From positions 2,080,001 through 2,144,000 of the forward strand of contig OY762721.1 of NCBI GenBank assembly GCA_963666345.1: a stretch of DNA of 64,000 nt, given 5' to 3'. The notes beneath the pieces were generated by a model. It searched no databases. It was not told where the DNA came from and saw only the letters and a list, made by a program, of their open reading frames with translations. The stretch comes from Desulfatiglandales bacterium. GTDB lineage: Bacteria; Desulfobacterota; DSM-4660; Desulfatiglandales; Desulfatiglandaceae. Shown piece by piece: positions 1-64,000 of the stretch; within the stretch, counting starts at the first letter, position 1, and each line of letters begins with the position of its first letter. Made by a program: the position numbers and the translations under genes.

Positions 1-979
1 AAACACGCCCAATATCGACCGCGCGGTTGTGAGCGTTCACTGCCACAACGATTTGGGGCTTGCCACGGCGAATACGCTGGCCGGGATAAGGGCTGGCGCC
101 AGGCAGGCGGAGGTCACCATAAACGGCATAGGGGAAAGGGCGGGAAACACCTCTCTTGAAGAGATCGTAATGGGCATCTATACGAGGAAGGATCACCTGG
201 GGCTTGCCACAGGCATAAACACGGACCAGATCTACCCGACAAGCAGGCTTGTGAGCATGGTAACCGGGATGGTCGTGCAGCCCAACAAGGCGATCGTGGG
301 CTCGAACGCCTTCGCCCATGAGGCGGGCATCCACCAGGACGGGGTCCTCAAAAACCGCATGACCTACGAAATCATGGAACCGAAAACGGTCGGGCTGTCA
401 AAGAACCTGCTCGTACTGGGAAAGCACTCAGGCAGGCACGCGTTCCGGGACAAGCTCAAGGCCCTAGGCTACGAGCTTCCCCCGGAGGAACTGAACCCGC
501 TCTTTGAAAAATTCAAGGAACTCGCGGACAAGAGAAAAGAGATACTCGATGAAGACATCGAGGTCCTTGTGGCCGAGGAGATACTCAGGGTTTCAGACAT
601 CTACAAGCTGGACTACCTCAACGTGGTAAGCGGAACAGTCGCCGTCCCCACGGCAACCGTAAAACTGAAGATCAAGGACAGGGTCGAGCAGAAGGCCGGC
701 TTCGGAGTCGGCCCGATTGATGCGGCCTTTAACACCATAGCAAAGATGGTCGGAACCAGGTCCAAGCTTGTCAGGTTCGCGGTCAACTCTATAAGCGGGG
801 GCATGGACGCGCAGGGGGAGGTAACGGTCAGGCTCAGGGAAAACGGGCTTGTGGCCCTTGGAAAAGGCGCTGATCCCGATATTATCACGGCCAGTGCCAA
901 GGCCTATATAAACGGTCTCAACCGGCTCGAACACATGAAGAAAAATCCTTCATTGTCACCTGAGGAAAGCACCCTCTGA
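1..979 (+). CDS. leuA: 2-isopropylmalate synthase (5'-truncated by window edge)
   Basis: [27 protein letters not shown] and LGKHSG motifs; C-terminal regulatory domain (GPIDA); precedes ilvBNC. Confidence 0.95.
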
Positions 980-1087
980 CGGGCCGGGGAAAGCGGATAG
1001 CTCGCAGCTATCCTGGGCTCCACCCTCCGACAGGCTGAAGAGGGGGAACGGTTTGGCGGGAGAACCGTTTACTCTATCGTCTCAATC

Positions 1088-1110
1088 TTGACTTTTTACG
1101 AATGCATCAA
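1088..1110. repeat. Solo end of the GACTTTTTACGA-type MITE-like repeat family
   Basis: TTGACTTTTTACGAATGCATCAA resembles element ends at 39814-39832 and 63534-63554. Confidence 0.55.
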
Positions 1111-1138
1111 CCTCTAGAACTCAAGCAAAAGGAACGTG

Positions 1139-2830
1139 ATGACTAAAAAATTTAATGGCGCGCAGATACTCTTAAAGGCCCTTCAGGACGAGGGAGTCGA
1201 TACCATATTCGGTTATCCCGGGGGCGCGATAATAGACATATACCATGAACTGGTTCAGACCGACATCAATCACATACTTGTCCGCCACGAGCAGGGCGCG
1301 GTTCACGCGGCTGACGGTTATGCCAGGGCCTCGGGCAGGACCGGGGTCTGCCTGGTAACATCAGGGCCGGGTGCGACCAATACCGTGACCGGAATAGCCA
1401 CCGCCTATACGGACTCCATACCTGTCGTTATCCTCACAGGGCAGGTGCCCACCCAGATGATAGGAAACGACGCGTTTCAGGAAGTGGATATAGTAGGCAT
1501 TACCCGCCCCTGTACAAAACACAACTACCTGGTGACCCGCATAGAAGATCTCGCCAGGACGATCCGGGAGGCATTTTATATAGCCGGTTCGGGCCGTCCG
1601 GGGCCGGTGCTGGTGGATCTTCCCAAGGACATCATGAAACAGCTCGCCCCATACAGACCGGTCGGAGAAATAAGTCTCAAATCTTATCAGCCTACCTACA
1701 GGCCGAACATAAAACAGCTCCAGAAGGTCGTAGGCCTGATAAAAAAGGCGAAAAAGCCGATAATCGTATCCGGAGGAGGAGTTATACTGTCGGGCGCGTC
1801 AGAGGAACTGACAAAGTTCGTAAAGACCGTGTACGCCCCCATAACTTCCACCCTGATGGGCCTGGGCGGGTTTCCTACCGATCATGAACTCTGGATGGGC
1901 ATGATAGGGATGCATGGCACCTACCGTGCCAATATGTCTTCGGCCGACTGTGACCTGCTCATCGCCGTGGGAGTTCGATTCGACGACAGGGTCACCGGAA
2001 AGACGGAGTCTTTCGCCTCACAGGCAAAAATCGTGCATATAGACATAGACCCCACCTCTATTCGAAAGAACGTGCCTGTCGCCATACCTGTGGTAGGGGA
2101 CTGCAAAACGACCCTGTCCCTGTTAAACGGGCTCCTTGAAAAAGAGGATTTCAAAGATATCAGGGATGCCAGAGAGCCCTGGGTGACCCGGATAAATGAG
2201 TGGAAGGCCACAAAGAAGCTTGCCTATGAACAGAAGGATATCATAAAGCCTCAATACGTGATCGAGAAGTTTTATGAGCTTACCAAGGGGCAGGCGATCA
2301 TTACAACCGAAGTGGGCCAGAATCAGATGTGGGCCGCTCAGTACTACCATTTTGACAGACCCAACAGCTTTCTTACCTCCGGAGGGCTCGGTTCCATGGG
2401 CTTCGGGCTTCCCGCGGCCATAGGAGCACAGGTTGCCTGCCCGGACAGGGTGGTCGCCGATATCGCCGGGGACGGAAGCATACAGATGAATATCCAGGAA
2501 CTGGCAACCGCGGTCCAGTTCAGGCTTCCCATAAAACTGATCATCCTCAACAACAGCTATCTCGGCATGGTGCGCCAGTGGCAGGAGCTTTTTTACGGCA
2601 AGCGCTACGCCTGCACGGACATGCAGCATGCCCCTGATTTCATGAAACTGGCAGAGGCATACGGCGCGGTAGGCCTGAAGGCCTGTCATCCCGATGAAGT
2701 CGAAGGCGTCCTCAAAAAGGGCCTGGACACAAATGAGACGGTTATCATGGAATTTGTAATTGAAAGGGAAGAAGGGGTTTATCCGATGGTCCCGGCAGGA
2801 GCACCTATTACGGAAATGCTTCTGGTGTAA
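1139..2830 (+). CDS. ilvB: Acetolactate synthase large subunit
   Basis: FGYPGG, RHEQGA, TSGPGATN and TPP-binding GDGS...NN motifs. Confidence 0.97.
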   Translation: MTKKFNGAQILLKALQDEGVDTIFGYPGGAIIDIYHELVQTDINHILVRHEQGAVHAADGYARASGRTGVCLVTSGPGATNTVTGIATAYTDSIPVVILTGQVPTQMIGNDAFQEVDIVGITRPCTKHNYLVTRIEDLARTIREAFYIAGSGRPGPVLVDLPKDIMKQLAPYRPVGEISLKSYQPTYRPNIKQLQKVVGLIKKAKKPIIVSGGGVILSGASEELTKFVKTVYAPITSTLMGLGGFPTDHELWMGMIGMHGTYRANMSSADCDLLIAVGVRFDDRVTGKTESFASQAKIVHIDIDPTSIRKNVPVAIPVVGDCKTTLSLLNGLLEKEDFKDIRDAREPWVTRINEWKATKKLAYEQKDIIKPQYVIEKFYELTKGQAIITTEVGQNQMWAAQYYHFDRPNSFLTSGGLGSMGFGLPAAIGAQVACPDRVVADIAGDGSIQMNIQELATAVQFRLPIKLIILNNSYLGMVRQWQELFYGKRYACTDMQHAPDFMKLAEAYGAVGLKACHPDEVEGVLKKGLDTNETVIMEFVIEREEGVYPMVPAGAPITEMLLV

Positions 2831-2840
2831 GGACACACAG

Positions 2841-2875
2841 GGTTATTGGTTATTGGTTATTGGTTATTCGTTATT
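2841..2875. repeat. Heptamer tandem repeat (GGTTATT)x4 + CGTTATT
   Basis: Read directly between the ilvB stop and the ilvN start. Confidence 0.95.
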
Positions 2876-2902
2876 TGTCATGGCAAGAAAGGCGAAGAAT
2901 AG

Positions 2903-3427
2903 ATGAGCAAAGACAAGCAGACAAGGCATGTACTTTCTATTCTGGTTGGCAACGAGCCGGGAGTCCTGTCAAGGATAGTAGGTCTTTTCAGCGGCAGGGG
3001 CTTTAATATCAAGAGCCTGTGCGTGGCGGAGACCACGGAAGAAAACGTATCCCGTATCACACTTGTTACGGTCGGCGACATGACCATACTGGAACAGATC
3101 AAAAAGCAGCTCAACAAGCTGGTAAACACTATAAAGGTCTGGGATTATACAGGGATGTCCTTTGTGAACAGGGACATGGCACTTGTAAGAGTGAGGGCCA
3201 AGCCTGATAACAGGGCCGAGATCCTCCGCATGGCGGATATTTTCCGGAGCAGGGTGGTGGATGTGGGAACGGAGTACTACACACTGGAGGTTACGGGAAA
3301 CGAGGAAAAGATAGCGGCGTTTCTTGACCTCCTCAAACCTATAGGAATAAAGGAAATAGCAAGGACAGGGACAATCGCCCTTGCAAGAGAAAAACAAAAC
3401 AAGGAGACGTTAAATGGCAAAAATTGA
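2903..3427 (+). CDS. ilvN: Acetolactate synthase small (regulatory, ACT) subunit
   Basis: NEPGVLSRIVGLFSGRGFNI, EIARTG motifs; follows ilvB. Confidence 0.96.
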   Translation: MSKDKQTRHVLSILVGNEPGVLSRIVGLFSGRGFNIKSLCVAETTEENVSRITLVTVGDMTILEQIKKQLNKLVNTIKVWDYTGMSFVNRDMALVRVRAKPDNRAEILRMADIFRSRVVDVGTEYYTLEVTGNEEKIAAFLDLLKPIGIKEIARTGTIALAREKQNKETLNGKN

Positions 3428-4469
3428 TTTCGGAGGAGTAATTGAAGAGGTAATTACCTCGGAGGAATTCACACTGGAAAAATCCCTGGAGGTATTGAAA
3501 GACGAGACGGTCGCCGTACTCGGTTACGGGGTTCAGGGACCGGGGCAGGCTCTTAATATGAGAGACAGCGGGGTAAACGTAATAGTCGGACAGAGGGAAG
3601 GCGGAAAATCGTGGCAAAAGGCGGTGGACGACGGATTTGTCCCCGGTAAAACGCTTTTCTCACCCGAAGAGGCCGCAAGGCGAGGCACCATCATTCAGTA
3701 TCTTATCTCGGATGCCGGGCAGGTGGCAACCTGGCCCGTCATAAAGAAGTGTCTCAATCCGGGAGACGCCCTGTATTTTTCACACGGTTTCGCCATCACC
3801 TACAAAGACCAGACAGGCATTGTCCCACCCGAGGACGTAGACGTAATCCTGGTGGCACCGAAAGGCTCCGGCACCACCTTGAGGACGAACTTCATAAACG
3901 GCGCAGGGCTTAATTCCAGCTTTGCAGTATTTCAGGATTATACCGGAAGGGCAAAGGACAGGGCCCTCGCGCTCGGTGTTACCATAGGATCGGGATACCT
4001 TTTCCCCACGGACTTTGAAAAAGAGGTGTTCAGCGATCTGACCGGTGAAAGGGGCGTGCTGATGGGTTGCCTGGCAGGCGTGATGGAGGCCCAGTACTCG
4101 ATACTGCGCAGGAAGGGGCACACCCCGAGTGAGGCATTCAATGAAACGGTCGAAGAGCTGACCGAGAGCCTTATCAAGCTCGTGTCTGAAAACGGAATGG
4201 ACTGGATGTACGCGAACTGCAGCACGACCGCCCAAAGAGGGGCGCTTGACTGGAAAGGGCCTTTCAGGGAAGCGGTTGAGCCTGTCTTTGAAAAGCTCTA
4301 TGAAAGTGTCGCCACAGGTGAGGAGACAAGGATAGTGCTCGAGGCGAACAGTTCATCCGACTACAGGGAAAAGCTGGACAGGGAACTTGAAGGGATGAGG
4401 GAATCGGAGATGTGGAAGGCAGGGGCCGCGGTTCGCGCGCTCAGGCCTGAAAACAGGAAAAAGGATTAG
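3414..4469 (+). CDS. ilvC: Ketol-acid reductoisomerase (Bacteroidetes/fungal Ilv5-like type)
   Basis: GYGVQG Rossmann motif, FSHGF, VAPKG, SDLTGERGVLMG, CSTTAQRGALDW. Confidence 0.95.
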   Translation: MAKIDFGGVIEEVITSEEFTLEKSLEVLKDETVAVLGYGVQGPGQALNMRDSGVNVIVGQREGGKSWQKAVDDGFVPGKTLFSPEEAARRGTIIQYLISDAGQVATWPVIKKCLNPGDALYFSHGFAITYKDQTGIVPPEDVDVILVAPKGSGTTLRTNFINGAGLNSSFAVFQDYTGRAKDRALALGVTIGSGYLFPTDFEKEVFSDLTGERGVLMGCLAGVMEAQYSILRRKGHTPSEAFNETVEELTESLIKLVSENGMDWMYANCSTTAQRGALDWKGPFREAVEPVFEKLYESVATGEETRIVLEANSSSDYREKLDRELEGMRESEMWKAGAAVRALRPENRKKD

Positions 4470-4489
4470 GCCTTAATTTGAAAAGCAGG

Positions 4490-4722
4490 ATCATCTCCAA
4501 AAGAGTTGATCCAAATGAAGGATTCGAGGGGTCAAGGACCCAAGGGTTCGAGTGAACTGCCTGTAAATTATAGAGATTTAAACATTAGCCATGATATCAG
4601 GTGAGTTGGTTTATCCTTGAAACCGGGAACCCACTGCGAAACAGTGGGACTGAGCGAAGCGCAAGCGGACCAAAGAATCCTGGAACCCTTGGACCCTTTC
4701 TCCCAACTAATTGGGAGGAAAA
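4490..4722 (+). mobile_element. Degenerate octamer-repeat element; probable remnant of a four-helix-bundle (IVS-protein-like) cassette
   Basis: Octamers GGATTCGA/GGGGTCAA/GGACCCAA/GGGTTCGA (4520-4551), inverted octamers (4673-4696), imperfect terminal inverted repeats, mini-ORF MKDSRGQGPKGSSELPVNYRDLN (4515-4604). Confidence 0.55.
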
Positions 4723-4733
4723 CCGAAAAGCAT

Positions 4734-4776
4734 AACCCGCGCCCGGGCCGTTATTATCCCGGGCGCGGGTTTTTTT
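4734..4776 (+). terminator. Intrinsic terminator of the leu/ilv operon
   Basis: AACCCGCGCCCGGG-loop-CCCGGGCGCGGGTT followed by a T run. Confidence 0.85.
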
Positions 4777-4925
4777 GTTTCCAATTTCCCCTGATTCACC
4801 GTTTAATAAGGCCGCAGGCCTGAACAATAACCCGATGGCACAAATCTCTAAAATGTGCTACCTTTCCGTTTCATCGGGTCTCTGCATCCTTATATACCAG
4901 CAAACCTTTTCCCCGCAGGAAGGAT

Positions 4926-5771
4926 ATGGACAAAGTAAGGGTCGCGGCCGTCTGTTTTTCAGCCGCAACCAAAGATATCAAAGGCAACCTCGACAGGATG
5001 GAGCAATATGTGCGTGAGGCAAAGGAGGCAGGCGCCGCCATAATCTGTTTTCCGGAGCTTTCCGTGACAGGCTATTTCCTCAGTAATCCGGCCGCGATAT
5101 GTCCCAGGCCTGCGTACGAATACGCATTAAAAAGGCTTGAGAAAACAGCCCGCCTAAATCGTATGCTCATCCTTGCCGGTATCATGGAACCCTCGGATGA
5201 CGGAAGGCCCTTCATAGCCCACCTGATAACCGGTCCTAAAGGCCTCATAGGCCTGTACAGAAAGACTCATCTTTCACCCAAGGAAAAGGAGACCTACCGG
5301 GAAGGTCAAAGAATAGATACCTTCGGTTTCGGGCGATTAACTTTCGGGGTTCAGCTCTGCTACGAGACCCACTTTCCGGAAATAAGCACCGTCATGGCAC
5401 TTAAGGGCGTTGAGATAATCTTCGCGCCTCACGCCTCTCCGCGCGGAACCCCTGAAGATAAGATCGAAAGCTGGCTCAGGCATCTGAGCGCAAGGGCATT
5501 TGATAACGCCTGTTTTATTGTCGCCTGCAATCAGTGCGGCAAAAATGCGGCAGGCCTTTCCTTTCCGGGCGTTATCCTTGCATTCAACCCGTCAGGCCGG
5601 GTTCTGGCCGAATCGTATCAGGATAAAGACCATATGCTCGTGATCGATCTTGACATGAAAGAACTCAAAGAGATAAAGGCGCATAAAATGCGTTACTTTC
5701 TGCCTAACAGACGGCCTGAACTATATGGAGATCTGGTTGACTCCAGGGGTTGGCAGGTTCCGGGGAAGTAG
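4926..5771 (+). CDS. Carbon-nitrogen hydrolase (nitrilase family)
   Basis: Catalytic triad motifs FPEL, YRKTH, LCYE; ARAFDN...ACN. Confidence 0.92.
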   Translation: MDKVRVAAVCFSAATKDIKGNLDRMEQYVREAKEAGAAIICFPELSVTGYFLSNPAAICPRPAYEYALKRLEKTARLNRMLILAGIMEPSDDGRPFIAHLITGPKGLIGLYRKTHLSPKEKETYREGQRIDTFGFGRLTFGVQLCYETHFPEISTVMALKGVEIIFAPHASPRGTPEDKIESWLRHLSARAFDNACFIVACNQCGKNAAGLSFPGVILAFNPSGRVLAESYQDKDHMLVIDLDMKELKEIKAHKMRYFLPNRRPELYGDLVDSRGWQVPGK

Positions 5772-6230
5772 CATGCAAGGCATGCAGAAACAGGGGGCCC
5801 GCCCCGGGCATGCCGGGGGGGCTTAATGCAATGGGGATGCCCCCGCCTTTTGTAGACAATAACGCTCCGGCACCGGCACTCTTTCTTCCGGCCTTCTCTA
5901 TACTTTACGGAAAAGCGGCCGCATCCATGGGCTTTTATAAACGTTACCCGAGCTGATAGGACACCGGGGAGGAAAGCCCGGCCTGCGGCCACTGCTTATG
6001 CCTCTGGTATTTTTTATGGGATAAGGCCTACTGAAAGAGCCCCGGCACCTCCGCTTGTGTGCTCGCAAACAAAAGGAATAGGAATGGGGAATCAACCATG
6101 CCTTGAGATTTTGACTTCCGGGCATCGGCAAGAGGTTAGACTCAAGGCTCCGAAAAGCGACTACCGAGGCGTATGATCTATACGTCGCAGATCTCCTTTA
6201 GGTGGTTATCAGGGCGGCTTTCCAGTCTTC

Positions 6231-6259
6231 TTGACAGAGGCTGCGCATTTTCTTATTCT
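6231..6259 (+). promoter_or_regulatory. Sigma-70-type promoter
   Basis: TTGACA-17 nt-TATTCT, about 160 nt upstream of the formyltransferase gene. Confidence 0.6.
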
Positions 6260-6421
6260 TAGCATGCTTGTATCAGGAAATTGCTGATTTCCCGGTGGAG
6301 CGCTCAGCCGTTAGATTTCACCTCAAGGGCCTGATTTATAACTGGTTTTGCAGACAGCCCATGGGCTGATGCCTATACGGCACGGCATAATTAACCTTGC
6401 GTATGATCAGGAGACTAACGC

Positions 6422-7339
6422 ATGCGAATTGTTTTGATCGGTGAGGCCGCCTTCGGCGCTAGGGTCTTTGAAACGCTGAGGGACAAAAAGGAACAGATCG
6501 TTGCCGTTTTCACCCCGCCTGACAGGCCCGGGGCAAGGCTTGATCCTTTAAAGGAAGCGGCGGTCAATGCAGGGGTTGCTCTGTTCCAGCCTCAGACCTA
6601 CAAGGATGAGGATATATTCCGCTCTTACTGCGATATAAAGCCGGATCTTACGATCATGGCCTTTGTAACGGCGATTATTCCGCCTAAATACTTCAAGGTT
6701 CCCGGATCAGGGGCCATCTGTTATCACCCTTCCATCCTGCCGCGCCACAGGGGAGCAAGCGCCATCAACTGGGCCATTATATCGGGAGACACCAGAACAG
6801 GTCTTACAATTTTCCGGCCGGACGGCGGAATAGACACAGGCCCGGTTCTTCTTCAAAAAGAGGTTGAAATAGGGCCTGAAGATACAACTGGAAGCCTTTA
6901 TTTCAAACAACTCTTCCCGCTGGGAGTCGAGGCGATAGTGGAGTCGGTAGGGCTTATAAAGGAAGGCAGGGCACCCCGCATCACCCAGGACGAAACCATT
7001 GCCACCTATGAGCCCCCCTGCGACGATCGGGTCGCGGCAATACAGTGGGACCAGCCAGGGGCCGGGATATACAACCTGGTGAGGGGTTGCGACCCGCAGC
7101 CAGGGGCCTATACATACTTTGAAGGAGAAAAAATCAGGCTGTACAATGCAGGCCTTGTTGAAGAAGATCCGAATCAGGCACCGGGAACAATAACGGGACT
7201 GAATGAAAGGGGCATCAGGATCGCCCTTGACTCAGCCACTCTTCTTATCGGAAAGATAAGATCGGCCGGGACAGGAAAGGTGGACGCCTTTTCGTTTGCG
7301 ACCGAAGCAGGAGCAACTCAAGGCAAAAGGCTGGGTTAG
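6422..7339 (+). CDS. Formyltransferase-family protein resembling the 10-formyl-THF hydrolase (ALDH1L1 N-terminal) domain
   Basis: HPSILPRHRGASAINW, GIDTGP, LFPLG...APRITQ...ATYE; C-terminal Fmt_C-like domain. Confidence 0.85.
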   Translation: MRIVLIGEAAFGARVFETLRDKKEQIVAVFTPPDRPGARLDPLKEAAVNAGVALFQPQTYKDEDIFRSYCDIKPDLTIMAFVTAIIPPKYFKVPGSGAICYHPSILPRHRGASAINWAIISGDTRTGLTIFRPDGGIDTGPVLLQKEVEIGPEDTTGSLYFKQLFPLGVEAIVESVGLIKEGRAPRITQDETIATYEPPCDDRVAAIQWDQPGAGIYNLVRGCDPQPGAYTYFEGEKIRLYNAGLVEEDPNQAPGTITGLNERGIRIALDSATLLIGKIRSAGTGKVDAFSFATEAGATQGKRLG

Positions 7340-7414
7340 ATCGCAATTTTTTCAGGACCGGCTCACAGAACCAGCCAATAATTTAATAAAAACCGATTAT
7401 CAGGAGAATCGATC

Positions 7415-8089
7415 ATGTTTGTAGGCCGCATTATGCACACGGATCTTGTTACCGCACCCCCCGATACGTCCCTTGCCAGGGCAAAAGAGATGCTGGATGA
7501 AAAGGAGATCGATCATCTTCTCGTGCTGGATAAACAGGGAAAACTTACAGGTATAGTATCGGACAGAGACCTCAAACAAAGCTGGGCATCTCCTGCCACT
7601 TCGCTCAGCAGGCACGAATTGAGCTATATCCTCGATTCCCTTACCGTGGATATGATAATGGTCAAAAAGATCATTACCATAACTGCTGCCACCACTATCG
7701 AAAGGGCCGCTCTGATCATGCAGGAACACAGGATAAACGCCCTGCCTGTGATGGAAGATGAAACACTGATAGGGATCATCACAAGCACCGACGTGATGGG
7801 AGTGCTTTTGGAGGCAAACGGGATAGACGACGACAGCACCAGATTCGTTGTCATGGTAACCGACCGTATCGGCTCCATAGCTGAAGTGTCAAGGATACTG
7901 AAAGATCAGAAGATCAATATCAGAAGTATTTTTTCCTATCCTGAAAAAAAATATCCCGGGGTATTTCAGCTTGTCATGAGGGTCTCCGCATCGAATGGAG
8001 ACAAGGCGATTGCAGCTCTGACCGAAGGGGGTTTCAAGGTCCTTACCGATTATGTAGAAGACGTATCCGCCTATCTGCCCGACAAGTGA
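7415..8089 (+). CDS. AcuB-like CBS-pair + ACT domain protein
   Basis: Two CBS repeats (GIVSDRDL, GIITSTDV) and a C-terminal ACT domain (DRIGSIAEVSRIL...INI). Confidence 0.88.
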   Translation: MFVGRIMHTDLVTAPPDTSLARAKEMLDEKEIDHLLVLDKQGKLTGIVSDRDLKQSWASPATSLSRHELSYILDSLTVDMIMVKKIITITAATTIERAALIMQEHRINALPVMEDETLIGIITSTDVMGVLLEANGIDDDSTRFVVMVTDRIGSIAEVSRILKDQKINIRSIFSYPEKKYPGVFQLVMRVSASNGDKAIAALTEGGFKVLTDYVEDVSAYLPDK

Positions 8090-8214
8090 ACCCCTTATAC
8101 CCCGGAAAGGATGCCAGAGTCTGAAATCGGTTGCGGCATAAACCTAATCCGGCCGTCACAGGGATCTTTTGACAAACGATCTTATGTGGAAGCCTTTTTT
8201 CGAGAGCCTCATTT

Positions 8215-8400
8215 ATGCAGAAAAAGACAGATGGAACCAAAATTGCTCCCACCGGTGAAGGAGGGAAGGTAAAGCTTGAAATATATGGTGACGAGATGAT
8301 TGAAAAGACCGTCAAGCAAAGTGGAAACAGCGGTCGAGTCTACCTTCCCCCGAACTGGGTCGGGTGCCGGGTCAAAATCGTGAGGATAAGTGAAGATTGA
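8215..8400 (+). CDS. DUF2080-family small protein
   Basis: EKTVKQSGNSGRVYLPPNWVGCRVKIVRI matches the DUF2080 pattern. Confidence 0.8.
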   Translation: MQKKTDGTKIAPTGEGGKVKLEIYGDEMIEKTVKQSGNSGRVYLPPNWVGCRVKIVRISED

Positions 8401-8436
8401 TTTTGAAGGCCAAAATATTATATCCGAGGGCGCTTG

Positions 8437-8871
8437 ATGAAAAAGTTTCTTATAAGGAAAATCAGGGTAGAGGACGCTCAGCAAATCAGCGAAATAGAGG
8501 CTGCAGTTACCAAATCATCGGCAAAGATAGATTTCAAAAAGATAATCGAGAAACAGCTCAGATCAGATGAAGATGCCAGTTTCGTAGCGGAAATAGACAA
8601 TAAGGTGGCAGGCTACATGATAAGTTACACCTTTGTCGGGGGATTCGGCCTTGAAAAATGCGCATGGATCGCGACCCTGGGAGTAAACCCCAAATTCATG
8701 GGACAGGGCATAGGCAAAAAGCTGGCCGAAGAGATACTCAGGATCTACAAGGAAAAAAACATATTCAAGATATTTACCGCTGTTCCTTGGGACTCGGTTG
8801 ACCTTCTCTCATTTTTCAAGACCATGGGCTTCAACCGAAGCGATTTCATCAATCTGAGCAAGGAACTGTAA
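8437..8871 (+). CDS. GNAT-family N-acetyltransferase
   Basis: Acetyl-CoA-binding motif V-N-P-K-F-M-G-Q-G-I-G; FF..MGF. Confidence 0.9.
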   Translation: MKKFLIRKIRVEDAQQISEIEAAVTKSSAKIDFKKIIEKQLRSDEDASFVAEIDNKVAGYMISYTFVGGFGLEKCAWIATLGVNPKFMGQGIGKKLAEEILRIYKEKNIFKIFTAVPWDSVDLLSFFKTMGFNRSDFINLSKEL

Positions 8872-8937
8872 AAGGTCAACTACTGAATTATCTGCTTTTG
8901 GGGAAAAACTATAGTTGGGGGGCCTTTTTATCCTTTA

Positions 8938-9179
8938 TTACCAAAGTCTCTTGTTAGCAAAGGCTCGGCCTGAATGGGATTGAGGTATTTTTCAAAGGAT
9001 AATGCCTTGTTTCGGTCTTTAAAGGCCGTGTAGGTGATTAGTTCCCAAGGCTTGAATTTTGAGGCATGGGGAGATTAACCGCAATTGTGTGCTTCTATTC
9101 GGCTTCTCAGCTCTTCTGAAAAACCTACCTATTTTTGACTTCGATCCGGTATACTTCTAAGCATGTAGACATAATACAT
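8938..9179 (-). pseudogene. GIY-YIG nuclease (UPF0213-like) pseudogene
   Basis: Manual translation MYYVYMLRS...K*VGFSEELRSRIEAHNCG*SPHASKFKPWELITY...FEKYL, then a frameshift to SHSGRAFANKRLW*; two stops and one frameshift. Confidence 0.85.
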
Positions 9180-9203
9180 GATTTTCATCCAGAACCGGAT
9201 AAC

Positions 9204-9325
9204 TGCCCGGCTTCGCCTTCTGCTTATCCGGGCACGCTTTTTTCAGTTTTATACCCACTTTTCTTTATATCGAGCTTTGGCTTTTACTTTGGCCTGCCAG
9301 GCGGAGCCAGCAGGGCGAAGCGTGG
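9204..9325. repeat. Pair of inverted REP-like GCTTCGCC palindromic units
   Basis: GCTTCGCCTTCTGCT (about 9210) versus AGCAGGGCGAAGC (about 9309-9321), between the GIY-YIG remnant and the tmRNA 3' end. Confidence 0.55.
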
Positions 9326-9674
9326 TGGAGGCGGGGGGAGTCGAACCCCCGTCCGGAAACATTCCGCTTAGGCGTCTACATACATAGCCCGATGTTTTCG
9401 ATTCGCCCTTTGGTTAGCTATCAGGCAACGCTTCCAACAGGCTAACCTGCATAAGTTTTCGCATCACCGTACCGCAGGTATGTCGGATCTGCTAGCCCGC
9501 TAGTCGACGCCCTGTTCGGTCCCGCGAGCTTAGACCGACAGAACGCTAGCCTTATGCGGCTAGAGAGTACGCATAATCGTCTGCGTTTACTTTTGCCCAA
9601 CCGTTTTACGAGCAGCTGGAACCTCGGTATGCAACCTAAACTTCAACTATCCCCGTCGAAACCGGGTCGCCCCC
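9323..9674 (-). ncRNA. ssrA: tmRNA; tag reading frame ADDYAYSLAA* (9584-9552)
   Basis: 5' GGGGGCGAC...TTCGAC; 3' GGTTCGACTCCCCCCGCCTCCACCA; tag ending in LAA; adjacent to smpB. Confidence 0.97.
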
Positions 9675-9694
9675 TTTACCAATATTTATTAAAT

Positions 9695-9723
9695 ATTTTA
9701 ATCATTTCCAGGCACTCTGTCAA
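9695..9723 (-). promoter_or_regulatory. Sigma-70 promoter of ssrA (-35 overlaps the smpB stop codon)
   Basis: TTGACA-17 nt-TAAAAT on the minus strand. Confidence 0.75.
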
Positions 9724-10175
9724 TACTCTTCCCTCTTCTTTACCTGCTCTATATCCCTTTTCATCTCTTTTTCCTTGAGGGCCTGCCTCTTGTCGTATTT
9801 GCGTTTTCCCTTGGCAAGGGCGATTTCAACCTTTGCCCAGCCCTCCTTGAAATAGACCTTTGTGGGAATGAGGGTATAGCCTTTTTCTTCCGCCTTTCCG
9901 ATCAGCCTTTTTATCTCTTTATTGCTCAGAAGAAGCTTCCTTACCCTCACAGGCTCAAGCGGCATATTATGCGCAAACGGGTAGGGGCTTATATGCATAT
10001 TGTACAAAAAGACCTCCCCTGCCTTGACCCTTGCATAACTGTCCGTAAGATTACCCCGGCCCTCTCTGAGAGATTTTACCTCAGGGCCCTGAAGGACTAT
10101 CCCGGCCTCGATCCGCTCATCGATAAAATATTCATGGGATGCCTTCCGGTTCTGACATACGATCTTTATTCCCAT
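9720..10175 (-). CDS. smpB: SsrA-binding protein
   Basis: NRKASHEY, EAGIVL.G.EVKSLR, RKLLL, AKGKRKYDKR. Confidence 0.98.
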   Translation of the reverse strand: MGIKIVCQNRKASHEYFIDERIEAGIVLQGPEVKSLREGRGNLTDSYARVKAGEVFLYNMHISPYPFAHNMPLEPVRVRKLLLSNKEIKRLIGKAEEKGYTLIPTKVYFKEGWAKVEIALAKGKRKYDKRQALKEKEMKRDIEQVKKREEY

Positions 10176-10232
10176 CTTGTTTTGCCCTCCAAATCGGTTT
10201 TAGAGGAAAAATTGAGGGCTATTTTTTTCTTT

Positions 10233-12017
10233 TCAACCACCTAGATATCCCTTTTCTTCCAGTTCCGGTACGATACTTTGCATCTTGGCCATCATATAAC
10301 CTCTTACTTCATCGGCCGTCTTTAATCTAAAGATGTTTTCAAGGTCCTTTTCCGCCTCTTTGCGGGACAGGGACCTGACGATTTTCTTGATGAGCGGAAT
10401 CGACCTGGAATTGAGACTCAGGTCCTCTATTCCCAGGGCCACCAGGATAAAAATACAGAGTGGGTCTCCCGCCATTTCACCGCATATGGAAAGGCCTATT
10501 CCCGCTTCCTTTGTGGCCATGACGACCTGTTTGATCATCCTTAATATGGCCGGATGAAAGGGCTCGAACATATATGCGACATGCTCGTTTATCCTGTCGC
10601 TGGCAAGGGCGTACTGAATGAGGTCATTGGTGCCTATGCTGAAAAAATCCACGTGTGCGGCAAGCACGTCCGCCATTGTAACCGCTGAGGGGACCTCGAT
10701 CATGATCCCAATCCTTATGCGATCATCAAAATCCACCTTTTCTCTTTCAAGCTCCCTCTTGGCCTGATCCAGAAGCTCTTTGGCATCAAGGAGTTCCCTC
10801 AGCCCCGATATCATCGGAAACAATATCTGGACCTGACCGTATATACTCGCCCTCAATATCGCCTTAAGCTGAGTCTTGAATATCGCCGGTTCCTTCAGAC
10901 AAAACCTTATGGCCCTCATGCCGAGTGCCGGATTGGCCTCATTCATCAATTCAAACGAACCGGCTATCTTGTCTCCCCCGAGATCAAGGGTTCGGATGGT
11001 TACACAGGCCGGAGCCATTATTTCCGCAACCTCCCTGTAGTTCTCAAAAAGTTCCTGCTCACTCGGCAATTTTCTGCTTCTCAAATAAAGGATCTCAGTC
11101 CTGTAAAGACCGATACCCTCTCCACCATGTTCCTTGATAGCGGCAACTTCCTCCAGAAATTCTACGTTTGCAGAAACATTTATCCTGTGACCGTCCGAGG
11201 TGACCGCCGGAAGATGGCTGATACGGGCTATACTCGACTTATATTCCTCATACCCCAGCTGCCTTTCCTGATAATGGATGATTTCGCTATCGTCAGGATT
11301 TATGACGACATCGCCGCTGTTTCCATCCACTATAAGGAGATCACCCTCCTGGACCGCATCGGTTGCCGACTCAAGGCCCACTATTGCCGGAATCTCAAGG
11401 GCCTGGGCGATGATGCCGGTATGAGAGGTCCTTCCCCCGGCATCCGTAATAAAGCCCATAACCTTTTCTATGTTCAGTTCGCTGGTATCTGCAGGAGACA
11501 GATCATGGGCCACGATAATTACTCTCTCGTTTATTTCCCCGATTCCGTCCGAGTCCTCACCCGCAAGATTCCGCAGAATCCTGTCGGCCACATTTTCAAC
11601 ATCCGTTATCCTGGTGCTGATATATTCATCTTCAATCTGTCGAAAGATGCCGCGGATTTCCTCAAGGGATTTTTTAAGCGCCCATTCAGCATTTATTTTT
11701 TCCTCGTCGATTCTTCTGATCGTAGAGCCTGTGAGCATGCTGTCCTTTAATATCATCAAATGGCTTTCAATAATAAAGGCGTGCTCTTTTACCAGGTCGG
11801 CCATTCCGTTTTTGACCCTGGTAAGCTGGCGTTCCGTTGTCTCAAGGGCATTTTCAAATCGTGCGACTTCCGCTTTTACCTGTTCCTCACCGATGAGATA
11901 CTGGTAGAGGATCTTGACCGTTTTCCTGTCAACCAGGTGTGCCTTACCGATTATTATACCCGGTGAAACGGCTATTCCGCTCAGTTTCCTTATTGTACCG
12001 CTCTGATATTCCGTCAT
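10233..12017 (-). CDS. ptsI: PTS enzyme I
   Basis: GGRTSH phospho-His motif, GIGLYRTE, DFFSIGTNDL, ICGEMA. Confidence 0.96.
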   Translation of the reverse strand: MTEYQSGTIRKLSGIAVSPGIIIGKAHLVDRKTVKILYQYLIGEEQVKAEVARFENALETTERQLTRVKNGMADLVKEHAFIIESHLMILKDSMLTGSTIRRIDEEKINAEWALKKSLEEIRGIFRQIEDEYISTRITDVENVADRILRNLAGEDSDGIGEINERVIIVAHDLSPADTSELNIEKVMGFITDAGGRTSHTGIIAQALEIPAIVGLESATDAVQEGDLLIVDGNSGDVVINPDDSEIIHYQERQLGYEEYKSSIARISHLPAVTSDGHRINVSANVEFLEEVAAIKEHGGEGIGLYRTEILYLRSRKLPSEQELFENYREVAEIMAPACVTIRTLDLGGDKIAGSFELMNEANPALGMRAIRFCLKEPAIFKTQLKAILRASIYGQVQILFPMISGLRELLDAKELLDQAKRELEREKVDFDDRIRIGIMIEVPSAVTMADVLAAHVDFFSIGTNDLIQYALASDRINEHVAYMFEPFHPAILRMIKQVVMATKEAGIGLSICGEMAGDPLCIFILVALGIEDLSLNSRSIPLIKKIVRSLSRKEAEKDLENIFRLKTADEVRGYMMAKMQSIVPELEEKGYLGG

Positions 12018-12280
12018 TTGGGTTCACCGAATTTTTGCGAAAACAGTTCTTCAAGGGCATCCATAAAAAGCCGCTCATCCTCTCCTTCTACATTGACCTC
12101 AATTTCCGAGCCCTTGGGGCATGACAGGCTCAGTATGGAAAGGATACTAGATCCGTCCACTTCCTGGCCACCTTTTCTGAGAAAGAGTGTTGACCTGTAC
12201 CTGTTGCCCAGTTCCACGATCTTTGCAGCGGCACGTGCGTGCAGACCGAGATGGTTTTTAATCTTTATCCTTTTTATCAA
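12014..12280 (-). CDS. ptsH: Phosphocarrier protein HPr
   Basis: GLHARAA (His15); SILSIL around the Ser46 position. Confidence 0.95.
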   Translation of the reverse strand: MIKRIKIKNHLGLHARAAAKIVELGNRYRSTLFLRKGGQEVDGSSILSILSLSCPKGSEIEVNVEGEDERLFMDALEELFSQKFGEPK

Positions 12281-13187
12281 TTAGGGCCGCCTCAACATCC
12301 TCTTGCTCATTCATCCGTGCAAGGGATTCCTTGTACACCTTCCTGTATGGGAGCCCATATTCACCGGAAACCTTTCCTGCGATATCTCTTATGGTCATCC
12401 CCTTTTCCAGGAGTTCCGAAATCCTTTCAAAAACCTCCTCTGAAAGTATCGGCCCCTGTCTTGTGGATTTATCACCGGCCATGACAAGGGTCAATTCACC
12501 TTTTACTCCCCGGGATCTGAAATCCTCGTAAATCAGACTTGCCGGCCCCCTTTTAATCTCCTCAAACACCTTTGAAATCTCTCTTAAAACAACCATTTCG
12601 CGATCTCCAAGGATGTCATGGATGTCCTTCAAGGTCCCGACTATGCGGTGGGGTGCCTCAAACAAAACCATGGTACGCTGCTCATTTGAAAGTCCCTTGA
12701 GCTCCTTTCTCCGTTTGCCTGCCCTGACCGGCAAAAAGCCCAGGAAGACAAATTTTTCAGAGGGAAATCCTGACACGGAAAGAGCCGCCGCAACAGCCGA
12801 AGGTCCCGGAACAGGGGTGGAACGAATCCCCTCTGATGCCGTCATCTTGATCAGCGTTCCCCCGGGATCGGAAATACCTGGTGTTCCGGCATCCGTTACC
12901 AGGGCCACATCTTTTCCCGATTTTAAAATTCTTATGAGATCAGGGGCCTTGACCTTCTGATTGTGCTGGTTAAAGGCGGTTATCCTGGTCTTTATATCGT
13001 AATGCCCACACAGCCCCTTTGTATGAGACCGGTTCTCAGCCGCTATGAGATCACAGTTTTTAAGGATTTTCAGAGCCCTGAAGGTAATGTCTTCAAGATT
13101 CCCGATAGGGGTGGCCACCACGAATAGTGTTCCCGGGACCTCATCGCTGCCCTTGTCGGTTCTGCTGTGAGAAACTGCCCTCTGCAA
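12258..13187 (-). CDS. rsmI: 16S rRNA C1402 2'-O-methyltransferase (true start may be about 50 nt downstream)
   Basis: VATPIGNLEDIT, DAGTPGISDPG, FEAPHR. Confidence 0.95.
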   Translation of the reverse strand: MQRAVSHSRTDKGSDEVPGTLFVVATPIGNLEDITFRALKILKNCDLIAAENRSHTKGLCGHYDIKTRITAFNQHNQKVKAPDLIRILKSGKDVALVTDAGTPGISDPGGTLIKMTASEGIRSTPVPGPSAVAAALSVSGFPSEKFVFLGFLPVRAGKRRKELKGLSNEQRTMVLFEAPHRIVGTLKDIHDILGDREMVVLREISKVFEEIKRGPASLIYEDFRSRGVKGELTLVMAGDKSTRQGPILSEEVFERISELLEKGMTIRDIAGKVSGEYGLPYRKVYKESLARMNEQEDVEAALIDKKDKD

Positions 13188-13258
13188 TGTTTATCCCCGC
13201 TGGTTTTTTAAAAAAGGATGCATTTTATTAGGGTCAATCAGGTCGTAATGCGGGCGGG

Positions 13259-13627
13259 CTAATATTCGAGTTCAAAGGCATTTTTTACTATCTCGATCTC
13301 CGGTTCCCCACCCCCTACATTTACCGCAATGACATCAAAACGGGCCCTGCTGTCAAAATATTCATTCGTCTTCATATAGTATAATGCCACTTTTGACAGC
13401 TGTCTTCTCTTTTTGAGATTTACCGCCTCTTTTGCATACCCCGTCGATCTGTTCCGTCTTGTCTTCACTTCGATAAACACAAGAGTGTCTTCATCCCTGG
13501 CTATAAGATCAATCTCTCCTAATTTGCACGAGTAATTTCGGATAATGCTCCTGTAACCCCGGGCCCGTATCTCTTTTAGCGCAAGTTTTTCACCGAGCAC
13601 GCCCAGATCAAGTCTTTTCCTTGTCAC
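13259..13627 (-). CDS. yraN: YraN/UPF0102 family nuclease-like protein
   Basis: GEIDLI...LVFIEVKTR, RFDVI. Confidence 0.92.
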   Translation of the reverse strand: MTRKRLDLGVLGEKLALKEIRARGYRSIIRNYSCKLGEIDLIARDEDTLVFIEVKTRRNRSTGYAKEAVNLKKRRQLSKVALYYMKTNEYFDSRARFDVIAVNVGGGEPEIEIVKNAFELEY

Positions 13628-14285
13628 CTCTCAAGACCCCTTTGAAGCTTATTCGATGAATCGGACAATGCCCATACCGTTTAAGGGCCTCCATATGCCG
13701 GACGGTTCCATAGCCCTTATGCCTGTCGAAACCGTATAGAGGGTACTGGTTATGGTAGCAAAGCATTATTCTGTCCCTGTAAACCTTTGCCAGTACCGAG
13801 GCGGCCGAAATACTCCGGCTAAGCTGGTCGCCCCTTTTGATGCATCTCTGAGGGGTGGAAATTGGGACAGGATGGATACCGTCTACAAGTAGGAATTCAG
13901 GCGGGCGGGCAAGGGCAGATACGGCCCTCAGCATGGCCTCAAGGGAAGCCCGCAGAATGTTGAACTCGTCGATATATCGGTGCGAGACGACTCCGATACC
14001 AAAGGACAGGGCCTCACGCTGGATAATTGGGAAGGCCTCCTCCCTGGAACGAGCCGTCATTTTCTTTGAATCCCTGATGCCTGAAAGTCGAGCATCCTCT
14101 GGAAGTATCACCGCGGCGGCCACAACCGGTCCTGCAAGCGGGCCTCTGCCGCACTCGTCAAGCCCGGCGACCAACCCGTAACCGGAATTTCGGGCAAGCC
14201 CTTCATAGTAGAAGGGATCCATTGAAACGCATCCTAAACTCTCAGGAAATAGGTTGAGATTCTTGTTCTGAGAAGGCTGCAGCAA
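13608..14285 (-). CDS. rnhB: Ribonuclease HII (start uncertain)
   Basis: GLDECGRGPLAGPVVAAA, DSKK, SISAASVLAKV.RD, HKGYGT. Confidence 0.96.
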   Translation of the reverse strand: MLQPSQNKNLNLFPESLGCVSMDPFYYEGLARNSGYGLVAGLDECGRGPLAGPVVAAAVILPEDARLSGIRDSKKMTARSREEAFPIIQREALSFGIGVVSHRYIDEFNILRASLEAMLRAVSALARPPEFLLVDGIHPVPISTPQRCIKRGDQLSRSISAASVLAKVYRDRIMLCYHNQYPLYGFDRHKGYGTVRHMEALKRYGHCPIHRISFKGVLRGDKEKT

Positions 14286-14529
14286 ATCTATAAAAGGCTA
14301 CTAGTTGGTTTCCATCCGGAAAAGGCGCCCGATATCCGTGTGAATCCGCATCCCGCTAGGCGGGATGAGAAGCACCACATGTAAATCTCCGGGCCCCTTG
14401 TTTCCTTGGGGTCCCCGGTTTCCTGCTCCGGAAACTTATCAGTGTCCCTGATTCGATTCCTGTATGGGCACCGGTCAACGTTATTTTCAAGGCCGGATCT
14501 GTTAATATCGCGCACAAAACCCCGCTTAA

Positions 14530-14877
14530 CTATCTGAACCTCTTTTCCTTTATGCGAGCGGCCTTGCCCCTTAACTTTCTGAGATAAAACAGTCTTGCTC
14601 TTCTGACCCTGCCTTCGGTCACAACCTCGACCTTGTCAATGGAAGGAGAATGAAGGGGAAAGATCTTTTCCACACCAATTCCATAGGAAACCTTCCTTAC
14701 CGTAAAGGTTGAACCTGTGGTTCCCTTCCTTTTTCTGATGACAACGCCCTGAAAGACCTGGATCCTTTCCTTTTCACCTTCCTTGATCCTGGCATGAACC
14801 CGGACAGTATCACCAGCCTTAAAATGAGGGATGTCCACCCTCATCTGTTCCTTTTCCAGCATTTCAACTACATTCAT
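14530..14877 (-). CDS. rplS: 50S ribosomal protein L19
   Basis: [29 protein letters not shown]. Confidence 0.98.
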
Positions 14878-14886
14878 TTTTTCCTC

Positions 14887-15462
14887 CTAGCCAACCACTT
14901 CATTCTCTCTGCCGACCAGTCTGTCCATAATTATGGCCGCAGCCGCCCTGACGGAAAGATGATTATAATCTGTTTTCCCATATACGGGGTCCAATGAATA
15001 ATCAGCTCTACTTATCGTATCCCTGTCAAGACCCCAAGCCGTTCCAAATATTATAAAGACCGCTCTGCCGGATTTCTGAAGAAGTTCTCTCGCCTTTTCA
15101 TAAGAAATGGCCCGCCCCTCTGTCTTTGAGGCATCCGTTGCTATGACAAGGGGATCTTCTCCCTCACTTTCTGATATCACGGTTTTTGCCGCTTCCACTG
15201 AAGGAGTTACGGAAACAAGCTCTATGGCTGACTTCCGGTGCTCATTGTACCTTGCGCCATGGCCCTCCACCCAGTGCTTTTTTACCCTGCCAACCAGTTC
15301 CTGCTGATCCTCAAGAGGGGTAACGACAAAAAATTTCTTCGCATCATAGGTCCTCGCCACCCTTGAAATATCGTGCAAATCAAGTGTGGTTACGGCAGAT
15401 GCGATTATATCAGAGTTCTTATTGTAAACAGGGTAGTGTACAAGCCCTATATAAAGATGCAT
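14887..15462 (-). CDS. SPOUT-type RNA methyltransferase (DUF2168, TrmD-associated)
   Basis: LVHYPV, DLHDISR, FGTAWGL, YNHLSVRAAAAI..DRL. Confidence 0.88.
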   Translation of the reverse strand: MHLYIGLVHYPVYNKNSDIIASAVTTLDLHDISRVARTYDAKKFFVVTPLEDQQELVGRVKKHWVEGHGARYNEHRKSAIELVSVTPSVEAAKTVISESEGEDPLVIATDASKTEGRAISYEKARELLQKSGRAVFIIFGTAWGLDRDTISRADYSLDPVYGKTDYNHLSVRAAAAIIMDRLVGRENEVVG

Positions 15463-15552
15463 GAACTATCGAGATTTCTATCCTTTCACATGATTCATCC
15501 GTTCAACAAAAAAGATCTGCGCAACCCGGCTTATTCGCACAATCTTAAGTAC

Positions 15553-16287
15553 TCAGTCCTGATTTTTCTCCTTGACAAGTCTGAGCAACCGTTTGTCCTC
15601 CCGGCTCAGATCCGCCCTTTCAAGCATGTCCGGCCTTTTTTCAAGGGTCTTTTTCAATGCCTGAAATCTTCGCCATTGCCGTATCTTTTCATGATCCCCC
15701 GACATGAGTATTTCAGGCACTTCCATCTCCATAAAGACCCGGGGTCTCGTATACTGAGGGTATTCCAGCAGACCGTCTTCAAAGGAGTCTTCAAGATTGG
15801 ACCTTTCACCGCCCAACACACCCGGTATGAGTCGGCCGACCGCGTCCATGATAACCATGGCGCCCAACTCTCCGCCACTGAGGACATAATCTCCCAGAGA
15901 TATCTCCCTGTCTGCAAATCCTGAGACGATCCTTTCGTCCACCCCTTCATAACGACCGCAAACAAGGATGATCTGATCAAAGCGGGACAGTTCCCAGGCA
16001 TCGGCCTGGCTGAAGGTTTTGCCCTGGGGACTTAACAGGACAACCAGGCCGTTTTCCGACCTATCAACGGATTTCAGGGCACCGTATATGGGTTCAGGCT
16101 TCATAACCATCCCCTCTCCCCCGCCGTAAGGTCTGTCATCCGTTGTCTTGTGATTTCCCTTTGCGAAATCGCGTATATTTGTGAGCCTTACATGAATCAA
16201 TCCGTTTGTTACCGCCCTGCCGAAAACGCCTTCTTCAAGATAGGCGTCAAACATGGCCGGGAACAATGTAAGGATGTCAAATATCAT
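15553..16287 (-). CDS. trmD: tRNA (guanine37-N1)-methyltransferase
   Basis: DDRPYGGG.GM, CGRYEGVDER, SLGDYVLSGGE. Confidence 0.98.
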   Translation of the reverse strand: MIFDILTLFPAMFDAYLEEGVFGRAVTNGLIHVRLTNIRDFAKGNHKTTDDRPYGGGEGMVMKPEPIYGALKSVDRSENGLVVLLSPQGKTFSQADAWELSRFDQIILVCGRYEGVDERIVSGFADREISLGDYVLSGGELGAMVIMDAVGRLIPGVLGGERSNLEDSFEDGLLEYPQYTRPRVFMEMEVPEILMSGDHEKIRQWRRFQALKKTLEKRPDMLERADLSREDKRLLRLVKEKNQD

Positions 16288-16810
16288 TCAATTCAAGCAA
16301 TCCTTCCAATACCGAGATAATCATTTTTCCTTTTTCGAGATCAATTTCCCTGACTACTTCGTCTATTGCAGGGATCAGGAACTCCTGTTCCCCGCGCCTG
16401 ACCTGGTAGACATCGTTGGCGCCGGTATATATTATCTGCTCTATAGAACCAAGGAATTCCCCGTTTTCAAGATAGACATCCAGGCCCTTGAGCTCGTACC
16501 AGAATAATTCATCCTCCTGACGCGACACGGACCCTTTTTCCACAAAGATCAGGGCGCCCCTGTATCTTTCACTCTCATCAAGTGAATCAAGCCCTTCAAG
16601 TTTCATCAAAAAGACATTTTTGTGCGGCTTCACCGAAAGGATCTTGAATTTATCGACCTCTCCCTGCTCGGTCCTCAGAAAGGCTGTCCCCGCCTCCAGA
16701 AAAGAATGCCCGGAACTGGCATAAGACCAGATTCTGAGAAGACCTCCGGCACCGTGTGGCCTTAGAACCCGGCCTATGAGAAGCCATCTGTCTGGTGAAA
16801 CCGGGGGCAA
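16277..16810 (-). CDS. rimM: Ribosome maturation factor RimM
   Basis: IGRVLRPHG, TGANDVY, LIPAI; operon position. Confidence 0.93.
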   Translation of the reverse strand: MPPVSPDRWLLIGRVLRPHGAGGLLRIWSYASSGHSFLEAGTAFLRTEQGEVDKFKILSVKPHKNVFLMKLEGLDSLDESERYRGALIFVEKGSVSRQEDELFWYELKGLDVYLENGEFLGSIEQIIYTGANDVYQVRRGEQEFLIPAIDEVVREIDLEKGKMIISVLEGLLELNDI

Positions 16811-16812
16811 AT

Positions 16813-17043
16813 TTATTCGAGAATCTCCAAAACCGACCGCTTGTTAATTTTGGTGGAGGCCGCGCTGAGGATCGTCCTCATTGCTCTTGCCGTACGCCCT
16901 TGTTTGCCTATCACCTTCCCCAGATCCTCCTTGGCGACCTTAAGCTCAATAACGGAGGTCTGTTCACCTTCTATTTCGGTGACAACGACGTCCTCTGGCT
17001 TATCCACAAGTGCTCTGGCGATGTACGCAATCAATTCCTTCAT
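16813..17043 (-). CDS. khpA: KH-domain RNA-binding protein
   Basis: [18 protein letters not shown]; lies between rpsP and rimM. Confidence 0.93.
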
Positions 17044-17083
17044 CTCGATTCACCTCCGTATTTGGTTTCACCTCTACGCCACA

Positions 17084-17347
17084 TCAATTCTCTTTTGAAT
17101 GAGCCTTAAGCAGACCTTGTTTTCTAAGAAGAGACCTTGCGGACTCCGACACAAGCGCTCCCTTATCCAGCCAGGAATTTACTTTCTCTTCATGGACCTT
17201 TACTTCTGCGGGATCCTTCATGGGATCATAATATCCCAATATCTCGATGAATTTTCCGTCACGAGGAGCCTCCGAGTCGGCGGCAACAACGCGGTAAAAG
17301 GGTTTCTTCTTGGAACCCATCCTTGCCAATCTAATCCTCACTGCCAT
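17084..17347 (-). CDS. rpsP: 30S ribosomal protein S16
   Basis: [29 protein letters not shown]. Confidence 0.98.
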
Positions 17348-17443
17348 TAGCCTCTATCACCCCCTATGGATAAATTACTTCGATTTTCATTAATCGCTTA
17401 CCTTCAAAAAAACAACAAAAACAAATTGAAAGAAACTCCATGC

Positions 17444-18769
17444 TCAGCCGAACAAAGAGGCCAGGCCTGAGGTCCCTTTCTTCGTAAACCGCTCCATCAT
17501 CTTTTTGGTCTGAACAAAATTTTTCAGGAGACGATTGACATCCTGCACGGTTGTCCCGCTTCCGCGTGCTATTCTTTTTCTTCTGCTCGCATTTATTATC
17601 TTATGCCTGCGCCTTTCCTGCATGGTCATGGAATTGATGATCGCCTCAATTTTGGCCAGTTCCTTTTCATCGGGGCTCATCTGCTTTAACTTTTTGATCT
17701 GTCCCATGCCCGGCAGCATTCCCAATATCTGATCAAGTGAGCCTATTTTTTTCATCTGACCCAGCTGACTCTTGAAATCTTCGAGATCGAACTCCCTCTT
17801 TTTTATCTTTTTCTGAAGTTTAAGGGCCTCTTTCTCATCAACCTGGTCCTGCGCCTTTTCAATAAGAGACATTACATCGCCCATGCCCAGGATCTGGGAG
17901 GCCATTCTATCGGGGTAAAAAGGCTCCAGAGACTCGATCTTTTCTCCCACCCCGATAAACTTGATCGGCTTTCCGGTTACCGACTTTATTGATAATGCCG
18001 CCCCCCCCCTTGCATCGCCTTCCATCTTGGAGAGGATTACGCCGGAAATATCCAGCGAGTCGTTAAACGACTCCGCCACATTTACTGCATCCTGACCCGT
18101 CATTGCGTCAGCCACGAGCAGAATCTCATTCGGGGCCAGCCGATCCTTTATGCGAGACAGCTCCGCCATCAGTGCTTCATTTATATGGAGACGCCCCGCC
18201 GTATCCATAATAAGCAGATCCGCCCCCTCTTTTCCTGCCGTAGAGAGCGCGTCCAGGCATATGTCCTCCGGTTTCTGCGAGTCAGTCGAAGGATACACCG
18301 GAACCCCCACCTGCGCTCCCAGCTTCTTCAGTTGCTCAATTGCCGCAGGCCTGTAGACATCTGCCGGCACAAGAAGGGGATGCCGCCCCTGCTTTCTGAG
18401 GAAATGCGCCAGCTTGGCTGCCGTTGTTGTCTTTCCTGACCCCTGGAGACCCACAAGAAGTATGGAATGGGGCGTCCGCCCGGAGAACCTTAGCCCCGCT
18501 ACACTTTCACCCATAAGACGGGTGAGCTCATCATTTACAATCTTTATGAACTGCTGACCCGGAGTCAGGCTCGCAAGGACCTCCTGCCCCATCGCACGAA
18601 GCCGGATATCCTCCACCAGGGCCTTTACCACTTTATAGTTGACATCGGCCTCAAGAAGGGCTAAACGCACCTGTTTCAGGGCATCACTTATATTCGCCTC
18701 GCTCAGTCTCCCCCTGCCGGTGACCCACTTGCTGACTTTCCCCAGTTTTTCCGTCAAACTCTCAAACAT
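17444..18769 (-). CDS. ffh: Signal recognition particle protein
   Basis: GLQGSGKTT, DTAGR, DARGGAALS; M-domain SRRKRIARGSG. Confidence 0.98.
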   Translation of the reverse strand: MFESLTEKLGKVSKWVTGRGRLSEANISDALKQVRLALLEADVNYKVVKALVEDIRLRAMGQEVLASLTPGQQFIKIVNDELTRLMGESVAGLRFSGRTPHSILLVGLQGSGKTTTAAKLAHFLRKQGRHPLLVPADVYRPAAIEQLKKLGAQVGVPVYPSTDSQKPEDICLDALSTAGKEGADLLIMDTAGRLHINEALMAELSRIKDRLAPNEILLVADAMTGQDAVNVAESFNDSLDISGVILSKMEGDARGGAALSIKSVTGKPIKFIGVGEKIESLEPFYPDRMASQILGMGDVMSLIEKAQDQVDEKEALKLQKKIKKREFDLEDFKSQLGQMKKIGSLDQILGMLPGMGQIKKLKQMSPDEKELAKIEAIINSMTMQERRRHKIINASRRKRIARGSGTTVQDVNRLLKNFVQTKKMMERFTKKGTSGLASLFG

Positions 18770-18803
18770 CAAAAACAGCCTTATTCTAGGGTGTAAACTT
18801 ATT

Positions 18804-18832
18804 ATTTAATTCAATTCTCCCGTTTGTGTCAA
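18804..18832 (-). promoter_or_regulatory. Putative sigma-70 promoter of the ffh operon
   Basis: TTGACA-17 nt-TTAAAT on the minus strand. Confidence 0.5.
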
Positions 18833-19184
18833 CAAAAATTCGCGTGAAGCTGAACATCCCAAGATTATTTCTTAATTATATTATATAAAATCATATTATT
18901 AATTAAATTGCCGGAATAATCAATAACTTAATTTGTTAAACCGCTTTCCTGCTCACAAGATTATCTGAAGATATCAAATATTAACCGGCTATATCCACAA
19001 GATTTAATGTGTTGCAACAAGAATTACAATATGTAAAAAATGAACCGGATAAAGAAAAGCTGCTATTCATGCGGAAGCATTACGCTACGGCGCCGGGATT
19101 CTTTACTCCGGCCTGCGCTTTTACGTAAAGCAACCTAAAATAGTGGTATGATAGAATTTGCAGGATTTTCTTTATGTTATCTGA

Positions 19185-21227
<2,043 letters not shown>

Positions 21228-21239
21228 AGGGGAGTTACC

Positions 21240-21518
21240 ATGGCCAAGACAAGAAAACATCTCCATATACATGGCAGGGTTCAGGGTGTCTGGTTCAGGG
21301 ACTCTACAAGAACAAAGGCGCTGTCCCTGAGCGTATCAGGCTGGGTAAGGAATCTTCCTGACGGATCCGTGGAGGTCCTTGTTGAAGGTGAGGATGAGCA
21401 GGTAAAAGGGCTGGTATCATGGTGTAAGCAGGGCCCTCCCTCAGCAGATGTTTCAAGCCTGGTTGAGAGACAGGAAGAATGGAAAGGAGAGTTTGACACC
21501 TTCAGCATAGTTTATTAG
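21240..21518 (+). CDS. acyP: Acylphosphatase
   Basis: GRVQGVWFR, GWVRNLPDGSVE. Confidence 0.95.
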   Translation: MAKTRKHLHIHGRVQGVWFRDSTRTKALSLSVSGWVRNLPDGSVEVLVEGEDEQVKGLVSWCKQGPPSADVSSLVERQEEWKGEFDTFSIVY

Positions 21519-21618
21519 CAATTACCTTTACATGTAACGTATTTTAATAATATAAAGAGACTTTTTCAGCAGATGTTAAATCCGTTATTCATCCCATAAC
21601 TACACAGGAAATCCGATC

Positions 21619-22548
21619 ATGTGGAAACGATATATTAAAGATCCGCTTTTGCTGGTCCTGGCCGCTGTTTTTCTCTTTTCATCAGGCTGCGGAACGACAA
21701 AGTCCGTTTTGAACAGCCTCAAGCCAAAGGAAGTCGCAAAAAAGATACTTCCCGGTAAGGAGTGCCTAAAGAAAAGGTTGATGGTTTTCCCATTTGTTGA
21801 CTACGCCGGATACGGGCCTGAGAGGACCGCCCGTGTTGAAAATCTTTTCATGGATTTCATGAAAAGATCACCAAACATCCTGATCGCCAAACCCGGTAAA
21901 AGAGCACCTCAGTCCCCCCAAAAGACTCCCGGAAGATTCGGCATTTTTCTGGACCCTTATCAGATCCAATTGGCCAGGGAAGAGGGAATGAACGCCCTTC
22001 TGATCGGAACCCTGAGCCCGGTTGAAATAAAAACCGAAAAAAAGGGTATATGGCCCTTTCGAAAACAACGAACCACATTTGAGGTCTCCCTTGTAATAAG
22101 CCTTGTCGATGTCAGAAGAGGAACCATAATCTTCACCCAGTCAGAATCGGAAATAGAGAGCTTTTCCACTGTGGACGCCCAGATGATGGAAGAACAGGCC
22201 ATCTTTGAGCATATCCTTAAAACCTCAATCAAAAACATATCAAAGCGGCAGGCATCAGATGCATTGGAAAGGCTTGAAGATGAGCCCTGGATGGGCACTG
22301 TCCTTGATTTTACGGGAAACAGCCTTAAGATCAATGCGGGGAGCAGGCTCGGGGCAAAAGTGGGTGATCGCTTTGAGGTCTTTGCCCCCGGTCACTGTGT
22401 ATCTTCACAGGATGGAAGGCTCTTGAATCTGGTGGGAAGAAAAATAGGAGAGATAGAGATCAATTCGTTAACGGATGAAAATTCGCTGGCCACTCCGCTA
22501 GGTGAAGGACCTTTTGAAAAAGGACAGACAATCAGATTCATGCCCTGA
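21619..22548 (+). CDS. Lipoprotein, possibly CsgG/FlgT-like fold
   Basis: Lipobox SSG-C; C-terminal INAG..LG.KVGDRFEV resembles the FlgT C-terminal domain. Confidence 0.6.
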   Translation: MWKRYIKDPLLLVLAAVFLFSSGCGTTKSVLNSLKPKEVAKKILPGKECLKKRLMVFPFVDYAGYGPERTARVENLFMDFMKRSPNILIAKPGKRAPQSPQKTPGRFGIFLDPYQIQLAREEGMNALLIGTLSPVEIKTEKKGIWPFRKQRTTFEVSLVISLVDVRRGTIIFTQSESEIESFSTVDAQMMEEQAIFEHILKTSIKNISKRQASDALERLEDEPWMGTVLDFTGNSLKINAGSRLGAKVGDRFEVFAPGHCVSSQDGRLLNLVGRKIGEIEINSLTDENSLATPLGEGPFEKGQTIRFMP

Positions 22549-24229
22549 GCATGTCCCTCGCATTGGCTACGGCATGGGGTGTAATTTTCCTTCCACCGAG
22601 CAGCCTCGCAATCTCCAGGACACGTTCTTCGCCGTTCAGCATCAAGATGGAGGTCTCGGTACGACCGTCAACGACATTTTTTGAAACCATGAAATGGACA
22701 TGCCCCTGGCTTGCAATCTGCGGGAGATGGGTGATGCAGACAATCTGATGAAACCGCGAGAGAGAAAGGAGTTTTTTCCCCACGACCTCGGCGGTGGCGC
22801 CGCTGATTCCGGAGTCGACTTCGTCAAAAATAACCGATTCGATGGAGTTTGTCTGGGCAAGTATCGTTTTGAGAGCAAGCATTATTCGAGAAAGTTCGCC
22901 TCCCGAGGCGATCCTGGAAAGGGGTCGCATCTCTTCTCCCACATTGGGAGAGATCATGAACTCAATTTTATCATAACCGTCAGGTCCTATTTCAGGGCCA
23001 TCCCCATCAGCACTGCCGGTCCCGTTCGCGGTTGAAGCCCCGAAACGTACTTCAAAACCGGTATCTTTCATATGGAGCTGCCCCAGTTCCTTTTCCACTG
23101 CCTGTTTGAGCCTCTTTGCCGCGGCCCTTCGTTTTTCGGAAAGAACGGCAGCCTTCTGTTCCATATCGACACGCAATTCGACCAGTTTTTGACTCAGTTG
23201 AGTCAATCTCTTTTTCTTTTCCTCCATTGTGTAAAAGGCCGATTCAAGACGCTCCCCATACCGGAGGATTTCCTCTATGCCTGAGCCATACTTTCTCTTG
23301 AGACCGTTAATCAGATCGATCCTGCTCAGGACCTCGTCAAGCAGTGAGGTATCCATATTTATCGATTCCTTGAAATCCCTGAGCGAAAAGGCGGTATCTT
23401 CCACCTTAACAAGGATGTCTGAAAGCTCATCTCTGGCCGAACTGATCCTTGAATCGATTTCCGCAACCCTGTCCATTCTCTTTATGCATCTTGAAATAAC
23501 GGATGTTACAGATTCCTCGGCTTCATAAAGGACCTCCAGGGCCTCGGCGGATATCTCAAGCAGATCCTCCGAGTTCTGAAGCCTCCTTTTCTCCTTTTCC
23601 AGGGCGTCATCTTCCCCCGGTGTCAGCCTGGCCTTTTCTATCTCATCTATCTGAAACCGGTGAAGGGCATCTCTTTCCTCCTCTTCCCTCAATACCCTGT
23701 CAAGTACCCTTGTCTCATCCCTTACGGATATGTAATCGGCATAAACGGATCTCATCTCTTCCCTCAGGCCTGCCAGCATCCCGAAGGCATCCAGTAGAGG
23801 CATATGGTTTTCCGGCCTTAAAAGCTGCTGATGTTCATGTTGACCTGAGATGCTTATGAGTCTTGTTCCCAGGCGGGAAAGCATCTGCAGGGTGGCAAGG
23901 GTCCCGTTTATTGTTATCTTGTTTCGACCCTCCCTGAAGATGCTTCTGCTGATGAGAAGCTCTCCGCCAAATGAGGTGCCCAGTTCGGCGGCCAGTTCAT
24001 CGCAAAGGGGGCCTTTAGGAAAATCAAAAAGGGCCTCCACCCTTGCCTCGTCACAACCGCTTCTTATGAGCTCAGAGTAGGCCCTGCCTCCCAGGATCAG
24101 GTTCATGGCATTAATGATTATCGATTTTCCCGCCCCTGTCTCCCCGGAAAGGGTGTTTAGCCCTGATCCAAGAGTAATCTCGAGATGCCTTATAATCGCA
24201 AAATTGGTGATGTTAAGCTGTAAAAGCAT
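22538..24229 (-). CDS. recN: DNA repair protein RecN
   Basis: GETGAGKS, SGGELSRIML, FDEVDSG, CITHLPQIA. Confidence 0.97.
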   Translation of the reverse strand: MLLQLNITNFAIIRHLEITLGSGLNTLSGETGAGKSIIINAMNLILGGRAYSELIRSGCDEARVEALFDFPKGPLCDELAAELGTSFGGELLISRSIFREGRNKITINGTLATLQMLSRLGTRLISISGQHEHQQLLRPENHMPLLDAFGMLAGLREEMRSVYADYISVRDETRVLDRVLREEEERDALHRFQIDEIEKARLTPGEDDALEKEKRRLQNSEDLLEISAEALEVLYEAEESVTSVISRCIKRMDRVAEIDSRISSARDELSDILVKVEDTAFSLRDFKESINMDTSLLDEVLSRIDLINGLKRKYGSGIEEILRYGERLESAFYTMEEKKKRLTQLSQKLVELRVDMEQKAAVLSEKRRAAAKRLKQAVEKELGQLHMKDTGFEVRFGASTANGTGSADGDGPEIGPDGYDKIEFMISPNVGEEMRPLSRIASGGELSRIMLALKTILAQTNSIESVIFDEVDSGISGATAEVVGKKLLSLSRFHQIVCITHLPQIASQGHVHFMVSKNVVDGRTETSILMLNGEERVLEIARLLGGRKITPHAVANARDMLRA

Positions 24230-24238
24230 ATTTAACCG

Positions 24239-26062
24239 CTATATCTGCTCCCATGTGACCCGTAATACCTCCTGGTAGGTGGTCTTGCCTTCAAGGAGTT
24301 TTTTGACCGCATTTTCCCTAAGAGAAACCATTCCGTCTTTTCTTGCCTGCGCCCTGATCGCCTCAATATCAGCCGCCGAAGTAATGAGCCGCTTAAGGGA
24401 TTCCGTACAGGTCAGGACCTCAAAAGCCCCTGTTCTGCCGAAATACCCTGTGCCGCGGCACTTTGCACAGCCTCTTCCGCGGAAAAGCTTAACCGGACCG
24501 TTTTTCCCGGTATCTATGCCAAGCCGTTTCAATTCCCCGCTTTCCATCTCAAAGGACTCTTTACAATGCCTGCATATACTCCTTACAAGGCGTTGCGCCA
24601 GCACCCCGGTAAGGGTTGACTGAACCAGGAATGAAGGAATTCCAAGGTCCAACAGCCGGGACACCGCAGACGGCGCGTCATTGGTGTGAAGAGTAGATAG
24701 CACCAGATGCCCTGTCAATGCCGCCTGGATTGCGTTTTCCGCTGTTTCAAGATCTCTCATCTCGCCTACCATAATGATATCAGGGTCCTGCCTCAACATG
24801 CTTCGAAGTATGGACCCGAACGTGACCCCGACGGCCGGCTGAACCGCTATCTGGTTAAACTCCTCATACACCATTTCGATCGGATCTTCTATGGTCATTA
24901 TGTTGATTTCCGGTGAGGACAGAGATCTAAGCGCGGAATAGAGGGTCGTAGACTTACCGCTGCCCGTAGGTCCGCACACGAGCACTATTCCATGAGGCAT
25001 GTCTATAAACTGCTCGAACCGGATAAGGTCTTCCGAGGTAAAACCGAGCCTCTTTAGGTCCTGGAAAAGGACCCCTGGATCCATTATCCTCATAACCACC
25101 TTTTCTCCAAAGGCGACAGGGGTGGTCGACACCCTGATTTCCGCCTCTATTCCACCTTTATCGGTCTTGATCCTTCCATCCTGCGGCCTTCTTTTTTCTG
25201 CCATATCAAGTCGGGACAGGTTCTTGATCCTGCTTATGATGGCTGAGTGAACATTCTTGGGAAGGGAATATACGGTGTGAAGGACTCCGTCTATCCTGAG
25301 CCGTACAATGGATTTATCCCTTTTGGGCTCGATATGGATATCGCTTGCCCTCTGGTCGAATGCATAGCTCAGAAGATGGTTTACCGCCTTGACGATATGC
25401 TGATCATTTGAAGGCAGTTCTCCTGCCGATTTAAGCCGGACATACTGTTCCAGGTTTCCCAGGTCCACAGAGGGCCCTGCAAATTGATTCTCAGCGGCCG
25501 CAATGGAGCGTTTGAAACCGTAAAATTCATCTATAAGCTTTATTATGTCGGTCTTTGCGCTTACAACGGGTCTTATCTTCATATGGCTGACACGGGCTAT
25601 GTCTTCAAACACCTCCTGGTTGAATGGGTCGGCCGTTGCAACAGTCAGTCTTCCCTTGTCAACGGAAAGAGGGAGCACGAGGTGTTTCATGGCAAACGAG
25701 CGGGGGATCGTGCCTGTCACCACATTCATATCGAGCTCCAATGGGTCTATCTTTATATAGGGGATACTGCATTCATCGGCCAGGTTCTGATATATCACCT
25801 CTTCATCAACAACCTGTTCCGGATCATCCGCCCTGTCCAGGTTAAGAGCGGCAATAACGTCTATGATATCTACCGGTAAAATGGCCCCGGACTTGGAGGT
25901 AGTGGAGGCCTGCCTCATGGTCCTGAGCCGCTCAAGTTTCTGCTTGAGAAGGCCCCTTTTCCTTAAGATCTCCTCTGTCTGACCGGAAGAAAGGATTCCC
26001 CTTTTGAGCAGCATCGAGCAGACCGCCTCAGCGGTAAACTGTTTTTGGCCGAATGCATCCAT
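24239..26062 (-). CDS. GspE/PilB-family assembly ATPase
   Basis: ASDIHIEP, GPTGSGKS, LRQDPD, TLHTND; Zn motif CRHC...CAKC. Confidence 0.92.
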   Translation of the reverse strand: MDAFGQKQFTAEAVCSMLLKRGILSSGQTEEILRKRGLLKQKLERLRTMRQASTTSKSGAILPVDIIDVIAALNLDRADDPEQVVDEEVIYQNLADECSIPYIKIDPLELDMNVVTGTIPRSFAMKHLVLPLSVDKGRLTVATADPFNQEVFEDIARVSHMKIRPVVSAKTDIIKLIDEFYGFKRSIAAAENQFAGPSVDLGNLEQYVRLKSAGELPSNDQHIVKAVNHLLSYAFDQRASDIHIEPKRDKSIVRLRIDGVLHTVYSLPKNVHSAIISRIKNLSRLDMAEKRRPQDGRIKTDKGGIEAEIRVSTTPVAFGEKVVMRIMDPGVLFQDLKRLGFTSEDLIRFEQFIDMPHGIVLVCGPTGSGKSTTLYSALRSLSSPEINIMTIEDPIEMVYEEFNQIAVQPAVGVTFGSILRSMLRQDPDIIMVGEMRDLETAENAIQAALTGHLVLSTLHTNDAPSAVSRLLDLGIPSFLVQSTLTGVLAQRLVRSICRHCKESFEMESGELKRLGIDTGKNGPVKLFRGRGCAKCRGTGYFGRTGAFEVLTCTESLKRLITSAADIEAIRAQARKDGMVSLRENAVKKLLEGKTTYQEVLRVTWEQI

Positions 26063-26240
26063 CTGTTTAAACTCTTGTCCGAGATGACATTATTATCTTT
26101 GGTTCTTATCAGACGAGGTTTGATATGAGACTGCCGGAGGCAAACCACTACCCAAGGGCCGATCAATTAACGCCTCGTGATCAAAAGGCAATCCTTATCT
26201 TTACACCTTGAGCTGATTGTCCTTTACATAAGCATTTCTG

Positions 26241-26702
26241 CTAGTTCACATGTTCCCATTCAGGCACGTTATCATAGAAGCCGTAACTGCGCAGATTCCC
26301 CTTTTGAGGCAGCTTGTAGATCTCTCTTGCTGCCAGACGGTCCTTTCCCAGACCATACCCCCTCACAAAGACCCTCTGACCCTTTTTAAGGCTTTTGATG
26401 CTTATCTTTGCCCCATTTGCATTCATAACCATAGTCTGAAAGCGGTGGCCGCCCTCGACAAAATCCATTAATTCGATCTTTTTTTCAGCCACTATCAGGT
26501 AGCCGGAGTATATATGGAGCTCCATTATAGTTGCATTCAGGTCAAAGAAGTCGGTATCCTCAAGCTCCTTTGGATCTATCCTGTCGGCAGCAAAAATTGG
26601 AGAAAAGATCAAAACGCAAAAGAATGCCATGACAGACACCTTTAAAAGCGGTCTTGCGGCTATATCCTTTAACATGTTATCCCCCTTGTAAATACTACTC
26701 AT
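26241..26702 (-). CDS. Exported hypothetical protein (start may be about 27 nt later); positionally PilY2-like
   Basis: Signal-peptide-like N terminus, beta-rich body; directly after pilY1. Confidence 0.6.
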   Translation of the reverse strand: MSSIYKGDNMLKDIAARPLLKVSVMAFFCVLIFSPIFAADRIDPKELEDTDFFDLNATIMELHIYSGYLIVAEKKIELMDFVEGGHRFQTMVMNANGAKISIKSLKKGQRVFVRGYGLGKDRLAAREIYKLPQKGNLRSYGFYDNVPEWEHVN

Positions 26703-26789
26703 CCCTCAAAATATCCCTGATCCACCATCAAGGCAGCATCTGTTCCACTTATGCGGGATTGTCTCGAATCCATTGATTTTCATATCGAC

Positions 26790-29765
26790 TTAAAAAAGCT
26801 GTCTCCAGTAGAAGAGATTTACATCCGGCGCATCAGCCACATCCTCGGTAACGACACCCCCCTCGATTCCAAGATACATCTTGGGACCGCTTTCATGAAT
26901 GGCGATTACCGGCGCAGACGGTATGGCGGTACCTACCACCTTGCTCCTGTCAAGTTTTCCACGCTCGACTATCTCGCCTTCCGCATCGGTTTCCGTAACA
27001 TCGCTGTAATCCATAACAGCGCCGCCTGTCCTGTAATCAAGGGCGTAAAGTCTTGCAGTACCCCTTGTCTCGGCCACGGCGCAAGGGTCATCTTCCCCAC
27101 CCTCTTCCCCCGCTTCAGGAGTGTAGGTGGTCAGATATATGACTCCTGCAAAGGCGCGGGGCGAAGAGGTGATCTTTTCACCTAAATCTTCAAGCCTTAT
27201 GTACCATCCCTTTGCATCGGCCAGGGCCTCTGCGGTCTGTACCTTTTCATCCTCTGTCCCAAGCTGGATGAGATCGGCTGTTACATCCACGAGGTCGGAT
27301 TCATCAATGGTTGTAAAGCTGCCGATATCGTCCCAGCTGCTTTTTATCGCGTAAAGCCTGTTTACCACCCCGGTCTCGCCAGGATCAGCCCGATCACCGG
27401 TACCTAAAAAGATCATCTCTCCATAGGTTTCAGCAACCGCATCAGGGGCGTAAAAGATCTTTCTCTGAACCCCGTCCACGGCCGAGGCTGAAAAGAGTTT
27501 TCTTGCCACCCATGTTCCGTCACCATTGTCATCTTCAACCGCAAAGACATCACCCCCCATATCGCCCGCATACACGCGGTTTACATATCCGTTACCATTA
27601 CGGTCAAAACCTGAGACATCCACTATGCTGTTAGTCATCCCGCCAAAATTTGAGGCGTTTACATTAAGACTGCTTATGGCCCCGTCCGTAACCCTGACGG
27701 TAAAAATCGCCTTTCCGACTCCATCGGTTGCCGCTGGTGTTTCTGCATCCTGGTTGTTGTCATAACCTCCACCCAGGAGAAAGACCGTGTCGGAACCGGT
27801 CGCGGTCTTTATCCCGCATATCTCAGGCTTACACCAAGACTGACCCAGCTCGGCATCCCCTCCGCCCAGGGCGTTTGCGCCTATGGAATAGAGCCTTGAA
27901 GGTGATGTCGCGCTTGTTACGTCCAGGCCGTAGTAGCTGGTCCCGCCCCTTCTTTCCCCAAAAAAGAGGATCTTCTGGCTCGTCCCTGAATACAGGACAG
28001 GGGAGCCGTCCACAAAATAGTCGTGGTCGTCGTTTGAAAGAAGCTGGAGCCTTGGCATCTGGTCTTCAGGTATATATGCCCACAGCTCGCTTCCGTCGCT
28101 GTCGTCAAAACAGTGTAGCATTCCGTCGTTGCTTCCCACAAAGACCTTGGTATCCGTGGATGAATAATGAACCACGGCAGGCTCTGAATGGAGGATATCC
28201 CCGAAGATCCAGAACCTTGTCCCGCCGTGAATATCGCTAATTATGGTGTCACGCTGGCCGTCGGTTGATACATTAAGAACCCCCCTGGTAATAAGAGAGT
28301 TGCTCGATACAAAGGAATTATCCGAGTGGGTCAGAGCCGACTCGGTCCCCATGTATGCATAGATGTTCCTTGTGCTCTGATCAAGGAGCAGGTCTCCGAC
28401 ACCGCCTGCCGCCACATTGGGGCCGTCGGCGGAAACAGACCAGTAGGAGCGGGCATTGTCCTTTATTCGGCCGTCAGTCAGGGTGGCTGCCTGTCCGTCC
28501 TGATCTATTATGGCACCTGAAGCGTCAAGGCCGTATTTCTTTACATTTCCGAGCCACCTGCCGGAATTCTGAGGCTTGAAAAAGCCCAGGTAAAGCCTGT
28601 CTCCCGCGTAGGTCCTGTTCATTCGGCTTACAGGAACCACAGGGGCCACAAACACGGCGTTTTCCTCGCTTATATTTGCCATTATCTCTTCAAAGGCCTC
28701 TGAGAGGGCCGAATAATTGGTTGCAGTATAGTAAAGGCCTCCCCCGTTTGATGCGGTTTCTTCAAGCAGAGTCTGGTTTGTCTGAAATCCGATGGTGTAG
28801 GTAATGATGCTCTGTTTTTCAAAAGACGTGCCTGAGCCAAGGCTTGGATTGCAATCCCTTTCATACAGATACCTGGCCACATCGTCCAGGTAATCGGATC
28901 CGCTACTCCCGTAACTTCCCGGATCATTCCCGTCCCCGTCATAGTCGCCTATATTGTCTCCGTTTATATAGGTACCGGATGTGAGCCTCCAGTCTATATC
29001 CTGTGTGGGCTCCCCGTCGGTCATAAGTATTATGTAGTTTTTCTGGCACCGCTCCTCCATCGGGCTTGTGTAGTTGACCCCGCTGTTATACCAGCTGTCC
29101 ATGCCGGCAAAGTAGAGCCCCGCCTCTGCAAGGGTTTCTGCAAGGGGGGTCCAGTCGCTGGCGGGAAGTGCGGCCACACTGGTTAACAGGGTGGCCTTGC
29201 TGGTTCCGCATGGCTCAACAAGACGCCCGCCCTGGGTGCTATTGAACCTGAAAAGGCCGAAACGCACATTTTCCGTTTCATTAATGAGATCTGAGATGAC
29301 CTCTTTTGCCACATCTATCCTTGATCTGTAGGCACCTCCGCCTGAGGCCACGTAGTTCATGAAATTACCCACGCGCAATTGCTTATAAGTCCCGCCGCAT
29401 ATGCCGTGGTAAACCCCCCCGATGTAGCTGCGATTAAGTCTTTTGTAGCAGTATCCGTCCGTTAGCAGGGCATTCTTTACATCCTGGCAGTCGACATAAT
29501 CGATATGGCTGATATACTCGTACCATGAGTAATAATATCTCCTGTAGACCTTGTTGCTGTTGTATGGTCCGGAATAAGTGACTGCCGGATCATAAGGGTC
29601 GCCCGGGACATCCTGGGTAGCCATACTCCCGGAAGTATCAAAGATAATGAGTACATTGGGCTGAAGAGACACAGTCACGGTGCCGTATATCTCCGTGTCG
29701 TCACCCTGTGAGATTGCCGGAAAAAGCATAAGAAGCATCAGGCTCACTACTACGGCCCGTTTCAT
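26790..29765 (-). CDS. pilY1: PilY1/PilC type IV pilus tip adhesin (vWA + beta-propeller)
   Basis: MIDAS DTSGS, TPLAETL, LMTDGEP, GDILHSEP, SNDGMLH.F, GTGDR; RBS GGAGGA before the ATG at 29765. Confidence 0.92.
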   Translation of the reverse strand: MKRAVVVSLMLLMLFPAISQGDDTEIYGTVTVSLQPNVLIIFDTSGSMATQDVPGDPYDPAVTYSGPYNSNKVYRRYYYSWYEYISHIDYVDCQDVKNALLTDGYCYKRLNRSYIGGVYHGICGGTYKQLRVGNFMNYVASGGGAYRSRIDVAKEVISDLINETENVRFGLFRFNSTQGGRLVEPCGTSKATLLTSVAALPASDWTPLAETLAEAGLYFAGMDSWYNSGVNYTSPMEERCQKNYIILMTDGEPTQDIDWRLTSGTYINGDNIGDYDGDGNDPGSYGSSGSDYLDDVARYLYERDCNPSLGSGTSFEKQSIITYTIGFQTNQTLLEETASNGGGLYYTATNYSALSEAFEEIMANISEENAVFVAPVVPVSRMNRTYAGDRLYLGFFKPQNSGRWLGNVKKYGLDASGAIIDQDGQAATLTDGRIKDNARSYWSVSADGPNVAAGGVGDLLLDQSTRNIYAYMGTESALTHSDNSFVSSNSLITRGVLNVSTDGQRDTIISDIHGGTRFWIFGDILHSEPAVVHYSSTDTKVFVGSNDGMLHCFDDSDGSELWAYIPEDQMPRLQLLSNDDHDYFVDGSPVLYSGTSQKILFFGERRGGTSYYGLDVTSATSPSRLYSIGANALGGGDAELGQSWCKPEICGIKTATGSDTVFLLGGGYDNNQDAETPAATDGVGKAIFTVRVTDGAISSLNVNASNFGGMTNSIVDVSGFDRNGNGYVNRVYAGDMGGDVFAVEDDNGDGTWVARKLFSASAVDGVQRKIFYAPDAVAETYGEMIFLGTGDRADPGETGVVNRLYAIKSSWDDIGSFTTIDESDLVDVTADLIQLGTEDEKVQTAEALADAKGWYIRLEDLGEKITSSPRAFAGVIYLTTYTPEAGEEGGEDDPCAVAETRGTARLYALDYRTGGAVMDYSDVTETDAEGEIVERGKLDRSKVVGTAIPSAPVIAIHESGPKMYLGIEGGVVTEDVADAPDVNLFYWRQLF

Positions 29766-29806
29766 GGCTGTTCCTCCTGATGATTTAAAATTGTTCAACT
29801 ACCAAC

Positions 29807-30328
29807 CTATGGTTTGTTAAATGCCTTCCAAACACCTGCCTGGATTCGGGTATTGCCCGCCTGAGATACGGTTGTAATACCGTAGCGGCGAACCTCGAAA
29901 TATTTCATGCTGTATCCCGACCCGGCGGGAGGGGGCATAATATGCTCACCAACCGGCACGTCGTTCGCGTTTCCGCTCAACCCCGTCACATCCGTGCCGC
30001 TTGCCTCTATGCAGCGAACCTCGGCGGTTGCGTCATCCGTCCCGTCAGAGTCATAGTCAACATTTCCCGTATAGGCGGCCACGGTTTCGTCCGCGGTCAG
30101 AAACCCTATGGTCAGCCATGTGGCTGAGGACTCAACCGTATCAAGGAGGGCCGCCTCGACCGTGTAAAAATCATTTACGATCTGCCTTTCATTCGCGGAT
30201 ACACGAATCTCCGTATCAGAGGTCCTGGTGGCCGCAATCCCGATTATGGTAATCATGACAAGAATCAGTATCGCGGCCGCAAGCACAAACCCCTCTTCGT
30301 TTTGAACCACCCTTTTCAGAACTCCCAT
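29807..30328 (-). CDS. pilX: PilX-like minor pilin
   Basis: EG|FVLAAAILIL prepilin-like leader lacking Glu5; gene order. Confidence 0.8.
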   Translation of the reverse strand: MGVLKRVVQNEEGFVLAAAILILVMITIIGIAATRTSDTEIRVSANERQIVNDFYTVEAALLDTVESSATWLTIGFLTADETVAAYTGNVDYDSDGTDDATAEVRCIEASGTDVTGLSGNANDVPVGEHIMPPPAGSGYSMKYFEVRRYGITTVSQAGNTRIQAGVWKAFNKP

Positions 30329-30345
30329 AGGTTTCCCCCTTGAGC

Positions 30346-30984
30346 CTAAAGGCTCAGATTCCTGCAGATCACCCTGGTATTAAGGGTCCTTGTAAAATTT
30401 TTGCCGTGCCCGTCAACCCCCTGGCATGTCATTGAAATGGCAACGGCCCTTACATCTTCAAGATCGGAGGCGGAAACCGGTACCGTAAGGTTGTTCCCAT
30501 CCTTATCAAGATAGCTGAAGGCAAGAGCGCTTACGTTCGTTATGACGGTCTGGGTGCTCTCGCTTCCCGTCCCCTCGTAAAGACACTGCTCGAGCCTCCT
30601 GTTTCCCGCATCATATTCATAGGTTATCCTTTCACTGTCCGATTCCTCTATTGTCCCGTCCAGATCCATATCCGCTGTAAAGCGTATCTTTGCGGAGGTG
30701 GCCTCCTTTATGCCGGCACCATGGCCGTCCACGGAATCATTTGCAGGTCCTATCGGATCAAGGCCTGCCATTCTCATGTTCCTTACCATGAATGCGAGCC
30801 CCAGTCTGACCCCCTGCTGGGCCTCCGCAACGCTGTCCTGAGTATGATACGATCTGTTTGAAGAGATAAAGATCCCGTAAATAGCTCCCAGTACCACGCC
30901 TACTACGGCCATTGCGACAAGAAGCTCGACAAGCGTAAAACCTTTCCGGTCAAATGGGTGTGAAAGGCGTGATTTGCGTGACAT
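30346..30984 (-). CDS. pilW: PilW-like minor pilin
   Basis: KG|FTLVELLVAM; RMAG motif. Confidence 0.82.
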   Translation of the reverse strand: MSRKSRLSHPFDRKGFTLVELLVAMAVVGVVLGAIYGIFISSNRSYHTQDSVAEAQQGVRLGLAFMVRNMRMAGLDPIGPANDSVDGHGAGIKEATSAKIRFTADMDLDGTIEESDSERITYEYDAGNRRLEQCLYEGTGSESTQTVITNVSALAFSYLDKDGNNLTVPVSASDLEDVRAVAISMTCQGVDGHGKNFTRTLNTRVICRNLSL

Positions 30985-31424
30985 CAGTTTCCCCCTCCCC
31001 GGGTAATGGTATCTATGACCACCCGCCTGTTATAACCGGCCTCACTCCAGGCTACGGTTACCGTTATTAGACGTGAAAAACCGGAGTGGTTCGCGACAAC
31101 CCAGGTACGGTTGAACGCTCCGCCCCCTGCGCCTGTCTCATCTACCGGGTTATTGGGGTCGCTGTAATTTCCCGGGGTAAGGGCCGCGGAGCTAAGGCCT
31201 GAATTCTTGAGGGTCTCAATCTGGGCCTCAGCAAGAAAAGTGGCGGCGGTCAGACGATTTCCGGATCGATTTCCACCGATGGCGCTCAGCTGCATCGTGG
31301 CGACAGCCAGAAGACCTATGGCGAAGATGGAAATGGCAATCAGGACCTCCAGAAGGGTGAAGCCATTTTGACCGGATATGAGTTTTTTTGGCATGCTTGG
31401 ATTCTCCATCGACTCTTGGATCAA
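30984..31424 (-). CDS. pilV: PilV-like minor pilin (start uncertain)
   Basis: NG|FTLLEVLIAISIFAIGLLA; C-terminal VTVAW. Confidence 0.85.
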   Translation of the reverse strand: MIQESMENPSMPKKLISGQNGFTLLEVLIAISIFAIGLLAVATMQLSAIGGNRSGNRLTAATFLAEAQIETLKNSGLSSAALTPGNYSDPNNPVDETGAGGGAFNRTWVVANHSGFSRLITVTVAWSEAGYNRRVVIDTITRGGGN

Positions 31425-31954
31425 TCAACATCGGTCCATGAGCCGCCGTTTGAACTTTCCTGTATCCGTACGTGACCCACCAGAGAGAGGCTGATTCCCC
31501 TGTAGTTGTTCTTGGTGTTCTTCATATATATGTGGCCGCCCAGTCCGTTAGGCAGCCCTCGTCCGTCAAAGCGGCACCTGGGAACCCCACCTGAAAAACC
31601 TGCATCATACATGTTTACCCCTTCAGGCATCTGCACACTCCTTATGAGTTGCTCGGTTCCGTCCTGAACCCAGTTATCGGCAGTCCCGCCTCCGCTCCCG
31701 TTATCAACGAACATGGAATATCTGTTGCCCCCGGTATTGCAGACAAACGCGACACTGGTGTTTTCACGGATCGCCCTCAGCTTGGCAAGCTCCATATCGG
31801 ATTTTATATCACGAACAGCAGCCTTAAGACGCATGTCGGGAACCATGCGCGAATAGGTGGGGATTCCTACCGCCATAAGCAGGGAAATGATTGCCAACAC
31901 CACTATAAGCTCAAAAATCGTGAAGCCTGACCGCCCTGTCTCAACAACTCCCAT
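31421..31954 (-). CDS. fimT: FimT/FimU (GspH-like) minor pilin
   Basis: SG|FTIFELIVVL; AKLRAI; FDGRG. Confidence 0.82.
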   Translation of the reverse strand: MGVVETGRSGFTIFELIVVLAIISLLMAVGIPTYSRMVPDMRLKAAVRDIKSDMELAKLRAIRENTSVAFVCNTGGNRYSMFVDNGSGGGTADNWVQDGTEQLIRSVQMPEGVNMYDAGFSGGVPRCRFDGRGLPNGLGGHIYMKNTKNNYRGISLSLVGHVRIQESSNGGSWTDVD

Positions 31955-32027
31955 ATCCGATAACCCTCCCGGCTTGTTTAGCCTGCCCGATTGAGGAGGC
32001 CCTCCGGTCCCTTACTGAAATGATTTC

Positions 32028-32043
32028 AGCAAAAACCGTGCCT
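32028..32043 (-). promoter_or_regulatory. Sigma-54 (-24/-12) promoter of the minor pilin operon
   Basis: AGGCACGGTTTTTGCT on the minus strand = GG-N10-GC, about 75 nt upstream of fimT. Confidence 0.7.
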
Positions 32044-32245
32044 CAAAGATAACAGACATGGCCGTATCGACAAATTACAATAAAATTCAAAGTGTTACCA
32101 GCAAAACACAAAAAGGCTGGCCTGTTCGACCTGGTCGATTTATCTGTAAATTAAATTGTCAATCGTAAAGTTTTTTAACAGTCTAAAAATCATTTCCCTG
32201 GCCGCAAGATCCCTGATATGGTAGCAAAAAAATTAACTCAATGAT

Positions 32246-33649
32246 ATGGATAAAAACATGAAAATAGGCAAGGGGCAGACAGTAGAACTCGAGATAGAAG
32301 CATTGGCCTTCGGAGGCGAGGGGATCGCACGAATAGACCGGTTTGTCGTATTTGTAAAAGGCGCCGTTCCGGGAGACATCGTCAGGGCAACCATTTTCAA
32401 GAAAAGAAAGGCCTATGCCCAAGCCAGGATGGAAGAAATCATCTCCCCTTCAAGTGACAGGACAGAACCGCCCTGCCCGTACAGCGGCTACTGCGGAGGC
32501 TGCCAGCTTCAGCATGTCAAATATGACAGGCAACTTTTCTATAAAAGGAATCATGTCATAGAGGCATTTTCACATATCGCGGACATAAAGGACGTACTGG
32601 TGAGGGAAGCAATGCCCTCCCAGCTCAAGATGGGATACAGAAACAAGATGGAATTTTCTTTTTCAGACAGGAGATGGTTCCTTCCCGGCGAGATGCACCG
32701 GAAGGTGAACTCAGAGCCGTTCGCACTCGGTCTCCATGTGCCTGGAACATTTAACAAGGTTATTGACATTGATGCCTGTCTGCTCCAACAGGAAACGGGA
32801 AACAGAATTCTCAGGAAGGTCAAGGAATACGCTAAAGAATCAGCAGAAGCGGCCTACGGCATAAAAAGCCATCAGGGGTTCTGGCGCTTCCTTATGATAC
32901 GCAGCTCCAGGGCATTTGATGAATGGATGATAAATCTGGTTACATCCGAAGAAAAAACATCCCTTTTGATGCCGCTGGCGGAATCACTGATAGATTCCGA
33001 ACCCGACATCAAGACGGTTGTAAACAACATAACAAATAAAAAGGCCTCCGTTGCCGTTGGCGAAAGAGAGGTTGCGCTGTTTGGAAACGGGTATATAGAA
33101 GATATGATCGGAGCGCGTACCTTTCAGGTATCTGCGAATTCTTTTTTTCAGACAAATCCTCTTTCCGCTTGCCGGTTGTATGAAAAGGTAGTTGAGTTCG
33201 CAGCCCCTAAAGGTAATGAAAAGGTCCTAGACCTTTACAGCGGCACAGGCACCATTCCTATCTTCCTTTCCGACAGGGTCTCCTCTGTTACCGGAATCGA
33301 GATCAGTGAAAGCGCGGTGATGGATGCAAGAAAAAACTGCGTTCACAACGGGATAGACAACTGCAATTTTATCTGCGGAGACATAAGGAAGGTGCTTTCG
33401 GAATTGAAGGTTCCTCCTGACGTCATGGTCATAGACCCCCCCAGGGCAGGTATGCATAAAGACGTGCTCGGCAAAGTCATCGAAATGGCGCCTGAAAGGA
33501 TAGTCTACGTATCCTGCAATCCGGCCACCATGGCAAGAGACATATCCAGCATGATTTTCAGATATAAAGTTGAGGAAATACAGCCGGTGGACATGTTTCC
33601 GCACACATACCACATCGAGTCAGTGGCAAGACTTTCAATCCGCAGATAA
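32246..33649 (+). CDS. rlmD: 23S rRNA (uracil-5)-methyltransferase RlmD/RumA
   Basis: TRAM domain, CPYSGYCGGC FeS motif, FFQTN, DPPRAG, YVSCNP, DMFPHT.H.E. Confidence 0.95.
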   Translation: MDKNMKIGKGQTVELEIEALAFGGEGIARIDRFVVFVKGAVPGDIVRATIFKKRKAYAQARMEEIISPSSDRTEPPCPYSGYCGGCQLQHVKYDRQLFYKRNHVIEAFSHIADIKDVLVREAMPSQLKMGYRNKMEFSFSDRRWFLPGEMHRKVNSEPFALGLHVPGTFNKVIDIDACLLQQETGNRILRKVKEYAKESAEAAYGIKSHQGFWRFLMIRSSRAFDEWMINLVTSEEKTSLLMPLAESLIDSEPDIKTVVNNITNKKASVAVGEREVALFGNGYIEDMIGARTFQVSANSFFQTNPLSACRLYEKVVEFAAPKGNEKVLDLYSGTGTIPIFLSDRVSSVTGIEISESAVMDARKNCVHNGIDNCNFICGDIRKVLSELKVPPDVMVIDPPRAGMHKDVLGKVIEMAPERIVYVSCNPATMARDISSMIFRYKVEEIQPVDMFPHTYHIESVARLSIRR

Positions 33650-33665
33650 GGCGGTAAAAAATGAT

Positions 33666-33693
33666 TTGACAAAATCGATGCAAAGGATATACT
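33666..33693 (+). promoter_or_regulatory. Sigma-70 promoter upstream of the rpsU leader
   Basis: TTGACA-16 nt-TATACT. Confidence 0.7.
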
Positions 33694-33773
33694 TCCTTGT
33701 CTATTATTAGACCTCGGGAGAGAGAAATCGTTCTTCCTAAGGATTTCGGTTTTCGGCAAAGGGGGTGATCATA

Positions 33774-33887
33774 TTGTTCAGATTACATATGAAAAGATTC
33801 AGCGCTCAAGGACCGCTCAGGGTCTTGACGCAGTACCGCCCCATAGCCGTTGAGAGCCCCCGGTCCTTCTTTGGGAAGACGAGATAA
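33774..33887 (+). CDS. Putative 37-aa leader peptide MFRLHMKRFSAQGPLRVLTQYRPIAVESPRSFFGKTR (not in ORF track)
   Basis: Extended SD AAGGGGGTGATC just before a TTG; in-frame ATG at 33789; stop at 33885-33887. Confidence 0.45.
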   Translation: MFRLHMKRFSAQGPLRVLTQYRPIAVESPRSFFGKTR

Positions 33888-33962
33888 GGAAACAATATGC
33901 CCGATTTGAGCTAAAAAGACATGGCATACTGAACAGGCCACGGCCTGATTTTGAAGGAACGG

Positions 33963-33999
33963 AAGGCATCTCAAAAGCTGTTTTTGAGGTGCTTTTTTT
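33963..33999 (+). terminator. Intrinsic terminator-like hairpin 27 nt upstream of the rpsU start
   Basis: AAGGCATCTCAAAA-loop-TTTTGAGGTGCTT followed by a T run. Confidence 0.75.
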
Positions 34000-34026
34000 A
34001 ATTTTAGGAACGAGGTAAAAAAAAAC

Positions 34027-34212
34027 ATGAAAGTAATTGTTCGTGACAATCAGATTGAAAAGGCCATAAAAGACCTTAAGAGAAAGCTTACCAAAGAAGG
34101 TTTTTTTTCGGAAATAAAGGAAAGACGCTTTTATGACAAACCGAGCGTAGCAAAGAAGAAAAAGCAGGCAAAAGCGGCAAAAAGGCGAAGAAAAAGGATG
34201 AGAAGGTTCTAA
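34027..34212 (+). CDS. rpsU: 30S ribosomal protein bS21
   Basis: VIVRDNQIEKA...KRK...EG...E...RRFYDKPS. Confidence 0.96.
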   Translation: MKVIVRDNQIEKAIKDLKRKLTKEGFFSEIKERRFYDKPSVAKKKKQAKAAKRRRKRMRRF

Positions 34213-34250
34213 GGCCTTTCCTCTTATATTAGCCCCTCCCACTAACCTCA

Positions 34251-34284
34251 TCAGGCCCCTTCAATCCAAGGGGGCCTGAGTTTT
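34251..34284 (+). terminator. Terminator after rpsU
   Basis: TCAGGCCCC...GGGGCCTGA followed by GTTTT. Confidence 0.7.
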
Positions 34285-34369
34285 CAAAAGCCTGGCAACA
34301 GCAGTTAAACAGTGCGTAAAGTGCTAACTTTTTTACCCGATTACCGGGAGTTCTAAAGGGGTTTTACCC

Positions 34370-34398
34370 TTGACAAAAAAAGGGTTTGCAGGTAAATA
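34370..34398 (+). promoter_or_regulatory. Putative sigma-70 promoter of the qrc operon
   Basis: TTGACA-17 nt-TAAATA. Confidence 0.55.
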
Positions 34399-34448
34399 CG
34401 CAACAACTGTCTGGCAGAGAAAGTATCAACCTTAATTACAAAAGCTAG

Positions 34449-35195
34449 ATGAGGCCGGTTACGATGAAAAATTCAAAAAATGCCTCTTTTGAATCTCTTA
34501 AGGAGGAATGGAGAGACTTCTTTTCCAAATATCTTCCCTCTTGGCTCGACATTGACCGATTGGCAGGAATATTTAAGGGAGGAGCCTTTTTCCTTGTTGG
34601 TTTGATCGGAGCACTGATAATCGGATGGTTTGTTTTCCCAATAGCACTATACTCCGAGCAGGAACAGCCGATGAATTTCAATCACGCCGTACATCTGGAC
34701 CCTGAGAAGGTGGATGGGATTGTCGGTGATTCAAAGGAAGACAAATGCCTCTTCTGTCACAGCTTCAGGGAAGACGGTTCATTTTCAGGTATTCCCAGGC
34801 TTGAAGACTGTATGATGTGCCACGATGACCCGGAATATCCATATGGACAATCAAAGGAAGAAAAGGCCTTTCTGGCAAATTTTGTTGCCGAGGAAAAGGA
34901 GATCCCATGGCTCTCTTATTACCGGCAACCTGACTGCGTCTATTTTTCTCACATTGCGCATGTAAAAATGGGTAAGCTGGAATGCCTGACCTGCCACGGT
35001 GACCACGGAACCCGGCAGAGGCTTCCCATGTATAAAGCCAACCGCCTGACAGGATACAGCATGAATATCTGGGGAAAACGCATCTCCGGTATGAAAGAAA
35101 ATACCTGGGATCGCATGAAGATGGATGACTGCGCCGAATGTCATACCCGGATGGGGCATGAAGAAAACAATGCCTGTTTTGTCTGCCACAAATAA
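34449..35195 (+). CDS. qrcA: Menaquinone reductase multiheme cytochrome c subunit (5 CxxCH motifs)
   Basis: N-terminal TM helix; CLFCH, CMMCH, CLTCH, CAECH, CFVCH; QPDCVYFSHIAH. Confidence 0.9.
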   Translation: MRPVTMKNSKNASFESLKEEWRDFFSKYLPSWLDIDRLAGIFKGGAFFLVGLIGALIIGWFVFPIALYSEQEQPMNFNHAVHLDPEKVDGIVGDSKEDKCLFCHSFREDGSFSGIPRLEDCMMCHDDPEYPYGQSKEEKAFLANFVAEEKEIPWLSYYRQPDCVYFSHIAHVKMGKLECLTCHGDHGTRQRLPMYKANRLTGYSMNIWGKRISGMKENTWDRMKMDDCAECHTRMGHEENNACFVCHK

Positions 35196-35206
35196 GGGGA
35201 ACAACG

Positions 35207-37594
35207 ATGAAAATAGATAGAAGAAACTTCATTCAACTTATGGTGGGAGGTGTGGCAGGGCTTCACCTAACGCCTCTTCCCTGGAAACTGACCGACGACA
35301 TCGCTATCTGGACCCAGAACTGGCCATGGGTCCCTGTTCCTCACGCTGGAAGGTTCAATCACGCCAAAACGATCTGCAATCTCTGCCCTGGAGGCTGTGG
35401 AATTGAAGTCAGAAAGGTTGATTCCCGCGCGGTAAAGATAGAAGGTCGTACTGACTTTCCCGTTAATCCGGGTGGCCTGTGCCCTGTTGGCATGGGCGGA
35501 CTTCAGCTTCTGTACAACGAAAGTATAAGATTTCCCCATCCGATGAAGAGAGTGGGACCAAGAGGAGCGGGTAAATTTCAGAATATCACATGGGACGAGG
35601 CGCTTCAGACCCTTGCAGGGCATATGGCTCAACTGAGAAGTGAGGGCGGGGCCGAAAGGCTTGCTGCTGTCGACGGAAATCCTCGGCACTCGACCATGGC
35701 CCTTATGGTGGCTCGCCTGTTAGAGGCCCTTGGCAGCCCCAATTACCTTAGGATTCCTACCTCGGAAGATACCAACCGGATTGCCGCCCATCTGATGATG
35801 GGAAGCGATTGGCCCGTATCATATGATCTTGAAAACTCCGACTTTGTTCTCAGCTTCGGATGTGGCCTCCTTGAGGGTTGGGGAGCACCCGGAAGGGTCC
35901 TCAATGCCTGGGGCATCTGGAGATCTCAATCAAACAACAATGCAAAAATAGTCCAGATCGAATCAAGGGCATCCAACACGGCATCAAAGGCGGACCGCTG
36001 GATAGCTCCCATACCAGGCACGGAAACGGCTCTTGCGCTCGGCATGGCACATGTAATCGTCAAGGAAGGACTTTACAGCAGAAAATTCGTGGATGACATG
36101 TCAACCGGGTTTTATGACTCATCTGGCAAGGGATTCAAGGAACTGGTTCTTTCGGAATACTCCCCCGCAAGGGTAAGCGACATAACAGGCTTAAATGCCA
36201 AGGAAATAACCGGGCTAGCCAGATCATTTGCAGGGGCAAAGGCCCCGGTGGCCCTGTGTGGAAAGGGAAAGGGCGCCCTTTCAGGAGATGTCTACGAATA
36301 CATGGCGATACTGGCCCTTAACGCACTGGTGGGAAATATCAACAAGCCTGGAGGGGTTATCGTAAATAATCCTCTGCCTCTTTCCCCGCTGCCCCCGGTA
36401 ACAAAGGATGACACCGCTCTTAACGGGTTAAAGAACAAGAGGCTTGACAGGGCGGGAACAAAGGAAAATCCCTTTACACCCAGTCTGATAAACAACCTGG
36501 CGGAGGCTGTTTTAGGCAGCAAAAATTCACCGGTTGACACCTTGCTGGTTTTTTCCGCAAATCCCGGCTACACCCTTCCTGATGGAGGCGCATTTAAAAA
36601 GGCATTGGAAAAGATCCCCTATATAGTGAGCTTTTCCCCTTACAGGGACGAAACATCTTCAATGGCGGATCTCATACTTCCTGATCATACGTATCTTGAA
36701 AAAAGAGACGATTTCATCTGGCAATCGGCACTCCAGTATCCGATGTACGCCATTTCTTCCCCGGCTGTCAAACCGGTCTATGACACCAGAAATACGGGAG
36801 ACGTAATAATAGAGCTGGCAAGGCTCATCGGTGGCACGGTTGCCGACTCCTTTGACTGGAAACAATACGAAGAGGTACTCGCATATCGGGCCAAGGGGCT
36901 TGCCGATAAAGGCGGGCGGGTAAGTTACAAGGACTCTGATCCTGCCTGGAACTGGCAAAAGACCGGTTCAGGCTCACCTTTTAAATCTTTTGAAGCTATG
37001 TGGAAAAAGGCAAAAGAGTCCGGGTTCTGGTTTAAGCCCCTTGGAGACGAAATTACGAAAGGCAGGCCGGTTTTCAAGACTCCTTCATCAAAATTCGAAT
37101 TCTTAAGCTCCAGACTTGCAAAACAACTTGATCAAAGAAAAAGGGGTGCCGCTCTTCCCCATTATGAAGAGGCACTGCCGGGAAAAAAGGGCGAGGAATA
37201 CCCGTTGAGATTACTCCCCTACGAGATGCTGAACCTGGCAAGCGGCTGGATCGTAACCCCGCCCTTCCTTACCAAGACATTACTTGATACCCAGCTTAAA
37301 AAAGACGAATCCTTTGTCGAGATTAACCCTGAGACGGCCGCCAGGTTCAAGCTGAGACAGGATGACAGGGCCAAGCTCACCACCCCTGCCGGAAAGGCCG
37401 TAGTCAGGGTCAACCTTTTCGAAGGGGCCATGCCGGGCGTTGTTTACATGCCCCTAGGAATGGGTCACAGCGCCTATGACGAATTCATGAAAAATAAAGG
37501 GGTCAATGCAAACGAACTGATAGCCCCCGGCAAGGACCCCGTAAGCGGTTATCCGGTCTGGTGGAACACACCTGTAAAAATAAAAAAGGCTTAG
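35207..37594 (+). CDS. qrcB: Menaquinone reductase molybdopterin-oxidoreductase-like subunit
   Basis: Tat motif DRRNF; TPLPWKL.DD.AIWTQNW; DMSO-reductase-family fold motifs. Confidence 0.9.
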   Translation: MKIDRRNFIQLMVGGVAGLHLTPLPWKLTDDIAIWTQNWPWVPVPHAGRFNHAKTICNLCPGGCGIEVRKVDSRAVKIEGRTDFPVNPGGLCPVGMGGLQLLYNESIRFPHPMKRVGPRGAGKFQNITWDEALQTLAGHMAQLRSEGGAERLAAVDGNPRHSTMALMVARLLEALGSPNYLRIPTSEDTNRIAAHLMMGSDWPVSYDLENSDFVLSFGCGLLEGWGAPGRVLNAWGIWRSQSNNNAKIVQIESRASNTASKADRWIAPIPGTETALALGMAHVIVKEGLYSRKFVDDMSTGFYDSSGKGFKELVLSEYSPARVSDITGLNAKEITGLARSFAGAKAPVALCGKGKGALSGDVYEYMAILALNALVGNINKPGGVIVNNPLPLSPLPPVTKDDTALNGLKNKRLDRAGTKENPFTPSLINNLAEAVLGSKNSPVDTLLVFSANPGYTLPDGGAFKKALEKIPYIVSFSPYRDETSSMADLILPDHTYLEKRDDFIWQSALQYPMYAISSPAVKPVYDTRNTGDVIIELARLIGGTVADSFDWKQYEEVLAYRAKGLADKGGRVSYKDSDPAWNWQKTGSGSPFKSFEAMWKKAKESGFWFKPLGDEITKGRPVFKTPSSKFEFLSSRLAKQLDQRKRGAALPHYEEALPGKKGEEYPLRLLPYEMLNLASGWIVTPPFLTKTLLDTQLKKDESFVEINPETAARFKLRQDDRAKLTTPAGKAVVRVNLFEGAMPGVVYMPLGMGHSAYDEFMKNKGVNANELIAPGKDPVSGYPVWWNTPVKIKKA

Positions 37595-37608
37595 ACACGA
37601 GGTAGATC

Positions 37609-38397
37609 ATGAAAGAAAAACCTGGCCACGACAACAGCTACGGCATGGTTATTGACTTGGATAAATGCACCGGCTGTGGAACATGCATGGTTGCCTGTGC
37701 GGCTGAAAACAATCTTTCCGTAAGGCCTGATGAATCGGACAAGCAGCGCAGCATTACCTGGATGCGTCTTTATAAGATCACCAATGGTAAAAAATTCCCG
37801 GATACCGAGGTCTGCTATTTCCCAAGACCCTGCATGCAGTGCTCTCACCACACGCCCTGTGTCAGTGTATGCCCGGCCACAGCCACAAAAATCGACTATC
37901 ACACAGGTATTGTAAGCCAGATATATACACGTTGCATAGGGTGCAGATACTGCATTGCGGCCTGCCCTTATCATGCCAGGACCTTTAACTGGTGGGACGG
38001 CTATTTTCCAAAGGAAAAGGGTATGGACAGATATCTCTCGCCCGAGGTGTCGCCCAGGATGAGAGGAGTGGTGGAAAAATGCACATTCTGTCATCACCGT
38101 CTGATGAGGGCACATAACAAGGCCTATTCGCAAGGGCGCAGAGAACTGAGAGAAGATGAATATATCACGGCCTGCGCCGAGGCATGTCCGGTCCAGGCAA
38201 TAACGTTCGGAGATCTTGATAACCCTGAGCACAAGGTGTCCAAATTGAGCAAAAGCCCCAGGGCCTTCAGATTGCTTGAAAGGCTTGGAACCGAACCAAA
38301 GGTATATTACCTCTCCTCAAAGGACTGGGTAAGAAAGATGGGTGACAATTACCTGCCGGGAGAATACAAACCCATACATCATGTAAAGGCGGGCTAG
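37609..38397 (+). CDS. qrcC: Menaquinone reductase iron-sulfur subunit
   Basis: DLDKCTGCGTC, CMQC...PCVSVCP, CIGCRYCIAACPY, EKCTFC. Confidence 0.92.
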   Translation: MKEKPGHDNSYGMVIDLDKCTGCGTCMVACAAENNLSVRPDESDKQRSITWMRLYKITNGKKFPDTEVCYFPRPCMQCSHHTPCVSVCPATATKIDYHTGIVSQIYTRCIGCRYCIAACPYHARTFNWWDGYFPKEKGMDRYLSPEVSPRMRGVVEKCTFCHHRLMRAHNKAYSQGRRELREDEYITACAEACPVQAITFGDLDNPEHKVSKLSKSPRAFRLLERLGTEPKVYYLSSKDWVRKMGDNYLPGEYKPIHHVKAG

Positions 38398-38431
38398 ATA
38401 TGGACAGGATCATTCAGGAGGGAAAAAGATA

Positions 38432-39670
38432 ATGGACTCGGCACTGTTTCCTGAAAAGGTTAAAAGATGTTCACCAAAGGTGTTTCTCATATGGACCCTG
38501 CCATGGCTCGCGCTCCTTGCATGGGGAGGCATATCTGCTGCGCTTTGTCTCTTAAAGGGCCTCAACCAGACCAACATGAGCGACTATTTTGCGTTCGCCC
38601 TCTGGATAGTCTTTGACCTGGCGATTATTGCACTGGGTGCAGGGGCCTTCTTCACAGGATTTCTCACCTACATAATCGGTAAAAAGGAATTGAAAGACAT
38701 AATCAACGCTGCCGTAATTATCGGTTTTATCTGCTATTCCGGCGCAGTGGCCATGCTCGGTATTGATATAGGCCAGCCGATTCGAGGGTGGTTCATCTTC
38801 TGGCATGTCAATGTCCACTCAATGCTTGCCGAGGTGTCATTTTGTATCACATGCTACCTGGCGGTTCTGGCCATAGAATACATCCCTCTGATCCTTGAAA
38901 ACAGGCAGATAAGCAGGGTGAAAGGACTCAGGCTCGCAGGTCACAACCTGCACGGTATAATGGCCGTGTTTGCCGGAACAGGAACCTTTCTCTCGTTTTT
39001 TCACCAAGGCTCCCTCGGTGGTCTCTACGGCGTAATGTACGCAAGACCCTTTGCCTTCAGGGAAGGATTTTATGTCTGGCCCTGGACCTTTTTCCTGTTT
39101 ATCCTCTCCGCAATAGCTGCCGGCCCATGCTTTACCATACTCTGCACCAAGCTTGCCCAGAAGATTACCAAGAAAAAACTGGTGCCTGAAAAGGCCTTTC
39201 AAACCCTTGCAAAGATTTCAGGCTGGCTGCTCGGTCTTTACATGGTTCTCAAGATCGCCGATAACCTCGGCTGGATGTACGGGGTTGTTCCGAAAGCGGG
39301 ACTCACCTTCATGGATTTCTACAAACAAGGGCCTTACGGAGTATGGCTCATAGTCTTTGAAATAATCATATGCGGCATCGTTCCCGCCGTCATCCTGCTC
39401 ACGCCTAAGGCCAGGAAACAGGAAGGATGGCTTATAAGCGCCTGCCTGTTAAACTGCGCAGGCATTGTCCTGAACCGTTTTGTCTTTACCATAGTCACCC
39501 TGGCTGTCCCGGTAATGCCCTTTGATAAATTTTTCAGTTACCTGCCTACCTGGCAGGAATGGGGCATTTCCCTCGCAGTCATAGGATACGGTTTTCTGCT
39601 TTTTTCACTTTCATACAGATATTTGCCCGTATTCCCTAAGGAAACGGAGTTGAATTCGGCTGGCGAATAG
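38432..39670 (+). CDS. qrcD: Menaquinone reductase NrfD/PsrC-family membrane subunit
   Basis: Multiple TM helices; DIGQPIR, FHQGSLGG; operon order. Confidence 0.9.
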   Translation: MDSALFPEKVKRCSPKVFLIWTLPWLALLAWGGISAALCLLKGLNQTNMSDYFAFALWIVFDLAIIALGAGAFFTGFLTYIIGKKELKDIINAAVIIGFICYSGAVAMLGIDIGQPIRGWFIFWHVNVHSMLAEVSFCITCYLAVLAIEYIPLILENRQISRVKGLRLAGHNLHGIMAVFAGTGTFLSFFHQGSLGGLYGVMYARPFAFREGFYVWPWTFFLFILSAIAAGPCFTILCTKLAQKITKKKLVPEKAFQTLAKISGWLLGLYMVLKIADNLGWMYGVVPKAGLTFMDFYKQGPYGVWLIVFEIIICGIVPAVILLTPKARKQEGWLISACLLNCAGIVLNRFVFTIVTLAVPVMPFDKFFSYLPTWQEWGISLAVIGYGFLLFSLSYRYLPVFPKETELNSAGE

Positions 39671-39764
39671 TTGATGAACAACGCTCAAAAGATGATGCAA
39701 GATTCTTCTGAATAATGTCTTTTGATGATTTGTTTCTGATGCATTAGTAAATGGTCAAGATTGT

Positions 39765-39832
39765 GACGGCAAAGTAAAAAGTTCTTTCTCCTGTCAACGC
39801 AGAGGAAAAGCCTGACTTTTTACAAAAACGTC
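39765..39832. repeat. Short MITE-like element with GTAAAAAGT...ACTTTTTAC inverted ends
   Basis: GACGGCAAAGTAAAAAGT versus ACTTTTTACAAAAACGTC. Confidence 0.6.
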
Positions 39833-39852
39833 CCCATTAAGGAGAAAGGCTG

Positions 39853-40014
39853 ATGTTCCCCTTTATTTTTGAATGGCAATGGCAGGCAGACCATTATATA
39901 TTTCTTGGTCTTCTATATCTGGCTCTGATCATCATAGGAGGCGGGATAACGTTTGTGGGAATCAAAACCGTGCTCCAGATCATGGGTTTCATGAGAGAAA
40001 GGCATTTTCATTAA
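39853..40014 (+). CDS. 53-aa single-TM protein after qrcD: MFPFIFEWQWQADHYIFLGLLYLALIIIGGGITFVGIKTVLQIMGFMRERHFH (not in ORF track)
   Basis: SD AAGGAG upstream; hydrophobic helix; same strand as qrc. Confidence 0.8.
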   Translation: MFPFIFEWQWQADHYIFLGLLYLALIIIGGGITFVGIKTVLQIMGFMRERHFH

Positions 40015-40036
40015 AAAGATGCAGCCTCTCTTTCCC

Positions 40037-41653
40037 CTAGATTGACACTAAAGTGTCATGTCGGCGTGAATCTTCATCCTTATCGGGATAATCCAGGTTA
40101 TAGTGAAGGCCGCGGCTCTCCTTTCTAAGAGAGGCACAACTTATTATGAGTTCCGCCACCATGGCCAGATTTCTCAACTCCAGCAGATCACGGGTCACCA
40201 AAAAGTTCCAGTAATATTCCCTTATTTCCCCCTGAATCATTTTGATCCTCTGTTTTGCCCTGGCAAGCCGCTTATTGGTCCTTACGATACCCACGTAATT
40301 CCACATGAAACTCCGGATCTCATCCCAGTTATGTGATACGACTACCATTTCCTCACTGTCCGTGGCCCTTCCGGAGTCCCATTCAGGCGCATCAAAAGTC
40401 AGATCAACGCGTTCCCTGTCAAGTTGAACAGCAGATTTAACAGCGGCACGCCTGGCAAATACAAGGGCCTCAAGCAAGGAATTGCTTGCAAGGCGATTAG
40501 CCCCGTGAAGCCCGGTGCAGGCAACTTCGCCTATCGCATACAGATTTTTGAGGTTGGTGGCGCCATACTCGTCCGTAACCAGACCGCCGCACATATAGTG
40601 GGCCGCAGGAACCACCGGTATGGGCTCCTTTGTTATATCAACATGATATTTCAAGCAGGTACTGTGTATATGCGGAAATTTTTCCTTTATGAAATCCGAA
40701 GACATGTGGCTTAGGTCCAGATAAACACATTCATCTCCGCTTTTCTTAAGCTCCATGTCTATGGACCTGGCCACGATATCTCTCGTGGCCAGGTCCTTGA
40801 GAGGATGGTATCGCTCCATGAAACGATACCCTTTTCTGTCAAGCAGGATTCCCCCTTCACCTCTTACCGCCTCTGAAATCAAAAAATTCTTTGCAAGCGG
40901 GTGGTAGAGACAGGTCGGATGAAATTGCACAAACTCCATATTAGCCACCCTTGCCCCGGCCCTGTAGCCGATCGCCACTCCGTCGCCGGTAGCGATATCC
41001 GGGTTGCTCGTGTAACGGTAAACCTTTCCCGCACCCCCACTGGACAGAACCGTGATCTTTGAAAGAAAGGTAAGGACCTCTTCCGCTTTGGCGTCCAGCA
41101 CATAAGCCCCAAGGCAGGTCTGTCTTGTTTCGCTCGTGCCTATACCCCTTTTTATCATCCTTGAGGATGTAATGAGATCAATGGCCATATGATTTTCATA
41201 GATTGTTATGTTTTTATCCTCCTGTGCCCTTTCAAGGAGGATACGCTCCACTTCCCTTCCGGTAAGGTCTTTTGTATGCACAATTCTGCGCCTTGAGTGC
41301 CCCCCTTCCCTTCCAAGATCGAGACTGACCGGGCCATCTTTTCCCTGAAGCGTGAACGTGACTCCCAACTCAATAAGCTCCCTTATCCGGGCAGGACCCT
41401 CCTTAACGACCAGACTGACAATATTTTCTTTGCACAGCCCGTCACCCGACTCCAGAGTGTCCCGGATGTGGAGATCGAAACTGTCATCAGGGTCAAATAC
41501 AGATGCGATTCCTCCCTGGGCGTAGTTGGTTGAGCCCTCCATCATCTCTTTTTTCGTTACCACCGAGACGGTGCCCGATTTTGCCGCTTCGAGAGCGAAA
41601 CTAAGCCCGGCGATTCCACTTCCTATCACCAGATAATCGCTTTTGATATCCAT
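40037..41653 (-). CDS. nadB: L-aspartate oxidase
   Basis: GSGIAG, YAQGGIA, EGGHS..RI.H, QFHPT, GLHGANRLASNSLLE. Confidence 0.96.
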   Translation of the reverse strand: MDIKSDYLVIGSGIAGLSFALEAAKSGTVSVVTKKEMMEGSTNYAQGGIASVFDPDDSFDLHIRDTLESGDGLCKENIVSLVVKEGPARIRELIELGVTFTLQGKDGPVSLDLGREGGHSRRRIVHTKDLTGREVERILLERAQEDKNITIYENHMAIDLITSSRMIKRGIGTSETRQTCLGAYVLDAKAEEVLTFLSKITVLSSGGAGKVYRYTSNPDIATGDGVAIGYRAGARVANMEFVQFHPTCLYHPLAKNFLISEAVRGEGGILLDRKGYRFMERYHPLKDLATRDIVARSIDMELKKSGDECVYLDLSHMSSDFIKEKFPHIHSTCLKYHVDITKEPIPVVPAAHYMCGGLVTDEYGATNLKNLYAIGEVACTGLHGANRLASNSLLEALVFARRAAVKSAVQLDRERVDLTFDAPEWDSGRATDSEEMVVVSHNWDEIRSFMWNYVGIVRTNKRLARAKQRIKMIQGEIREYYWNFLVTRDLLELRNLAMVAELIISCASLRKESRGLHYNLDYPDKDEDSRRHDTLVSI

Positions 41654-41766
41654 TTAACGTTCCTACCTCCATAAATTTATAAGATGAGCCGATTCTATTT
41701 GACAGGTCTCACCCCGGCTATTAGAGTTCTTTGACACAAAAAAACAAAAGGATTTTAGACATATCT

Positions 41767-42426
41767 ATGAAAAAGCTATCAGCCCTTATTTTTGACTGTG
41801 ACGGCGTAATGTTCGATTCAAAACAGGCCAACATAAATTACTACAATTACCTGCTGAGGCATTTTAATCTTCCTCCACTCGGCGAAGAAGACTTTGAATT
41901 TGTGCATTCACACACCTCTGATGAATGTGTGGCACACCTGTTCAGAAAAACCCTTCATGTTGACAAGGCTCTCGCTTACAAGGCGGAAATCTCCTATACC
42001 CCATTTATCAGGGAGATGATCATCGAGCCGGGGTTAATGGATCTTTTGATCTCACTGAAACACTTTTGCGCTCTGGCCGTTGCCACAAACAGAAGCGACA
42101 CGATCACAGAAGTATTAAAGACCTTCAAACTTGACGCCTGCTTCGATATTGTCGTGTCCTCCCTGGATGTACAAAACCCCAAACCCCACCCGGAACCGAT
42201 AATAAAGATCCTTGATTTTTTTGGGATCAAACCTGAAGAGGCGCTTTATATAGGAGACTCCGACGTAGACTCTCAGGTATGTCGGGCATCAGGCGTTTCC
42301 ATGATAGCCTACAGAAACAGGCGTATAGAGGCCCCCTTTTATGCGGACAGCATCCTGGATGTAAAAGGCATTCTCAAGGCCTTTGACATGATCATGCCGA
42401 AGACTTTAGCACACAGAGGCATATAA
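41767..42426 (+). CDS. HAD-family hydrolase (phosphoglycolate phosphatase-like)
   Basis: FDCDGV, KPHPE, YIGDS..D. Confidence 0.9.
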   Translation: MKKLSALIFDCDGVMFDSKQANINYYNYLLRHFNLPPLGEEDFEFVHSHTSDECVAHLFRKTLHVDKALAYKAEISYTPFIREMIIEPGLMDLLISLKHFCALAVATNRSDTITEVLKTFKLDACFDIVVSSLDVQNPKPHPEPIIKILDFFGIKPEEALYIGDSDVDSQVCRASGVSMIAYRNRRIEAPFYADSILDVKGILKAFDMIMPKTLAHRGI

Positions 42427-42535
42427 AAAAAATACCCGTAGTTAGGATATTTTTTCTCCCTCAAAAGGGCAACCTAAAAAAGCTGGGCTTCCGCCTGCGC
42501 TTATAAACGGGAAACAACAGAGATGTCAATACTCA

Positions 42536-43462
42536 TCAAAGATATGACTCAAACTCCCTGGATATATACCAGCTGGGAACCGCAAAATTTATCGCACCGT
42601 AAGAACTGAGCCCCAGACTTACAACACCCACGAGCCTGCCGTTATTATCCACTACGGGGCCACCGCTGTTGCCCCCGATAATAGAGGCTGAAAACTGGAC
42701 CCAATCTCCTTTGTAGGGCGGTTTGATCTTGAGTTCTTTTTTGAAATCCTTTTCCAGAAACAGCCTGCTGAAATTCCCGCTTGTAACGGTTTCCTTGAAG
42801 GCAAGCAGAGGATTGCCTATCACAAATACCGTCTCCCCCCTTATAAGGGACCCCGGGTCTCTCAGTTCAAGAAAAGGGGTAGGCCTGTCTACCGCAACCT
42901 CGATAAGCGCAAGATCATGGTTTCGACTCCTTTTAACGATGCGCACGGAGCGTATTTTATCATCACCCGGAAGTTCAGCCTTCATACTGTAGGTAATGCC
43001 TTTCACCACATGTTTTGCCGTTATCGCCAAGCCTCTGTCGTTTATAAAGAAACCGGAACCGCCACCCCTGTTGTTTGAAAGTCGGAAGGTGCAGTTTATG
43101 GAGTGTTCGACAGGAGTTCTTGAGGGAAGAGGATCTAATTTCTCTTTTGACGGCTCCTTGAAACTTCTTTCCTCAACCTGCCCGCCCACATCTTCAGGGA
43201 CAGGCCTGTTACCTGAAAAATGGATCTTTCCTTCCTTGTCGGTCCATATGAAGGCCTTTCCGGCCTCTGAGTCGCAATCGGGGCCTATGACCACAAGGGA
43301 TGATAAACAGACAAAGATCAGGATCAGCAGAATTTGAAAGCAAAAAGCCCTCTTTATTGGTGCCCTGTTTTTTTCTGATTTTTTTTTGAAAAACCCGCTT
43401 AATTGGAAAGCTATGGACATTACTTTGATTGGCCTTTTACGGGTGAGACTGCCTTGGATCAC
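42536..43462 (-). CDS. DUF4124 + trypsin-like serine protease (no PDZ)
   Basis: FIWTDKEGKIHFS; GSGFFI..., TAKHVV, DLALI, GNSGGP. Confidence 0.85.
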   Translation of the reverse strand: MIQGSLTRKRPIKVMSIAFQLSGFFKKKSEKNRAPIKRAFCFQILLILIFVCLSSLVVIGPDCDSEAGKAFIWTDKEGKIHFSGNRPVPEDVGGQVEERSFKEPSKEKLDPLPSRTPVEHSINCTFRLSNNRGGGSGFFINDRGLAITAKHVVKGITYSMKAELPGDDKIRSVRIVKRSRNHDLALIEVAVDRPTPFLELRDPGSLIRGETVFVIGNPLLAFKETVTSGNFSRLFLEKDFKKELKIKPPYKGDWVQFSASIIGGNSGGPVVDNNGRLVGVVSLGLSSYGAINFAVPSWYISREFESYL

Positions 43463-44223
43463 CTGATTTTTTCCATGAGGCGTCTTGCCTCTTCTGCATA
43501 TGGCCCTTTAGGATCACTTTCTATCGTCTTTTCAAGTTCTCTCTCTGCCGCCTCTACCCATCCCTTATCCATATAAATCCTCCCCAGATTCAAACGGGCC
43601 AGGGGGTAATCCGGGAAGTATTCAAGGGCCTTGTGATATGCGGTTATTGCATCTTCCCATCTGTCAGTTTTCTCGTATACAAGCCCAAGCTTTACATAAC
43701 AGGGCCCAAAGGAGGGCAATATTTCAAGGGCACGCCGGTAACTTTCCATTGCCTTTGGATATTCACCTTTTTTGTAATAGGCCCAGCCCATGTTATGATA
43801 GGCGAAATGAGGTGTCGTATACAGGATATTGGATGCCGCCCGTTTAAAACATGCTATGGCCTCGTCCCATCTTTGGAGCAGCAGGTATAATGTTCCAAGG
43901 TTGTTGCTTGCCTCGGAGAAATCGGGTCGGATTGACAGGGCCTTCTTAAATTGCAGTTCAGAGGAATCATATTCTCCGAGGAATCTGTATATAAGGGCTA
44001 TCTGATGATGTGCATCGGCATTATCAGGCTGCAGCTTAACTGACTCGAGCAGTTTTGCCAGACCCTCCCTTTGATTGCCCTGTGCCACAAGGGAGTTCCC
44101 CAGGTTTTCCAGGGCGTTAGCCCTTTTATTGGAATTAGCCTGATCTGTTACGCATGCGGCGGCAAAAAAGATCAGAAGGCATAAAAGCAAGGCCTTTTGA
44201 AGGGATATATAAATGAGATGCAT
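43459..44223 (-). CDS. TPR lipoprotein; Tgl/PilF secretin pilotin
   Basis: Lipobox AAA-C; several TPR repeats (NNLG, LYTTP); directly after pilQ. Confidence 0.85.
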   Translation of the reverse strand: MHLIYISLQKALLLCLLIFFAAACVTDQANSNKRANALENLGNSLVAQGNQREGLAKLLESVKLQPDNADAHHQIALIYRFLGEYDSSELQFKKALSIRPDFSEASNNLGTLYLLLQRWDEAIACFKRAASNILYTTPHFAYHNMGWAYYKKGEYPKAMESYRRALEILPSFGPCYVKLGLVYEKTDRWEDAITAYHKALEYFPDYPLARLNLGRIYMDKGWVEAAERELEKTIESDPKGPYAEEARRLMEKIR

Positions 44224-44234
44224 CTAAGAATTCC

Positions 44235-46595
44235 TTACTGCAATATCGTCCCTTCAATTACCTGAGGGGTGAGGAATATAAGCAGTTCGCTTTTTTCGCG
44301 TGTCTTTGTTTCAGCCTTAAACAGCCACCCCAGGACGGGAATATCTTTTGCCCACGGATATCCCGCCTCCGAGGTAACGATATCTTCCTTGAAGATCCCC
44401 CCGATAACAACGGTTTCACCATTTTTGACCATCAGCTTTGTCTCTATCTTCTTCTCCTGTTTCTCATTGACGCTTATGGCGGTATCATCCGTAACCTCTA
44501 CGGTCATGGTCACATGGGAATTATCCGCGCTTGTGGTGGGAGTAACCGTCAAAGACAGGGTGGCGGTAATCTCTTTCGTGTCTATCTGATCGGCTGTTAC
44601 AACGTCTTTATACAGGATGGTACCCCTGCTGATCGTTGCCTGCTGACCGTTCATGGTTATTACCTTTGGGGCGGAGATTATGTGGGCCTTGCCTTCGGTC
44701 TCGGCAAGCGCAAGGGATGCGTCCAGGGATATGGCTCCCAGTCCGCTGCTGGTAAGCCTGGCAAAGGAGATACCGATATTTGGAGTCCATGTGGCCGGGC
44801 TGTTGGATGAGAGGCTCCCGCCATAAAGCAGGTCATTAGGATTGGCAAAACCTGTAGCTGCGGTAACTCCCCAGTTCTGGGCCTGATCACCTCTACGCAG
44901 CCCTTCTATTGCATTCCACTGGACCCCCAGGTCCCGGCTGAAGCTGGAGGTGGCATCCACGATGCGCGCCTGAATCATGACCTGCTTTTCAGGCACATCA
45001 AGCTTTGCCACCATTTCCTTGACCTTGTCGATTTTGGACCTTACACCGTTCAGGATAATGGTGTTTGTTCCTGAATCATAGGTAAGGTAAAGATCGGCCT
45101 TTGCGACCTCAGTCTTTTTCCCCTCTTCCTCACCTTTTGCCACGACCTTTTCAGCCGCACCTTCAAGCTCCAAAATACCGGGCTTAGGCGGATCAGCATC
45201 CTTGTCACCCACAAGCATCCTGAAAATATCTTCAACCTTCCTGTTCTTTATGACGATGTATTCAACAACCTTGGGCTGAAAGACCTCTTCTATCTGCTTC
45301 TGTGCCAAAAGCGATTTTGCTCTCTCTCTCTCCTTTATCTCCATATCGATCAGCTTGGCCTTTGGAACCACCCACATGACATTGCCTTCAATAGTGTAAG
45401 TAAGATCATTTGGTTTTAACACCATTTCAAGTGCCTGGTCCCACGGCACATCATCAAGTTTCAGAGAGATCTTGCCTTCGACATCGCTTCCCCATACGAT
45501 ATTCATTCCTATGGCTTCGGCTATAAGCTTGAGGATGTTCCTGATATCGGTGTCGATAAAGTCAAAGCTCATCCTCATGCCGGCATAATCCTTGGAAAGG
45601 ACATCGTACCTGCGTGCGCTCGATTCATTTTCACCCTCATTCTCATTTGTTCCCTTACTTTTAGGGTGATTAAGATCCAGTCTGGCCGGACCCTTTGAGG
45701 ACGCACCGAAATCTATCTTCAACTCCCTTCCTTCCTGGGAAATATGGTAAGGCACAAGCTCCCTTAGGGATATATCCACTAAAACGGTTTTATCTAACAC
45801 AGACGAAGAGGCCTTTATGCCCTTTACAGCCCCTTCAAAGTATTTGGAATCCATCCTCCTTTTAAGTAAGTCTGGGATAGTCGCATCTTTGATCAAAACC
45901 AGCAGGTGCTGTCCCTCTTTCATCTTGGTGCTGTAATCCAGTTTTTTGCTGGAGGTTATGGTAGCCCTTGATCTGCTTTTTTCAAGAGGGGCAAAGTCAA
46001 TACCAAGGATCTGGTTCAGAGCAGAAGAGCCCGGCTTGAAAAAGGTCCTTGATTTCTGCTCCGGAACATTCGTCGTCTTACGATAGGAGGCTGGTTCCCC
46101 GGCAGTCTGTTTTTCCGTAACCTTTGCGGATATCTTTTCAGCAGTGAAGAGATCAAGCACTATTTCGGCGCCCTGAGAATCAATTGAGTAATCGCAATTG
46201 CTGCTTGAAAGACCCAGCTCAATCCTGGTTGATGCCAGATCACCCGCACGCTCTTTTAACTTCAGGGACTTTACTATCGGGACATTATCAACAAATGTCT
46301 GCCTTTCCAGATTCGGTGCCGGCAATCCCTCTATATCAATAAACAGGCGTGGCGGTTTGTCCATTTTGAACAGCGCATAACGGGTCTTGGAAGAAGTAAG
46401 GATAGTTATCCTTGCACCATCTCCCTTTTTTATCACCTGGATTGCTTTTACAGTGGCCGAAAGATTCAGCTCTTTTTGATCCACTCTCTCTGCGGCTGTC
46501 TGGGTGGACACACAACCATAGACAAAGAGGCTGCACAATATAGCCGATATCATGCAGAAAGATGCTCTACCCATCCCGCCTTCAAATTTATTCAT
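44235..46595 (-). CDS. pilQ: Type IV pilus secretin PilQ with AMIN domains
   Basis: DDVPWDQAL, QVMIQARIV, ETVVIGGI, IPVLGWLFK, ELLIFLTP; RBS before the ATG at 46595. Confidence 0.95.
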   Translation of the reverse strand: MNKFEGGMGRASFCMISAILCSLFVYGCVSTQTAAERVDQKELNLSATVKAIQVIKKGDGARITILTSSKTRYALFKMDKPPRLFIDIEGLPAPNLERQTFVDNVPIVKSLKLKERAGDLASTRIELGLSSSNCDYSIDSQGAEIVLDLFTAEKISAKVTEKQTAGEPASYRKTTNVPEQKSRTFFKPGSSALNQILGIDFAPLEKSRSRATITSSKKLDYSTKMKEGQHLLVLIKDATIPDLLKRRMDSKYFEGAVKGIKASSSVLDKTVLVDISLRELVPYHISQEGRELKIDFGASSKGPARLDLNHPKSKGTNENEGENESSARRYDVLSKDYAGMRMSFDFIDTDIRNILKLIAEAIGMNIVWGSDVEGKISLKLDDVPWDQALEMVLKPNDLTYTIEGNVMWVVPKAKLIDMEIKERERAKSLLAQKQIEEVFQPKVVEYIVIKNRKVEDIFRMLVGDKDADPPKPGILELEGAAEKVVAKGEEEGKKTEVAKADLYLTYDSGTNTIILNGVRSKIDKVKEMVAKLDVPEKQVMIQARIVDATSSFSRDLGVQWNAIEGLRRGDQAQNWGVTAATGFANPNDLLYGGSLSSNSPATWTPNIGISFARLTSSGLGAISLDASLALAETEGKAHIISAPKVITMNGQQATISRGTILYKDVVTADQIDTKEITATLSLTVTPTTSADNSHVTMTVEVTDDTAISVNEKQEKKIETKLMVKNGETVVIGGIFKEDIVTSEAGYPWAKDIPVLGWLFKAETKTREKSELLIFLTPQVIEGTILQ

Positions 46596-46662
46596 GGAAT
46601 TCTCCCCTTCAGTGGAACCTTTCCCTAAACTCTTTCTCTTTGCTTTATAACTATCTTCAAAA

Positions 46663-47967
46663 TCAAAACTCCTGATAATCCTCAAGGACGGACTCAATTA
46701 TCTTTCGTCTCAACGGCCCTTCATCCTCCGACAGATCAAGCCTTCTAACAAATATAGCGGGATCGTCCCTATGATATACATAGTTTACAACAAACACATT
46801 CATGCCCGGGTTAACCCTAAATCGAAATTCGCGGATGTAATCAGGTTTAGAGGTTATGCTTCCATACAGGCGCTGTGCCACTGGTTTAAATGTGGCTACA
46901 GCGGTATGAAAACCAACGGGAAGCTTCATGCTCCAGTTATCTTCAGCCATAAAAAAACTCCAGCTTTTTCCACTCTCCTCAGGGGCTATCTGCAAGCCCC
47001 TACCCCGATCACCCCATAGGTACTTAAATCTTAAATTGGGACCGTTTCTCTTTGCGAGCTGATAAAAATCGCTCCTTTTGGGCACGGTGTAGCATTCAAG
47101 CTCGGTAGCTTTTCCGCCCGCCGTCTTTATCATAAGAGAAAAGCTTTTTATAACGTAATTAAGCCCCATGAAATCATCCTGTCCCTTTACCCTGCTCTCC
47201 ATGACCCGGCCGTAGCGCAGATTTTTACTAAGCTCTTCAGAGTCTTTGCCTTTCCTGTAAATTATAATTCCATCCCTTGCTACCCACCAGGGATTTAGAT
47301 CGTCACTCATAGGCTGAGTCAGAAAAAAGACATCTCCCGTATTAATGGTTTCGGAAACAGGAGCGGTGGAGGACTTATCCTTGCCTAATACGACCTGCTT
47401 AAAATAGGCATATCCGGATTCAGTCAAATCGGGAGCCCAGTAAAGATGAGGCATATCGGTAAAAATGGGCTCCACTCTTTCATGATACTCATAAGGCTTT
47501 GACAGACCCCAGACGTTTACTTCCCAGACAATCTGAGAAGGCTCGGAAGAGATTATCTTTCCGAATATATATACGTCCGCCTTGAGCTCCGCGGTTATAC
47601 CCGCCCGCAAGGCAGGCAGCTTTCCAAAAAGATCGGCGGAAACGATGCTGTTCTCAAGTGATTTTTTCCGAGGCACTATTTCAAACTGTGAATTTCTTCC
47701 AAGGGCAGCCCTTAGACTGTCTGAAATATAGCGGGAGGCGACGATTATATTGCCCGCATCGTCGGTAAAATCAAAAAGAGCTACCTTGATTCGGTCCTTA
47801 TCCTCCTGGTCGAAATAGTAGGAAGACAGAGTCTTCATCAGGGATTGGGAGAAGCTTTTTATTCCATCGCCTTCATTTGAATGATCTATGCTTTTTTCAA
47901 GGGCCTGAGCATTAAAGGCGACGGCAAAAAAGCAAATAAAAAAGATTGCCCTGATCAGCCTTTTCAT
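46663..47967 (-). CDS. Exported hypothetical protein inserted between pilP and pilQ
   Basis: Sec signal ending AQA; N-terminal KVALFDF...SRYISDSL...FEIV resembles the FlgO/CsgG-like fold. Confidence 0.75.
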   Translation of the reverse strand: MKRLIRAIFFICFFAVAFNAQALEKSIDHSNEGDGIKSFSQSLMKTLSSYYFDQEDKDRIKVALFDFTDDAGNIIVASRYISDSLRAALGRNSQFEIVPRKKSLENSIVSADLFGKLPALRAGITAELKADVYIFGKIISSEPSQIVWEVNVWGLSKPYEYHERVEPIFTDMPHLYWAPDLTESGYAYFKQVVLGKDKSSTAPVSETINTGDVFFLTQPMSDDLNPWWVARDGIIIYRKGKDSEELSKNLRYGRVMESRVKGQDDFMGLNYVIKSFSLMIKTAGGKATELECYTVPKRSDFYQLAKRNGPNLRFKYLWGDRGRGLQIAPEESGKSWSFFMAEDNWSMKLPVGFHTAVATFKPVAQRLYGSITSKPDYIREFRFRVNPGMNVFVVNYVYHRDDPAIFVRRLDLSEDEGPLRRKIIESVLEDYQEF

Positions 47968-48028
47968 AAATTTCTCCTAATCAGTATTTGCTATTGGACT
48001 CTTAATGAGTGCCGATAAGAAAAGATCC

Positions 48029-48616
48029 TCACTCGTAATACTGTGAGGCCATTTCCATATCAATAAATTTATATTTAATATTCCCGTCTTTATCTAAATA
48101 TGGTTCCTTTATGACAACTTTTCTCGCATATTCCTTACCATAGGGGGTTTTTTTTGTTTCCCTTATTATATCCTCCACGGTTCCGCCGTTCCCACCTATG
48201 AAAGTTCCCTTCTTGACAACGTAGCCGATCCCTTTAGGATCTCTCACCATGGCCCATGACTCTTTTGGTCCCTTAATAATAGCGGTAAGTTCCAGCTGGG
48301 AAAGTTCAAGCTTCTGAAGTTCCGTCCTTGCTTCCTTAAGAGACTTAAGTCGGTTGAGGGCTGCAAGCTTTTTGCTCCTTTTTTCCTCAAGTTCCTTTAG
48401 GATTTCCTTTCTCTTGACCAGAAAAGAGGCAAAGGGATCTGCCTTATCTTTTGCATCGTAGACATATTCGGTACTTTCTTCAGGATTGTCCTGATACTTT
48501 TTTTCTCCCGCCGCTTTATTAATTGCATCGGCCGCCGCCATGGATAAACCGGCAGAAAGGAAAAGACAAACCGCCGCAACCAGAATGAAAAAACTTATAG
48601 TTCCCTTTTTCAGCAT
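48029..48616 (-). CDS. pilP: Type IV pilus assembly protein PilP
   Basis: DPF motif; TELQK..LSQL.L.AII; AMVRDPKG.GYVVK.GT.IG. Confidence 0.88.
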   Translation of the reverse strand: MLKKGTISFFILVAAVCLFLSAGLSMAAADAINKAAGEKKYQDNPEESTEYVYDAKDKADPFASFLVKRKEILKELEEKRSKKLAALNRLKSLKEARTELQKLELSQLELTAIIKGPKESWAMVRDPKGIGYVVKKGTFIGGNGGTVEDIIRETKKTPYGKEYARKVVIKEPYLDKDGNIKYKFIDMEMASQYYE

Positions 48617-48617
48617 C

Positions 48618-49235
48618 CTATTTTTTCTTCTTCTTCTTTTTTTTAGACTTTTCTTTTTCTTCATCGGCCTTGCTCTTGAACCTGTAGGTGACAGCGGTAC
48701 ATCTCGTCTTCAGATCGGTTGAAAGTTCCTTTTCAGGCTTCATTGAGACATCCAGTATATTGACAATCCTTTCCATCCTTCCCACTTTACTGAAAAAGGT
48801 GGCCACATTATGGTAATTCCCGTTGACCTCAATGGCCACAGGTATCTCAATGTAGAAATCCTGGGACTGTTCTTTCTGCGGGCTGAAAAGCTGAAACTCC
48901 AAATCGGATTCTCTTCCCAGCTGGCTGACCGTTCCGAGCAGACTGGGGATCTCCCTTTCGTTAGGCAACAGCTTCAGTGCCTCTCTAAACTGGGCATCCA
49001 CCATGGCCTGCTCCTTCTCGAACTTTGCAAGATTTTTTGCCCTTTTCTTAGCAACCACGAGCCGTTGCTTGAGATGGGAGATATCATCAGTAATGCTTGA
49101 AATTTCTCCTGTCTTGGGCAGATAAACAAAATAGACAAAAAGAGCGGCCAACACGAATATTGTCAGCAGAAATACCAATATCCTGTAAGATTTCTTTATT
49201 CTTTCAATTTTTTCAAAAAAGGTGCCTTCAGGCAT
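48618..49235 (-). CDS. pilO: Type IV pilus assembly protein PilO
   Basis: LP..REIPSLL, FYIEIPV, G.YH..A.F. Confidence 0.93.
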   Translation of the reverse strand: MPEGTFFEKIERIKKSYRILVFLLTIFVLAALFVYFVYLPKTGEISSITDDISHLKQRLVVAKKRAKNLAKFEKEQAMVDAQFREALKLLPNEREIPSLLGTVSQLGRESDLEFQLFSPQKEQSQDFYIEIPVAIEVNGNYHNVATFFSKVGRMERIVNILDVSMKPEKELSTDLKTRCTAVTYRFKSKADEEKEKSKKKKKKKK

Positions 49236-49256
49236 TAATTTTATCCCTTTCGCCTA

Positions 49257-49859
49257 TTAACCCTTTCCTTTTTTCTTATTATCCTTTACGACCTTTTCTT
49301 CAGGTTCTTTATGGGAATAGGTCTTACAGCTCAAAACAAAATCGGTAACGTCCATCTCAAATTGCGTCAGGTTCTTGAGCTTTGTGCTTTTTAGATCGAC
49401 AGACGTTATGGTCTCAGCCTTTTCAAGTTTTGTCATAAACAGGGCGACCGTCTTGTTATCGATCGCGGCACCTGCGATAGTCAAAATTCCCTTTTTCTCA
49501 ACTATTGACTCAAGCCATAATCTGTCTTTGGGAACGGCAGCGGATATTTCATCAAGCAACCTTACCGGGCCCGTCTTTTTCTTCTCGAGCCCCTTTATAA
49601 CTTTCAGCTTTTCCTGAGCCTCTTTGATCTTCCGCTGTATCTCTTTTATTCTTTCGGTCGTCTTTGCATATTTTCTGAGCTCACCCTGAATCCGAGATTG
49701 CTCCGCCTGTAAAGCCGAAATTCTATTATTGAGGCTTAAATAGGCATAACCCATAAGGGCAATAAAAAAGATAATGGAGAGTAGAAATATACTCACCTGC
49801 CTGCGTATGTTCTCTCTTTTTTTTGCTGCCCTAAAGGGGAGTAGATTTATTTTTATCAT
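49257..49859 (-). CDS. pilN: Type IV pilus assembly protein PilN
   Basis: IKINLLP N-terminal PilM-binding motif; TM helix; coiled coil. Confidence 0.95.
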   Translation of the reverse strand: MIKINLLPFRAAKKRENIRRQVSIFLLSIIFFIALMGYAYLSLNNRISALQAEQSRIQGELRKYAKTTERIKEIQRKIKEAQEKLKVIKGLEKKKTGPVRLLDEISAAVPKDRLWLESIVEKKGILTIAGAAIDNKTVALFMTKLEKAETITSVDLKSTKLKNLTQFEMDVTDFVLSCKTYSHKEPEEKVVKDNKKKGKG

Positions 49860-50953
49860 TTGTCGCCAATGCTTCTCAGCGCCAAGCCGACCGCAACTGC
49901 TGCCTGAGGCGCCATATATGAAAGGTAATCGGCATCAAAGTGCTTTTCGTTTGCAATAAGATTAGCAAAAGGGTTCAATTCGGTTACAGGGATATCCGTC
50001 TCAAGCTGAAGATATTTCTGGAACCCGGGGATCCTACAGGCTCCCCCGCATACGAGGACCTTTTCTATGCTCTCATCCGGATAGGTGCTGGCCACAAAAT
50101 CAAGTGCCCTTTTTATCTCCTGAACCCAGTCCGACACAACAGACTTGAAGATCTCCTCCAACTCATCTTTGTCACGGTCGACATTTGACCCGCCAAGCTT
50201 GATATTTTCCGCCTCTTCGAAGCTCACCTTGTATTTGGAAACGATAGCTTCAGTTATCTGGGAACCTCCGTATGAAGAATCTCTGGTAAAAAGAGACACG
50301 CCGTTCCTTACGACATTTATACCCAACTCCTCGGCACCTATATTTACAATCGCGTAGGCACCCTCCGGTTCGGCATCTTCCGTGCTTATTTCAAACGCAT
50401 TCTGCAATGCAAAGGCATCGACATCAAGCACGCCGGGGCTTAACCCTGCCGAATCAAGCAGGTTTGCGTAGTCATCGATGATATCCTTTTTGGCGGCCAC
50501 CAGCATCACTTCCATCTGCTCGGAGGCCTGTTTTTCATCACTCCCCGACTTGTTTTCAGCGCCCTCCTCAAATGAAGGCAGGATATCAAAATCCAGATTC
50601 ACCTCGTTTATATCAAAAGGGATGTACTGTTCCGCCTCTTCGTGGATAGTACTTTCAAGTTCAGATTCTTCACGGCTGCTCAACACTATCTTCTTTACAA
50701 TTACCGAGTACCCGGAAATAGAAGTGGACACGTTCCTGTTTTTGATTTTAAGGTTTTCAAACAGGTTCTTTAAGGCAGAAGAGACAACATCTATCTCCTT
50801 GATGGATCCCTCGACAATAGCATCGGGAGGCAGTCCTATTATTCCAAAATTCTTAAGGACCCTCCCCTTTTTGCTGTGATCGATCTCAACGAGTTTTATT
50901 GAGTGAGATCCTATGTCAAGACCTATCAGCTGATTTTTTTTCGGAATAGACAT
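49856..50953 (-). CDS. pilM: Type IV pilus assembly protein PilM
   Basis: IGLDIGSHSIK, EAEQYIPF, AVAVGLALR. Confidence 0.96.
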   Translation of the reverse strand: MSIPKKNQLIGLDIGSHSIKLVEIDHSKKGRVLKNFGIIGLPPDAIVEGSIKEIDVVSSALKNLFENLKIKNRNVSTSISGYSVIVKKIVLSSREESELESTIHEEAEQYIPFDINEVNLDFDILPSFEEGAENKSGSDEKQASEQMEVMLVAAKKDIIDDYANLLDSAGLSPGVLDVDAFALQNAFEISTEDAEPEGAYAIVNIGAEELGINVVRNGVSLFTRDSSYGGSQITEAIVSKYKVSFEEAENIKLGGSNVDRDKDELEEIFKSVVSDWVQEIKRALDFVASTYPDESIEKVLVCGGACRIPGFQKYLQLETDIPVTELNPFANLIANEKHFDADYLSYMAPQAAVAVGLALRSIGDK

Positions 50954-50967
50954 GATAATCAGATATT

Positions 50968-51168
50968 CTAGGCCTCTGGGAAAACCTTTTCCTTGAGAGA
51001 AAGATCATAACCCAGGGCAAGAATAATTTTTCTCCTTGTCTCCATTCTGCAGTTCTTTCCGCTCTCTACCCGGTCAATAGTAAGAGGTGAAACGCCGGCC
51101 TTTCTCGCAAGCTCGGCCTTACTCATCAACTGACCCTCTCTTATTGATTTTACAGAATTACGCCCCAC
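50968..51168 (-). CDS. XRE-family helix-turn-helix protein leading the pilM operon
   Basis: MSKAELARKAGVSPLTIDRVE HTH; GTG start with GGAG SD. Confidence 0.88.
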   Translation of the reverse strand: MGRNSVKSIREGQLMSKAELARKAGVSPLTIDRVESGKNCRMETRRKIILALGYDLSLKEKVFPEA

Positions 51169-51579
51169 GTTGTCCTCCAGTTATTGATGTCTCTTATTGA
51201 ATATTCAAAACCATACTATAATGATATTTTTTGTATCTTAGAGCATATTGGGCCATCTTTGTCAATTGCTTTTTTATAATTTAAGCTAATTGGATATAAA
51301 TTATATATATATAGTAGCAACAAGATAGTATCCACACAATATATTGTATCTTTAAAAACCGATATAAGACATCATGGGAAAGCAAGGCTCAAAATCACAA
51401 AAAAAATCAGATCCCTATTCAGGCAAATCAACCCAGGCGTGGAAAGGACCGGGATATTCAAAAATCCTTTTTTGAGCAGATGCGACCCTGTCGGTCAAAA
51501 TAGGGAAAAAGGTTAAAAATACCTTTACAAAATCGGGTAGGAAAGATTAAATTCCGTGAGAAATTTCTAGGAGGCCTCC

Positions 51580-52200
51580 TTGAACGTTAATCTAAGAGGG
51601 AAAAAACAAAAGAAAAAAAGTGTGTTTCGGGAATATGCCGAAGCCGCCGTAATTGCCATCATACTGGCCCTTTTCATAAGGACTTTTGTTGTTCAGGCAT
51701 TCAAGATACCTTCCGGATCAATGGAGCCGACGCTTCTGATCGGAGACCATATACTTGTCAACAAATTCATTTACGGCATTAAGATGCCGTTTACGAGAAT
51801 CGGCCTGATACCCATCTCAGAGCCTGACAGGGACGACGTCATCGTATTCATATATCCGGTGGATCCCGGCAAGGACTTTATAAAAAGGGTTATAGGACTG
51901 CCCGGTGACCGCATAGAGATAATAGAAAAAAGGATATTCATAAACGGCAAACCTTATGACGACAGGTATGGGTCATACACGGAGATATCAGGCAAGGAAG
52001 GAGGCATATCACTTGAAAAGGCCCATTTCGGGCCTGTCATCGTCCCTGAAAAACACCTCTTTGTAATGGGTGACAACCGCAACCATAGCTACGACAGCAG
52101 ATTCTGGGGGTTTGTACCCCAAAAATCGGTAAAGGGAAAGGCGTTCATAATCTACTGGTCATGGCCTCACTGGAAACGCTTTTTACACCTAATCCATTGA
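51580..52200 (+). CDS. lepB: Signal peptidase I
   Basis: IPSGSMEPTL, DFIKRVIG, GDNR..S.DSR.WG. Confidence 0.96.
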   Translation: MNVNLRGKKQKKKSVFREYAEAAVIAIILALFIRTFVVQAFKIPSGSMEPTLLIGDHILVNKFIYGIKMPFTRIGLIPISEPDRDDVIVFIYPVDPGKDFIKRVIGLPGDRIEIIEKRIFINGKPYDDRYGSYTEISGKEGGISLEKAHFGPVIVPEKHLFVMGDNRNHSYDSRFWGFVPQKSVKGKAFIIYWSWPHWKRFLHLIH

Positions 52201-52635
52201 CAGTGAACTCTTCTGCATTTCAAGGCCCCTCATAATAGTGCACTTCACTTGTCTGCTTATCTCAAGTTTTCCGATATCCTTTACCGGGACAAGCATTACT
52301 TCGCTTGCATCTGAGCCGGCCGAAGGACTTCCGGACAAAAGCCTTCCCCAGTAGTCGACAATCACGTAATGGTATAGTATTCGGTCCTCACTGGAACGCA
52401 CGATTCGATCAAATGCATCTATAATACCACCTACTTCAACCTCAACCGACGCCTCTTCCAACAGTTCCCTTCTTATGGCGTCCAAAAGGGTCTCACCAAG
52501 CTCCACAACCCCCCCGGGAAGGCTCCACTGCCCCTTTGAAGGCTCATTTAGCCTCCTTGCCAATAAAACGGCATCACCGGCAAATATAACACCCCCCACA
52601 CCTACAAAGGGGCGATCAGGATATTCTCTGTTCAT
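52189..52635 (-). CDS. NUDIX hydrolase
   Basis: Nudix box PGGVVELGETL..AIRRELLEE. Confidence 0.93.
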   Translation of the reverse strand: MNREYPDRPFVGVGGVIFAGDAVLLARRLNEPSKGQWSLPGGVVELGETLLDAIRRELLEEASVEVEVGGIIDAFDRIVRSSEDRILYHYVIVDYWGRLLSGSPSAGSDASEVMLVPVKDIGKLEISRQVKCTIMRGLEMQKSSLSMD

Positions 52636-53103
52636 TTATCAATCTTTCTGGAAACAATCCTTACACCTTGTAAAACATGCTGACAGCAGCATCTTCATCA
52701 TCAACCTGCACAGATATTCCCCCATATCGAGATTAAATCGGCTTATCAGCATGTTAATAAGACTTTTGAGAGATGCAACCTGTTGGTACACTAATTGCTA
52801 TGTTAAGTAAAGTATCAGGATACGGTACCGCTCTTTGAAAACAGGTGGCCCTGTCTATATGCCCCGTAAATTGGAAACCTACTTAAACGACAGAAAGATC
52901 ACTCGCCCTCCAAGCTCTCTTTTCTGGAGCAGATCAAAAGGATCATTTGCAGCAACCTTTCTGCCGTGCTCAGTCACAAGCCGGACAGAAAGGCTTTTCA
53001 ACATACCCCGCTCGAAGATGATCTCTCTTCACAATCCATTTGCAAGCCGCTGATAATGCCTGCTTTTACAGCTATTAATTATAGTTATCAAACGATACAA
53101 AAC

Positions 53104-53238
53104 GGGTATTCCGATTGGATAAAGATGCCAGGTGCTCACTCGAAAATCACGCTGTTTTGGCTCAATCTTGAGTCACCTGCTCCACACCCATGTTGACACC
53201 TCTTATGAACCTGGCATCTTTATCCAATCGGAATACCC
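53104..53238. mobile_element. 135-bp MITE-like element with perfect 30-bp terminal inverted repeats
   Basis: GGGTATTCCGATTGGATAAAGATGCCAGGT (53104-53133) is the exact reverse complement of 53209-53238. Confidence 0.8.
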
Positions 53239-53354
53239 TAAGACCACCTCTTTTTAACCTGCCCCAGTACTAGGCCGAAAGAGGATCATATAAAAAAACA
53301 TAATTCATGCTTAAAAGTCTATACAAAAACAGGATAATACCCTTCTATAAGGAC

Positions 53355-53384
53355 TTGACAAACTTCAGATTAATCGACTAAACT
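53355..53384 (+). promoter_or_regulatory. Putative sigma-70 promoter of por
   Basis: TTGACA-18 nt-TAAACT. Confidence 0.5.
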
Positions 53385-53451
53385 TACGATTTTTTACAAA
53401 ATGTGGAACAGGTTTTGTAAGTCAAAATCCGAAATCGGGCAAAACAGGTGA

Positions 53452-57138
<3,687 letters not shown>

Positions 57139-57152
57139 CCTGTTTTAAGTAT

Positions 57153-57193
57153 AAAAAAACCCATGGCCGGTCTTTGGCCGGCCATGGGTTTTT
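57153..57193. terminator. Bidirectional terminator between por and surE
   Basis: AAAAACCCATGGCCGG-loop-CCGGCCATGGGTTTTT. Confidence 0.88.
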
Positions 57194-57243
57194 CATTATG
57201 TACACACCGGTTCTCACCTGATCCTACTTCCAAGTTTCTTTAC

Positions 57244-58020
57244 TCATATCCCCCAGTCAAACCCCCCCGACACCGATATGTCCTTCATTTTCTCAAGTTC
57301 TTTGTAACAGGTAAGATCATAGTGTACAGGGGTAATAGTAATCCATTTTTCTCGGAGATCTGCAAAATCGGTCCCGGATGATTCTTCCGGCGTAAATCCC
57401 TCCCCTGCAAGCCAGTAATAGATATTTCCCCTGGGATCCATTCTGCGCTCGAAACGTTCTTCAAATCTTACAGTACCCTGCCTTACAATACTGACTCCTC
57501 TTATTTTTTCAGGTGGCAAGGCCGGGATATTGACATTGAGCGCCGTACCGCCGCTCAATCCAACTTCGAGAACAAATCGAACAATCTGTCTGCTGAAAAA
57601 GGAGGCGAAAGTGAAATCAGGCTTTATCCTGCTGTTTAGCGATATTGCCGCAGACGGGACTCCCAGAAAAGCCCCTTCGGTTGCCGCGGATACCGTACCG
57701 GAGTATAGCACATTAACGCCCACGTTTGCCCCCGGATTTATTCCGGAAAGTATTATATCGGGGGGTTGCTCCATTAGTTCCTGCACCGCTATCTTCACAC
57801 AGTCGGCAGGTGTGCCTTTAACGGCGTATCCGAAAAAGGTTCCATTCTTGTAGATTTCCCGAACGCGTAAGGGAGATGAAAGCGTTATTGCGTGACCTAC
57901 GGCACTCATTTCAGAATCCGGAGCAACCACGTATATTTCATGATCCTGTATCAGAGCCCTGTGAAGTGCCAAGAGTCCCTGAGCATAAATCCCGTCATCA
58001 TTGGTAATCAGTATTCTCAT
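57244..58020 (-). CDS. surE: 5'/3'-nucleotidase SurE
   Basis: MRILITNDDG, GTPADCV, SGIN.G.N, YSGTV.AA.E. Confidence 0.96.
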   Translation of the reverse strand: MRILITNDDGIYAQGLLALHRALIQDHEIYVVAPDSEMSAVGHAITLSSPLRVREIYKNGTFFGYAVKGTPADCVKIAVQELMEQPPDIILSGINPGANVGVNVLYSGTVSAATEGAFLGVPSAAISLNSRIKPDFTFASFFSRQIVRFVLEVGLSGGTALNVNIPALPPEKIRGVSIVRQGTVRFEERFERRMDPRGNIYYWLAGEGFTPEESSGTDFADLREKWITITPVHYDLTCYKELEKMKDISVSGGFDWGI

Positions 58021-58473
58021 CTTTTCTCTCGATTGGACCGCCTTTAACCAGTATCGCGGCCGCCGAAAAAGATTTAACCGGCGCTTCGCTTGTCTCCCTG
58101 CGAAATCCCGGATAACAAAACCCCGATGACCTAAAAACATAAAGCGCAAGGGCCTATATCAGTTCTTGAAGGCGGATAAGGTAAAGCCCATTTTGTTTGC
58201 CTCCGGTCTTGATCTGCTGTATATTAGATATTTTATTAAAAGGTAATATCCAGCCAGCTTTTTACTGTTATTCTACTAATTGCTGGCCGAACAAAAGTCA
58301 AATCTTATTGAATAGGGCATGCTCGGTCGGCTTGTTTGCGGTTTGAGGTGGTGTTGCCCGGTTGTCCTGCCGGAAGGTTTTTTAAAGTTTTTTGCTGCAC
58401 AAAATGATTTTGTTCGGCAGGCGCTTTAACGTCACCTTTACGACCATTTTTCCCGAAATCCGAGACTCGGCAT

Positions 58474-59751
58474 ATGGCTGAAAATAACAGCGGAAAAGAT
58501 TCGAAGCACAGGCTTTTGGAACTTATCCTGAGATTCGGTACGATTCTAAACTCCTCTTTGAATATTGAGGACGTTCTGAATTTTGCCATGCAGTGGGCGG
58601 AGGATTTTATTGAAGCGGAGGCGAGCACCGTCTATGAACTCGATGAACAGAAAGACGAACTGTTTATTCGAGTTGCCAGGGGAGAAAAGCAAAAGTCGAT
58701 AAAGAAAATAAAGCTGCACCCCCACCAGGGCATAGCAGGACATGTGGTAAAAACCGGAGAGGCCATGATCGTGCAGGATGTGACCAAGGAAAGGCTGTTT
58801 GATCCAAGATACGATGAAATAACGGGATTCAAGACAAGATGCATGATATGTGTGCCCCTCAAAGTAAGGAGCAGGGTACTCGGGGCGCTCCAGGTTCTCA
58901 ATAAGAAAGGCACAAAAAAATTCACCTATGACGACGTTCGACTTTTGACCAACATGTCACAGCAGATTGCCGTGGCCATGGAAAATGCAAATTTATACAG
59001 GCGGCTTGAAGAGAAGTTTGAATTCACCGCTTTGGAATTAAAGGACACACAGGAAAAACTGATCCGCACTGAGCGTCTTGCCGCCATGGGCAATCTGGTG
59101 CAGGGGGTGGCACACGAAATACGAAACCCTGTGACTACTATCGGAGGATTTGCTCTGAGAATCAAAAAGGACGAAGACAATGATAAAAAGGTAAGGCAGT
59201 ATGCGGATATAATTCTCAAGGCCTCGCAGAGGCTTGAAAACGTGGTTGGACAGATAGGGCAGTTCGTCAATCTATTATCCTCCAACGCATCACAGAAAAC
59301 TGACATAAAAGAACTGGTCACAGACACCTTGAAGGATTTTATATCCAGGGCCGAAAAACTGGGCATATCCGTAAAGACCCGGTTTGATGACGGGTTGCCT
59401 CCCATAGTTATAGACTATCTCCAAATCAAAACCGCTATTTCCAATATTTTAGGAAACGCAGTAGAATCGATGCCCGAAGGAGGATCTCTCATAATCGGCC
59501 TTGAGCAGCAGGCGAATAAATTCCTTGTGACGATAGAAGATACAGGTCATGGAATCCCCAAGGAAGACCTGAACTCGGTTTACGATCCTTTTTTTACTTC
59601 AAAGACAAGGGGAGCCGGACTGGGTCTGACGATGGTGTATCAAGTTGTAATGAATCACAAAGGCGAAATTGATATACAAAGCCGGATCGGAAAAGGGACA
59701 AAGGTAACAATCAGACTGCCACTTAATCCATTAGAAACGCCTAAACATTGA
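58474..59751 (+). CDS. GAF-domain sensor histidine kinase (soluble, no adjacent response regulator)
   Basis: GAF (GIAGHV, GALQVLNK...F), H-box AHEIRNP, DTGHG, FFTSK, GLGL. Confidence 0.93.
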   Translation: MAENNSGKDSKHRLLELILRFGTILNSSLNIEDVLNFAMQWAEDFIEAEASTVYELDEQKDELFIRVARGEKQKSIKKIKLHPHQGIAGHVVKTGEAMIVQDVTKERLFDPRYDEITGFKTRCMICVPLKVRSRVLGALQVLNKKGTKKFTYDDVRLLTNMSQQIAVAMENANLYRRLEEKFEFTALELKDTQEKLIRTERLAAMGNLVQGVAHEIRNPVTTIGGFALRIKKDEDNDKKVRQYADIILKASQRLENVVGQIGQFVNLLSSNASQKTDIKELVTDTLKDFISRAEKLGISVKTRFDDGLPPIVIDYLQIKTAISNILGNAVESMPEGGSLIIGLEQQANKFLVTIEDTGHGIPKEDLNSVYDPFFTSKTRGAGLGLTMVYQVVMNHKGEIDIQSRIGKGTKVTIRLPLNPLETPKH

Positions 59752-59794
59752 TCAGAAACAAACTGAAAAGGAAATAACATATCTGGAGAAACGT

Positions 59795-60676
59795 ATGGAA
59801 AAAGAGAAAACAGGTCGGTCATGGCTGTGGATATTGATAGTATTGATCGCAGCCGGTCTCCTCGGATACTACTTCTTTATGAATAGAGACAGTGACAAGG
59901 AGGAAGTGGGGGCTGAAAAGATCGAGGAAACATCACCTAAAAAGGATGACTCCTTGCCGGAGGAATTGGAACAGGTTCAAAAACCTCCTGAAAAGGAAAT
60001 CACCATGATAGACACACGCCAGGAGGAAGATGCATGCGTCCGGATCGGCAGGGAGATATCTGATTTTTTCCAATACCTCGATAAAACGAGCTATGTCCTG
60101 CGCATGGATCCTGATGCAGACACCCTTTCCAGGTTCACGGATATGATAAAAAGGCTTTCTCTACAACCACCTGTGCCTGCCGGCGAAAGGATAGACCCCA
60201 GGATTCTCATTGAAAACATTTATCACTTTTACCACGCACTGAATCTTGAAGACATCCATTTTATAAAGGAAGTCCTGGGTAATGAATCGGATACCATAGA
60301 ATTGAATCTTCACATGTTTTACGGATGGTTGAAGGCACGTGAAAAATGCCCGGACATGGCGGTCCCGCTACCTTCAAAAAAGACCCTCTATCTATATGCC
60401 GGATTTTTTATCAACACAACCGGTGGAAGGGCCTATCTGTTCAGGAGATCACCGGGAATCAGGCTCCTGACAACCTACTACTGTCTATGCATTGTGCATG
60501 ATGCCGACAAGGCAGGGTTCAACACATACGGGATTGATATGGCACCCTATATATCCTCTTTAAGGGATGAGATCATCAGATATCCGGATCTTCAATTTCA
60601 GAAGGATTATATCTCGAACCTGAATGAAATGGCCCGGTACTACCTCGACAAGAGGCAGGGTTTGCCCGCCAACTAA
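59795..60676 (+). CDS. Membrane-anchored hypothetical protein
   Basis: N-terminal TM helix, acidic linker, GGAG SD; no family recognised. Confidence 0.75.
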   Translation: MEKEKTGRSWLWILIVLIAAGLLGYYFFMNRDSDKEEVGAEKIEETSPKKDDSLPEELEQVQKPPEKEITMIDTRQEEDACVRIGREISDFFQYLDKTSYVLRMDPDADTLSRFTDMIKRLSLQPPVPAGERIDPRILIENIYHFYHALNLEDIHFIKEVLGNESDTIELNLHMFYGWLKAREKCPDMAVPLPSKKTLYLYAGFFINTTGGRAYLFRRSPGIRLLTTYYCLCIVHDADKAGFNTYGIDMAPYISSLRDEIIRYPDLQFQKDYISNLNEMARYYLDKRQGLPAN

Positions 60677-60698
60677 TCGGAAAGACCGGGATTCACTT

Positions 60699-61058
60699 TT
60701 ACCACTGCCCCTCTACATCCGCCGCGGTTGAAAGAGGAAGCGCTCCCTTCAAATAATTTTCCACTGCTTCTCTTATGGTGCCGGAGGCATTATTAGCGAC
60801 TCCTATTTTGGCCGCATTAAGGGCCTTAAATGCATTCGGCCCGCAGTGCCCGGTTAGAAGAACCTGCGCCCCCGCCTCGCTTATGGAGCGTGCGGCCTGG
60901 ATGCCTGCGCCTTTAAGGGCATTGGCGTTTTCCTTGTTGTCCAGCACCTCGTAGCCAAAGTTCTCGGAATCCACTAAAATTATAAAAGAGGCCCTTCCGA
61001 ATTTTGGGTCTACAGACGATTCAAGACCGGTGCCTGAAGCGGTTACGGCTATTTTCAT
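60699..61058 (-). CDS. NifB/NifX-family protein, Orange-protein (ORP)-like
   Basis: KIAVTA.G..L...VDPKFGRA, GAGIQAA, LLTGHCGPNAF. Confidence 0.88.
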   Translation of the reverse strand: MKIAVTASGTGLESSVDPKFGRASFIILVDSENFGYEVLDNKENANALKGAGIQAARSISEAGAQVLLTGHCGPNAFKALNAAKIGVANNASGTIREAVENYLKGALPLSTAADVEGQW

Positions 61059-61513
61059 TTGCTACCTCCTGTCGCTTCATTGACCGAAGACTTGCCCATC
61101 TTCTCCATATATTCTTCGACGGCCTTGTGAAGGGTTTTGAGGGCTAATCTGGCACAATGCACCTTTTGGTCGGGAAGTTTTTCAAGTTCCCTGTATAGAG
61201 AATCCAGATCCAGTTTGCGTGCCTCTTCAAGTTTCATTCCCTTTGCTATTGAGATCAGAGCGGAACCTGAAGCAACGGCACCCGGGCACCCCAGCACCTG
61301 TATCTTTGCGTCCTCTATCTTTTCATCCTTTATACTGAGACTTATCTTCATTGTATCCCCGCAAGGCCCTATAAGATCGGTTATCTGGTCCGCCTGCGCA
61401 AGGACTCCAACACTTTCCTGGTTTTTCAGATACTCTATCGCCTTGTCTGAATAGCCAGACTCTGAAAGCATCCTGCATATATCATCATTGATCTCTTTCG
61501 CATCCATTTTCAT
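61055..61513 (-). CDS. NifU/IscU N-terminal-like Fe-S scaffold protein
   Basis: CGDTM, GCPGAVAS, KVHCARL (three Cys). Confidence 0.85.
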   Translation of the reverse strand: MKMDAKEINDDICRMLSESGYSDKAIEYLKNQESVGVLAQADQITDLIGPCGDTMKISLSIKDEKIEDAKIQVLGCPGAVASGSALISIAKGMKLEEARKLDLDSLYRELEKLPDQKVHCARLALKTLHKAVEEYMEKMGKSSVNEATGGSK

Positions 61514-61589
61514 GCACCTTTCGCCCCATTATTGCGCTTGCCTGAAAACACACTGTTTGATAATGAGATGACAGTTTAGAAATAGAGAG

Positions 61590-61979
61590 TTATTGAGCTC
61601 CTCCGCCTCCGCAGACCTGGTTATCTTCGATAACGGGGAGTTTGCCGGAGATCAAATCTTCTACCACAGGCCGAATTTCAGGCCTTTCAACATCATAATA
61701 TACGTCTATACCCGCCTGTTTGAAACCCATGAGCGGCCTCATACCGATTCCTCCCACGATAAGCGCGTTGACATTGTTTTGGGCCAGAAGATTTACGGGA
61801 ACCATGCAGCCACCCTGCACATGATCCTGATTCATCAATGTTGAAACTGATTTAATCTCGCCTTCCTCCACATCTACAAATGTAAACACGTCACAATGTC
61901 CGAAATGTCCTGCTCGTTGTCCGTCAAGACCGCCCGATCCGATGGACGGGATAGCGATTCTTCCATCTTGCATTTTCAT
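61590..61979 (-). CDS. NifB/NifX-family protein
   Basis: HFGHCD.F, H.QGGC, GGIGMRP, terminal CGGG. Confidence 0.87.
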   Translation of the reverse strand: MKMQDGRIAIPSIGSGGLDGQRAGHFGHCDVFTFVDVEEGEIKSVSTLMNQDHVQGGCMVPVNLLAQNNVNALIVGGIGMRPLMGFKQAGIDVYYDVERPEIRPVVEDLISGKLPVIEDNQVCGGGGAQ

Positions 61980-61998
61980 CCCTCCTATTGATTACTAG

Positions 61999-62829
61999 CT
62001 ATACCTCAATTGCCTTAAGTATCTTGGCATATGCCTTGTTGATTTCGAGATCCTTATCTTCTAAAAGTTCAATAAGCCTGCCCTTGTCACCCATCTCCAC
62101 CATCCTCGGGTCAATGGGTATTTCCCCTAAGAGCTCGACTCCGGTCTTCTCCGATACCCTCTTCCCTCCACCTTTTCCAAAGATGGGCACGCTCTGTCCA
62201 CAATGTGGACATATAAAACCGCTCATGTTTTCTACAAGACCCAGGATTTTCATCTCTACCTGCTTGCAAAAATTTATAGACTTTCGCACATCGGCAAGGC
62301 TTATTTCCTGTGGAGTTGTAACCACAAGCGCCTCTGCATCAGGTATTGTCTGGGCCACGGTAAGCGGTTCGTCCCCCGTACCGGGAGGAGAATCTACCAG
62401 AAGGTAATCAAGCTCTCCCCACTCTATGTCGGAGATAAACTGTCTTATGGCGCTTATCTTTAAAGGCCCCCTCCAGATAACTGCCGAATCTTTGTCTCCC
62501 AGTACCATTTCAATAGACACTATACCAAGATTTTCTGAAAGCATATAAGGCCTTACTGATCCATCTTCAGATGCCTGAAACCCCCCGTCAACACCTAAAA
62601 GCCGCGGGATACTCGGTCCGTGAAGGTCAACATCCAGGAGCCCGACTTTTTTCCCGCTGCTACTCAAAAGAAGGGCAAGATAGGCTGCGACACTGCTTTT
62701 TCCGACCCCTCCCTTTCCGCTCATCACTAATATTTTTCTTCCGATCTTGCACAGCTTGTTTTCTATCATCTTGTCCTGCTGTGCTCTTTCGATATCGCCC
62801 GGTGTATCTGCCATAAAATTATTCCCCAT
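61999..62829 (-). CDS. Mrp/NBP35 Fe-S carrier ATPase
   Basis: SGKGGVGKS, DLHGPS, VIWRGP, DSPPGTGD, ENMS..CPHC. Confidence 0.94.
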   Translation of the reverse strand: MGNNFMADTPGDIERAQQDKMIENKLCKIGRKILVMSGKGGVGKSSVAAYLALLLSSSGKKVGLLDVDLHGPSIPRLLGVDGGFQASEDGSVRPYMLSENLGIVSIEMVLGDKDSAVIWRGPLKISAIRQFISDIEWGELDYLLVDSPPGTGDEPLTVAQTIPDAEALVVTTPQEISLADVRKSINFCKQVEMKILGLVENMSGFICPHCGQSVPIFGKGGGKRVSEKTGVELLGEIPIDPRMVEMGDKGRLIELLEDKDLEINKAYAKILKAIEV

Positions 62830-63360
62830 AGTTATTTTTTGTATTTCATTTATAAAGGCGGCACTCTTAAAAGGAGATCAGTTTTTTGTTTCCTGATGCA
62901 GTTTGTAGCCTGGACCGGCCCTTTAGAAAAACCTCAAGTACAACCGGAAAAATCTAAGCATTATAAGTATATTGTCAAGTTACGGAAAGGTTTTCCGAAG
63001 TAAACGGCATAGGATGTTATCCGGTAACTTTTTACGATAAATAGGCGGACAGGCCTGAGCCGGAATTCGGCCGAATGTTTATCTCCCGTGCGCTGAAAAG
63101 TTTGAAGAATTCCCGATTCATAAATACCGGATCTGATAAAAACGATTAAAGGATCCCGGGCCCACAGCACCGGGTATTGGTTTACCCCTGAAAGCGACCT
63201 GGTCGGTATGCCGGGATTTGAATTCCTATTAATTAAGGCAGCGTCATATTTTCCCGCCCGGATCAGAGAACCGGATTTTCCATAATGTAATAAAGGGGAA
63301 CCCTCCCACACTAATTCAGGAAGATCCCCCTCTGAAGTTCTCAGACATTCTTTATTAAAC

Positions 63361-63554
63361 TTGAAGGTTTCGGAAAAAGTCCAGCTGCCGTTCGAGGGCC
63401 TCATGGGCCTGAGCCAAACCGAAAGGCTGTATTATGCTTCATCTTTCGTCATTGAGGCGTACAGTAAGTACGCCTCATTCCCAAAGACTTGCAAACCTAG
63501 CATTTGAACCTTTTACTTTATCGTCTCAATTCCGGCTTTTTACGAATCCATTAA
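63361..63554. mobile_element. MITE-like element with CGTAAAAAG-type inverted ends and an internal GAGGCGTAC hairpin
   Basis: TTGAAGGTTTCGGAAAAAGTC versus GGCTTTTTACGAATCCATTAA; internal TGAGGCGTAC-AGTAA-GTACGCCTCA (63453-63477). Confidence 0.65.
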
Positions 63555-64000
63555 ATTTCAAGCCATGAATCAGAATAAAGGGACTGTCCCAAAATTACCT
63601 TGGCCGTTTTGACATAATCTGCAAGTTTCCAAGGGCCGTTCGGTTCATCGGATAATGAATTCTCATCCACCGCCTCACCGTCCATTATCTTGTGCACCAG
63701 TTCCACGATATCGGGCCTCTCACCCCTTGCTATCTTGAAAAGTTCCCTGTCATAAGCATCTGCGATGCAGGTAATCATGCCCTTCCTTTCAAGCATAATC
63801 ATATATGTCTGGTTCAGTATCGGCCTTAGATTATCGGGCGGTCCATTAGACACGTTTGAGAGTCCGCATGTTGATTTTGCTCCCGGCGCTATATCCTGGA
63901 GCATCTCCTGGAATGCGAGAAGGCTCATAAGCTGTGGCTGCTGTATATTTACCGGGGTAACAATACCGTCAAAGTAAAGATCCTCGTTGGGTACTCCGGC
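63551..64000 (-). CDS. acsE: Pterin-binding methyltransferase, AcsE-like (methyl-THF:CoFeSP); 5' part lies beyond the window
   Basis: Frame open to the window edge (DLYFDGIVTPV), CGLSNVSNG, C-terminal SLYSDSWLEI. Confidence 0.78.
   Translation of the reverse strand, partial: AGVPNEDLYFDGIVTPVNIQQPQLMSLLAFQEMLQDIAPGAKSTCGLSNVSNGPPDNLRPILNQTYMIMLERKGMITCIADAYDRELFKIARGERPDIVELVHKIMDGEAVDENSLSDEPNGPWKLADYVKTAKVILGQSLYSDSWLEI

Follow-up and report, generated by a model that had tools for sequence, protein, structure and literature searches.

The single bS21 gene (rpsU) of a Desulfatiglandales bacterium lies within the window analysed here, a stretch of 64,000 nucleotides (GenBank assembly GCA_963666345.1, contig OY762721.1, positions 2,080,001 to 2,144,000 of the forward strand). 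Between rpsU and its upstream neighbour, presumably an RlmD-like gene, is a leader carrying an extended Shine-Dalgarno (SD) sequence, two short open reading frames and a set of alternative pairing strands, with the following features in window coordinates:

32246..33649 (+), TRAM-domain RNA (uracil-5)-methyltransferase gene, the upstream neighbour, from ORF and domain search (context only)
33666..33693 (+), sigma70-type promoter, TTGACA-16-TATACT, with 11 of 12 consensus bases
33758..33770 (+), SD1, an extended SD, 12–13 bp with the 16S tail (12 counted from 33759, 13 from 33758), one of them G-U; core in 116/118 class loci
33774..33887 (+), uORF1, TTG start, 37 codons, TAA stop at 33885-33887; a putative translated track across the antiterminator, its peptide not conserved
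33837..33842 (+), anti-SD1 C-run, which in the predicted fold closes a hairpin (P1) over SD1 and the start codon
33850..33869 (+), D, the 5' strand of the antiterminator, within uORF1 (covariation, folding and alignment)
33885..33914 (+), SD2 (33885-33890, overlapping the uORF1 stop) and the mini-ORF uORF2 (ATG at 33897, 5 codons)
33953..33974 (+), G, the switching strand, whose partner is D or the terminator 3' arm (folding and covariation)
33961..33999 (+), intrinsic terminator with U-tract, 17 pairs at 33961-33997; motif in 91/116 class leaders
34012..34016 (+), modest SD of rpsU itself, GAGGT, about -7.3 kcal/mol
34027..34212 (+), rpsU, ribosomal protein bS21, 61 aa, single copy and the only bS21 gene of this genome

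The original prediction, drawn from this stretch alone, had proposed a bS21-sensing attenuator built from a promoter, a 12-nt near-perfect complement of the 16S 3' tail, a TTG-started uORF and a strong terminator. The promoter is present with 11 of its 12 consensus bases, the complement pairs with this genome's own 16S 3' region through one G-U pair, and the U-tract of the 17-pair terminator ends at 33999, 27 nt before rpsU. The 37-codon uORF is also in place, but it had been described as missing from the ORF listing, which in fact gives it from a GTG at 33765, a codon inside SD1. The element is bigger than the one first described, as it also includes an antiterminator strand within uORF1, an anti-SD C-run and a second mini-ORF. 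We infer that transcription starts near 33699-33700. Among assembled RNA contigs from four RNA runs of one study, a 506-nt contig of a near strain in X1 covers 33734-34236, across the terminator, and a contig in X2 begins at 33733; such contigs may derive from DNA and show no transcript ends, and are not counted as evidence. The whole leader folds better than its shuffles (z -3.79), while the uORF region alone does not (z -0.60). In Rfam, the leader had no match at the gathering score, and up to an E-value of 10 there were only three chance matches, none of them in the uORF.

Features in a single window are weak evidence, as promoters occur at chance number and SD sites are repeated, so the case for a beyond-chance arrangement comes from the relatives. 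For example, the promoter is the best of four matches in 3 kb, where shuffles give 4.1, and the count alone is thus at chance level. Similarly, AAGGGGGTGA occurs 18 times in this genome, so such an SD is not unique, and SD1 ranks about 31st of the 120 genome sites at or below -19 kcal/mol. A reading of SD1 as the strongest SD in the genome (0/4105 ORFs as strong) was dropped because around 30 sites are equally strong, some of them at real starts. Related rpsU loci, with duplicates removed, comprised 122 from the class, 118 of which had at least 250 nt upstream; the named relatives are mostly MAGs of the Desulfatiglandales, Desulfatiglandaceae or 'Desulfobacteraceae' and are not independent samples, which holds for all class counts given here. 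A search of up to 900 nt placed the SD1 core, GG[GA]GGTG, upstream of rpsU, and not at the rpsU start, in 116 of these 118 loci (the exceptions being L109 and L135), against a background of 243/4105 ORFs (5.9%) of this genome (window -450..-25) and 7/90 phylum rpsU loci (about -450 to -25/-30); the two background windows cover less sequence than the 900 nt used for the class. Across the class, loci selected on this motif had a median upstream SD1 of -19.5 kcal/mol. The terminator motif was present in 91 of the 116 leaders carrying SD1 and absent in 25, so the conservation of both SD and terminator, on which the original prediction was staked, was largely borne out. A similar promoter precedes SD1 in 75/86 relatives, and a promoter at or below the terminator was predicted in only 3/86, which makes a separate rpsU promoter below the hairpin unlikely, as had been proposed from the shortness of the gap. 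The C-terminal motif of the methyltransferase lies no more than 500 nt upstream of SD1 in 76/106 class loci.

The conserved part of uORF1 is its position and frame rather than its product. A start codon lies at an offset of 12-16 from the SD core in 85/91 leaders, 50 of them at exactly 14 (the 85 being ATG 36, TTG 32, ATA 10, GTG 3, CTG 2, ACG 1 and ATT 1), and 72-94 nt (mode 85) separate the start from D. When D was positioned from the alignment, which retained 80/91 leaders and lost the 11 in which the anchor or terminator could not be called, the frame stays open across D in 67/70 leaders versus 4 and 9 in the shifted frames; the corresponding figures are 45/47 versus 3 and 5 among leaders below 70% identity, and 72/76 versus 7 and 10 when D was placed by the first motif search. 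A stop triplet occurs at D-5 in 39/70 leaders, and the frame that would read the stop in D is used in 1/70. The peptides share 18% identity among relatives and their substitutions are spread across codon positions (57/76/74; 31 synonymous versus 82 non-synonymous in 16 independent close pairs), compared with 11/5/176 and 175 versus 7 in the rpsU control. No sensor amino-acid run or enriched residue was found in 45 uORF1 peptides, whose substitution pattern is neutral, and the peptide had no Pfam match. An open frame across D combined with a neutral peptide implies that translation matters and not its product, and uORF1 thus appears to be kept for the act of being translated. The conservation anticipated for the uORF therefore holds for SD spacing, start codon and open frame, and fails for the peptide, which drifts neutrally. 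In most leaders, uORF1 stops 22-87 nt past D; in L003 and L009 it starts with CTG and stops before D (after 3 and 23 codons), with D, the uORF-side SD and the terminator intact. A second SD and mini-ORF follow D, with an ATG at D+36..41 in 38/75 leaders, and 37 of these 38 mini-ORFs stop within 6 codons versus 189/412 (46%) at other positions.

D complements the 5' arm of the terminator together with the bases before it, collectively G. In 56 leaders with a mean identity of 35%, cognate D:G pairing outside the terminator stem averaged -10.0 kcal/mol versus -7.0 kcal/mol for non-cognate pairing (0/5000 permutations), while a neighbouring control window gave a null result (1597/5000). Of the D:G alignment cells, 76% were paired versus 42-51% when the strands were slid, and 49 cells had two-sided changes versus 25.8 in shuffles, though the number of D:G pairs with a two-sided change was not above shuffles (159/500). 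Terminator cells were 95% paired, with invariant terminator-proximal bases. The C-run before D is able to close over SD1 in 60/75 leaders, compared with 7-16/75 in three control windows, and the folds predict a paired SD1 in 54-55 of 56 leaders. Covariation links the start region to a partner 45-72 nt downstream (0/5000); between SD1 and the anti-SD C-run itself it is weak (178/5000), the single compensatory case being L013 and the single counter-case L065. Identity in the stretch from SD1 to D is about 35%, and no motif is conserved there. A hairpin between D and SD2 was rejected, showing no covariation (4539/5000), and a start codon located on D in L136, L138 and L141 was not counted as support, as D there folds on itself and pairs weakly with G.

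When leaders were folded up to the terminator loop, G was held by D in 41/56 with no ribosome and in 40/56 with the start site masked; with D masked, which removes D:G by construction, the terminator formed in 53/56. In full-length equilibrium folds without a ribosome the terminator formed in 44/56 leaders, and it formed in 41 with the start site masked. As the terminator already wins in most full-length folds, read-through has to be kinetic. A covariance model built from the D-to-terminator part of the leaders matched 71/121 class genomes, many of them in its training set, and its best match lay directly upstream of rpsU in 70 of these 71, the last being split by a contig end. The model gave one significant match in this genome and, among 136 phylum genomes outside the class, two weak matches (E 5e-4 and 9e-4), neither of them on a contig with a listed rpsU match. 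Matches varied by leader family, being most frequent in f1 (49/55), followed by f6 (17/40), f4 (3/5) and f5 (1/1), with none in f3 (0/17) or f2 (0/2). These comparisons argue that the leader is a real, class-wide and undescribed cis-regulatory element. No description of such an rpsU leader was found in the literature on bS21 autoregulation, rpsU leaders and ribosomal-protein attenuators (main texts, mostly of open-access papers); rpsU is not mentioned in the main text of PMC2965389, and the accessible part of PMC9976891 names Desulfobacterota only for bS21 paralogs. The original statement that no such leader was recognised for Desulfobacterota thus agrees with Rfam and the accessible literature.

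Two families depart from the layout in the window. In family f3, 32-76 nt separate a long SD from an SD-poor rpsU start, often with a hairpin of varying arms in between; most of these leaders lack a start codon behind the SD, and the terminator is missing (leaders of this type are L024, L025, L029, L031, L036, L038, L041, L043, L075, L077, L080, L082, L088, L097, L101, L102, L105 and L115). These leaders might exert the same control at the level of translation; that their long SD serves as a decoy or standby site is a guess. Upstream-RBS occlusion in Sinorhizobium meliloti, as presented in the accessible text of PMC13285730, may describe this variant, unlike the leader in the window, which is predicted to act over 270 nt through a terminator. 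In family f4 (L050, L133 and L134), two long SDs occur in tandem about 50 nt apart, the second within a long, near-perfect antiterminator helix.

The location of the strong SD also differs between the class and the rest of the phylum. The rpsU start itself has an SD at or below -12 kcal/mol in 69/90 phylum loci (median -13.1) versus 15/122 class loci (median -7.3), a contrast that is inflated because phylum starts were re-picked for the best SD and class starts were not. Several loci outside the class carry the same long SD and a TTG directly on rpsU, while all 122 class rpsU genes start with ATG. This suggests that the strong start signal has been displaced from rpsU onto the uORF in this class. 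In a quick bS21 tree with many open forks, the class forms one group, with the sister lineage and the order of events not fixed.

Comparison shows an ordered set of segments, namely SD1 with the start codon (1), the C-run (2), D (3), G (4) and the terminator 3' arm (5), with pairings 1:2, 3:4 and 4:5. The leader thereby combines a uORF of predicted translation, located between promoter and gene, with a terminator and an antiterminator that are mutually exclusive, the antiterminator overlapping uORF1, and it is very probably a real translation-coupled attenuator. Judging from the folds, without a ribosome 1:2 would close the start site and 3:4 would form, and RNA polymerase would read into rpsU; if a ribosome reaches SD1 ahead of 1:2 closure and goes on to translate into D, 3:4 would be blocked and 4:5 would terminate transcription. 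Established knowledge of bS21 and the SD:anti-SD helix suggests that bS21-replete subunits would win this loading race and repress rpsU. Subunits lacking bS21 may load too late, leaving D free and rpsU on, or they may bind the long SD and linger at a weak start codon (TTG, ATA, CTG, GTG) with the same result, and these two versions are judged about equally probable. Re-initiation at uORF2 would park a ribosome in the D:G loop beside D and may keep D blocked, which fits the second SD of f4 lying within the D strand.

Sensing of bS21 is plausible given the gene controlled, the shift of the strong SD to the uORF and the lack of an amino-acid sensor, and on balance we favour bS21 status as the main physiological signal. 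According to the accessible text of PMC10983998 and PMC10931766, bS21 stabilises the SD:anti-SD duplex in E. coli, while in F. johnsoniae it is described (PMC9976891 and PMC13000457, in part) as hiding the anti-SD and clashing with a 13-bp helix, with bS21 loss stabilising 30S complexes on rpsU. SD 4-mers in this genome peak at 17% at -11, compared with a background of about 1.2% (1701 ORFs); such wide use of SDs makes E. coli-type behaviour of bS21 the likelier. The bS21 of this genome gave a weak match (E 2.5e-4) to chain z of PDB 7jil, which we take to be the F. johnsoniae ribosome, ending at query residue 52 with the C-terminus outside the alignment. Taken as a whole, an initiation-set, ribosome-dependent attenuator giving negative feedback on bS21 is the best explanation and has a slightly better than even chance of being right. 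Several points count against it. Once it has finished uORF1, 22-87 nt past D in most leaders, a ribosome has cleared D, and loss of bS21 could make no difference at so strong an SD. If the own-start SD of other phylum members works as in Flavobacterium, only the version in which subunits bind and linger gives negative feedback. The exceptions also count against it, namely the 25/116 leaders without a terminator motif, family f3 with its general lack of a start codon, L003 and L009 with their early stops, and L109 and L135 without SD1.

The proposed attenuator resembles several known systems in part. In trp- and his-type leader-peptide attenuators, the position of the ribosome on the uORF decides between terminator and antiterminator, and the ilvBNC and trpL papers reportedly describe transcription attenuators of this kind. 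The leader studied here shares a uORF that overlaps the antiterminator, and ribosome position would likewise select the structure, but neither a regulatory codon run nor a stalling or conserved peptide was found, the conserved inputs being instead the SD, a weak start codon and an anti-SD timer; in addition, untranslated trp leaders terminate, whereas an untranslated leader here is predicted to be read through. The uORF attenuator of B. subtilis vmlR is said to sense ribosome-targeting antibiotics, and has in common with the present leader that normal uORF translation would lead to termination and impaired ribosomes to read-through of a ribosome-related gene; here, however, a core ribosomal protein is under control, and conservation falls on an SD helix, not on a drug-stalling peptide. 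Autoregulation of rpsU through a strong SD in Flavobacteria, which the original prediction had cited, agrees with the accessible text of PMC9976891 and PMC13000457. In Flavobacterium johnsoniae and other Bacteroidota, the likeness consists of a very long SD:anti-SD helix (12-13 bp, with G-U) in the rpsU mRNA that is a likely sensor of ribosome composition (PMC9976891, PMC13000457 and PMC13000453, in part). As far as these sources go, the Bacteroidota SD serves the rpsU start itself in a genome otherwise without SDs, where bS21 conceals the anti-SD and ribosome loading turns rpsU ON at the level of translation. In this SD-using genome, by contrast, the long SD serves a uORF 270 nt upstream, the SD on the rpsU start is -7.3 rather than about -13 kcal/mol or stronger, and the predicted output is termination, with productive loading meaning OFF. 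The attenuator reading of the original prediction is strengthened by the conserved SD, start, frame and terminator and by the covarying antiterminator, while its Flavobacterium analogy does not carry over directly to this leader. In Francisella tularensis, the 5' leader of rpsU2 lets bS21 reduce the level of its own mRNA, as is proposed here; the accessible text of PMC13374519 mentions no uORF and states that the responsible elements are unidentified.

Alternative explanations accept the same architecture to differing degrees. The attenuator might respond to initiation capacity at large or to stress on translation (free active 30S subunits, IF3 level, cold, antibiotics or growth rate) and not to bS21 specifically, given that folding predicts read-through after any failure to translate onto D and that stalled ribosomes are reportedly sensed by uORF attenuators such as that of vmlR. 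IF3 is sensed at the AUU start codon of infC, which the non-canonical uORF1 starts (ATA 10, CTG 2, ATT 1 and ACG 1 of 91) recall. Such a general sensor is nevertheless a minority prospect, since across the class genomes and this genome the model matches only rpsU leaders, and what stands out as conserved is the long SD, contacted by bS21 and found on the rpsU start itself elsewhere in the phylum. Alternatively, the sequence ahead of rpsU might be an independent gene for a small protein or a small RNA, ended by its own terminator, with rpsU expressed from another promoter or through constant leak. All parts of such a complete unit are indeed present, from promoter and strong SD to ORF and terminator, yet the peptide is neutral and without a Pfam match, the RNA has no Rfam match, D:G covariation extends outside the terminator, a downstream promoter is predicted in only 3/86 relatives and the element is always in cis to rpsU in the class genomes matched by the covariance model, making this reading very improbable.

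The wiring could instead be reversed, with translation of uORF1 or re-initiation at uORF2 promoting antitermination, such that the long SD would, as in Flavobacterium, be loaded more readily by ribosomes lacking bS21, which would switch rpsU directly on. This would suit the window itself, where a full-length fold with a ribosome parked on SD1 is predicted to favour the antiterminator (G:D 0.67, terminator 0.04), and would suit a uORF1 stop past D and a uORF2 within the D:G loop. The effect is not general, however, as start-site masking changes little across the 56 leaders (terminator in 41 versus 44); nor was a conserved anti-antiterminator found, the D:SD2 hairpin lacking covariation, and loading at the second SD of f4, inside the D strand, would break the antiterminator. 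We consider this reversal improbable, and give equally little credence to a classical r-protein leader in which free bS21 or another protein binds the RNA, for example at the SD:anti-SD-like helix of SD1 and the C-run, and shifts the balance between terminator and antiterminator with the uORF secondary. Predicted pairing of SD1 in nearly all leaders and the invariant terminator-proximal bases speak for such a leader, and bS21 represses rpsU2 via the leader in Francisella (PMC13374519, accessible text); on the other side, a start codon at fixed spacing followed by an open frame would be left unexplained, the SD1-to-D region lacks any conserved motif, and the same text reports no described bS21-binding motif.

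In its fullest form, the favoured account is of an attenuator that reads ribosome composition, in which a long-SD signal was moved to a decoy uORF and terminator, ribosomes containing bS21 would shut down their own bS21 gene by winning the loading race, and sister families rewired the displaced SD otherwise; we would put this account at even chances. In the literature compared, as far as its accessible text extends, a worked-out mechanism of bS21 autoregulation exists only for Bacteroidota, whose ribosomes hide the anti-SD. If true, the account would extend bS21 autoregulation to an SD-using bacterium with polarity opposite to that of Flavobacterium, and would represent an attenuator sensing one missing ribosomal protein at initiation, adding initiation speed to sensors based on codons, drugs or a protein-binding site. 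One signal would also have been rewired into at least three architectures within a single class. The leader offers a compact and portable reporter, with a binary read-out (terminate or read through), for whether bS21-lacking ribosomes act differently on long SDs in SD-using bacteria.

Some other readings of the region were rejected. It can be drawn as a rod resembling 6S RNA, but it had no Rfam match, the segment is not unusually stable and relatives keep a different layout; this genome, which is 96.7% complete, gave no match to the 6S RNA family RF00013. A genome repeat family was dismissed because self-BLAST and motif matches fell in unrelated coding DNA, and a small-protein or type I toxin gene because the uORF1 peptide is neutral, not hydrophobic and without a Pfam match.

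Beyond the class, the 90 phylum loci (L162-L251) combine a very strong own-start SD in 69 cases with frequent TTG or GTG starts in an SD-using phylum, and long SDs may serve bS21 feedback in more than the Bacteroidota. At L208, L214, L219 and L221, the upstream gene ends in an SD-like tract 120-160 nt ahead of rpsU, and a hairpin with a U-tract lies between that tract and rpsU, perhaps an independent attenuator in another lineage. The bS21 genes at L222 and L237 have weak SDs of their own and lie directly behind what by eye appears to be an RRM RNA-binding protein gene. Elsewhere in the window, multiheme cytochrome, molybdopterin-family, 4Fe-4S and NrfD genes at 34449-39670 (+), which we take to be QrcABCD-like, are followed at 39853-40014 (+) by a hydrophobic ORF of 53 aa without a Pfam match. 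A five-gene cluster at 26790-31954 (-) is pilin- and adhesin-like by eye from its translations, presumably encoding type IV pilus minor pilins and a PilY1-like adhesin, and a tmRNA was identified by Rfam match at 9323-9674 (-).
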